Part shown: piece by piece, positions 1 through 64,000 of the stretch | Numbering within the stretch: the stretch's first letter is position 1 | How the letters are laid out: every line of letters starts with the position of its first letter | Source: Eledone cirrhosa | Taxonomy: Eukaryota | Direction of reading: 5' to 3' | Length of the DNA stretch: 64,000 nt | Assembly (NCBI GenBank): GCA_964016885.1 | Contig: OZ024745.1 | Span: forward strand, 42,656,001 to 42,720,000 | Program-made: the position numbers and the translations under genes | The notes under the pieces: model-generated | Told to the model about the DNA's origin: nothing | Databases searched by the model: none | What the model saw: the letters and a program-made list of their open reading frames with translations, nothing else

Positions 1-68
1 AGAAACGATCGTTAAATAATGAACTTTTTTTGTTTAATATAAGGAATTGTTTATTCATTATTTGTTTA

Positions 69-105
<37 letters not shown>

Positions 106-334
106 TATTGTCCAGTCTCTTGCTTATGCAATAGCTGCAAATGTGCAATTATATTTTTAGAAACCGTTAGGATCTAGGTTATGTTGAGTTGTACGTATTT
201 TTTTCTTTGTCCTTTATATGAGGTTTATACTGTCTTTCCCTCTGGTCACAACCCTTTCAAAATCGAATAATTAATCAATTGTCATACTGAAACAATGAAT
301 TCATTTCGTGTGTCATTAAATTTACAGAACTCCA

Positions 335-730
335 CTCTTCTCCCGTTAGCTGGTCATCGAAATGGTCTTTACACGTGCTAGCAGCCAAATTCAAGGTAAA
401 GAGTGACAAAAGTGGTTCTCGAAGTGGTTTTACACGTGCTTGAAATGGCAGCTAAATTCGAAGTGAGGCGGTGACAAAAGTAGTCATTGAAACGGTATTT
501 ACGTTTTAGAAATAGCAGCCAAATTCAGGGTAAAGGTTGACAAAAGTGGTTATGGAAATGGTCTTATACGTGTTAGAAATAACAGCCAAATTCAGGGTGA
601 AGGGAGACCAAAGTGGTCACTGAAATGGTCTTTATACATGCTAGAAATAACAACCAAATTCAGGGTGATGGGTAACCAAAGTGGTCATCGAAGTGGTTTT
701 ACATGTGTTAGAAATAGCAGTAAACTTTAT
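335..730. repeat. ~60-bp tandem minisatellite, about 6 diverged copies
   Basis: A unit close to GAAATAGCAGCCAAATTCAGGGTRAAGGGTGACAAAAGTGGTCATYGAAATGGTYTTACACGTGYTA recurs with about 60-nt period. Confidence 0.9.
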
Positions 731-1077
731 GGTGAGCGTGAAAAAGCCTCGGGAAAAAAATTAATTGTAAAGAAAAACCCCGAATGTGCAAAATTCTGAG
801 AGTCTCTTCCTTCTCCACTCCGTTTTCTAAAAAAAAATCAATATTTTCCAAATGTTTTAAAAGTCATATTTGTTGAAAACATAAAATAGAACTCTGGAAA
901 AAATTAAATGTAAAGAAAACTCCTAGAACACAAAACTCCGAAGATGCGAAATTCCGAGGGTCTCTCCTCGTCTTCTCTCTCCGTTTACTAAAGAACGAGT
1001 CGTTTCTGACTAACTTGGAGGTCAGATTCTAACTAGTGTGAGTAGCGGTAAGAACGAAAAATTCTATACACACACAC

Positions 1078-1167
<90 letters not shown>

Positions 1168-1308
1168 TTATGTAATAAACAATATAACGCAATTATTCCA
1201 TTTACCAGTTATTTCTTAAAAGCAAAAAATGTTGCTTTCAATCCTCAGAATGAAAAAATCCTGGACTTTTCCGACGGAATTACTTCATTTATATATATAT
1301 ATATATAT

Positions 1309-1686
1309 GTAGGAGGTGAGTTTTATTGTAGTACAATAAAGCAATGCAGATATCGGATAAGAAGCACTCTACAGTTTGTAGGACTGGAGTATACATAATA
1401 TATAAGATCAAAAGATGGTTAAAAGAGTTCCATATATTTTATTATGCGCATTTCAAAAACAAATATCATCATGCAATAATATTTGTGTTTTCATCAGATA
1501 AAATAGGAAGACATGAATATGTTGATATGTTGATTTAAAACTGCACTATTCACAAGTGTTTTTTAACCTTCATATCATGTCTTCCTATTTTATCTGATGA
1601 AAACACAAATATTATTGCATGATAATATTTGTTTTTGAAATGCGCATAATAAAATATATGGAACTCTTTTAACCATCTTTTGATCT

Positions 1687-1697
<11 letters not shown>
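1309..1697. mobile_element. (TA)n-embedded non-coding insert with ~120-bp inverted arms, each carrying a hammerhead ribozyme (PLE/retrozyme-like)
   Basis: Arms ~1395-1515 and ~1575-1696 are near-perfect reverse complements; (TA)n on both sides. Confidence 0.8.
1586..1656 (+). ncRNA. Type I hammerhead ribozyme (inverted copy at ~1435-1505, minus strand)
   Basis: TATTTTAT-CTGATGA-[~15-bp stem II]-GAAA-TGCGCA-TA-ATAAAATA: 8-bp stem I, intact core, palindromic minimal stem III. Confidence 0.85.
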
Positions 1698-1725
<28 letters not shown>

Positions 1726-1726
<1 letters not shown>

Positions 1727-2086
1727 AGGGAGTGTAACGTGAAGTCACTGTAGGTTCACCCAGGTGAACGCTCGATGTTTAGGTTGACGTCAGTAGCAAG
1801 GTGTAGAGCTAGACAGAGTGTAATATAATAATACAAGCACGATTTGTTAAGCCTTCATTACGTTTATCGATTGGTGACGCGCGTTTCGTTATAGATCAGC
1901 TCAAGTTTCGATCAGTATCGATCTGGCCCGAATCTAGAATCAAAAGCACTTCGGACCTCTGTTGTGGTAATTGATTCCAGAGTCGGACCAGATCGATATA
2001 GATCGAACCTTGAGCTGATCGATAGCGAAATGCGCGTCACTAATCAATAAACGTAATGAAGGCTTAACAAATCATCCTTGTATCAT
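1726..2086. mobile_element. (TA)n-embedded insert with diverged ~115-bp inverted arms bearing the 3' half of a hammerhead
   Basis: Arms ~1830-1943 and ~1971-2085 are inverted; each contains GAAA-(C/T)GCGCG-TC; no matching CUGAnGA half found. Confidence 0.6.
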
Positions 2087-2318
2087 ATATATATATATAT
2101 ATATATATGGGGAGTGGGGGGGGGGGTATGTTTCCGTGTCTGCCTGTGTTTACGTGTGTATCATTCTGTGTTTATTTCCCGAAACTGAGTGATTCGACAT
2201 AAAAGAAATCAATAAAATAAGTACTAGACTTGAAAATTAAAATAATAATAAAAATTTATGTCGTTATGATCAACTATATTAAGACGTAGTCTATTGACTG
2301 AAACAAGCAAACGATAAA

Positions 2319-2548
<230 letters not shown>

Positions 2549-2637
2549 TATATACATATATATATACATTCTATTATAGCATAGAGTGCTAATATTGGTA
2601 CCTTCCTCAGTAAATCACAAATCTACTGAATCACCTA

Positions 2638-2685
<48 letters not shown>

Positions 2686-3414
2686 AAAATGGAACGGGAA
2701 CAGAACAGAGAGGCAGTACGAACAAAGGTTTATTAGTTTCACGCTCTTGAGAAAGGAAAGATTATATATATATATATATATATATCTTTCCTTTTTTACC
2801 GCTACTCATACCACTTTTTTTCCAGAACAATCTGTATATTTCTCTAGAAAACCATTTCGTTCCGCCAGTTCTATTTTTTCTTTATTTTACATTTTACATT
2901 TTTTTTATTATTATCGTGACTCTTAAATTTACATCAGCTTTTTCTTTTTCTTTTTTCTTTTTTTTTCTTTTTCTTTTTCTTTTTCTTTTTCTTTTTCTTT
3001 TTCTTTTTCTTTTTCTTTTTACCGGCACCACTCGATGTGGTGGACAAAAAAATGATGACAGTTAAACACGCATCGTTTCCGCAGAGTCGGAAGTAGGCCT
3101 GATTAAACTGCCGGAAGTCGCCGATCGAAAAGATACTGTGCACAAGTTCGGTCCAAAACACCGCCGAACGGAAATCACGTGTGCTCGTAAAGCTGATTTC
3201 ATATTCAAGTAATTTTGTCGTCTATGCATAATTGAAAGTAGACAAGAGTTTTTACTATATTAGCTGGAAATTGTAACAGGAACTGAGACAAACGCCTTGA
3301 GGAGAAAATATGACTGATTCTGTCATAAACTTTTTTTTTTTTCTTTTCGTATTGTGTCATGACGGTGGCTGGCAGTGACGATAGACCACTGAACTAAACT
3401 CCTTGCAATATCTA

Positions 3415-3627
3415 AGGATTGGCAGTATCGGAAAAGTGTCGGACAACATACTTTATGGCATAGAGTTACGGCCCTTTACGTTCTGAGTTCGAACCCTGTC
3501 GAGATTAGCTTTGCCTTTCATCTTTACGGGATCGATAAAACAAAGTACCAGTAATGCACTGGGATCGATTTAATCGACTTACCCCTCCCCAAATTTGTTG
3601 GCCTTGTGCCTAAATCAGAAACCAATA
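3415..3627 (+). mobile_element. tRNA-derived SINE (cephalopod-type), long form
   Basis: A-box-like TGGCAGTATCGG and B-box-like GAGTTCGAACC; central CTTTGCCTTTCATC..CGGG.TCGATAAAA..AAGTACCAG and tail GGCCTTGTGCC..AGAAAC are shared with many copies in the window. Confidence 0.85.
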
Positions 3628-4559
3628 TTTAGACCGCCCCTTCACGTTCTGCGGTCAAATTTCGATGAAGTCCTCTTTCCAGGATCTATAATATAAATGT
3701 CAATCATCTCCTTGGATCGATATAATCGGTTATATCTCACTCCGCACACACAGACACACACAAACACACACAGACACACACAAACACACACAGACACACA
3801 CAAACACACACAGACACACACACAAATTGTATTGTTTTGCGCAAATGTAATAAATCCTCAATATTTAATTATTGATATTAACGAATGCTTTACTTTATAT
3901 ACTAAATGGTAAAATCTGTAAAGTGTCGGACAAAATGATTTGCATTATTTAGTTACGTCCCTTTATAACCAGAGTTTATATTTTACATTTTATGCTTCTG
4001 GGTTTATTGGATTAATGTCTAGACAGTGTCTATAATAAAATGAACACTTTCTTATTTATTCGTCACATCTTTTTAACTTTCATGGATATTGAATTCAATG
4101 TTTCCAACATAATTTTTAATGCTCTTGTAATACAATAACAATATCATTAATCGGTGTCATCTCTTGAACTGTCATACACTCAAACACTTCCTCTCGTGGA
4201 CATAACTAGCAGTTAGGGTTAGGGTTATTTTCACGAATTACTGAGAGTACAATTTCATGTATATGATCCAACCTCTTCTCAGTAATGCTGTGCATGCGAC
4301 ATTTAAAGAGCACTAGTTGATTCACATGCAGTATTTTTTCGGCAATGTCCAAGGTTACTGTACCCCATGGCGAAACTATTTGGTCCTTAATATCCGTGTT
4401 GTACCTTGATCTACCAAGCCATTGAAAGGTCTTGGTTTTGTCACAATTTAACATTTTTTATTCCCTCTTAGAACAAATCATTAATAGATTTACTATCCAG
4501 ATTTAAAATGCCTGTGGGGCATGAGTCGATGTAATTATCACCATTCTATTTCCTACTGC

Positions 4560-5340
4560 CAATCTAAGCTTGATAATTCTGTCGCTTACTATAACTACTT
4601 CTAGCATTTTATCTATCTATTTCTCAGCTGGTAAGATGCCTACACCTCGTTGTTTCCTATCCAGTGAAGCTTGTATATATATGCTACTTGTCTATCAGTA
4701 GTCTCGCTGGAACACCATTCCATCTCACCTCTTGTACTCAGCAAATTTCCACTTCTCTCCTCTCTAGCAGTTTCACAATTTCGCTGAAGCACCATTCCAT
4801 TTCACCTCTTGTACTCAGAAAATTTCCACTTCTCTCCTCTCTAGCAGTTCCACAATTTCGCTGAAGCACCATTCCATTTCACCTCTTGTACTCAGAAAAT
4901 TTCCATTTCTCTCCTCTCTAGCAGTTCCTCAATTTCGCCCGATTTACCTTTCAGGGTGCTAACATTGAGGGTGGCTGTCCTGAGTTTTGTACCCTGCCAA
5001 TTACTATTTCCTTGGGTAGAAGTTTTATGTATCTGAAAAGGAAAAGGTCTGTGCGATTGCTTGATGGCGATCCAGGGGTTCTCGCACATGGCTACTCTAG
5101 CCACCCTACAACCGTGCGCAACACTAACATGATGGAGCCCACGTCTACCCCGTGCGGTAGTCTTTAATCGGAGTTCTGTCCTTCCTAGACAGGTTGCAGT
5201 TACTATGGTTTGTGGAGTCCACGCCTGCCTCGCGCAGTCGTATTTAATCGGAGTCACTACTCTCCTAGGCACGTTACCTCTGTTTCAGGTACGGGGTCCA
5301 CGTCTACCCCGGGAAATCATGTAATTTGGGGTTTCTACCA
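4560..5340 (-). mobile_element. Decayed 5' part of an RTE-clade LINE (AP-endonuclease N-terminus plus 5' UTR)
   Basis: Minus frame KLRTATLNVSTLKGKSGEIEELLERREMEIF continues into VQEVRW, the typical start of a LINE APE domain; disrupted by stops and a tandem duplication. Confidence 0.7.
4713..4938. repeat. 77-bp tandem repeat (~3 copies) inside the LINE endonuclease region
   Basis: CACCATTCCAT.TCACCTCTTGTACTCAG starts at 4713, 4790 and 4867. Confidence 0.9.
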
Positions 5341-5639
5341 TCTTTAAAGACCTGATACCATACTAGCTCACAATGCTCAACATATATGAACTACAAACTA
5401 AGCAACCCAAAAATGTTGTCTAATAGAAAATCAAATATTTATTCTTGTTGAATCTAAAAGCTTTCTTCTCCCGAGGTATTTTTTTTTATTTTTTATTTAT
5501 TCTATTATTATTATGTTTTACTTTTGGAATCCCAATAAAATTCATTTTTTACTAAGTCAAAATGAATTATTATTGGTGTAGTAAAAACGTAAAGTACTGC
5601 TTATAGTGGTCTCTTGTTCCCTTGATATGATATTTAATC

Positions 5640-5960
5640 TTGATGCTGTTGCTTCTTGTAGTTGTTTCTGTAGTTTTTGTTGTTGTTATTTTGTTGTTCT
5701 TATTGATGATGCTAATTTTGATGCTGTTGCTGAAGTTGTTGCTGCAGTTTTTACTACTGTTTTTGTTGTTGATATTTTGTTATTCTTGTTGTTGATGCTG
5801 ATTCTATTATTATAGTTGTTGTTTCTGTTTTGTGGTGCTGTTTTGTTGTTGTTTTGTTGTTGCTGTTTTGTTGTTGTTTTGTTGTTGTTGTTATGTTGTT
5901 GCCTCTGCTATGGCTGTTTTTTGTTTTGTTTTTTGTTATTTTTGTTTTCGTTATTACTTC
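5640..5960. repeat. (GTT)n-rich low-complexity tract
   Basis: Degenerate GTT/GCT repeats. Confidence 0.85.
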
Positions 5961-6598
5961 AATGACGGTGGTCATAGTAAAAATATTTAATTTTATGTAT
6001 ATAACAGCTGCTGTACAACAAGCGAAGATTTACAGTGGGTGTACTATGAAGAACACACATGCTGTACGGCGTTAAAGCGGTTGAGGTAAAAATGATATTC
6101 TGTGCTGAAGACCTGCGTCTCCAGGCTACAACAGACTTGCAGTAAATAATTACATACAAACGTGAATGCATGCATCCGTGCACGCACGCATACCTAAACA
6201 TATACACATAAATATATGTACGCACTGAGGCATGTATACTTACATATATGCATCTAAAAATTACAATTTTCGATAAACGAAGTGGCAGAAATATTTAGAA
6301 TTATTAATATAAATCGAAATAGGTAGGGGATGACAGAGCATCTATAGAGAAAAGAATATTGGACGGATTTATATTAAGTTGTCAGCAGAGAAGACCGACA
6401 GTATCCTGCTCCGTGAAAGGTTCATAGAATACGAACTTTTCACATGACTGATGTGTCTTTATATGAAGTGAAACAGGAATGTATGTTCAGACATGCTGCT
6501 ACTAACATAGGGAAACTTTGCATGCCGAGTCTGACAAGCACACACACATACACAGATGTAAGAGTGCATGTATGTATACACATAGACATGCAGACATG

Positions 6599-6677
<79 letters not shown>

Positions 6678-6768
6678 CCGGATATGAATTTGTATGCATA
6701 TGTACATATACATATATATGTGAATGTATTCATTCATATATATATTTATTTATATACGCACATACATC

Positions 6769-6826
<58 letters not shown>

Positions 6827-6866
6827 TACATATACACATATACCCTCTACACACACACACACACAC

Positions 6867-6900
<34 letters not shown>

Positions 6901-7277
6901 ACATAATTGAAGGAGCTTTCCTAGGTTAAGATGTTCGGCTAACGTTATGTCATTGAGCAAAACATCGTATTTCACATTGCTCCATCCACTCAGCTTGATA
7001 ACTTAAATCATAATTGTAATCTGAATGACCAGAATTGTCAAATACGTTGTCATGGTGAATCTCTCTGAGAACTATATTAAGGCTTACACGTGTCTGTAGA
7101 ATGCTCAGCCACTTGCACCGTAAATTGGTTGAACAGGTTGTTCTAATATAACTGGAACACTCGTCGTCGCCAGCGATGAAGCACCCCTCCCCCCACCTCC
7201 ACACACATATAAGACTATAAATGCTCAAATATATATTGACAAACTGAAACAGATGGCCAGACTAACAATTGTACCTA

Positions 7278-7390
7278 AAAGGCTGAGTGGTTAAAGAATT
7301 GAATTTGCAATCATGAGGTTGTGAGTTCAATTTCCGGACGGGGAAATGCGATATGTCCTTGGGCAAGACACTTTATTTCACGTTGCTCCT
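7278..7390 (+). mobile_element. Second tRNA-derived SINE family, 5' fragment
   Basis: GGCTGAGTGGTTAAAG...GAGTTCAATT...GTCCTTGGGCAAGACACTTTATTTCACGTTGCTCC. Related or other tRNA-headed SINE pieces at ~6950-7000, ~12560-12810 (minus), ~31445-31655 (minus) and ~35690-35800. Confidence 0.7.
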
Positions 7391-7487
7391 TCTACCTGGA
7401 GTTGCGACCAATAGATAGTATTAGCAATTGGAAATACCAATGGAAACATTGTTTCCTAGGTCTAATTTGACAAAAGTCGATCGACTG

Positions 7488-7520
<33 letters not shown>

Positions 7521-7524
<4 letters not shown>

Positions 7525-7620
7525 ATAATAATAAATTTGAAGACTAAAATCCAAAGAGGGCTCGATAAGGGTGAAAGCAGCGAATCTTTGCTTAAACTTT
7601 AATCTATTATTTTAATAAAT
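7521..7620. mobile_element. Short (TA)n-embedded repeat family; other copies at 41932-42064 and 49474-49567 in the opposite orientation
   Basis: Shared AAAGA(A/T)TCGCTGCTTTCACCCTTA and TCTTTGGATTTTAGTCTTCAAATTT blocks in three dispersed loci; each abuts TA runs. Confidence 0.8.
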
Positions 7621-7642
7621 ATATATATATATATATATATAT

Positions 7643-8510
7643 ATGAAAGGTATAGAAAACACTGTCGCAAGAATCCAACAGTATTCCATAATATATAAGT
7701 GACTATAGCGTCAAAATGGGAAAAATAGTTAACGTAAGATGTGGGAAAAATAATTCAAACTCATCTCAAAGAGAATCAGGATATAGATTCATCCACAGAA
7801 TTTAGTGAAATCCAGGGAAAAATCAATAGAGCCTTAACACATGATAAAATAAAGTTTAAAATACTCATCCTTCAATTTGGAAAAACTTCAAATGCTCTGT
7901 ATAGTCTTAAAGACTATTTCACGAAAACTTTCAGTGGAGATGGTCACGGTTGGAATCCGATCCTCAGCAGAGCTCAACTCGATAACCAGGATTCTCACAG
8001 ATTAATATGCTAAAAAGGGAATTTAAAACAGGCTAGTTCACCATCATGCGTGATTATGAAAAATAAAACGCACATGAGGAAAGACAGGGCTGGTGACGTC
8101 AGAATGAGACGAATGTTGATTTACAAGAAACAACAGTCAAAAAACATTCCGAAAAAAAACGCTACAATAAGGAGTTCAGCAAAAAGCAATATTATCGCGG
8201 TTTTTTTATTAAAAAAATACCGGGATTAGTCACAAATAATTTAAGCACTTTAGGAAAGAAATCCGAGTATAAATATATAAATGAAAGGTATAGAAAACAT
8301 TGTCGCAAGAAGCCAACAGTATTCCATAATATATAAGTGACTATAGCGTCAAGATGGGAAAAATAGTTAACGTAAGATGTGGGAAAAATAATTCAAACTC
8401 CTCTCAAAGAGAATCAGCATATAGATTCATCCACAGAATTTAGTGAAATCCAGGGAAAAATCAATAAAGCCTTAACTCATGATAAAATAAAGTTTAAAAT
8501 ACTCATCCTT

Positions 8511-8514
<4 letters not shown>
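7643..8514 (-). mobile_element. Retrozyme-like element: 638-nt monomer with ~234-nt terminal direct redundancy, in (TA)n
   Basis: 7643-7876 is repeated at 8281-8514 (period 638); one internal hammerhead; no credible ORF; (TA)n on both flanks. Confidence 0.8.
7894..7973 (-). ncRNA. Type I hammerhead ribozyme with full stem III
   Basis: Minus strand GCTCTG-CTGAGGA-T[CGGA...TTCG]T-GAAA-TAGTCT-TTA-AGACTA-TA-CAGAGC: 6-bp stem I, 6-bp stem III, AUA cleavage triplet. Confidence 0.8.
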
Positions 8515-8581
<67 letters not shown>

Positions 8582-8587
8582 TATATA

Positions 8588-8797
8588 AGTGAGTCCTAGG
8601 TTCAATCGAGGGTAGCCATAGTTAGTATGGTACTCAATACATTAGTAGAGTGTAAACATCAAGTTTAATATAGAAATAGCTTTTACAGAACTAGAACTTT
8701 CATTCAAACGAAATCAGCAGGAAATTTCCTGTTGATTCATTTTGAATGAAACAGTTCTAATCTTGTAGAAATTATTTCTATATTAAAATTTATTTCT
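8588..8797. mobile_element. (TA)n-embedded inverted-repeat insert with two decayed hammerheads; same family as 13317-13528
   Basis: Palindrome centred at ~8725; cores read CTGTTGA and CTGCTGA; homologous to the reverse complement of 13320-13528. Confidence 0.75.
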
Positions 8798-8807
8798 ATA
8801 TATATAT

Positions 8808-9160
8808 AATATTATTCAAAATATTAATAAATGAAGACGTTCACATAATCAAAATATATGTTTTATTATATATATTTCGGAGGTACTGTGCTGTTTTTTC
8901 AGTACGTCCTCATTAGATAAAATACATAAATTGATGTATGACATACCTCAACTGTGCTGATGGTTTAATTTCAGTCTTGGAAGTTAAACCATCAAGACAG
9001 TTGAGGTATGTCGTACATCAATTTATGTGAACGTCTTCATTTATTAATATTTTGAATAATATTAATAACTCCAGAAAACTTTTTTGTTGAGTGCTTTGAA
9101 TCTATTGTAAAACTATATACATTGAGTAATCAATGAACCTTATCAACATTTGGTTATATA
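8808..9160. mobile_element. (TA)n-embedded insert with nested inverted repeats and a point-mutated hammerhead (8861-8922, minus)
   Basis: Minus strand TTTTAT-CTAATGA-GGA.GTACTG...CAGTAC.TCC-GAAA-TATATA-TA-ATAAAA; inverted arms 8809-8849/9022-9064 and 8925-8968/8984-9028. Confidence 0.7.
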
Positions 9161-9254
9161 TATATATACTCACTAACTCTCTCTCTCTCTCTATCTATCT
9201 ATCTATATATATAGAGAGAGAGAGAGTGAGTGAGAGAGCTAAGGGTGAGAGAGA

Positions 9255-9327
<73 letters not shown>

Positions 9328-9829
9328 AAGTGTGTATAGTGCTTCAGAGTACATTTGCTGCTTAAGTTTTATGATGATGTCGTGTCTTGTAATTGCGGAG
9401 AAGGTAAAATGGTATGGCCTCTACAGTTTTCTGGTAACGCTGAAAATACCTTAGGGAGACGAGAATTTGTTCTCTCTTCGGAAAGAGCGTCGCGAAAGGA
9501 GAGAAACAGTTTTCCATGTATATGCGTGTAGATATATTTATGTGTGTTTGCACGTGCGTGTATGTGTATATGTGCGTATGTGTATTTGTGTATGTGTGTG
9601 TGCATGGGCGTGTGCATGATGTCGATAATTATAGAGGGTCTCCTAGGTCATTCTTCGATCCATGCTTCAAACCACCAAGAACTTTTATAATAACTGGGAT
9701 TATTCTTGTGTCTATAATCCGCATTCTTGTTATTTCAAATTTCAGGTATTTACGTTTGGTGAGTTTCGTTTTAAAACTTCCTGTATCAAGAATCTATTAT
9801 CATCTGGGCAAGCTACATTAATTTGTGTA

Positions 9830-10130
9830 CAAGACCAGGATTGTTTGTCTTCTGCAATGAAAACCATTCTGTTCGGTCATATCTCTCTGTCTTCTTGTAA
9901 TTCAAGAGAATTACACTATCTTCATCTTGTTTAGTACAATCTCTGGAACATGTGTACAATATATTGAACATTTTCCTACATATCTTCCATTGAAAATGTA
10001 TATTCTAACGTGGCTTGTGTGAGACGTCCAGTTTGTATGTGGCCAATTTTCTCATCAAGCATTCCTCACTTACATTCCCCTTTGTTGCTGTGCTTCAGAA
10101 TATACATCTCGGAATATTTAGTCCGGAAAC
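9830..10130 (-). pseudogene. Possible heavily decayed PLE GIY-YIG endonuclease fragment
   Basis: Minus reading YILKHSNKGECK*GML resembles the IYxLxCxxCxxxYVGxT motif; many stops; assigned by eye only. Confidence 0.3.
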
Positions 10131-10929
10131 ACTATTGGACCTGAAGTTTTTTCCTTTAGCAGTGATTCTGGGAGATAATTTTTTCCTTTAGCAGTGATTC
10201 TGTTTCATAAAAACGTGAGGGGTTTGAGTTCTTCTATTCTTAATTATTCTCTATTTTAATTCTATTATTATTATTATTTGTTCATGTTTCGACGCAACCT
10301 ATTACAGATTGCTCGCAAGTTTTGCTGTTCAATTAACTTTAAAACGTTTTTTTTTTCTGCTAAATTTATGTCTTGTTTTTTGGTCAAACCGACCGCGTTT
10401 TCCTACATCTCTAGCCCTTAAAGGATAAATATATCATTAATTTTTAAATACAGCCTCCAAATTTTGTTTTGAAAAAGTATACATAGCAGATGAATAAATG
10501 TTATCCGCAGAAAAGAACAGCCAGCTGTCCACAGAATGGAACAGCCAAAGTTCAGCTCAAATTCTTGAGCAGCTGAGCGAACCGATTGATAAACTTTTGG
10601 TAGCTGTCCACAGAATATATGTATACATATATGGTTTAGCATACGAGAGAAAAGAAGAGGGACAGTATGGTGGAGTGTGAGAGGGGGCATACCTAGAGAA
10701 TATGTGAATATATATGTATGTGTTTGCATTGATAGATATGTATACATAATTTTTTTCCCAATGTGCTACAATTTTATAAAAAATCATCAATGATTTTCAT
10801 ATGTAACGATGGTGATGTAAATTTTTGCAGCATACATATATAAGCTGGCATATTTATGTATTTACGTATGTATAAATTATATACATACATACAAATATAC
10901 CTACATTCAAGTATACAAACATAAACATA

Positions 10930-11008
10930 CATATATACATGCATATGTATGTATCTATGTATGTGTGTATGTATGTGTGTATGTATGTATGCATGTATGT
11001 ATGTAAGC

Positions 11009-11041
<33 letters not shown>

Positions 11042-11578
11042 TGTATGTATGTATGTATGTATGTATGTATGTATGTATGTATGCTTGTATGTATGTATGT
11101 AAGCATATATGTATGTATGTATGTATGTATGCATGTATGTATGTATGTAAGCATAGATGTATGTAAGCATAGATGTATGTATGTATGTATGTATGTATGT
11201 ATGCATGTATGTATGTATGTATGTATGTATACATGTATGTATGTATGTAAGCATAGATGTATGTATGCATGTATGTATGTATGTATGTATGTATGTATGT
11301 ATGTATGTATGTATGTATGTATACATGTATGTATGTATGTAAGCATAGATGTATGTATGTATGTATGTATGTATGCATGTATGTATGTATGTAAGCATAG
11401 ATGTATGTAAGCATAGATGTATGTATGTATGTATGTATGTATGTATGTATGCATGCATGCATGTATGTATGTATGTATGTATGTATGTATGTATGTATGT
11501 ATGTATGTATGTATGTATGTATACATGTATGTATGTATGTAAGCATAGATGTATGTATGTATGTATGCATGTATGTAT
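10930..11578. repeat. (TATG)n microsatellite with recurring GTAAGCATAGAT variant blocks
   Basis: Read directly from the sequence. Confidence 0.95.
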
Positions 11579-11712
11579 TGAGAGGATATGTGGTACCGAA
11601 GCGTGAAATATAGATTTATATATATGGTTGGCTGAACTTGTGTATGTGCCTGTTTGTGTATCAAATGAACGTCTATACCTTCTTTAATAGAAATTCAAAT
11701 TAATATATCTTC

Positions 11713-11812
<100 letters not shown>

Positions 11813-11980
11813 ATATGTATATATATATATATATATGTATATATAAACATATATATATACATATGTATATATATGTATATAATATATATATATATTATAT
11901 AATATATATATATTATATATATATATATATATATGCATACTTATCTATACATATCTATAGACACACACACATATACATAC

Positions 11981-12029
<49 letters not shown>

Positions 12030-12161
12030 TAACCTGTTAGTAATGTATAATGTATTTAATTGGAATCTCACAGACGTTCAAATGTTAGAAATCCCGCCTG
12101 TCTAGTTTGTTTGATATGGGTATATATATGTATATATATATATGCGTGTGTGTGTGTGTGA

Positions 12162-12278
<117 letters not shown>

Positions 12279-13276
12279 AAAGAGAGTGGGAAAGAAAGAG
12301 TGGGTGTTTATTCTCTTTCTATGATACTAAGAGATAATATGTAGAATAAATTAAAATTCTCTAGAACTAATATGTGACTGACTGAAAATACTTTGTATAT
12401 TTTTGTCATTAAGTGTGTCTGCAAATACATTTGAGAAAAAACGAAATCGGAGTAACTATAAATATCGAACCTTCGTATTACTGTTACAATAAGTTTACTG
12501 AAGGCAGGAATCTAGAGAATTGAATATCTCCATATATACATTCACGCTCAATAAATGGATCTCCTCCGTCAGTTTCGACGATGTGTGTTCCACAGAGCAT
12601 TCCATAGAGACTTGTATCCTTAACGTAATTCTAATGAGGATTCAGCATGACAAAGTGTTCCTTTGAATCACACTCATTTCTCTAGCTGAATGAACTGGAG
12701 AAACGGGAAATAATGGGGTTTTGCTGAAGGAAACAACCAACTGCCTGAAAGCGAACTCATGACTATACAATGACGAGTCGATCACCATATCCGCAAAGCC
12801 AAACGCCTTCCTGCTCACATTTACTAAGTTAATATATCAGAGAGATTTCATAGAAAGCAATTTGAAGATATCAAAGCAAATGCTGATAAAACTAAATGAA
12901 ACCAACAAGCATGCAAGCAGGATTTATTACATGTAATAACGTACAACGAAATGTGGCCACTTCAACCTCCGCAATCACTCATACCAAAACATTAAGCAAA
13001 AAATATTTTGTCTATAAAATCAGAAATTATATATATATGTGTGTGAGAGTATGTGTATGTGTATATGTGTGTGTGAGAGTATGTGTGTGTGTGTTTGTGA
13101 ATATGTTCGTGCGTGTGAATGTGTGTATGTGAGTGTCTGTGTGTTATCATACATATACATAAGATATATGATTATATAATATAATATATGTGTGCACGTG
13201 TATGTGTGAGTGTGTGTGTGCCCCACCATGGCTGCAGTTAGATGAGTGAAAGGAATAAAAGAATACAAGAGTAAAG

Positions 13277-13316
<40 letters not shown>

Positions 13317-13317
<1 letters not shown>

Positions 13318-13528
13318 AATAATTTAATATAGAAATGGCTTCTACAGGACCAGAACTATTTCATTCGAAGAAAATCATCAAGAAATCCCATGCTTTCCTG
13401 ATGATTTCCTTCGAATGAAACAGTTCTAGTCCTGTAGAAACCATTTCTATATTAAAATTTATGTTTACACTACGAATGTATTGAGTACCTTACTTACTGT
13501 GGATACCCCCGATTGAACTCGGGACTCA
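13317..13528 (+). mobile_element. Microsatellite-embedded insert with head-to-head hammerheads
   Basis: 13321-13386 is an inverted copy of ~13394-13460; homologous to 8588-8797. Confidence 0.8.
13394..13440 (+). ncRNA. Type I hammerhead ribozyme
   Basis: TTTC-CTGATGA-T[TTC-CTTC-GAA]T-GAAA-CAG-ttctagtc-CTG-TA-GAAA; GUA cleavage triplet. Confidence 0.75.
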
Positions 13529-13680
13529 CAGACACACACACACACATATATATATATATATGTGTTTATATTATGTTTATATATATATGTGTGTGTGTAT
13601 GTATATATATATATATATATATTTATATATTAACATGTGTGTGTATGTGTGTATGTGTGTGTGTATGTATATATATTAAC

Positions 13681-13737
<57 letters not shown>

Positions 13738-14299
13738 CAAAATAACGTTAAGGCAGTTGTTAAGTTTACTTAATTAAATTTATTACATTATACGCATTTC
13801 AATGACATGGTGGGTAGTTATTTTGTAATGGTTACGTCAGTAACTAGCATAACCACTTCACATAATTGTGTAACATCATACAATATATAAAAACATGTAT
13901 TATATAAATATATACTTTATTCGTATATACAATAAACATATGGGTAATCTATATGTATTATGATTCAACGCTGTCTTAGTGCTGCTGCCAGTTAATTATA
14001 AACACCCAAATTTCCACAATATGCAAATGAGTAATTCCAGCCCATGTTTTCTATTTGCTATATGCAAATGAGCATCTCCACCAAATGTTCATCAGGCAAA
14101 TGTCTATATATACATATATACATTATAAACCACAAAATAAAGTCGAACAGGAAAATACTAACCGACAATATATTCATATTATACACAATTCCCTACAAAA
14201 TAGACTATTGATTATGGAAGCCGAATTCATATCACAATATCATACTATAATAAATATACAACAAAACATACTCCATAAACGAAATAAACACACTTTATA

Positions 14300-14383
<84 letters not shown>

Positions 14384-14708
14384 TGTGTGTGTGTGTGCGC
14401 GTGCGCGCGCGTCGGGCGTGTGTATACTTGTACGCATGTATGCAAATTTGTATACATATAATTCTGAGTATATGTATCTGTGTGCAAGTAAGTACATGTG
14501 TGTCTGCATTACCATCTTGAAAATTCTATATATACATATGCACATACGTGCGAACATACATACACATTTACATACCTACCTACCTACATACATACATACA
14601 TAATTACATGATGGCTGCCCCCTCGTTATCGAGTATGGCCATTGCACGAGGAGAAAGAAAAAAAAAAAAATAATAATAATAATAATAAATAAATAAAAAG
14701 AAAATAAA

Positions 14709-14739
<31 letters not shown>

Positions 14740-15548
14740 CATACATGCATGCATACATAATATATGCATACATACGTACATACATACATACATGCATACA
14801 TACGTACGTACGTATGTGCATACATAATTTTATATATTTTACTTTATGTATATTTAAACCGAAATATTTGCACATATATAGACACACACGCATATATGAG
14901 TATACAGATACAAGCACATAAACGCACTCCCATATACACATATATACATACATACGCCTAGATATACATACGTACATATACATACATATACATATATGTG
15001 TGTGTGTAATAATATTCCTTTATATGTATCTACATATTTAAACACACACGCATTCACATACACATACACGCATGCGTGCATTCACATGCACACTTATACA
15101 CAAATATGTATGTATTGTATGCATTTGTATACATGTGTGTATGTATGTATGTATAGGTGTAAATGTGTGTGTGCGCGCGCGTATAATATATATATATATA
15201 TTCTCCACCTAGTTTCTTCTCAGATTAGAAATAAATATAGTGACCCGCCTGCGGCTCAACCTACCACAATAAAGCGCCGGGTCAAATCGATCACTTCTCG
15301 CGATATTCTCGCCTTTGGCGAATAACCAAGCCCCAAACAAATTTATGACCAGCGTGCCTCGAGCGTCTTTCCGTCTCCATTCTTTCTCATTTGTTTTTAA
15401 ATAGCAGAGCAGCGAGGCTCTTTCTTTATCACATTTATAAGTCGCCCCCACCTCAGCTTGTGGTAGAAAGTCAGAAAGCTCACAAGACACAATATCGAAT
15501 GAAGAACATTTGTGCGCGCACGCACACGCACACACACACACACACATA

Positions 15549-15630
<82 letters not shown>

Positions 15631-16033
15631 GTGACAGAGAGAAGAGAAGACATATATATATATATACACACACACTCATATATATGTTCATACATACGTA
15701 TACATATATATATTTACATAGACATATTCACAAGACATGCGACAAAAATTCTTACAAATATGCACGAATGCGCATATTTGTAAGAATAGGAAAAGAAGCC
15801 GCTTATTGTGATCACCATGAGGCAAAGCCTCTTAGAAAGCAATATCCGGTCGATGACAATAATCGGCTGATGGCAATAAGTGGTTGATAATATTAAGAGG
15901 ATTAAACAATAGCTAGATCCTAATACGCGGATTATTTTTAATTAATTTAAGATTGAAAGTTTAGGACCCTAAGATTTTGATAACAATAATCGTTTTGTAA
16001 CATTATCCATGCTCGTAAGTATGTATACGTACA

Positions 16034-16400
<367 letters not shown>

Positions 16401-16435
16401 TTGTGTATGTATAGATAGATAAGTAAATAGATGTA

Positions 16436-16482
<47 letters not shown>

Positions 16483-16509
16483 GTGTATGCATATATATAT
16501 GTATATATA

Positions 16510-16702
16510 ACGAAGGAAGTGTGGTAAGGAGCCAGATGGACCATAACGAACCAAAGTACTCAATACTTAGGGTAGTAGAATGGGTAATAGGAAAATGTTT
16601 GACCCCGACAGCAGAGCTCAAGCCGTTTCGACGGCTATTTCTGAGTCCAGAAATAGCCGTCGAAACTGCTTGAGCTCTGCCGTCGGGGTCAAACATTTTC
16701 CC

Positions 16703-16705
<3 letters not shown>
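16510..16705. mobile_element. (TA)n-embedded insert ending in a ~112-bp near-perfect hairpin
   Basis: 16590-16645 is the reverse complement of 16649-16701 (GGAAAATGTTTGACCCCGAC.GCAGAGCTCAAGC.GTTTCGACGGCTATTTCTG). Confidence 0.75.
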
Positions 16706-16746
<41 letters not shown>

Positions 16747-16756
16747 ATATATATAT

Positions 16757-16892
16757 AATTGTTTCTACTTTTGGCACAAGGCCAGCAATTATCCAGTTCA
16801 TTACTGGTACTTTATTTTATCGACCCCGTAAGGAAGAAAGGCAAAGGTAACCTCGACGGGATTTGAACTCAGAATGGCAAGGGCCGTAACTC
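16757..16892 (-). mobile_element. tRNA-derived SINE, short young form, 5'-truncated
   Basis: Reverse complement of the 20641/36132 SINE sequence. Confidence 0.85.
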
Positions 16893-17542
16893 TATATATA
16901 TATAATGAAGAATAAAAGTTACGGGCGAAAGAGGGGAATATCCATCGTCAGTTAGATATTTCTTCGCGTCAGAGACAAGATACCTCAGCCTAGGGCGAAC
17001 AATAACTAAAATAAGTCATTGGGATAAAAAGGGGGAGGGGGGTGTAAACAGACACGAAGGGTAAAGCAACGTAAAGAGAGGAATTTCAACCACACAGCTC
17101 GCCATTTTATTCATATGTATATATATATAAACATACATATTTATATATGTGTGTATATATATATATGTATGCATATATATATATATGTGTGTATATATAT
17201 ATATATGTATATATATATGCATATATATATATATATATATCTTTATGTCGTTTGGAAGCCTCGACAATGCAAATGGGTAAATCTCCGGGTAACAAGGTCC
17301 GGTGGTGGAGAGAGAGATGTAAGTGGGTGTACGCTGAGATGCGTGGTGTATATAAGATGTGTGAGATGTGTAGAATGAAGGGAAGAGTATAAAGGATAAA
17401 AATAAAAATAACAACACAAGAGAGAGTTACCTTGGGAGAGATTTAATAGTCCCTATATATTTCGGATTCACATCCATCAACTGGGGGGTTTTCCGGGGTG
17501 GGGGAAAAGGTTGTCTGTCGGACAATATATATGTGTGTGTGT

Positions 17543-17930
17543 GTATTTCGTTTCTGAATTTGTTTAGCAAGATTCTTTATCTGAAAACGTGTGTTGAAAC
17601 CGATATTGTTATACTTTGGGAGGGTCATGCTGCCAATAAGAAACACACGTACCAGTTGCATTCACTCCAATTTATTATAAATTAAATTTATAAATTTAAG
17701 AATTTAAAAACAAAGAAAAGAATCCCCAGGCACTGAAGAGGTCACAGAATGTGTGACAAAAGAACTTTGACAATATATGAACAACTGTCCGGTTGTGGAA
17801 CCAACCAACCAACCAACCAGAAATTTATAAATTCTTAAATTTATGAATTTAATTTATAATAAATTGGAGTGAAACACCTGGTGCGTGTGTTTCTTATTGG
17901 CAACATGACCCTCCCAAAACATAACAATAT
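17543..17930. mobile_element. Microsatellite-embedded insert with ~105-bp inverted arms and a truncated hammerhead 5' half
   Basis: Arms ~17603-17708 and ~17826-17930; CTGAAGA-GGTCACA-gaatg-TGTGAC at 17733-17757; partial homologue at ~32860-32972. Confidence 0.7.
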
Positions 17931-17950
17931 ATATATGTATATATATATAT

Positions 17951-18110
<160 letters not shown>

Positions 18111-18119
18111 TAAAAGAGA

Positions 18120-18194
<75 letters not shown>

Positions 18195-18224
18195 TATTTA
18201 TATATATATTTATATAAATAAAAG

Positions 18225-18511
18225 GTAGAGTTAATAACTCATACTGAAACCCTGTAATTAACAAGCTCAAAGTATAAATACTGAGCATTATAATAATAAT
18301 ATATGTAGTAATAAACACAGTAAATCGTGTGTTTAAAATTACGAGGGCTGAAAACCACATTTGTTTGAAATATTTAATCCTATATATGGTTGAAATATTT
18401 AACCATATATATATATATTTCATGGTTAAATATTTCAAACAAATGTGGTTTTCAACCCTCGTAATTTTAAACACACGATTTACTGTGTTTATTACTACAT
18501 ATATTATTATT
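18225..18511. mobile_element. (TA)n-embedded insert with ~87-bp inverted arms
   Basis: 18293-18380 is the reverse complement of 18424-18510. Confidence 0.7.
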
Positions 18512-18513
18512 TA

Positions 18514-18673
18514 TCGGTAGAGGGTCGGACGCCATGCTTTGACGCATAGAGTTACGGCCCTTGCCAGTCTGAGTTCAAATCCCGCCGAGGTTAACTTTGC
18601 CTTTCATCCTCACGGGGTCGCTAAAATAAAGTACCAGTAATGCACTGGCCTTATGCCAAAAGTAGAAACAATT
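18514..18673 (+). mobile_element. tRNA-derived SINE, short young form
   Basis: Matches the 36132 copy with a small internal deletion. Confidence 0.85.
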
Positions 18674-18681
18674 ATTATATA

Positions 18682-18716
<35 letters not shown>

Positions 18717-18790
18717 TGATGGCCTCCAAAAGCAACGGTCACTTTTTAAAAGGGTACGTCAATGTCTATTTATAAAACTGTTATATATTG

Positions 18791-18855
18791 TATTTTGTCT
18801 GATGAAGACATACCATAATTTAACTTGGTATCCTTGAAATATATATAATGAAATA
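18791..18855 (+). ncRNA. Type I hammerhead ribozyme in a (TA)n-embedded insert (18715-18895)
   Basis: TATTTTGT-CTGATGA-AG..ATACCA...TGGTAT..TT-GAAA-TATATA-TA-ATGAAATA. Confidence 0.75.
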
Positions 18856-18894
18856 AATATGGTTTTATAAATATAGTTTCCATTTATTAATATC

Positions 18895-18939
<45 letters not shown>

Positions 18940-18941
<2 letters not shown>

Positions 18942-19400
18942 TAGAAGGGGTATTTAATTTGTTGGAAGTCCAACAAATATAAATGTTTATAACTGATTTA
19001 GAGCACTCAACAGTTTACTGGAGTAAATATTCAATGATATTAAATAAATGGAAACTATATTTATAAAACCATATTTATTTTATTATATATATTTCAAGGG
19101 TACCAAGACACATTGATACGCTTTCATCAGAAAATACAAAGTTTGTTTTATAAATAGAGACTACCCATAAAAATCCTACTTTATCGGTTGGAAATTCACT
19201 GGATAGTTCACTGGATAATTCACTATCCAGTGAATTTCCAACCGAAAAGGTATGATTTTCATGGGTATGTCTCTATTTATAAAACAAACTTTGTATTTTA
19301 TCTGATGAAAGCGTATCAATGTGTCTTGGTACCCTTGAAATATATATAATAAAATAAATATGGTTTTATAAATATAGTTTCCATTTATTTAATATCATTA
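18940..19400. mobile_element. (TA)n-embedded insert with ~170-bp inverted arms and two hammerheads
   Basis: ~19034-19206 is the reverse complement of ~19223-19399; same family as 18715-18895 and 49608-49875. Confidence 0.8.
19294..19356 (+). ncRNA. Type I hammerhead ribozyme (inverted copy at ~19076-19136, minus strand)
   Basis: TATTTTAT-CTGATGA-AAG.GTATCAA-tgtgtc-TTGGTAC.CTT-GAAA-TATATA-TA-ATAAAATA. Confidence 0.85.
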
Positions 19401-19439
19401 TATAAATAAATATATATATATATATATTTATTTATTTAT

Positions 19440-19494
<55 letters not shown>

Positions 19495-20640
19495 TATAGA
19501 TAAATATATATATATTTATTCTCTTTTAAGTTAGTCGAGTGCCGAGATTTGAAACTATGTATTGTATTTGCGCAAAGGTGATGGCAAAAGGTGTGTGCGT
19601 GTGGGGGGGGGGGGGCGTGCGACGCATGTGTCTATATATATATACACAAGTTTGATTACCAATGGGTAGAACTGGTGGTTCTGGTTGGTAAACCATGATG
19701 TACCAAATTAATTAAAGCAATCAACGTTTTGCAAGTCATCCATCGTAGATGTAGTATCCAGTGGTTGGTGCAGTGACGGAGTAAAGTATTTATTAAACAA
19801 CAGAAGACAGGACTGGAAAAATTAGCTTTAAATCTTAAATCCGTGAAATCACTATATATATTCCATCAAAATATGACGTAAGGCAAGACGATGTTATCAG
19901 GTAACTTCCACATAATTATATAACAGGGTTACGTTAAACACTATATTACGTTAAACACATATAGGGGCTGATAGGGAAAAGAGTATAGAAAATTGAAAAT
20001 TGAATCGATTCGGGGACTGCCTGTAAAAAAAAACTGTTCTATTGGAAGAAGGCAGTCCCCATTTTTGTCTTTTTATTAATTATGTAAAATTGCATTTCTG
20101 AGATTTCAAAGATCCCCAAACACAGCAGAAAGAATTCAGATGATTCAGGTCTGCGACATAACAAATATCGATGTGAATACAACATTAACGTAAAATCAAG
20201 AAGGATCAACAAACACAAACTACTAACTCTGTGGCATTTACAAGAATGACTGGCTTAGAGATGTTTTACACACATGCAGTGGGTTCATGTCTGGACAGCA
20301 CTAAATATGTTTCGTCTTCCATAGTCTCCTGCTTGAATTTAATTTGTTCTCCCCATAATTTTACATATAATACATAAGGCATCAGAAGAAGTACTTTCTT
20401 GAAACAGAACATAAAGATGCATTGGGGCTGAAGCAACGTGTCTATACAGCCAAATGAACCTTAAACAATAACTACTGAGGGGGGGGGGGGATAATTGAGT
20501 GAGAGATAGGAGGAGGGAAGTGAGAGTGATGAGGAGTGAGTGAGAGGTGGAGTGGGCCGTTGCTATATTCAAACTTTTAATTATATTTATATTAATTATT
20601 ATATTATTGTTTTATCTATCTATCTATCTATCTATCTAAA

Positions 20641-20826
20641 GGTGGATTGGCAGTATCGGTAGAGCGTCGGACGCCATGCTTTCCAGCATAGTTACGTCCC
20701 TTTACGATCTGAGTTCAAATCCCGCCGAGGTTGACTTTGCCTTTCATCCTTACGGGGTCGATAAAATAAAGTACCAGTAATGCACTGGGTAATTGCTGGC
20801 CTTGTGCCTAAAGTAGAAACAATTAT
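20641..20826 (+). mobile_element. tRNA-derived SINE, short young form
   Basis: Nearly identical to 36783-36966. Confidence 0.9.
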
Positions 20827-21044
20827 TGTTTTATACAGTGAATAGGCTAAATGGAGACAAAATGAGCATAGCGTCACAAGAAAAACTAATCATTGTAGGG
20901 AAAATTTGATTACATTCAGCATACAGAATGACATTAAGAACACCCATCAAAACACTTATTACAACTTGCTGTTGCCCAGTGTTGTTGGTACAGTTGGTCA
21001 CCTTAGTAAATAAGTGATAGTAGCGAAAGCCTGGGATTTGCAGG

Positions 21045-21066
21045 GAAAGAAAGGAAGAACGAACGA

Positions 21067-21122
<56 letters not shown>

Positions 21123-21900
21123 GAAGAAAGAAAGAAAGAAAGAATAATTGAGTGAAATGAGCGAACAGACGACTGTATAAACCATTGATTGTGTGATTGA
21201 ATGAATTAATGAATGAAGAGGAAACAAAGGCAGAGGTAAAATAATTTTGAATAATGAACAAGAATGAAAAAAATGAATCGTTGGGCGAATGGACAAACGA
21301 ATGAAAAAAGTCGTTGAGTAAATGAATGAAACAAGTGAGAGTGAAAATAGAGATAAAAGAAAGTTCAATGGAGAAATGAATGAATATTGAGATAGAGAAA
21401 CAAGAAAAGGGGGGGGGGGTATTGAAAGATTGAAAAAGAGAACAAAAGTGAAAATGAATGAACAAATGCACGATTGATCTAACGAATGAAGGAAAGAATG
21501 TGGGAAAGGGGTAAAGAAGAAAAGAAAAAGAAGAAGAAAAGTGTGGAAGAATAAACGAACAAACGAATGAAAGAATAAGTGAAGAATTAAACGAAAAAAG
21601 AAATACAGAGATAGAAAGAAGGAAAAAGAGAAAAATATTGATAGAAAGAAAGAAAAATAAAAGAATATAAAAAGAGGCAATATAGAATTACTAAACGGAA
21701 GAAGGGAAAGAATAAAACGAAAGTAGAAAGAGAGAGAGTGAAAGAAAGAATTAAGTGAATATGGAAACTGTGGGGGTGGGAAGAAAGAAAGAATGGATAA
21801 AAAAAAGACAGAAAGAAAGAGAATAACACAAAACGAAGAAGGAATACAGAAAGAAGACGAATAGAAGCAAAATCAATCAAGAATGAGAAAGAGAGTAAAT
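21045..21900. repeat. Purine-rich (AAAG)n/(GAAT)n low-complexity region
   Basis: Read directly from the sequence. Confidence 0.85.
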
Positions 21901-22128
21901 GTCATAAGTAGAAGAAAAATGATTTAGCGTTGGCTCAGTGCCAGAAAAATGGTATAGGGAGGAGTCGATAGGATTGGCCCTAGCTTATGACTGGTATTTT
22001 ATTTTATCGACACACTACCCCACATCAGCCAGAAAGATGAAGGTGGTGGCGGCGAACGGAGGAGATAGCGGAGACGGTGGGTGAGGAGATGGCGGCGACG
22101 GAGGAGGAGATGGTGGTGGTGGCGGCAG

Positions 22129-22129
22129 C

Positions 22130-22219
<90 letters not shown>

Positions 22220-22257
22220 AGAAGAAGAAGAAGAAGAAGAAGAAGAAGAAGAAGAAG

Positions 22258-22287
<30 letters not shown>
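22129..22287. repeat. Compound trinucleotide microsatellite (GTA)n(GCA)n(GAA)n
   Basis: Read directly from the sequence. Confidence 0.95.
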
Positions 22288-22288
<1 letters not shown>

Positions 22289-22680
22289 GATGGAAGATGC
22301 TAAGAAGAACAAGAGGATGCTGAAGAATGAAAAAGAGACAAGGTGGTGTGTAGTTGGGGGGGGGGGGGGGGAGGTGAAACAAAGCTAAGGAAAGCAAAAC
22401 GCGAAGGGAGGGTAGAGGAGAGAGAAAAAGAGAAAGAAAGAAAGTGAATGACGATGGGTGGTGAATGTGTTACGTTGGGTTTGGTAATTTACAAACCGAT
22501 TTGACCCCGAACAAACATTGAGCAGCAACCAGACGCTTCCCTAATTGGAAAGTTGTCAAAATATACGACTTAAATATCTGTCACCTGTCAGTAGAGTTGA
22601 CCAGTCATCTCACCAGCCAGCCACCTAGCCGGCCAACCAACCACCTAGCCAGGCAGCAGATACCGGCATCATTGCTTTCA

Positions 22681-22746
<66 letters not shown>

Positions 22747-22749
22747 TGT

Positions 22750-23030
22750 CCCCACCACCACCAACATCATCCAGTCTTGTCAGATCACCCGCATCGTTCA
22801 CTAAAGAGCACCACTTCCATATTCACCACACCGCCACCTTCACCATACCGCCACCACTGCCGCCATCGTCACCACTGCCAGCAGCACCAGCACCACCTGC
22901 ACCACCTGCACCACCACCACCACCACCACCGTAGTACCACAACCACTACCACCACCACCACTACCACCACCCCAACCATCACAACCACCACAGCTATACC
23001 GCCACCACAACCACCACCACCATTACCACT

Positions 23031-23062
<32 letters not shown>

Positions 23063-23518
23063 AGCACCACAACAATCACAACAACCACAACCACCACTAT
23101 ACCACCGTCACCACTGCAGCCACTACCACCACCAACAACAACACCGCCACCACGACCGTGGCACCACAACCATCACAACCACCACGATACCTCCACCACC
23201 GCCACCATCACCAGGGCCAACACCAACAACAACAATGAACACCACAACCACAACCACCACCGCCTCCACTGTACCACCACCGGCGACACCATCACTACTG
23301 CAGCCACCACCACCATGACCGTAACACCACAATCACCATAACCCTCACCATGCCGCCACCACCGCCACCGTCACCACTGCCAACACCACCAACACCGTCC
23401 CACCACAACCACAATGACAACCACCACCACCACAACTGCCAACACCAACACCACCACCACCACCACAACCACCACTACGACCACCACCACGACCACCACA
23501 ACCGCCACAACTGACAAC

Positions 23519-23549
<31 letters not shown>

Positions 23550-26500
23550 CCACCACTGCCAATACCACCACCACCGTCCCACTATACCCACTACAACAAC
23601 AACACCCTGCCATCACCACAACCACTACCGATATCATCAACACCAACACCAACACCACCACCATCACCAGACACACAACACCACCTCCATCACCACAACC
23701 ACCACTACAGCCGCCAACGCAGCAGCAGCTCTAACACCATTTCTTTCAACCAAAGAGCACATCACTAACACCAATAACACCACCAACACCAATAACAACA
23801 CCAACACCAACACCACCACCACCACCAACACCAAAACCAAAAACAACACCAACACCAACACCAATACCACCACCAACACCAACACCAATAACACCACCAA
23901 CACCAACACGAATAACACCACCAACACCAACACCAACACCAGTAACAACACCAACAACACCAATAACACTACCAACACCAACACCAATAACACCACCAAC
24001 ACCAACACCAATAACACCACCAATAACAACACCAATAACACCACCAACACCAACACCACCAATAACAACACCAATAACACCACCAACACCAACACCAATA
24101 ACACCACCAACAACAACACCAATAACAACACCAACAACACCAATAACACCACCAACAACAACACCAATAACACTACCAACACCAACACCAACACCACCAC
24201 CAACACCAACACCAATAACACCACCAACACAAACACCACCACCAATACCAACACCAATAACACTACCAACACCAACACCAATAACACCACCAACACCTAC
24301 ACCACCACCACCACCAACACCAATAACACCACCAACACCAAAACCAACACAAACACCGACACCAACACCACCACCACCACCAACACCAATAACACCACCA
24401 ACACCAACACCAGCACCAATAACAACACCAACAACACCAATAACAACATCACCACCAACACCAACAACACTACCAACACCAACACCAACACCAATAACAC
24501 CACCAACAACAGCACCAATAACACCACCAATAACACCACCAACACCAACACCAACACCACCACCAACAGCAACACCAATAACACCACCAACACCAACATT
24601 AATACCAACACCAACACAAACACCACCACCAACACCAATAACACCACCAACACCAACACCAACACCAACACCACCACCACCACCAACACCAATAACACCA
24701 CCAACACCACCACCAACATCAACACCACCACCAACACCAACACCAACACCAACACCAATAACACCACCAACACCAACACCAATAACACCACCAACAACAA
24801 CACCAATAACACCACCAATAACAACACCAACACCACCACCAACACCACCACCAACACCAACATCAACACCACCACCAACACCAATAACACCACCAACACC
24901 AACACCAATAACACCACCAACAACAACACCAATAACACCACCAATAACACCACCAACACCAACACCAACACCAACACCAACACCAACACCAACACCAATA
25001 ACGCCACCAACACCAACACCACCACCAACACCAACACCAACACCAACACCAACACCAACAGAATAACACCACCAACACCAACACCAATAACACCAACAAC
25101 ACCAACACCAATAACACCACCAACACCAACACCAATAACACCACAAATAATAACACCAATAACACCACCAACACCAACACCAATAACACCAACAACACCA
25201 ACACCAATAACACCACCAACACCAACACCAATAACACCACCAACACCAACACCAATAACACTACCAACACCAACACCAATAACACCACCAACACCAACAC
25301 CAACACCAATAACACCACCAACACCAACACCAATAACACCACCACTACCAACACCAACACCACACCAACACCAACACCAATAACACCACCAACACCAACA
25401 CCAATAACACCACCAACAACAACACCAACACCACCACCAATAATAACACCAATAACACTACCAACACCAACACCAATAACACCACCAATAATAACACCAA
25501 TAACACCACCAACAACAACACCAATAACACCACCAACACCAACACCAACACCACCACCAACACCAATAACACCACCAACACCAACACCAACACCACCACC
25601 AACACCAACACCAACACCACCACAACACCAACACCAATAACACCACCAACAACAACACCAATAACACCACCAACACCAACACCAATAACACCACCAATAA
25701 TAACACCAATAACACCACCAACAACAACACCAATAACACCACCAACACCAACACCAATAACACCACCACCACCAACACCAACACCACCACCAACACCAAC
25801 ACCAATAACACCACCAACAACACCACCAATAACACCAACCAACACCAACACCAGCACCAACACCAACACCAATAACACCACCAACACCAACACCAATAAC
25901 ACTACCAACACCAACACCAATAACACCACCAACACCAACACCAACACCAATAACACCACCAACACCAACACCAATAACACCACCACCACCAACACCAACA
26001 CCAACACCACCACCAACACCAACACCAACACCACCACCAATACTAACACCAATAACACTACCAACACCAATAACACCACCAACACCAACACCAACACCAA
26101 TAACACCACCATCACCAACACCAATAACACCACCACCACCAACACCAACACCAATAACACCACCAACACCAACACCAATAACACCACCAACACCAACACC
26201 AACACCACCACCAACACCAATAACACCACCAACACCAACACCAACACCAACATCAACAACAACACCAACACCACCACCAAAACCAATAACACTACCAACA
26301 CCAACACCAATAACACCAACAACAACAACACCAACACCACCACCAACACCAACACCAATAACACCACCAACACCAAAACCAATAACACCACCAACAACAA
26401 CACCAACACCACCACCAATAATAACACCAATAACACTACCAACACCAACACCAATAACACCATCAACACCAACACCAACACCAACACCAACACCAATAAC

Positions 26501-27275
26501 ACCACCAACACCAACACCAATAACACCACCACCACCAACATTAACACCAATAACACCACCAACACCAACACCAATAACACCACCAACACCAACACCAACA
26601 CCACCACCAACAACACCACCAATAACACCACCAACAACACCACCAATAACACCATCAACACCAACACCAACACCACCACCAACACCAACACCAATAACAC
26701 CACCAACACCAACACCAACACCACCACCAACAACACCACCAATACCACCACCAACACCAACACCAATAACACCACCAACACCAACACCAACACCACCACC
26801 AACAACAACACCAACAATAACACCACCAACACCAACACCAACACCACCAACACCACCAACAACACCAACACCACCACCAACACCAACACCACCAACACCA
26901 CCAACACCAACACCAATAACACCACCAACACCAACACCAACACCACCACCAACACCAACACCAACACCAACACCAACACCACCAACACCACCAACAACAA
27001 CACCAATAACACCACCACCACCACCAACACCACCACCAACACCAACACCAACACCAACACCAACACCACCAACACCACCAACACCAACACCAATAACACC
27101 ACCAACACCAACACCAACACCACCACCAACACCAACACCACCAACAACACCAATAACACCACCAACACCACCAACACCAACACCAATAACACCACCAACA
27201 CCAACACCAACACCACCACCAACAACAACACCAACAATAACAACACCAACACCAATAACACCGCCAACAACAACA
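22750..27275. repeat. ~4.5-kb ACC/AAC/AAT triplet-based array (ACACCA, AATAACACCACC motifs)
   Basis: Plus strand is almost only A and C; regular from ~23765; register shifts near 25060, 25360 and 25840. Confidence 0.95.
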
Positions 27276-27505
27276 CACAGCACCGACAATAACAATAATA
27301 TCAGCAGCAGGAACAGCAGCAACAACAACAGCTAATGTTGCATTAAAATAAAGATGATATATATGTCAGCATTGTGCAACATACATACACACGCACAAAC
27401 GCACAGACACACACATACAGACACACACACGCATACATACACAGACACACATTCATACATACACATATATATATATATACACATATACATATACACACAC
27501 ACACT

Positions 27506-27536
<31 letters not shown>

Positions 27537-27672
27537 AGAGATTGCAGTGCTGTGACCAAAGAGACCACTAATCATGGTAGTACTCAATGCATGGGGAGAT
27601 GCAGAGTGAGATATATGTAAAATCCCATCTCTCTCTCCATATATATATATATGTGTGCGTGTGTGTGTGCGC

Positions 27673-27815
<143 letters not shown>

Positions 27816-27819
27816 CGCG

Positions 27820-27853
<34 letters not shown>

Positions 27854-27867
27854 CGTGTGTGTGTATA

Positions 27868-28820
27868 TGGGACGCATGGGATGGACGTACAAAGATTGCG
27901 TATCCAAAGAGGATTCGAACGGGAGCAAACCGTAAAAATTGGAACCTGGAACATCACAACCCTTACAAGTAAAGAACAGGAACTAGTGGAGAAGACTAGA
28001 TGCTGCCGGCTAGATATAGTACTGTAGATTTGGGTGGAGGGTGGAAAATCAACTACTCAGGTTTGGTGCCAGAAATGACTGCACAGCTGGCAGTGGTGAT
28101 ACTCACAAGCTTCCGGCTGTCAGAATGTCTTATAGACTGGATCCCAATTGGAGGAAGGATTTGCAGCTTGAAGATAAGACTGAAAAATAGATGCCTGTGG
28201 GTGGTACAAGTTTATGCATCAAATAATGAGTCTGAGTACAGATTCTTCCCTGATGAAATCACTGCAGCATTAGATGTAGTTAAGACTAATATATCCTGAT
28301 GAGAGAGTTCAATGCACATTTAGGCACTGACCACCTGACATGGAATGAAGTGATTGGAAGGAACGGCGATCTTGATCTAAATTCGATTGGAGAGGACTTA
28401 TTGGACCTCTGTTCTAGTAATGGGCTCTCTATTATGAACACTTTTCAACACAGCTGGAGAGGATGAAATTCGGCCCGAGATGTTAAAAGCGTTAAATAAA
28501 GAAGGTATTCCTTGGCTGACTTGTGTGCCGGGTGGCCTGGATCTCTGGAAAGGCACCTAAGCAATGACAATTCGGTATTTGTGCAAACCTTTCCCTGTGG
28601 TCAGGAATCTTGGGTTATGACCGAAAGAATACGATCGCGAGTACAAGCGGCCGAAATGGGGTTCCCCAGAAGAGTGTTTCGAATAACGTTACTCGATAGG
28701 GTGCGTAGCTTGAAACGCAAAGAGTTGCTCCATATAGTGCCGCTTCTTCTCCGAATTGAAAGATCACAATTCCGATATTACAGGCATGTGGTTAGAATGT
28801 CTCAAGAAAGAATCTCTTAA
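27868..28820 (+). mobile_element. Internally deleted, decayed RTE-clade LINE
   Basis: KIGTWNITTLTSKEQELVE and IDWIPIGGRICSLKIRL..VVQVYA (APE domain); DEIRPEMLKALN (pre-RT); CGQESWVMTERIRSRVQAAEMGF.RR...LLRIERSQFRYYRHVVRM (post-RT); RT core absent. Confidence 0.85.
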
Positions 28821-29255
28821 AATACCATGTTATGAAATTTGTTTTAACCAACAGTATTGGATCACGTCAGTTACTATAGCAATTCTACTAGAAACATATA
28901 TGGTCTTCCTTTGGAATTGATATCATCAAACTCACGAGATTTCGATTGGGAGCCGAACAGCCGAACCTGTAATCCACGTGCCTTCACACATAGAAACACG
29001 CATACGTATCTACATACACTTACACATATGTCGTACCTATGTGCAAACGTACTTCACAAGAGAATTACAAACGGTTCGCATGCATAGACATGCTTGCATG
29101 TATAAATGTATGTATGTATTTGTATATATGTATATATATACACAAGCATATATATGTGTGTGTGTATGTGCTTGCGCACGTTTGCCCATTTACACACGCA
29201 CTCACACACACACACACACGCACACAGGCACACACACACGCATACACACACACAC

Positions 29256-29315
<60 letters not shown>

Positions 29316-29686
29316 TTGCGTAAGTATTTAAATGACCGGAAACTAGTTTATATTCTATTACTGCATCAATGTCTTGTGCGAAATCAATTCGTTAGAAACT
29401 GTGTTGAAGATTTCAACTCCTCCAACCTTCTCATGAATACTCTACTTTTGACTGATATAATTTGCCAGTGAAAGTCAATGCACGCAGTTTCTTCAACCAA
29501 AATTATCAGTCTATGTTGACTAATTTCTTCTATAGATGCATCAACTAAAATGTCTCTCCCGTAAATTCTTCAATTTGCAAGTTTCATATTGATCCCACTA
29601 TTTTACTATGGAAAACGGTTTGGGGAGCAATTCCCAATAACATTCTAATAAAAGACAACAGAGATATCAGAGTGTTTTATTTTTCT

Positions 29687-29740
<54 letters not shown>

Positions 29741-29830
29741 AAATACCAATGATGGTTGGAAGATCACTGATGAAGGACTAACTTTATTCATATGTAACCC
29801 ATTAGCAACCACGCAGCACGTTTATTCTCA

Positions 29831-30005
<175 letters not shown>

Positions 30006-31293
30006 TTAGTTACTTAGTTGGGCTCTTGACTGCGTTACTTCAGATGAACGATCTACATAATATTAAAAGATTATTTTATAGTTATAAATCATTTTGACCT
30101 TTCTTGAATAATCTAGATCATTTGACCTTACATCTAAGCTTGAAACTTAAGATCCTTTGTTAATCACCCATGGCGTCGCTCGGCCTTTTTTAACGGGTCG
30201 TTAATTATCATCAACTTCGGTCTGTTTGCCTTGTTTTCTAAAACCATACTTCCAAACAAGTTAATCTAAATCAGTCAACAATTGAAGATTTAGTGTAGCG
30301 CTTAAACACGTTAGTTTATTACAAAAAGAGTGCCTCAGTCTTCAGAAAATATTTACTACGCTACTGAAACATTTTTCATAAGTTGAATATTAAAATCATG
30401 TCAGCACAAATAGTCTTTGTGTTCATAGCGAGAAATATAACATAATTGAGGGTATTATATACGATATGAATAATTTTCTTGCAAATTTCAATGAGAAACC
30501 ATTCCCACACATACAAATTGAGAAGACTGTACACAGATTACTGCCACCTTAGCTTGACTTGACTCGATGGAAATTTACTCTTTAAAAAGTTTATTTTATT
30601 CAGAAGATATATATTATCCCCACAACCACCACCGGATTTTCCTGCCTTACAAAACACACACGAAGAACGTTATGGTTTCTATATTAATATTGAAATTATT
30701 CTAAAGAGTCGTTCTTGTTGAATAGCCTTAGCTATAGTACTGGCCGCCACCATCCCTACCTTTTTAATATTAAAGAATAGATTTTTCAATGTGTGTTTTT
30801 TTGCTTGTTTGTTTGTTTTCAAATACTGCAAGCTGTGATTTGAGGGAGATCTGGCTGCTATTTCTGTCAGATCAAAGAACCACATAGCTGCTCCCTCGCT
30901 GGTTCATCTAAATTTGAAATCAATTATTAGAAGTAAATTTTACACTGATCTGTTATGAATCCCATAATTCCTAAAACTTGATTATCGTTGATTAAATAAG
31001 ACCTTTGGTTACCACCCAGTTTCTACGTAAAATAAATCATTCATCTTAAAGATCATGTTGAGACGATACCATAACTATAAGAATGATATGCTAAAATAAT
31101 ATTTCAGGACCAGATACAAATGATTGAAAGGTACTTGTGAACACATTTAACGTACTTGTTATGACATCAATTATCCGTTGACGAAAAAGACTGGATATAA
31201 AATATACTTGTAAAAAGGTTACAGAAGAGAAATTAGATGTATGAATCTCAACGTTCAATATTTTTTCAAAAACATATCTTGTCAAAGACAATA

Positions 31294-31374
31294 CAACATA
31301 TTGACCAGTACAACATATTGACCAGTACAACATATTGACCAGTACAACATATTGACCAGTACAACATATTGACA
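31294..31374. repeat. 17-bp tandem repeat CAACATATTGACCAGTA, about 4.7 copies
   Basis: Read directly from the sequence. Confidence 0.95.
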
Positions 31375-31675
31375 AATATACGAAAAACAACGCACAATTA
31401 AATTACCACTACAAGTTTCTTATGGTGAAGTAAAGTTATATTCGATGGATCTCCGTCGGTTTCGACAACTAGTGTTCCAGATATAGCATTATCGGAACAT
31501 CCTACTCATGAAATTAACATATAAGTGAATTGCAAATACAATTCACCCGATGGGCTTCCAAACAGTTTCCGCCTACCCAACGCGTGAATTGACCCGAGGC
31601 TATGGTAAGTAACACATACCCAAGATGCCACGAAGTGGGATCGAACTCGTGACATTATATATATATATATATATA

Positions 31676-32272
31676 CTAGCAGTGGTACCCGACGTTGCAC
31701 GGGATAAGGTATTTTTGGAACGCGGGCCGCCAACAGACCTAATCGTGGAAAAACTGCATGCTTGGACAATATGTAAAGAAAATAAACCGAATACTCTGAT
31801 GGCTGGATAATCTTTAAGATTTTCCTCGATGAAGCAGGAAAAAATGCAGGTTTTCACTTAATGCGGGTCCTAGGATATCAAGAAAATAATTTTTTTTATG
31901 TGCATAATATGCCTTGAAATTTCGGGAAAATCGGCTAGACAGTAACGCCTCAAAAAAGCCCTAAAAAGCTGAAAAAATGAAGTCTTTCACCTAATGCTAG
32001 CCCTAGGCCATAAAAATGTTGGATTTTCTTTGCTCATGGTATGAAGAAGAGACTGACTAATGCATAGTTACAATTTCAAGGAAATTGGTCTGACGTAACG
32101 CCTCAAAACCTCGAAAAACCCTAAAAACTTTTAAAAACAGTTTTTCACCTAATGCGGGCCCAAGGAAATCAGAAAGTTGAATTTGTATGTGCATAAGACT
32201 CCCTGTAACATAAGTAGTACACATGTAAAGTTTGAAAAATATCGGTTGGGTACTTCTCGAGTTTTAGGGATT

Positions 32273-32336
<64 letters not shown>

Positions 32337-32643
32337 TCCTCAGGGAAGTGACGTAATGCAGACAGCCAGCCAGACATACAGACAGATATTATAAGGGCGC
32401 GACGTTATATGTATGTATCTATCTAAAATGAGAAAGACTAAGAATTATAGTGAGAGATCTCTAAATCGCCTAATGCGGACCCTAGGGCATTGAAACTTTG
32501 AAATTTCTTTTGCTCAGAACACTCCCTGAAACCTAAGTATTACACGTGTAAAGTTTGAAAACAGTCTGTTGTGTGGTTCTCGAGTTTTAGGGATTCAAAC
32601 TCACACACACACAGACAGACATCCTCAGTTTTATATATATAGA
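31676..32643 (-). mobile_element. Non-autonomous Helitron
   Basis: Minus strand starts A|TCTATATATATAAAA, carries (CTGT)/(GT)n, and ends with hairpin CCCGTGCAACGTCGGG then CTAG|T; four internal CCTAATGCGG.CC.AGG-like subrepeats. Confidence 0.85.
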
Positions 32644-32986
32644 TATATACAAAGAATCTCCACATGATGCCTTTGACACTAATAACAACTATGTACACTA
32701 AATGTTCTAAATGACTAGGATTCTAGTTACACGTTTTCGACATTCCTTATGCTCCGATGGTTCCAGACTTCCCTCTGGAAGAAACAATTGTCAGCTTATA
32801 AATGTTCTAAACTAAAATTGGTCGTTTTAACACTTTATATATATATAGCGGCGATGAATTAGCTTTGCGAGGTTTTTTATATGAAATCGTGTGTCGAAAC
32901 AAATATTGTTATACTTGGGGATTATTAATTCTGGCAATATTACACAAATATGACCCTCCCCTAGTATAACAATATATATATATACA

Positions 32987-33828
32987 TTTGCGCTAACAAT
33001 ACAACAGAACAAATACGAATAAATAAGGAAAATATGTTTATTCAAAAATATAGACCAGCATTAAATATGGTTTAATATACATTATGTCATAACATGCTAC
33101 CAATCCAAACAGACGCACACACATAACACCTGCTACTTTAGAAAATAAAAACTAAATAAACCTTAACATACGTTTGCGCTGACAATACAACAGAACAAAT
33201 ACGAATAAGTAAGGAAAATATGTTCATTCAAAAATATTCCTACTAAAGGAATCATTTTCCTACACACACACACACACACAATATATATATATTCTCTTCA
33301 TCTTAACATGCTAACCATACTCCCACACACATAACACCCATACACACCACACACATAACAACCCCCACCCCATACACACACAACTCCCTCCCCCATTTCT
33401 ACTAATAGAATCACTTTCCTACACACATATATACACACACACAAAATGTATATATTCTCTCCATCTTAACATACTCCCCCCCAGACACACACACATAACA
33501 CCCATATACACACACACACAACTCCCTCCCACATTTCTACTAATAGAATCATCTTCCAATACACACACACACACGCACACAAGCACACACACAAGCACAC
33601 AAATAAACATACACATCTTTACTTGTATACTATCTTTTGCTTGTCATAAAATTCTCTAAAAAGGCTACAGAATAGATTTCTAAATAAGGGCGCGAAAATT
33701 TAATGAAAACTTGTTCACGTGACAACCATAATTTCATTTATAACCAATCAAATTACGTTTATTAAAAAAAGCCTTCGTGAGCCCCTTTTTTTAAGTAAAA
33801 AGAAATTCAAACGCACATACACACACAG

Positions 33829-33879
<51 letters not shown>

Positions 33880-34175
33880 GCACACAAATAAACATACATA
33901 TCTTTACTTTCTTTATTCAATAGAAAATCTGAATTCTGACACCCCAGCAAACTAACCATATTCACTGAACCATCCCATTTCTCTTGACCATTATCTTTTG
34001 CTTGTCATAAAATTCTCTAAAAAGGCTACAGAATAGATTTCCAAATAAGAGCGTGAAAATTTAATGAAAACTTGTTCACGTGACAGCAATAATTTCATTT
34101 ATAACCAATCAAATTACGTTAATTAAAAAAAGCCTTCATGAGCCCCCTTTTTTTTAAGTAAAAAGAAATTCAAAA
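32987..34175. repeat. Complex region of dispersed direct duplications (about 65, 110 and 180 bp)
   Basis: 32987-33051 is similar to 33173-33237; ~33250-33420 to ~33410-33560; 33631-33813 to 33992-34173. Confidence 0.8.
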
Positions 34176-35925
34176 ACTCATATATGAAAAAACAACCTGT
34201 GCCCCCCCCCCTCCTGTTTGAAGAACTTTGTAACGCGAACAGGCGCGAAATTTATTATAATTATTGACCAACCAATCAAATTACTTCTCTAAAAACCTGG
34301 CATTTCGAGCCACTTTTTTCCATATAAAACAAGTAACATTCAGAGACCAACCAGGTGTGAGAAAAACCACAGACCCTCCATCTCAACTCACCTTTTGAAA
34401 AGCAGAAGAACTGCGAATCCGGTAAGGGAACCAAATAAATATATATATTTTTTTTTAAATAAGACTCCAGTTGCATTTTCAATTTCATCTTTTTTTCTTT
34501 ATATATATATATATAGTGTGTGTGTGTCCCAAAAATATATACACACTTTAATTACCCGTACAGGCAATATTTATTAGAATGCTGTTGAAGTGTATATATA
34601 TATGTGTGTGTGTGAGTATGAGTGCGTGCGTGTGTGTATGTGTGTGCGCGTGTGAACAGCCTGATGAAGCAACCAAGCTAAAACCTCAAAGCCACTGCCA
34701 TCTTTTTACTCAGAAAGTAAAACTTACACTCTACCTATAAGTATTGAGTGCTCATTAAGTTAATATTTTAATATGTACTTTGTGTGTTTGTGTGTGTGTG
34801 TCTTTGTATGCGTATCTTTGTGTGTATTAAAATGTGTTTATATATATATGTCTGTCTGTGTGTATGTGAGTGTATGTGTTGTGTGTGTATATTAAAATGG
34901 GTGTTTAGACATGTCTCTCTATGTGTATGTGTGGATATGTATGTGTGTGTTGTGTGTGTGTTAGTGTATGTTGTGTGTGTGTTAGTGTATGTTTTCTCTG
35001 TGTGTGTGTGTGTATGTGTGTGTGATAAATGAAGTTATGAAGCTTATACCTTTTCTGTTATTTTTCCCTAGCAATATCGGTCAAGGAAAAGTGTTCAGTG
35101 CCTGGTGCTGTGTAGTGAGATTTGCGCTAAAATATTGCATCCTAAATCAAACAAACCCTAAGGGTTATCAAGAGCGGCGTCTTTTGAGTTCCTCATACTC
35201 ACTACTGTATATTCTAATCAGCTGGGAACAGCGGCTTTCTGTCTACTGTTTGTTGCAGCCTCGTAAATATCAGAGACAGCATGTTTTCCGGATATCGTTC
35301 AAGTGTTACTGTAGTAAAACAAATGTCAATTTTGGCAAGGATACACAAAGAACCCACTTCGCCCAGAAATTGACTTTGAAAATAACATCTCATGTCTGTT
35401 AGAGAAAGAAAAATGTAAAATAAGATAGAAAAATGAAAACAAAAATGAGGAAATATTCTTTAACAGATGATTTTCTTTCATTCCTTTCGGCCCATCAAAG
35501 GGTAATTATTAGAAATATTGGAAACAAAGGAATATTTATAGAAAGGCTTGGCAGAGGAAATGTATTTTTTATGACGTTGATTAACAATTTGAAGAAAACA
35601 TATTCACTATATTTAGAGAAGAGTTAAGTTTGGCACTATATTTAAAATACAATTTTAAACTCAACTCCATTTTAGTTAATATTAACACTTTAGCGCAGTT
35701 GAATGGTTAAGATTTTCATTCATAATCATTAGTCCCCGGTTCGACCTCATTGCGTGGCATTTTTGGAAAGTGTCATTTACAATAGCCAGGAGTCAACCCA
35801 TGTTTGGAAGCCTGTAATACAAGTGGACTGCACTTATAATTCAAACGGCCAACCTTGTCATGCTCTTTAAATCTCCTTGGAAATTTTAGGAGCATGCCGT
35901 TACGTTATTATTATTAATATCATTA

Positions 35926-36325
35926 ATGGTGGATTGGCAGGGTCGGTAGAGGGTCGGACGCCATGATTTGTTATGGTCCTTGCCATTCTCAGTTCAATCC
36001 CGCCGAGGTTAACTTTACCTTTAATCCTTACGGGGTCGATAAAATAAAGTACCAGTAATGTACTGGGTAATTGCTGGCCTTGAGCCAAAAGTAGAAACAA
36101 TTATTATTAATATCATTAGTATTATTATTAAAGGCGGTGGATTGGCAGTATCGGTAGAGGGTCGGATGTCATGCTTTGACGCATAGAGTTACGGCCTTTG
36201 CCATTCTGAGTTCAAATCCCGCCGAGGTCAACTTTGCCTTTCATCCTTACGGGGTCGATAAAATAAAGTACCAGTAATTCACTGAGTAATTGCTGGCCTT
36301 GTACCAAAAGTAGAAACAATTATTA
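35926..36325 (+). mobile_element. Two tandem tRNA-derived SINE copies
   Basis: GGTGGATTGGCAG...GTAGAAACAATTATT at ~35928-36105 and ~36136-36325. Confidence 0.9.
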
Positions 36326-36779
36326 TTATTACTAGCAGAAAACCACCCTTCGGGTGGTTTTCTGCTAGTATGTGTAGTGTGTATATTGATATTATACGCA
36401 AGTATATATACATGTAGATATGATACATCAAATAAAATCGCAATTGACAATATACACAGAAATTGTCTTATGTAATCAGTAACGTAATCCATGATACATT
36501 AAAAAAAGACGATATTATATATAAACTGCATTAGGAGAAAATTAGTGACAGAAAATTAGTATGTTTATTTAAATGATCGCCACCGGAAGTGTTGACATCA
36601 CACACTCTCTCTTTCTATATATATGGTAGTTGAAGTGGTGGTGGTGGCAACGATATACCGGAAATGCAACTTTGAAAAGAAGTCAATTTTAAATTATTTA
36701 TTTTTACGAAATTATTTTTGTTTACGAAATTTAGTAGATGATCTATGTAATATTCATTCATTATTTATTCAACGCACAG

Positions 36780-37120
36780 GGTGGTGGATTGGCAGTATCG
36801 GTAGAGGGTCGGACGCCATGCTTTCCAGCATAGTTACGTCCCTTTACGATCTGAGTTCAAATCCCGCCGAGGTTGACTTTGCCTTTCATCCTTACGGGGT
36901 CGATAAAATAAAGTACCAGTAATGCACTGGAAATTGCTGGCCTTGTGCCTAAAGTAGAAACAATTATTTATTCAACGCATAGAGTTACGGCCCTTGCCAT
37001 TCTGAGTTCAAATCCCGCCGAGGTTAACTTTGCCTTTCATCCTTACGGGGTCGATAAAATAAAGTACCAGTAATCTACTGAGTAATTGCTGGCCTTGTGC
37101 CAAAAGTAGAAACGATTATT
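36780..37120 (+). mobile_element. SINE followed by a 5'-truncated SINE
   Basis: Full copy 36783-36966 and partial copy 36975-37118; TTATTCAA(CGCA) occurs before, between and after the copies. Confidence 0.9.
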
Positions 37121-37248
37121 TATTCAAAGTAATCCAACTTATTTTACTAACGGGATTAAAAAAAAAAAAACCGTACGCAGTCCCGCAGACCTTCCTGTAT
37201 TATAGTTTAGATTAATATCATTGTTATTGTTGTCGCTTTAACAACATC

Positions 37249-37282
<34 letters not shown>

Positions 37283-37283
37283 C

Positions 37284-37316
<33 letters not shown>

Positions 37317-37560
37317 TAGTTGTAGAGTATGTACATAGGTATGAACATTTTCTTGAATCTAATAAAGTCAAATTTTGCTCCAGTATTGATGATACATGTA
37401 TATATATATATATATGTGCCTGTGTGTGAGTGAGTGAGTGTGTGTGTATGTGTGTGTGTATGTATGATATGCATAGATATGTATATATTTATATATATAT
37501 ATATATAACATAAATATATATATGTGTCTGTATGTTAGCGTATCTTTCTCTCTCTATTTC

Positions 37561-37594
<34 letters not shown>

Positions 37595-37622
37595 GATATA
37601 TATGTGTGTGTGTGTGTGTATG

Positions 37623-37653
<31 letters not shown>

Positions 37654-38454
37654 GTGTATGCATAGATATGTATATATTTATGTATATATATATATATATA
37701 CATATCTATGCATATATATATATATATATATATGTATGTGTATGCATAGATATGTATGTATTTATATATATATATATATAACATAAATATATGTATGTGT
37801 GTCTGTATGTTAGCGTATCTTTCTCTCTCTATTTATATATGTATATGTGTGTGTGTATGTATGTATATATGGATATATATGTGTGTGTCTGTGTGTCTGT
37901 GTGTATGCAGAATAAATAGCATAAATGTCTCTGTATTTCCAGAGAATTTCAGTGATAAATAAATCAATAATCCTTTAACTAACACGTTCCTAGTTTGTTT
38001 TTAATTTTCGATATTTTATGAATAATTTTTTTAAATAAAAAAACTACACACTTCTATATTTATTTCAGTACGTTCATAGAAATATTCAAGAGTCAGCGCT
38101 TATTTCCCATTTCAAATTTTCTCATTGCCACAATGTCTTACAAAAACCTATGTTATTTTATGATAGAAAATTCTTTGTTTGTTTTTAAGCATTTTTAAGA
38201 TGAAGGATATTTTTGTTTATGTCTCACACTACCGCACACCACCCGCTTCGTATATAAAGATATATACGTTTAAACGTCTCCTATATATAATTGTTTAACG
38301 TTCAGTTAACCTAGCCTCCTCTTCCTATCACCATTATGACGAGGCTCATATGATAAGCATGCTATGGATACCGACAATGCTTTTCTTCCGCTCACACTGC
38401 TTCACACATACCCTTCTCACTTTCATCAGGACCCCCTCTCTCTCTTTCTCTCTC

Positions 38455-38500
<46 letters not shown>

Positions 38501-38642
38501 TGTGTGTGTGTGTATCTTTGTGTGTGTACGTGTGAATATGTCTAAATATGCATTTATATGTATATATATATAAAGATTCACACCAATACACACACACACG
38601 CACACACACATATGTATATATATTTATATATATGTGTGTGTA

Positions 38643-38733
<91 letters not shown>

Positions 38734-39605
38734 GTGTGTGTGTTTATTTATATATGCATGCGTGTTCACGTATACACATACAAGCGTACATACATACATA
38801 CATACATACATACATACATGCATGCATACATACATACATACATACATACATACATACATACATACATACATACATACATACATACATACATACATAATAT
38901 GATCATCTTGGTTTCTGGAAGTTCGAGTAATCTGTTGTCCTTAACAAATAGTTTGAGGTTCACTGGCGTGAAATAAGTTATCTATCTTTGATTAAGGAAG
39001 TAACATTCACATGAACGCAGCATAATGCTTTATGACTTTCTAGCTGAGACAAAAACAATCGTCCTGGATGCCTAGATGGCAAATGTTCCTAGAATATTCT
39101 CTATTGAATACAGTTTCTGTCAGCAACCATAATACAGTTTTATAGTTTAAGACCATATTGGCGGCCTCGTTTAGCCATATTAATCTCCATAAATCCTTTA
39201 ATCATACGTAATATTTTCAGTGGTATTCGTTGCAAGAATTCATGGATACTTTAGTGTAGACATGCTATTGTTATTTTATGAGGAAAAGCCAAATTTCACC
39301 TCCTGTACACCAATCTCACACTTCTTTTGCTCCTGCTACTAAGATATGCGAAGATATTGTTGTAAGTTAGCTCAGGGTTCTTTGTGAGATATTCATTGAT
39401 TCTGGCTTTTGTTTTATATTTAAATTATATCCTGTTTTCTTATTTTATTATTGTTGAACTTCACTGTTTTTCTTTTTCTTTTCGATATTTTTTTTTATGG
39501 GGTGGGGATATTTTTATTTTTATCTTAAGTTCATATCTTATTTATCAAATTCTGATTTGAAAAATACTGTAAGCGTAGGGTTACTGGAACCAAAACTTAC
39601 AAATG

Positions 39606-39639
<34 letters not shown>

Positions 39640-40311
39640 CATATTAAGAGTAGCAGTAACATAGTGTAACTTATAATAGAGGTGAATATGAAGGTATACG
39701 CGATATATTTATGTATAATAAACACGCAAGAATCTCGGTCTGAAGGGTTAAATCTGTGATCATGTCTCAGTAGTCATGGGAGAACGTCTTCTCAGTACTG
39801 AGACAAGAATAAGCTATAGCTTATTTGTTTATTGTGTATGACACATCGACTGGAGATGTTCATTGGCATACAGTGCGAACCTTTATATATATCTATGTAT
39901 ACACAGAAACACACACATATATGTGTGTGGGGAGTGGGGAGTTTATGAAATTACTTTAAATACAGCATCTTCACAACAGCTGTTTGGTTGCATGCAGGTT
40001 GCTCTTTACTTTTTAGATTAGAAGAGCCAACAGTATGTTAATTTCAGGTGAGATACTATATTTGAAAAAACTGTCTCCGCGTGATAGCGTAACTCAGAGA
40101 AAAGTGGAATGAGGAGTGAAAAAGTGAAAAAAATCAATGAGAAGAGAAATTGAAGAAGAACGTAAGAAGGTGATAAATGACAGGGTGGATCAGGAGATCT
40201 AATTAATTAAGATTGTAGAATGCTTATACCCAACTTTTACACTTAATTCGCGCGAGCATGTATGTGCAAACACACGTGCACAGATCTAGAGATATATATC
40301 TGATGTCGGTC

Positions 40312-40470
40312 AATCTCCATTTGTGATAGACGAGCTTGGTGTTGTATCTCTTGAGCGGCTATTTGAAAGTTGATCCGAGGTTTAGAAAGCGGTATTTAAT
40401 CCTGCCTTCCGACACTTCCGCATAGGTTTTATTCACGAATGGGACGTCCACTTGATAGAAGAACTGAATG
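40312..40470 (-). pseudogene. Decayed PLE GIY-YIG endonuclease fragment
   Basis: Minus translation FFYQVDVPFVNKTYAEVSEGRIKYRFLNLGSTFK*PLKRYNTKLVYHKWRL fits the IYx(n)-TYIG.T...FK.R..NH..SF......T.LS..IW.L pattern of PLE GIY-YIG domains. Confidence 0.6.
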
Positions 40471-40822
40471 TTCATCATCGAAACCGACGCGGATCTATCA
40501 CCATTAATAGATGATGATATGATTTCCCTTCGTCCTTCACAAATTTATTTCCAATTAATTAAAATCTCTACCCGTTCCGCATCTAGAGCATTTCCACAAA
40601 CATATCCGTGTGTTCTTTATAAAACCGATAAAAATTAGCCGGATGTTAACAGACAATTAAAATTAATTAAAATTAACCAAGCGTCGTCAACTGTCAACGA
40701 TAGATTGGTCTAATGGTATTAATGAAATATGATAAATGTAATAGTATCGTAGGTAGAAAGAGGAAAAGAAGAGTAGAGGTAGGTTTTACAGTGCTTGTAT
40801 ATATGTATTTGTGTGTGTGAGC

Positions 40823-40906
<84 letters not shown>

Positions 40907-41439
40907 GTGTGCTTGTGTGTGTTTGTGTGTGTAAGCAGCGAGGGTCCACATGAAGGTAAAAAGAAAACCGTGCTAGATATATTAAAAAAAAGAGTTAATT
41001 ATCATGAATTTGAAACATTATAACGCTACCTTAGGTTTCAAGGTTAGGTACAGAATGTCATTACCGATGTTAACGCTAGGTTAGAATGTATTTGCAGATG
41101 TAATATTTGCCTCTCTACGGGCGTGAGAAACAATATATCTGAACGGGATTTCGAGATGAAATCCCGTGAGACGAGAGAACGTAAACAGAAAAGTTCCTTT
41201 TTATTATTTTAGTTAGTCAAAAGGGGACACCTCTTGCGAAGCCTTATAATTTAACGGTCAATGTACGTTATAATATAAGGGCAAAGTGAAGATGAAATGA
41301 TTTGGTATTAGTGGGCGTTGTGAGGGTGCATATATATGCTAATGTTGATGAGTATATCATAACTGTCGTTAATGTAGCGTAAAGTGTGGAGGGAGAAAGA
41401 TAATAGGAAGAAAGAGAATTCTGCCTGTAGAGACTTTGT

Positions 41440-41790
41440 ATCCGGGCACTGGTTTTCCCATGATGAAAGTAAGAACTTCTTGAGGTCTAATAGACCTCGC
41501 TTTTGACGTTCAGGTATTTGTTTGATGATTTCATACCTGTAGAATCCCGTATTTCTCGCTTGTGCAAAGGCACATCTCTTTAAATTGTTTATATATGCTG
41601 GAATTGCCCAAAATTCTCCATCTTATTGTATTTAGGGCTACTTCTGTCTTCCAAATGCAAGACTTACTTTGCAAGGTCCGTAGGGATCTTCATCTCAGGG
41701 TGTCTAAAGGACAAGACATTTGAGTAGAACCCTTGTTTGAATCTGTCTTGCACCATACCCATATCTCTTTCACTACTCACTGCTTCGTTG
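41440..41790 (-). pseudogene. Decayed PLE GIY-YIG endonuclease C-terminal fragment
   Basis: Minus translation DMGMVQDRFKQGFYSNVLSFRHPEMKIPTDLAK*VLHLED, then with frameshifts RWRILGNSSIY..MCLCTSEKYGIL and LNVKSEV. Confidence 0.7.
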
Positions 41791-41842
41791 GTGTTAACAG
41801 GTGTAAGTTGTGCATTATATACTATGGACTTAATATTACAAC

Positions 41843-41935
<93 letters not shown>

Positions 41936-42064
41936 TAAAATAACAGATTAAAGTTTAAGCAAAGAATCGCTGCTTTCACCCTTAACGGGATCTTATATAT
42001 TTGATATATATTTATCCTTATCGAGCCCTCTTTGGATTTTAGTCTTCAAATTTATTATTATTGC

Positions 42065-42211
<147 letters not shown>

Positions 42212-42387
42212 TCTTTTTAGCTTCCCGTCTCCACGTAAAATTTGTAAATCAGTGGCTAGTTGAGAGATAAAGTCCTATCAGTTGCCAGTTGCTAATCGCT
42301 TTACCGTGTCGGTTGTCACAAACAGTCATGACCGGCATGGGCTGGTGTTTGGATTCTGTTGATCGATTGGTTATTGATTAGGCGATA

Positions 42388-42497
42388 CCCGCTGATGAAG
42401 CCGCATAAGCCGATTGTGCATTGTTACATAAAATATGCAGACAGATGGTGCAATGCACCTTACTGCTGCATTAGTGCGGCAGAAACTCGAGTCCGGG
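42388..42497 (+). ncRNA. Type I hammerhead ribozyme with extended stem II, inside (TA)n-embedded insert 42209-42645
   Basis: CCCG-CTGATGA-A[GCCGCA...TGCGGC]A-GAAA-CTCGAG-TC-CGGG; GUC triplet, palindromic stem III. Confidence 0.8.
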
Positions 42498-42662
42498 GAC
42501 CTTATAGGCACCCGTTTTATGTGTGTTGTGTTGAGGCAAATAACTATGTGTATACTCTGGTAATGTATCTTACATTGCCCATTGAGTGCGCTGAGATACA
42601 ACCGGTACTGGCATTGATGAATATGCTGGGTCCGTCAACCCTTATTATATATATATATATAT

Positions 42663-43066
42663 AATTGTTTCTACTATTGGCACAAGGCCAGCAATTACTC
42701 AGTACATTACTGGTACTTTATTTTATCGACCCCGTAAGGATGAAAGGCAAAGTTAACCTCGGCGAGATTTGAACACAGAATGGCAAGGGCCGTAACTCTA
42801 TGCGTCAAAGCATGGTGTCCGACACTCTACCGATATTGCCAATTATATATATATATATATATATAATGTAAGTGGCTAAACTTCTTCAGCGGTAGCAGTT
42901 ACTCACGGAGGCTCTGCAAAACAATACTACTACAAAAAGATAATATCTACTGATGAAGTCTGGTGACGTCAGGATGAAAGGCAAAGCTAAACTCGGCGGG
43001 ATTTGAAATCAGAACGTAAAGGACCGTAACTCTCTGCCGCAAAGCATTTTACCCTACGTTCTACCA
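42663..43066 (-). mobile_element. Two tRNA-derived SINE copies (42663-42842 and 42971-43066)
   Basis: Reverse complements of the main SINE sequence. Confidence 0.85.
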
Positions 43067-43974
43067 ATATTACAACGGAAAAATATACCATTAACATATA
43101 GTGACATTATATATACTTTTTTTAATTCAATTCCTTATATGCAGCTACAATATATCTTAGATTCCCTTCTCTTATACTTCAGATTATCTACTTACTGCTG
43201 GTGGAAAAGTGATTTAGAGTAGAGATATAATTTCATTTCATCCTTGATTGACTCACTGATGTGAAATCATTTAATCCAGGTGGAAATAAACGAAATGAAT
43301 TCTAAAACGTTTAATCCGTGTTTTGAACAAGTGTATCAAGTACTTCCGGTTAGCATGACTACCACATAAAACTAGACAGGAAGCTATCTAGAATCAGACA
43401 TTTGTAATACAGATATGTGACAGGTACTGGGTGGTGTCAAATGGCTCAGTCCACTTAGCTATAGCTAGATACCATACAGAATAAACTACATGCCAGTATC
43501 TAGAGCGACAGCGGTGTAAATTTATTAATTAATTAGTAGTTCGTTAACATTGAATTAGCTTTTCCTGTGAGCAGTGCCAAAAAAGGAACTGGATACCACA
43601 AATTTTAGCAGAAAGACAATTGATGGACCTCCGTTGGTATCCGCGATGAGTATTCCAGTTGTTTGATCCACGGAATATCCTGCTAATGACAAGGCATAGG
43701 GCAACGCGATTTTATTCTTTTTCAACTCTGATGTTTACTTTGTTGATCGTTGTTTATCGAACTGCAAAGTTGTGAGACGTAAAGAAATAGTGAACCGTAT
43801 AATACACATACACATACATATATATACATTTTTTTATTTCAATATATAAAAATGTATACATATATATAGAGAGAGAGAAAGGGGATAGAATCATACATAC
43901 ATACATACATACATACATACATAGATACATACATACATGCATACATACATACATATAAAAAATTGACCAATTTA

Positions 43975-44825
43975 CAGAAAAAGTTGTACATGGATACTTG
44001 AGACGTAAAACACAGACCATAGAGGGGATAAACCACTCAAAAAGCCTGGCATGGAGTTCCGACAAGTTTATGACATCACACCTTGAGGGATATCTCTATG
44101 CAATACAGGAACAAGAACTCCCTACCAAATATCTGCTGCACAAAAGGGGAGGGCCATCAGCTGACAATAAATGTAGGCTATGTAAAACAAAGATCGAGGA
44201 TGTAAGCCACATTGTTGCCAGCTGCGAAAGAATGTCATCTCGCTACTACCTCCCCATATGACATGATGGGATAGCTAGAACCATCTGGAACGCACTTCGG
44301 AAAACAAAATTAACAACAAACGAGGAGGAATATATTGAGACAGATGGCACTAAGGAATACTGGTGGAACCTGAAAATAAAAACTGCCACCAAATTAAAGC
44401 ACAACCGGCCTGATATTGTTGTTTGGGACCACACATTGAAAACGTGTTCTGTTGTGGAGATCAGCTGCCCACTTGATGTAAACGTTGTCAGAAAAATACA
44501 GGAGAAGGAGGACATCTACAGACGATTGATGAGGAGTTTACAAATCCAGTATCCAAGATACACCTTTAGCTTCATACCCATCATTATTGGAGCTACGGGT
44601 TACATACCAACCCGTTTGGACCAAAGTATGACTGAACTTGGATTTGCGGACAAAAAGCGCAGCTCCCTAATTCATAGTCTGCAAATGGCTGCGATAGCTG
44701 GCACCTTCAAAATTTGCAAAACATTTTTACGATTCAAGGGATGACAATTTCTTTTCTTTTACAACCTTGCCACCAGGAAGATGGCCGGTCAAAAAAATAT
44801 ACTCGAAATTAAGAGAAAGAGATAA
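43975..44825 (+). mobile_element. 3' fragment of an R4/Dong-type non-LTR retrotransposon (CCHC knuckle plus restriction-like endonuclease)
   Basis: EGYLYAIQEQ..KCRLCKTKIEDVSHIVASC...*HDGIA...KHNRPDIVVWD..KTCSVVEISCPLD..KIQEKEDIY..IPIIIGATGYIP in one frame with a single stop; (TACA)n-rich flanks. Confidence 0.88.
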
Positions 44826-45015
44826 CATATATACATACATGCATACATACATAGATATATAGAGGGAGAGATGGAGGGAGGGAGGGAGGGAGGGAGGGAG
44901 AGAATCATTTATACATACATGCATAACATACATACATATAGGGAGAGGCGAGGAAGAAGCATTTATACATACATACATACATACATACATACATACATAC
45001 ATACATACATACATA

Positions 45016-45506
45016 CATGGTGGCTGCCAACTCGTTTTCGAGTACGGCCACTTCTTTATATCCATGTAGGAGAACCCCTACCGATGCGCTGAACGAGTGT
45101 GACTTTTTAGTCCAGCCAGCGACTGGCTTTGTGCAGTGAGCAAAGGCACTGCACAAAGCCAGTCCCACTCTCTTAACCAAGATTATATTTACCAAAAAGA
45201 AGAACATGTCAACATCATTGGATACCATCAGGGTTGCAGGTGTTATATCAGAGTTTTCCTTTTCCTAGAATTCTGCCTTGACAAAGGCTAAGGGGTCATC
45301 TCACTCGCTGATTTTTGATGGCCATTGACTCTTAAGAGCTCCTTTGCTCTTTGACAGGTTTTGTTTTTAGTCCTGCAGGATGTCCAAAGTCACCCTCCTC
45401 ACCAAGAAACCTTGGTGGGGTTGCCAGTTTAGTCGCCAACGACCCGACCATGAGACAGGTTGTACTGGGATACATGTTACCAGTAGCACCAACTGGTAAC
45501 CTGACA
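45016..45506 (-). mobile_element. Non-autonomous retroelement with RTE-like ends, inside (TACA)n
   Basis: GC-richer 490-bp insert between (TACA)n tracts; its left end TGGCTGCC..CTCGTT.TCGAGTA.GGCCA recurs at 14611-14641; internal hairpin at ~45122-45163. Strand and class are inferred. Confidence 0.5.
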
Positions 45507-45550
45507 TAAATACATACATACATACATACATACATACATACATACATACA

Positions 45551-45581
<31 letters not shown>

Positions 45582-45688
45582 GTGCGTGTCGCTTGGTATG
45601 TATGCATCTATGTATAGGTGATAAAACGGTGCATCTATGTGTAGGTGATATATACGGAAGTAGGCTATGAGTATCGTACAATCTAGGG

Positions 45689-45760
<72 letters not shown>

Positions 45761-45764
<4 letters not shown>

Positions 45765-46420
45765 TAAAACATGTCTATAGAATTACCAGATAAAATATAT
45801 ACCATTTCCTCTCCCAATTAGCATAATCAACTATATAAAAAATCGAATAGACCAGGCTATAAAAATCAACTATATAAAAAATCGAATAGACCAGGCTATA
45901 AAAATCGCTTTCTAGCAAATAGCCACTAGCCGTAAGCAACTACCACACCTCTTCCAACCTGACCGCTCCTACTTCACGATTCTTAGCCATTTTGAATGTA
46001 TTCTCGGCGCGATCACTTTGGAAAATTTAATGTCTAGATTAGAGCAAACTCCTGAAGAGTCCGATGCTCGGATTTCCGAATATATTGGAAATCTCAAAAT
46101 TCGGACGAAACCATGGTAGAGGTAAATAAATGTATTCTCTTTTCTCCTAGTTTATTTTACAACTAATTCTGTTTAATTAACTGTATATCTGGGCGATTAC
46201 GCTGTCGAAATGTTCGATAAATATTCCGTCGCAGCCGACGCGAAGGGCTAGTTTCGGTTATTTGTTGGGGATTTCTTCATAGAAGCCTTATTCTTATAGC
46301 TTGGTCTATTCGATTTTTATAGCCTGGTCTATTCGATTTTTTATATAGTTGATAATGCTAATTGGGAGAGGAAATGGTATATATTTTATCTGGTAATTCT
46401 ATAGACATGTTTTATGATAT
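45761..46420 (+). mobile_element. (TA)n-embedded ~660-bp insert with ~107-bp terminal inverted arms and an intact hammerhead
   Basis: 45761-45867 is the reverse complement of ~46312-46418; 39-bp internal tandem duplication at 45829-45906. Confidence 0.8.
46049..46121 (+). ncRNA. Type I hammerhead ribozyme
   Basis: CTC-CTGAAGA-[GTCCGA...TCGGAC]-GAAA-CCATGG-TA-GAG; GUA triplet, palindromic stem III. Confidence 0.8.
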
Positions 46421-46498
46421 ATAGCTCTGATTATTTAATTTATTAACTTTTCATTGAGCCACAATGTGACCCGTTGCAAAACACGTATATGTATGTAA

Positions 46499-46544
<46 letters not shown>

Positions 46545-46556
46545 AAGGGAAAATGC

Positions 46557-46635
46557 TTCTCTGATGAGCTTTGGTTTTCCATCATAAATCCATCGGATTT
46601 ATGAGGTTTTACAAAGCGAAATTGATCAGTAAGGG
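46557..46635 (+). ncRNA. Type I hammerhead ribozyme in a (TA)n-embedded insert (46543-46718)
   Basis: TTCT-CTGATGA-[GCTTTG..TCATAAATCC-atc-GGATTTATGA..CAAAGC]-GAAA-TTGATCAG-TA-AGGG; stem I is weak (G-U pairs). Confidence 0.72.
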
Positions 46636-46716
46636 CCACTAGAAGAGGTAAATATTTATATTAGATTTTTTAATGTATTTTGAAAAATTGATTGAATTTT
46701 ACTTGTTCTGCTTATC

Positions 46717-46961
<245 letters not shown>

Positions 46962-47762
46962 TACATATATGCATATATATATGTATGTATGTATATATGT
47001 ATATATATATATAATTGCGTATGTATGTGTGTTTGTGTTTGTGTGTTTTGTTATTGTTTTTACATGTGTTTGTTTTTTCTGTGCGGATGTATGTTTTCCT
47101 AATAGTTGATGGATAAAGAAATAACTAAAATATATTTAAAATACGTATATAAATATTGATGTTGGTGGACAACTAGATTGATAAAAAGATTGATTGTTAG
47201 TTAAAATTGTTAAATTTTTGTTGAAAACAGTTTATTACTTGTTCTACAATCCCCCACTCACCATCTTCCTCTGTCCATTCAGTCTTTAAGATGTTTTAAG
47301 CCTTTCTTATACACTAAACTTTATTTTTCTTTTACCCCATGCTAAAATATTGATTCTCATTTTACCAAAGTGGTGTGAGACGAGAATCCGCTATCTTCTT
47401 CTGAGAAGTTGCTTATTAACGAAATAAATAAGAGAAAATATGAAAGACAAAATAAAATCATCTCAAGATACAGCTTTCTTTTTCTTTATTCTCATTCCTT
47501 TTTTCTTTTTTCTTTTTGTACATTGAACGTTACAGGTCAAAAAATAAATAAATAAACAAGCAGGATGGTGAAAATGTCTGTTGCCATGATGTTGTCACAT
47601 GACTTCCGTTACTGTCCGATCGGCTTCTTGGCTTTCAAGGACGTTAAGAAAGGTCAGGAACGAGGTCGGCAGTTGTCACAACTTTGATAACTTCAGCGAA
47701 AACATGCTGTTTTTTGGTAGGTTTGATCAAACTTTATAGCTGCACAGATTATTATTATTATT

Positions 47763-47807
<45 letters not shown>

Positions 47808-47909
47808 TTTTATATATTTATATATCTACATATATTTATGTATCTCTATATATTTATATATTTACTTATTCATTTGTTACTATATATGTGTTTGTGTGTG
47901 TGCAGATGC

Positions 47910-47940
<31 letters not shown>

Positions 47941-48194
47941 CATACATACACACACAAACACACACACACATATACATATATAAATGCATACATACATATA
48001 TAAATACACATACATACATATATAAATGCATACATACATACATACATACTTACATGCATACATGCTTGCATACATACATACCTAGATACATACATACATA
48101 CCTAGATACATACATACATACGTACATACATACATACATACATACATACATACATACATACATACATACATACATACATACATACATACATACA

Positions 48195-48227
<33 letters not shown>

Positions 48228-49436
48228 TTCGTATCATATTTTTTATTGTCTTCTACAACATTTTCTCTGCAAATCCGTCATGGCTTTTGTATTTTTATAA
48301 CATCCATCGGATACGTCTTCACTACCTTGAACATGTCGAAGCTTGCTCACAAAAGAAGTAAAATGTATTGAAAAGACAGAACATATTCGAAACTATACAA
48401 TCTAATTGGGTAAAAGACGTGGGGAAAACAAAATTGGAAGGAAAAGAAGAATTGTACAGCACATTTTCTCTTTTTCGCCATTTTTTTTTTGTCTTGTTTT
48501 GTTTAGCGTGTTTCTGTATTTTTATATATTTTGTTTTATTTTGGTTTGTTTTTGTTCTTTCATTTGCACTTTTGCCTTCTATTTTCTTGTTTCTACATTC
48601 TGTACATATATAGCCTCTGAGAAACTGGAGTATAAATATTTCATTGCAATCTTTATATGTAGCGACGGGGCAAAATGGCGGCGACAAACGTACGGTCGTT
48701 TTTCAAACAGAGAGATGATGGCGGCAGCAGTTGCGGCGGTGGTGACTGGGACAGTGTCAAAGACGAAGGTGAAAATGAAAATGACAACTACGTACAGTGG
48801 TGACAGCGGAGACGACAGTAATGACTACGATAACGACGAGGAATGGTGATGGTGAGGATGAAGATGAGGTGGAGGAGGAGGTGGAGGTGGGGGGGGGTTA
48901 TGATGGTGAGGATGATTATGAGGAGGAGAAAGAAGAAAAAGAGAACAAAGAGGGGGACGAAGAAAGGGGATGATGATGATGATGATCATCATCATCATCA
49001 TCATTAGGAAGAGTAAACAGAAAAGAAGAAAATACAATATAAAGAGGGCTAAATATGAGAGAGGAGAAAAGGAGAGAGATAGGGAAGACAGAGAGAGAGA
49101 GATAGGGAGAAGAGAGAGAGAGAAGGGGAAGGGAGAAAAAGGAAGAAAGGAGATAGAGGGGGAAGGGAAATGAAGTAGGGAAGGGAGAGAAAGAAGAGGG
49201 AATGGAGAGAGAGAGAGATCTATTGTTGATGGCGTTTTTCGGACATCTGGGATTGCACTATCTTTCCATTTTTTTTAAGACGGTGAGTTGAAATTTGAAG
49301 GAAATGCAGCTGTTATTTCTAGAAGGTTGAGCGACCACATATCGCTTCTCTCTCTCTCGTTAGAGAGATGTATTGTAGATATAGGTTGTGGATTGACAGA
49401 ATTGTTAGGTGTCTGATAAAATGCTTCAGATGTGTG

Positions 49437-49475
<39 letters not shown>

Positions 49476-49563
49476 TAAAATAACATATTAAAGAATCGCT
49501 GCTTTCACCCTTAACGGGATCTTCTGAATATCTTTGGATTTTAGTCTTCAAATTTAATATTAT

Positions 49564-49607
<44 letters not shown>

Positions 49608-49872
49608 GATATTAACAAATGGAAACTATATTTATAAAACCATATCTATTTTATTATACATATTTCAAGGATACCATGTTAAATTATGGTATGCTTTCAT
49701 CAGACAAAATACAATATATACCAGTTTTATAAATAAATATTGACATACCCTTTCAAAATGCAACCGTTAGTTTTGGAAGACATCAGGATATCCAAATATT
49801 TGTCGAGTGCTTTATATCAGTTATAAAAATATTTGCTTGTTGTATCCCAACAATTTAAATAGAACTTTTGCA

Positions 49873-49875
<3 letters not shown>
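49608..49875. mobile_element. (TA)n-embedded insert of the 18715/18940 family, hammerhead on the minus strand (~49647-49710)
   Basis: Minus TATTTTGT-CTGATGA-AAGCATACCAT...ATGGTATCCTT-GAAA-TATGTA-TA-ATAAAATA; the distal part (~49790-49865) is inverted relative to 18950-19030. Confidence 0.8.
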
Positions 49876-49903
<28 letters not shown>

Positions 49904-50156
49904 CGTTATATCCCCTTACATTCTGAGTTAAAAATCCCTTTAAAGATTACTTTGCTTTCCCTTTTTCCGAGGTCGATGAAATAAAGTACAAGTCACGTAG
50001 TGGAGCCATTTATTATTCTTATAAAGCATACTAGTTAAGAATTGAATTGTTATATAAAGAGAATAAGAAGACTAAGACCTCGTCACTTGACTGGTAATTT
50101 CATTGACCCTGGATGATTGAAAGACAAACTTCTATTTCAACCTGGTGTGATTTGAA

Positions 50157-50240
50157 AGAAGAAGAAGAAGAAGAAGAAGAAGAAGAAGAAGAAGAAGAAG
50201 AAGAAGAAGAAGAAGAAGAAGAAGAAGAAGAAGAAGAACG

Positions 50241-50277
<37 letters not shown>

Positions 50278-50332
50278 ATATGAAATTAAACAATAAAACA
50301 AATGGACAAACAAAAAGTACGAGAACGAACGA

Positions 50333-50368
<36 letters not shown>
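50157..50368. repeat. (GAA)n(CAA)n and (GAAA)n microsatellites
   Basis: Read directly from the sequence. Confidence 0.95.
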
Positions 50369-51587
50369 AGGGATGGAGTTTATTGTTATTGTGACAATCA
50401 GTAAAACTTGTGACATGTGGCAAATGTTGGATTATAAATTTTGAGTGAAGGGTTGTGACTTAGTTATGAGATACTCTAACTGGTGGAAGTGTAACTGAGT
50501 CAACTGTGGTTTCTTTTGCTACCATAGAAATGCTGGATGCCGTATTGGGGAACCAAATATGGGGAACCAAATAAGTGTGTGAGGGGAGGGGGATAATCCG
50601 AATATGTATATGTGCTGTTAAACATCAATTTCTTTCAAATGGAACTAGGCTTTAAATGTATAAAAGGAATAAATAAAGTAATGCTGTGGTCATGCCTTTC
50701 CGACAAGAAATTAGTATTATTTAAGAATATGAAATATTGCCCCATTGTTGAAGACTGTGTCTTTGGTTTCTCGTCTAGCACACTAAAATGAGTGGAAAGA
50801 AGAACTTATATGCGAGTAGCATGCAATGTTGCCACAATTGACCTCAGCCTTTACAATCCTTGTGATCACAATATTAAAAACCCAGATCACTGCTACAACA
50901 CTCTAAAAACGTTATGTCCCCGACTTAGGATAAACTTAAGAAGCATGATTTATAAAAATTAACTTTTGTAAATCATGAAACTTGTAGAAGAGGTAAAGTG
51001 ATAATTTATTGTAAATAAACCTTCTTAAAGATTCCAATTGCATTTTCAACTTCTTTTCCTATGTTAACCTATGTGGGAGATATTAAAAAATCTTTACTTT
51101 CGAATATATATATTGTGTGTGTGCGTGTTTGTATGTGTGTATATATATTTATGTGTATGTATATATATATACGTTTATAAATATATACATATATATGTGT
51201 GCGTGTGTGTGTATTTACATGAATTCTATCACTTTCTATTTTGATAGAACAGTTTCCTAGTTTATTCTGTTGTCCTTCGAATTGTTCATTTCAATCCCTC
51301 ATACATAATATTGGCACATTCTTTTAACTCTTTTAACATTCTGGCCCGCCATATTTAAGACTATAGACGACTAACAACCTTGCTCAAAATCAAAACATAA
51401 TCCTTTTAAACTTCAACCACTTCAGTTTTGAGTCCATTTCCTGTCATTTTAAATTCTGTTTCCTTTTGCTTTTTTACATCTCATGCATTAGGTGGAGGTG
51501 AAAACAGAGGAAAAGTTTAGGATTAAGACGTCAAGGAAATCTCTCGGACGACAAGCAATTTGCCATGTCTGGAGTGTCAGAAGTTGA

Positions 51588-51800
51588 TTTCTAATTTAAG
51601 CACAAGGCTTGCAATAAGACTGAAATGGGGAAGTCGATTAAATCAGCCCCAGTACTTGACTTGTGATTTATTTTATCGACCCCGGAAGGATGAAAGGCAA
51701 ATTTGACATCAGCTAGATTTGAACTCAGAACATGAAGAGCCTGTACTAAATACCCCCGAAGCATTTTATCCAACACTCTAACGATTTTGTCATTCCACCA
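51588..51800 (-). mobile_element. tRNA-derived SINE, long older form (another diverged copy at ~61196-61316, minus)
   Basis: Reverse complement of the 3415-3627 type. Confidence 0.85.
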
Positions 51801-52034
51801 CCCTCCAAGTTTTTTATTGTTTTGTTTTGTTTTTTCAAACATTATGTCATTCAATTTGGTGGCGTATTTTTATTTTTATTTTTAGGTTCCAACACATATT
51901 TCTTCCTATTTGTTGTTTTCGTCTTTCGTAGTGCATTTCAGATTGTTCTTTCTAAAACATCACTTCCGTGAGAAGACAGTAACGAAAAGACATTATTTCA
52001 CAGTTTGGCAATAATGTGGCTCACGTAAAAAAAA

Positions 52035-52130
52035 AAAATCCTTCATTTTTAGATTTTCAGAGGAAGGCACAATTTTTCCGCGTTTTATCACCAAAAATAC
52101 TACGCATTTGGTCTCACCAAATTCCATTAT
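52035..52130 (-). pseudogene. Small R4/Dong-type RT fragment
   Basis: MEFGETKCVVFLVIKRGKIV resembles the GMEFGLDKC..L.IKRGK motif that follows the YMDD catalytic motif in R4/Dong RTs. Confidence 0.55.
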
Positions 52131-52233
52131 ATATAAATATATATACACACACATACATACATACACATACATACATACATACATACATACATACACATAC
52201 ATACATACATACATACATACATACATACATACA

Positions 52234-52264
<31 letters not shown>

Positions 52265-53479
52265 TGTATGTATAATGAGTAAATTAAATGTTCACTGCGC
52301 TTCAAAGGAGTGCCTTAGCCGATAAGCCTTATCCAGCCTGAAACTTAATCAGCACGTTTGGGATTCTCAATTGCATTTTGTAGTTAGAAGCTCAGATGAG
52401 AGCAGTATCAGTCAACTAAATCTACCTCAGTACTTAACTGGTACCTTAGTGTATCGACTTCGGAGTCAGAAAAACAAATTAAACAGAATTAAATACAGAC
52501 TGCAAAAGATATGATCATCACAATATCTTATTAAACGTCTCTTTATTTAAACCTACATTAAAATCGTTTATTTTTTTTTTTTGTCGTATAGTTTAATATT
52601 TAACATGTCTGAATGTTCCTACTTCATAACTGCCATTTAAAACTATCATTAGAATTCTCTAGTTTAGCCTTCATTATATTTCTTGGTATCACTTCCCAGT
52701 TGTACAGCATACACATCCTCTTAATCTCAATGGGGTTAAATTAAGCTTAATATCTACGCACGCACATGTGTGTATATGTGTAAAAGTGTGACAGTTTAAA
52801 TAGGATCAATGTGTGTATAGGTGTGTATATTGCTTCCTCTGCTCCCTCGGTTACTTTTCTACCAATCCTCTCTTGACATGCTTACCTTTCTCAAGAATTT
52901 CCTGTTCCGCTCACGGGCAATATTAAATTGCTTGTATCAGAGTTCATATATGTGCATTCTTTCTTTTATTATTTTACTTGTTTCAATCTGTAGACGGCGG
53001 CCATACTGTAGCAACGACTTGGTTTAGTCGACAATACCGATTCCAGTACTTGGTTTATCATGTCTGGCATTATGTTTTACCGATCATTTTTGTTGAACCA
53101 CTGAGTTACGGCACATAAACACATTGGGGAAAACATAGAATCAGACACACATGCACACACACACACGCATACATACAAACACCCGTTTTTCCTGAACATG
53201 CAACCTCGTTCTTCCCCCAACTCTCACATTCACATACACACGCGCACACACACACACGTACACCTACACGCATACACACATACACAAACACCACCTTCAG
53301 CCCTCCCCGCTCGGACCCCCCACCTCCCTCTCCCAACTCCACCTGCCACCACCCCTACACGCCTCACACCTTTCCACCACTTGTTTATTTTTATGTTTAT
53401 TTTTATGTTTATTTTTATTTTTATTTGTACTTCTTCAATCGTTTTCCCTCCCTTTCCCCCCCCCCCCTTTTTCTAAATG

Positions 53480-54807
53480 TCTTTCCACCACTCCTCCACA
53501 CACCCTCGGAACTCTCTTCCTACCCACTTTTCTCCTGATGAAGGGCTTATGCCCGAAACGTCCCCCCCCCCACCCACATCACCACCACCCCACCACCCCC
53601 AATCTCAAAAGCGTGAACCTAATAAACTCTTATTTGTACTGCCTCTCTGTTTTTGTTCCCGTCTAAGTTTTAACTATACGATACACGCTCACACGGCTTC
53701 CACACCACTTTGGAATACCACCTTGACCACCGGCTCAACCCCGATTTAATCCGCCGTAACCAGCCTCTGAACTTTCCCCAAACTCTCCCACAAACCTTTT
53801 CTTTCCTTGTTGATTTTTTCCTATTCTATTGCATTATTTCTTGATTATTTTACTGTATTCGTTTATTCCTGCTTATGATTTTTTATCTATGACTTTTTGT
53901 CCATGATTTCTTGTGTATACTTTCACCTCCTTACGATAATTTTGTTTCGATTTTCCCTCCCCCGTCTCTGTCTACCCTTTTTGCACTTACCCCTTCGTTC
54001 CACCTCCCCCCGTATCACACACTTCTCTTCTCTTCCACCCCCACCCCCCGCTTTAACTCCACGCCCACCATTCCCAGCCTGAATTCTTTTCTCCACCAAC
54101 TCCACACTCGCCTCAAACATTTCCTCAACCCCTCCTGCTATCTCCCTTTGGCCCTCCAACTCTCCTACCTTCTCTTCGCCAAAACCCGGCATTCCAGCCA
54201 CATCCATTTCCTCAGCCGCTGCCTCCACCTCCACCTCATCCCCCTTCGCTTCCGACTACACTTCCACACCTCCCCCTCCGCTTTCCCCTCCACCCAACGT
54301 ATCCTCACCCGATCCTCGCGCCTCCATGCGAAACTCCCTCCGCTCCTCCCTCCCCACCGTCCGCAACATTGACGATAAACTCACCCCCACTCTCCTCCGC
54401 TTTAACTCCGCATGCCACCCTCTCCTCGCCCACTCCATCTTCCTCTTCATCCAAAACCTCAACCACGACCTCTTCTCGTTCCTCACCTCTACCAAAGCCC
54501 TTAAGCTACACTCACTCCTCCCCACCACCACCTTCCACCACAGCTCACTTCTCAGTGGAGGCCTTCGCAACATACCCCACACCCCGCACAGCGACGAGTT
54601 CCGCACCCGAACGGAAGTCGAGCGATTCGTGCGACGCACGAAGCTACAGGCACATTTTCATCAAACCCCACCGGCTCCAAACGCCCCAGACCCGTTTCTC
54701 GCCCTGGGCCGACGACCATCGTCTTGGACGCCGGCACCAGGGCAATTTAGCACCTTGGACACGTTCGTCGACGCCTGCCGTAGTGCAGTAAATCGCTTCG
54801 ACTTAAC
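53480..54807 (+). mobile_element. 5' portion of a Penelope-like element: pseudo-LTR with hammerhead core plus frameshifted N-terminal ORF
   Basis: CTGATGAAGGGCTTATGCCCGAAACGTC at 53535-53562; ORFs with TRHSSHIHFLSRCLHLHLIP and LLSGGLRNIP..DEFRTRTEVERFVRRTKLQAHF..SSWTPAPG..LDTFVDACR, typical of the PLE pre-RT region; truncated at (TA)n. Confidence 0.82.
53535..53562 (+). ncRNA. Minimal PLE hammerhead core (stem I not intact)
   Basis: CTGATGA-AGGGC-ttat-GCCC-GAAA-CG-TC; the downstream poly-C cannot pair with the upstream TCTC. Confidence 0.65.
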
Positions 54808-54875
54808 TATATATATATATATATATAAAGGAAGGTATAAACCCAACCATGACGACTAGCGATTCCGGCAGAAGC

Positions 54876-54943
<68 letters not shown>

Positions 54944-55003
54944 GAATAAACAAAATATATTGGCGAAGACAGGATAATGAACGTATGCAAAAAGTCCCAT
55001 CTC

Positions 55004-58000
55004 TTACTTACTTGTACTTCTGTCGACATTCACCCTGGACGGCTTGAGTCGGCTTCTTCCCTTGTCCTGACGGCATCCCGAACCATGGCAGCCCACGGAC
55101 GACGGTCCCGGGCTAGGTCACTGGAGATAGCGAGCCAGTCACGGTTCCATCGGCGCAGGCCGACCACCTGCGGACCTGAGAGTTCGGAGAGGTCCTCCTT
55201 GATCGTCGTTGCCCAGGTCTTCAGCTGCCCGCCAACGCGCTTGCGCCAGTTAGGGAGTGGAGGTGGGAGGAGGACATCGCGGATCAGCTCACCCTCAGGG
55301 CACCGGGCTGCGTGACCAAACCATCTCAAGCGCCATTGCAGAAGCATTGAATGAAGGGGTCGAAGATTCAGGCGAAGACGAAGACTGGTGGTAGGTACCC
55401 GATCAAAGCGTCGGCAGCGAAGAATGCGGCGGAGACAGTCATTGTCGAAGAGCTCCAGCCCTCGTTGATCGACTACCCTCATAGGCCATGTTTCACAGCC
55501 ATAGAGGAGGATAGTGCGAATGACGGCCTGGTAGATTCGTCCTTTGGTTGCCGAGGTGATCTCTCTTCTGTCCCACAGACACCACTGGAGGCGCCCAAAA
55601 GCGGATCTGGCAGCACTTATGCGACGCTTGACCTCGGCTGCGCTCTGTCCCGTTGGAACCACTGTTGAGCCCAGGTAAACGAAGGACTCCACATCCTCCA
55701 GGTCCACGCCCTCGAGAGATATTGGCTGCCAGGCATCAGGCGAGACCAGTGACGTCATGACTTTCGACTTGGCAACATTGATTCGTAGACCAACAGCGGC
55801 GGCTGCAGTGTGCACCCTTTCGAGAGCACCTTGCACATCTGTCCCGTTAGAGCCAATCAGCACGATGTCATCCGCGTAGGCCAGGCCTGTCACCACTACC
55901 CCTCACCCGACCTCTACGCCCGGGTACTCCCGGAGCCCTGTGTTGAGAGTGTAGTCAATGGCGTAGTTAAAGAGAGTTGGCGATAGCGCACACCCCTGCC
56001 GAACACCGGTCCCAACATCGAACGACTCCGTCTCCCCACCATAGACTCTCACTCGAGCCCGAGTCGACCGGTAGTAGCCTTGTATGAGACGAAGCAACTT
56101 CACTGGGATGCCGTCCGCCTGCATTATACGCCATAGGGCTTCCCGATCTACCGAGTCGAAGGCAGCTGCAAAGTCGATGAAGCAGAAGACGGTAGGCTGT
56201 TGATGTGCCCACCGTTGTTCCAGGACACGCCGGAGATTGAAGATTTGATCAACGCACCCCCTCCCCGGACGGAAGCCGCCCTGAGAAGGACGAGTACGGA
56301 CATCACAGATGGCCTGGAACCTTTTCAGCAGAAGAATTGCGAAGGTTTTGGCAGCAACGTCAATTAAACTGATACCCCTGTAGTTGGAACACAGTTTCCT
56401 GTCGCCTTTTTTGAAGAAGGGTAGGAGAGTTGCCTCGCTCCAGTCACCAGGGAACTGCTCCGTCGCCCACACCGAGGAGAAGACTCGATGGAGCCAAGCT
56501 GCGAAGACATCAGGCTCGGCCTTGTCGACCTCAGCTCGAACGCCATCTTCGCCCGGCGCCTTGTTGTTCCGAAGATGTGTCAGGACACTATGTATCTCCT
56601 CGACGGTTGGAGGAGCAGTGAGGCACCCGTATTCTTCTCCCGAAGGCTGCACGTAGGTTGGTGTGGGTGGTGGCAGGTGGTTGCGCAGCTCGGTGAAATG
56701 GTCCCGCCATCGGACTAGCCGGTCAGTAAGATTGGTAATGATACCCGTACTGATACCCGTACTGCTTCGGCTGGCCCGCTTCACCAGTTGGTAGAGCTTG
56801 CGCGAGTCACCACAGGATGCTGCCTTCTCCGTCTGCTCCGCAAATTCGCGCCAGTGTGCATTCCGATCGGCCCGAATATCCCGAGATGTGCGAGGTCGGA
56901 GATCTCGAAGATTGGGTGCACCCTCGAGTCGGGCCACTCTCGCCCTCTCCACGAGTTCAAGAGTGCCGCCGGAGATCCAGTCCCGATGGCGTCTTCGGGT
57001 CGACCCGAGATGCTCTCTGGCCACCTCAACAGTCGCCGCCCTGAGCGCGTTCCACTCCTGCTCCGGTTGCTGTTCCACTTCGTTACTCAGCATTTGGAAT
57101 CGGTTCCGCAGCTTTAGCCGGAAAGCATTTCCAGCATCGAGCTTGAGTCGCGAGATGTCGATCCTTTTCTGGCGGTTGGGAGGAGGTTTCGCCTGCAGCC
57201 GCAGACGAAGGGATGCCCGAACAAGAGTATGGTCTGACCCATGCTCACTGCCTGTATCAGCCCTCCGATACGCACGCGAGTCCATGACTGAGCTGGCCCA
57301 CCGAGATCTGACCAGGATGTAGTCAATCTGATTGGCCGTTCTTCCATCATTGGATCTCCACGTGACGAGGTGACGCCGAGAATGTTGGAACCGGGTGTTG
57401 GTGACGATAAGACGATTGGCATCCGCGAAGGACACGAGCCGTTCGCCATTGTCACAGCGTACGCCTAGGGCGAAGCGTCCTATAATATGCCGTGTTTAAT
57501 CATCAGCCGGCCCCGTCTGCGCATTCCAGTCCCTAGCGACAATGAGAACATCACTGGAGGGGACGCCATCCACGGTTGTTTGGAGATCGGCATAGAACTG
57601 CGGCTTGCCGCCTCGTCCGCATTGAGTGTGGGAGCGTAGACGGCAATTACGCTGACGATGGAGATTTGACCCTTCAATCGAACCAGCGCGAGTCGGTGTG
57701 AGATCGGCTGCCACGCCAGCAGAGCCGCTTGCACGTCCGGGCTGAGCGCTACAGCGACCCCGTGAAGGCCATTGTTGTCAGTCACGCCACTATGGTACAA
57801 GTGGTAGATGTCCTCGCCAGGAACTTTGATCGGAAGATGACAAGCATCGGGAAGTCGAACTATCGCAGTACCATTGTACGTGCCTGGACACCGTCGTCAC
57901 GAAGTGTTCGGACGTTCCAGCACGCCATCCTCAATTCCTTTCTTGGTCTGAAGAGTGGGACTACTGCGGGAGTAGTCTGTAGAGCCATAGCGGTAGGATC

Positions 58001-58399
58001 GCTGTTGCTTTGCATTGCGTTCGTAGCGGGAAGGCAATTCGTATTCATAGTTCGTATTTGTAGGATTCATGGAAGAAGTCTCATGGGAGTAGGGAATTCA
58101 CAAGCTTTCCCCAAAAAACCCGCATGTATATCCCGAACGAGGGGAAAAAAACGTCCTGTTTGCCGCAGATTCTCCACAGACGCAGGGACAGAAACGACCC
58201 GAAGCCGCCGTTTACCGGAACAGACACCTCTTGGATTTTCACCAGAGCCCCTTTTTCCGGGTTGCGGCCTTAATACCGCTGGGTGTCAGACCAATCTGCC
58301 TTGGGTGGCCCTACCAGGAACCGAAGTTCCCGACGGCACAGCTCTGACACTACCCGTTGCCACCGCCCTGCCACGTTGAGGAGGGGTTGGACTTTAGGT
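55004..58399 (-). mobile_element. Near full-length RTE-clade LINE (APE plus RT), frameshifted
   Basis: LRMACWNVRTL; VIAVYAPT; NQIDYILV; NYRGISLID; QGGFRPGRGCVDQIF; FIDFAAAFDSV; GVRQGCALSPTLFN; LAYADDIV; RLRWFGHAAR. 3' tail (TAAG)n; candidate target-site duplication (TSD) AGTCCCATCTC at 54993-55003 and 58512-58522. Confidence 0.95.
55030..58048 (-). pseudogene. RTE ORF (AP endonuclease-reverse transcriptase) broken by about 4 disruptions
   Basis: Pieces 57860-58048, 57480-57800, 55903-57435 and 55030-55896 join into one APE-RT protein. Confidence 0.9.
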
Positions 58400-58532
58400 T
58401 GTCTCATCTCATTAGTCGACTTTAGGTTGTCTCATCTCATTAGTCGACTTTAGGTTGTCTCATCTCATTAGTCGACTTTAGGTTGTCTCATCTCATTAGT
58501 CGACTTTAGGTAGTCCCATCTCATTAGTTGAC
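58390..58532. repeat. 28-bp tandem repeat (5 copies) at the LINE 5' junction
   Basis: GACTTTAGGTTGTCTCATCTCATTAGTC starts at 58390, 58418, 58446 and 58474, with a variant at 58502. Confidence 0.95.
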
Positions 58533-58976
58533 GGCTAGAGAAACGTTGCTTCAGTGCTTTAAGATTGATATAAATGGCTCTAGTGTAAAAGGAAGAGTAA
58601 CAAATGGACAAAGGACAAAGACGATAGTCTTAATGACTATTTACAAATAAGAGAAAATGTACCACTAACCCATGAGTTGCAACTGAAAAGGTATCGACAA
58701 GACCAAAACATATTGATTAGTTAAGAAGGAAAGAGAAGTAAAATAGAAGCTGGAAGAGATAGACATATACAAACGTTGATAAAAATATTTTCCGTTTGGT
58801 CGTTAAGTCCTAAAAAGACTGATACAACGAGTTGAGATAATGAGAGAGTAAGTGAAGAAAGACAGACAATATATTGATTAGTCAACTATATTTCATATTT
58901 TTAAATGTCCCAATGTCAATTAATTGTTTACACATCTAGCTAATAATCTTCTAAAAATATAAAATTGGTGATCAGC

Positions 58977-59062
58977 AGCTCTTTATCGCAGTGGTTAACG
59001 CACTCGTGCGGCATCTGAGAGATGCAAAGTTCGTTTTCACGCTGAGGCCCGCTTTCCAAAAC
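58977..59062 (+). mobile_element. Decayed tRNA-like SINE head
   Basis: TATCGCAGTGGTTAACGCACTCG...AAGTTCG: A-box and partial B-box; no intact cloverleaf. Confidence 0.5.
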
Positions 59063-59179
59063 TTTTCCGTCACATGAAATACTATACACGATTTTCTCCT
59101 GATTTTGTCAAATATCATTTATAGTGATTGTCTATTATTATGATCATTTGCGTTGAGGCAACTATATTCAAATGTTATA

Positions 59180-59259
<80 letters not shown>

Positions 59260-60414
59260 TGTGTGTTTTTGTGTATGTGTATGAATGTATGTATTATAAA
59301 TTTGTGTGTGTTTATTTATGATTATGTATATTTGAGGCCCTGTCACAGTTTCTAAGGTAGATGCGTACGTGTATGCACATAGGTGTGTGTGCGTGTGCGT
59401 GTGTCTATGCATGTCTACTCACATACACACACATATGCGGGTGTGACTATTTCATAAACGTTCCTAAATTTGTTCATGCATGTATACTTATATTTAAATA
59501 TAGACACTTTTATAGATGTTGTATGCATTTATAGACTAACATGTATTTCCTTAAACCGACAAACAAAACACATATGCATCATATATTTGCACAATATTGG
59601 CTATTTTCTTTGATGTTTGGATTACAATATTAATCGATGCTCTGCCATTTAGTGTCTTATTAATCTTATTTTACATTACTTCGAAACTATAACATTTTAT
59701 TTAAACATCATAGTCAAGCGCTTCGATAGATATGACGATGTCTGGTCAATAAAGCTAAATCTTTTTATGAGTTTGTATCTCCCTGGAAAGGCATGTTAAT
59801 TTAAAATCTACAATCGTAGCGTAATTTTCATACGTTCGGATCGAAGCAGATGCGATACATTATATCTATAGAGAATAAAATATTGTATCAAATAAATGCA
59901 TAAACTACATTTGATATATCATCTGCATGTTTACGGTTATGAATAGATGTGAAAGATCTAAAAGAACAAGCACAGAATAAGTAATATATTTACGTTATGA
60001 ACTAGACATGAATAATAAATTACAGTTTTGAAATATCAGAAACAATACCAAGTAATTCTTATCACACACACGCGAGCGCGCACATAACCCACACACATCA
60101 CGATCACGGGCACACACACACATACACACATACATACACACACACACACACACATACACACACACACGTGCACACATGCATATATATATATACATATATA
60201 TATGTATGTATGTATGTATGTATATATACATACATATATATGCATACATATATGCATACATATATGCATACATATATGCATACATATATGCATATATATA
60301 TATATGTATGTCTGTATGTATGTATGTATATATACATACATATATATGCATACATATATGCATACATATATGCATACATATATGCATACATATATGCATA
60401 CATATATGCATATA

Positions 60415-60447
<33 letters not shown>

Positions 60448-61859
60448 ACATACATATATATGCATACATATATGCATACATACACACACACATATATATA
60501 TATTTATGTGTGTGTGCATGTATGCATATATATATAGAGAGAAAAATAACTAGAGAAAGTGGAGAGATACATAGATGTGTCAGCATATACAGAGAGAGAG
60601 AGAGTGAGAGAGAGCAAGAGTGAGAGAAAGATAGAGAGAGAGAGGGGAGAGAGAGAGAGAAAGATACGATTAGTCAGGATGTTGCAAGTACAGTTCTTTA
60701 ATGGAACTGTAAAAATATGTAAAACATTTCCAAAATTCAACATGTAATAACTGCATATAGACATGTATAGAGATAGAAACATTCACTTGTACACATATAA
60801 CTCAAAACATACAGATCTACACATGGAATACCACCCATACTTGCAAACACACACACAAACACATACATCCCTATAAGAGGAGTGCTAATAAATACACCAA
60901 CATATAAGCACATCCTACCTCACTTTACATCTACTCTGGAAGGTTCCACACTAATTCTGAAATATCGTTCTCTCTCATTGAAGACATACCAATTCTAAAT
61001 AAGAGACTCTGACCGTGAAGTGAAATCTGGGAAAAACAAAAGTTAAAGGCCGGTAACTCGTGCTGGAGGTGTAGGGACACCGTCATGACACCATGGCTTA
61101 TCTTGAGTACTTTTAAACCTAGCGTAGCCAAACTCTCTCTGGGTCAAAACACAGCCGATTTTTTCAAGAAAATATGAGAATTGACCCCTGCATTCGTACT
61201 TTATTTATCGATGAATGAAAAGACAAAGTTGACATCGGGGGAATTTGAACTCAGAATGCAGGAAACCAGATAAATACGGTGACAGTTTTAATCCGATGCT
61301 CTGACGACTCTGCCAGGGTTTTATTGTGGTATTTCTCTGTCTGGGTGCACCACGTTGTCTATTATTGATCTATAAATCTTCGTCAAAATCGAATTTATAG
61401 TTGCCACTCTGAGAAAACAGTTTATATCTGACGACTCAACCAATTGGTGTATAATTCTTTTGACATTGCACATATGTTGCTACAGTACTATTGACAAGAT
61501 CAACAGACACCAGACATTATCAGCGACCACCCTGTCTCTGTACAACCCAGCTATAGAACTCCTATCAACACCATATGGATACCAGAAATCGTATGTTAAA
61601 TGTCTCAACTTGATATTACTCTTACAACCTTAAAGACTTGTTAATTGCCAACAACAGCCAACCCTTTCCTAATGCCTGCCTTTGACCTATTTCAGCCTTT
61701 ATCGTTTTAATTCTTTTTCATTTTCTACTTGAATTCTGTCTCACTCTCTCTCTCTCTCCCTCTCTCTTCCTCTCTCTTTTCCCCTCTCCCCCCTCTCTCC
61801 CCCTCTCCTTCCCTCCGTCTCTCCATCTTCCTCTCTTTCTCCCTCACAAGCACGATAGC

Positions 61860-61911
<52 letters not shown>

Positions 61912-61983
61912 CGTGTGTGTGTGTGTGTGTATACATGTGTGGTGCACATGAGTGTCTGTGCATATGTGTGCATGTTATATATG

Positions 61984-62024
<41 letters not shown>

Positions 62025-62028
<4 letters not shown>

Positions 62029-62404
62029 TTTAGTACAGCATTAACGAAGCTTTAGGTTGCGGCCAAGCTAACGAATGCAAATTCGGAATGTAGCTTTAGC
62101 ACTCGATGGGGAATAGTACCCCAGAGTAATAACAATACGTTTAGACAGCTTAACAAATCAAATATAGCGATCGGCAGTCCAGCCGCATTGCCATATATAT
62201 ATCTCAACCTGATTAGTTCTATCGTTGCTTTGGTATATATTGTGTGTTAGTTTAGCCTACCACAATGTTCGATTTGTCAAGCTATTTAAACGTATGTTAT
62301 TACTCTAAGGACCTACCTTATCGAGTGCTTTGCTAACTCATCACTTCATATAAGTAGGCCGAATTCACTTGCAAACCGCCAGAGATTCGATTTTTCTGAT
62401 TTCC

Positions 62405-62408
<4 letters not shown>
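62025..62408. mobile_element. (TA)n-embedded insert with diverged inverted arms
   Basis: 62098-62160 (AGCACTCGAT...AGAGTAATAACA.TACGTTTA) pairs with 62271-62328. Confidence 0.6.
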
Positions 62409-62465
<57 letters not shown>

Positions 62466-62473
62466 TATATATG

Positions 62474-62615
62474 TAGCAAAAGTTAAGTGGAAATATCCAA
62501 GGGTAAGAGCACTCAGTCAATAGAACGAGTTTAGTATAAATAATTACAACAGTGACTTAAACAGGTACCCAAGTTTCGTTGGGTTCTGGGACCCAACTCA
62601 TTCATCCTGTCATGA
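62474..62615 (-). mobile_element. (TA)n-embedded insert with a decayed hammerhead (62560-62609, minus)
   Basis: Minus ACAGG-ATGAATGA-GTTGGGT-cccaga-ACCCAAC-GAAA-CTTGGG-TA-CCTGT: stems intact, core altered. Confidence 0.65.
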
Positions 62616-62651
62616 GAAAAAAAAAAAATATATATATATATATATATTTAT

Positions 62652-63721
62652 GATAAATTGAAACAAAATGAAAACGAAATTTCATTTCTCACTCTTAGTA
62701 TGGCACTTACTTAAATGTAAGTATGCATGTATACGTACATACATATATGTATACAGACGTACAGTAGCATGCACATATATATATATATATACATATATAC
62801 ATACATATGCATACAGGTACACATACATATATGCACGTATCAGTTTAGCGGCGCTAACGTCGCTTTGTTCGTTTGTAAACAAACTGAACAGCCTGAATTT
62901 ATGCCATACGGTGTTAAGGCAACCACGTCACCTTTTTGTTCAACACTGACACAGGAACGATGTACTAGTTTCAAGCTTGTTAGCTATCATCAGCACCGTT
63001 TACCCATCTGCCAGATAGTTGAACGTTCGAAAGTATATACTTTCCTTATGAAAATTAACGGCTGAGCAGCCTAATTTGCATATTGAGTGAGTTAAATCGG
63101 TCAGGCATACCGAAAACGATAAATTGAAACAAAATGAAAACGAAATTTCATTTCTCACTCTTAGTATGGCACTTACTTAAATGTAAGTATGCATGTATAC
63201 GTACATACATATATGTATACAGACGTACAGTAGCATGCACATATATATATATATATACATATATACATACATATGCATACAGGTACACATACATATATGC
63301 ACGTATCAGTTTAGCGGCGCTAACGTCGCTTTGTTCGTTTGTAAACAAACTGAACAGCCTGAATTTATGCCTGCTCAGCCGTTAATTTTCATAAGGAAAG
63401 TATATACTTTCGAACGTTCAACTATCTGGCAGATGGGTAAACGGTGCTGATGATAGCTAACAAGCTTGAAACTAGTACATCGTTCCTGTGTCAGTGTTGA
63501 ACAAAAAGGTGACGTGGTTGCCTTAACACCGTATGGCATAAATTCAGGCTGTTCAGTTTGTTTACAAACGAACAAAGCGACGTTAGCGCCGCTAAACTGA
63601 TACGTGCATATATGTATGTGTACCTGTATGCATATGTATGTATATATGTATATATATATATATATGTGCATGCTACTGTACGTCTGTATACATATATGTA
63701 TGTACGTATACATGCATACTT
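62652..63721. mobile_element. Young retrozyme-like element: 1.5 tandem copies of a 466-nt monomer plus an inverted 0.75 copy, in (TA)n
   Basis: 62652-62905 matches 63118-63371 (period 466); 63371-63721 is the reverse complement of ~62718-63069; copies look identical by eye. Confidence 0.88.
63440..63484 (+). ncRNA. Intact minimal type I hammerhead ribozyme (identical copy at 62956-63000, minus strand)
   Basis: AACGGTG-CTGATGA-T[AGCT-aaca-AGCT]T-GAAA-CTAG-TA-CATCGTT: 7-bp stem I, GUA triplet, palindromic stem III. Confidence 0.88.
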
Positions 63722-63909
63722 ATATATATTTATGGATTTATATTTAGAAATACTTATACGAGTACTATATTATTATATATATAGATAGAGAGAGTGACAA
63801 ACATAAAGTTTTGTGTCCATTTCTGTAGAATAAATTTAATATTAAGACTTTCCATTGGTGTCTCCAACCATGGTGACAACAATTGATTACTAAGCTACTT
63901 CCCACCATT

Positions 63910-63991
63910 CCTTCTTCTTCTTCTTCTTCTTCTTCTTCTTCTTCTTCTTCTTCTTCTTCTTCTTCTTCTTCTTCTTCTTCTTCTTCTTCTT
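63910..63991. repeat. (CTT)n microsatellite
   Basis: Read directly from the sequence. Confidence 0.95.
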
Positions 63992-64000
63992 TTCCTTCTT

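Follow-up and report, generated by a model that had tools for sequence, protein, structure and literature searches.

A young head-to-head retrozyme insertion in Eledone cirrhosa, probably the work of a Penelope-type enzyme

Near one end of a 64,000-nt stretch of the Eledone cirrhosa genome (assembly GCA_964016885.1, contig OZ024745.1, positions 42,656,001 to 42,720,000; hereafter the window), a 466-nt unit with a hammerhead motif is repeated in tandem and then inverted. Which template and which enzyme would leave such an arrangement? The initial annotation of this DNA proposed run-around reverse transcription of a circular ribozyme RNA. On re-examination the 466-nt period, the strand switch at 63371, and the intact internal hammerhead are all present. 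The insert is real, neither chance nor a one-off assembly error, as the same architecture at dozens of other loci confirms. It belongs to a known class, the animal non-LTR retrozymes. We consider it likely that this is a young insertion of such an element into (TA)n, made in trans by a Penelope-type reverse transcriptase (RT) with a GIY-YIG nuclease, probably from a circular 466-nt RNA.

Anatomy of the insert

Self-comparison of the window gives an exact period of 466 nt: positions 62652-62905 equal 63118-63371, with 100% identity over 254 nt. The reverse complement of 62718-63069 is exactly 63371-63722; mismatch begins at 63723, with flank through 63728. Read in the sense of the ribozyme, the two arms diverge from the junction. 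Positions within the unit are given as phases, phase 1 being the base directly 3' of the ribozyme cut.

62652..63371, minus strand: left arm, 720 nt or 1.55 units; 5' end at phase 58, long 3' end at phase 311
63371..63722, plus strand: right arm, 352 nt; 5' end at phase 360, short 3' end at phase 245
63371, no strand: head-to-head junction of the arms; 1 nt common to both
62652..63117, minus strand: complete 466-nt unit, 36% G+C
62652..62717, minus strand: tail of ~60 nt at one end only, with a small hairpin at 62666-62687
62718..62840, minus strand: TA/TGTA-rich self-complementary segment; predicted long hairpin directly 5' of the short start site
63184-63306 and 63600-63722: further copies of the TA/TGTA-rich segment
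63440..63484, plus strand: type I hammerhead, predicted cut after GUA at 63477
62956..63000, minus strand: type I hammerhead, predicted cut between 62963 and 62962
62639..62652, plus strand: left copy of the likely 14-nt target-site duplication, a TA tract with TTTATG at its end; 1-nt overlap with the element
63721..63734, plus strand: right copy of the likely 14-nt target-site duplication; 2-nt overlap with the element

The sequence TATATATATTTATG, present at both 62639-62652 and 63721-63734, is the likely target-site duplication, a feature missing from the initial annotation. The longest ATG frame in the insert has 112 aa and crosses the microsatellite; tblastn with RT/GIY-YIG proteins finds no match in the insert. 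The RT plus GIY-YIG reading frame that an autonomous Penelope-like element requires is absent from the insert and from the retrozyme loci examined. The folding z-score of the unit is -9, probably owing to the self-complementary microsatellite, and is given no weight in the argument.

The hammerhead ribozyme

The hammerhead combines a 7-bp stem I, CUGAUGA, a 4-bp stem II, GAAA, a palindromic 2-bp stem III, and GUA. A U-U mismatch lies at the base of stem II; axolotl HHR_Amex2 is described with the same mismatch and a stem III of 2 bp. Rfam returns no hammerhead match at the gathering score (HH9 scores 18.5 bits where 52 are required), so the identification depends on motif and conservation. Rfam microRNA matches in the window were rejected as microsatellite noise. 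An active ribozyme core is absent from the predicted minimum-energy fold of the unit, linear or circular.

Variation was read from 93 copies found through a downstream motif, each identical to the window ribozyme at no fewer than 34/45 positions. Core positions are invariant in at least 89 of the 93. Three of the four common variants preserve the structure: N7 (54 T, 39 C), loop 2 (62 C, 28 T), and a stem I change from G-U to A-U (69 G, 21 A). The fourth, at the outermost base of stem I (61 T, 30 A), breaks that pair in 61/93. Conservation of the core thus points to selection for cleavage. Each tandem unit, in the arrays and loci examined, carries one type I hammerhead. Ribozymes of the type with a palindromic 2-bp stem III are described as active in dimeric form in PMC4209133 and PMC7229834.

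Hammerhead-like motifs of a different family, with an AT-rich stem I and a longer stem II, lie elsewhere in the window: at 1594-1648 (plus strand) and ~1443-1497 (minus strand), which form a close inverted pair, and at 18799-18847 (plus), 19302-19348 (plus), and ~49655-49703 (minus). Motifs of this other family also occur at loci L121, L126, L132, L135, and L189.

A large and partly young family

The initial annotation saw here a recently copied, mobile RNA unit bearing a hammerhead, a view supported by thousands of copies, young near-identical ones included. In the 3.0-Gb genome, a ribozyme 30-mer has 10,692 exact matches (its reversed control has 0), the 22-mer directly 3' of the cut has 15,642, and a 33-mer of the young subfamily has 4,466. 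The loci studied are a regional sample: the first 100 matches listed per pattern, all from contig C1, and a single neighbouring stretch of C5. They are ~75% to 100% identical to the window copy.

The units are short, non-coding, low in G+C, arranged as dimers to multimers, dispersed, and high-copy. Animal non-LTR retrozymes (PMC7229834; bioRxiv 10.64898/2026.07.22.740005) share these traits: their tandem units are non-coding, have <45% G+C, and contain a single type I hammerhead each; they form dimers to multimers, exist in thousands of copies, and occur in genomes with Penelope-like elements. Their target duplications, when present, exceed 4 bp, and the likely one at the window locus has 14 nt. 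At 466 nt, the unit is slightly above the 150-450 bp given by Cervera and de la Pena 2020 (PMC7229834) and within the 51-972 bp given by Li, Clavereau and Pollet (10.64898/2026.07.22.740005). Unlike the retrozymes of those accounts, as far as their accessible text extends, it has its own microsatellite hairpin. Members of the class are described as self-cleaving and as expressed in monomeric linear and circular RNA; the evidence for the 466-nt family comes from DNA sequence.

The further suggestion, that the microsatellite seeds new target sites, gains slight support: a foreign insert is present in 6/265 copies (a seventh match was a false call, and 10 copies gave no clear reading), and none of the six is the 466-nt element itself. 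A largely palindromic element of ~190 nt lies in TA tracts (L031:4272-4490; also L038, L049, and L203), once inside the retrozyme's own microsatellite. At L049 and L075, ribozyme-like anchors stand 590-591 nt apart and differ by ~30% from the 466-nt unit, possibly as a second repeat family.

Twenty public runs (X1-X20, with 16 organism labels) contain 39-100% of the unit's words. Four were compared with the unit: X2 yields 5,097 short contigs and X4 15, and the family is thus in other DNA; X23 and X1 yield none. The X2 and X4 contigs contain no insertion ends and no empty site, and none is informative on the window locus; no RNA is listed among the runs that share the unit's words. A wider spread of the family across species is possible.

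Two fixed 3' ends, strictly paired

The 3' ends of the copies form two groups, a short one at phases 245-252 and a long one at phases 305-311, both leading into (TA)n; the 5' ends spread across the whole unit. In a genome pattern search, the exact junction of the long end with (TA)n occurs 816 times, versus 4,829 for the read-through form. The initial annotation had expected permuted starts and varied ends around the 466-nt circle. Once homologue ends are mapped, that expectation holds for the 5' ends; the 3' ends are fixed at two sites. Copying therefore starts at fixed 3' sites and stops variably, and free permutation is true of the 5' ends only.

Among 91 loci there are 47 head-to-head insertions, of which 18 have unreadable ends. 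Both ends are readable in the other 29, and every one pairs a short end with a long end (29/29, P about 4e-9 against 50:50); the window's own short end, part of this set, was read directly from the sequence. Forty further loci were chosen by their long end. Thirty of these have an inverted arm, which ends short in 26, long in 0, and is not readable in 4. Three apparent long/long pairs were rejected: at L082 and the window the ends had been misplaced, and at L218 the arm ends short and an older fragment follows.

In young copies the arms overlap at their junction by 0-5 nt; a few junctions hold filler pieces. Target duplications are found at 8/29 loci versus 11% of mismatched pairs, a test blurred by the repetitive (TA)n target, so that duplication is not demonstrable family-wide. 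At 16/22 loci each arm finds its nearest match in its partner across the junction, ahead of every arm from elsewhere; the other 6/22 are young near-identical copies, which do not discriminate. Gene conversion after insertion could also account for arm-to-arm identity.

Reverse transcription through the ribozyme cut site, another element of the initial annotation, is evident in 57/90 arms, mostly from young loci, which cross the site; about nine in ten passages continue through it. This count supersedes one in which 85/100 copies reached at least 45 nt upstream through the cut, made on a sample blind to ends at phases 4-24. The 5' ends are enriched ~3-fold in phases 1-30 (16 seen, 5.6 expected, P 2e-4, the bin having been chosen after looking). 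This profile covers 52 loci, 12 of them fetched earlier through other motifs. The excess near the cut may mean that copying stalls on the ribozyme helix, or that the template was a linear RNA already cleaved there.

Arrays and the nature of the template

The multimers that a run-around would produce are present, reaching ~15 units in one arm (6,937 nt) at L171, an inverted array of ~4 + 15 units (G000:C1:69577000-69586999). In 14/21 arrays of at least three full units, no substitution is confined to a subset of the units; in 7/21, such substitutions are present. The 34 arrays of at least two units carry 20 different fixed signatures. At L175, one private 476-nt variant occupies all six full units in both arms, and L212 has 10 identical units. 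Together with L035 and L174, these arrays look like repeated copying of one monomer. Other arrays (L171, L173, and L053) are mosaic, and at L171 the same series of three unit variants appears repeatedly in each arm. Since one monomer circle cannot yield them, mosaics call for a multimeric template, a switch between templates, or conversion at a later time. Homogeneous arrays thus favour a circular monomer, and the mosaic ones (7/21) argue for multimers in some cases. From these patterns we infer a circle, which for homogeneous arrays is somewhat ahead of a linear multimer; circular and multimeric templates probably both occur.

The alternative that survives best keeps the same enzyme and dual priming but takes as template an uncut, linear read-through transcript of a tandem array, the ribozyme being unneeded for mobility. 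Such a template would accommodate the mosaics with unit variants common to both arms at L171, L173, and L053, and the excess of 5' ends just 3' of the cut; and ribozyme-dead RNA inserted normally in vitro, where unprocessed RNA was the main substrate, according to PMC11167929. However, internal priming cannot lengthen an array beyond its source, whereas 20 fixed signatures in 34 arrays imply repeated passage through one unit followed by re-expansion. Conservation of the ribozyme core across subfamilies also counts against it. We regard a purely linear template as unlikely, though deserving of serious attention.

A model for the inverted arms

On the preferred reading, with a probably circular template, tandem transcripts would be cut by the ribozyme, probably as a dimer because stem III has only 2 bp, and the cut monomers would be ligated into circles. 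The enzyme would make a staggered cut, of ~11-14 nt, in a (TA)n tract. Each of the two DNA 3' ends would then prime cDNA on the same template, at ~phase 250 and ~phase 310; at the window, the top-strand end at 62652 would prime at the long site and the bottom-strand end near 63721 at the short site. Each cDNA would follow the unit round to a variable extent, the pair would be joined head to head at 0-5 nt of microhomology, and repair would leave the target duplication. The initial annotation had instead pictured a single run-around with a flip like the inverted termini of Penelope-like elements. The likeness to Penelope inversions stands; two separately primed arms fit better than a single run-around.

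A more specific proposal, in which a Penelope-type enzyme dimer would use two dedicated sites of a single circular ribozyme RNA to prime both target strands, with two rounds of copying under way on it simultaneously, is offered tentatively, with rather less than even confidence. If true, it would account in one step for the tandem arrays, for the head-to-head arms, and for the tail that Penelope-like insertions carry on one side, and it would tie animal retrozyme circles to the Penelope-type enzyme. There is biochemical precedent in Frangieh 2024 (PMC11167929): the Penelope-type protein studied there cut each of the two strands and extended both, initiated at a pair of internal positions flanking the tail, prefers AT-rich DNA, and is predicted to dimerise.

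Could the inversion have arisen differently? A single cDNA or RNA might fold back or prime itself, or twin priming of the L1 type might begin at an internal site reached by chance. A fold-back or self-priming origin has been proposed for Penelope (PMC3846280), and a few junctions in this family are near-palindromic (L037, L041, L057, L217, and L224). Most junctions, however, join unrelated phases, such as 58 with 360 in the window. Twin priming with a 48-nt loss fits the window coordinates, taken on their own, but was dropped because both outer ends are fixed, one of each kind, unlike the outcome of chance internal priming. For most copies this group of explanations is largely refuted, and it strikes us as improbable overall.

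Penelope-type elements of the genome

Elements with RT and GIY-YIG domains are many: 150 of 10,595 GIY-YIG candidates were scored, and 20 long frames fall into about six families. Pfam finds RVT_1 with GIY-YIG in four of the six representatives, RVT_1 only in one, and GIY-YIG only in one. In three representatives a CxxxxCxxC precedes the nuclease, which fits Neptune/Nematis as described in PMC8557442, a comparison by description rather than by tree. In three of the families the elements meet (TA)n at one or other of two sites, which lie ~40-60 nt from each other; hammerhead-like motifs stand shortly upstream in two of these three. The 466-nt family thus shares its target and its end pattern with autonomous elements of the same genome.

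Long Penelope-type frames run from stop to stop at L116:1775-5062 (plus strand, 1,096 aa) and L117:3809-6622 (minus strand, 938 aa). The L117 family has protein copies 96-98% identical and a variant hammerhead core; it is a candidate enzyme donor. Two short C-terminal fragments of the same RT/GIY-YIG family, with ~83% protein identity, lie in the window at 32980-33237.

Sequence common to the unit and autonomous elements was found at 0/70 GIY-YIG loci (of the 10,595 candidates), and the best local alignment of the unit with such loci is equalled by 13/200 shuffles. None of ~140 loci has a retrozyme copy joined to an RT frame; apparent links at L038, L083, and L127 were rejected as separate insertions parted by TA tracts. 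These results bear on another origin, in which an autonomous Penelope-like element would have shed solo terminal repeats that unequal exchange then multiplied in place as minisatellites. Such a source has been proposed for vertebrate retrozymes (bioRxiv 10.64898/2026.07.22.740005), and unequal exchange could explain the mosaics. Against it, the arrays are dispersed, with fixed 3' ends into (TA)n; long multimers stand on both arms of fresh inversions at near-zero divergence; and no copy at the loci examined is joined to an RT frame. We hold this account to be quite improbable for the arrays, slightly more so than fold-back or twin priming; a remote origin of the unit from a terminal repeat is possible. 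An assembly artefact at the window locus, whose arms are 100% identical and which was read from the assembly, is very improbable, given that the structure obeys a family-wide rule, is shared by older diverged loci, and is flanked by a target duplication.

Relation to known systems

GIY-YIG Penelope-like elements, as described in PMC8557442, PMC3846280, PMC11167929, and PMC4209133, resemble the 466-nt family in many respects: 5' truncation, partial tandems, and a head-to-head inverted copy; a tail at one end, a hammerhead inside the repeat, and internal start sites; AT-rich or (TA)n targets with target duplication. Unlike them, as there described, the 466-nt family is without an RT/endonuclease frame and has a tail of ~60 nt rather than 30-40; nor has it homology to the autonomous families sampled in this genome. 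MRC1 and other Chlamys elements (PMC8557442) are likewise non-autonomous, multi-copy, and head-to-tail, and are attributed to a Penelope-like enzyme. The 466-nt unit differs from them in that they resemble autonomous partners at their 3' end and their group lacks canonical hammerheads.

The circular-RNA idea is already in print for the retrozyme class; the contribution of the 466-nt family is an unusually clean footprint that ties a retrozyme to Penelope-type dual priming. PMC7229834 proposes that circles give rise to tandem cDNA and names Penelope-like elements as strong candidates for this; PMC4209133 proposes the circle-to-tandem-cDNA route for Penelope-like elements themselves; and 10.64898/2026.07.22.740005 derives retrozymes from Penelope elements as non-autonomous forms, arguing from their co-occurrence and from similar terminal repeats, and leaves the mechanism open. 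The inverted copy, the one-sided tail, and target duplications of 8-10 bp are described in PMC8557442 and PMC3846280, the latter favouring self-priming. Fixed paired 3' ends and head-to-head arms are not described for retrozymes in the accessible text of PMC7229834 or 10.64898/2026.07.22.740005, and the openly available papers searched yielded no account of the 466-nt family or of strict short/long pairing in retrozymes.

Retrozyme movement and the origin of tandem and inverted Penelope insertions are called open questions in 10.64898/2026.07.22.740005, PMC8557442, and PMC11167929. Thousands of young copies, private haplotypes, and strict short/long pairing together form a statistical footprint of the mechanism. 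The 466-nt non-coding unit also offers a minimal RNA with which to run the in vitro Penelope assay that already exists, so that two points are directly testable: circle versus linear multimer, and one start site per strand.

Two further repeats were noted in the window: a CAC-rich tandem array of 4.4 kb at 22870-27284, and a near-perfect 28-nt tandem repeat at 58390-58529.
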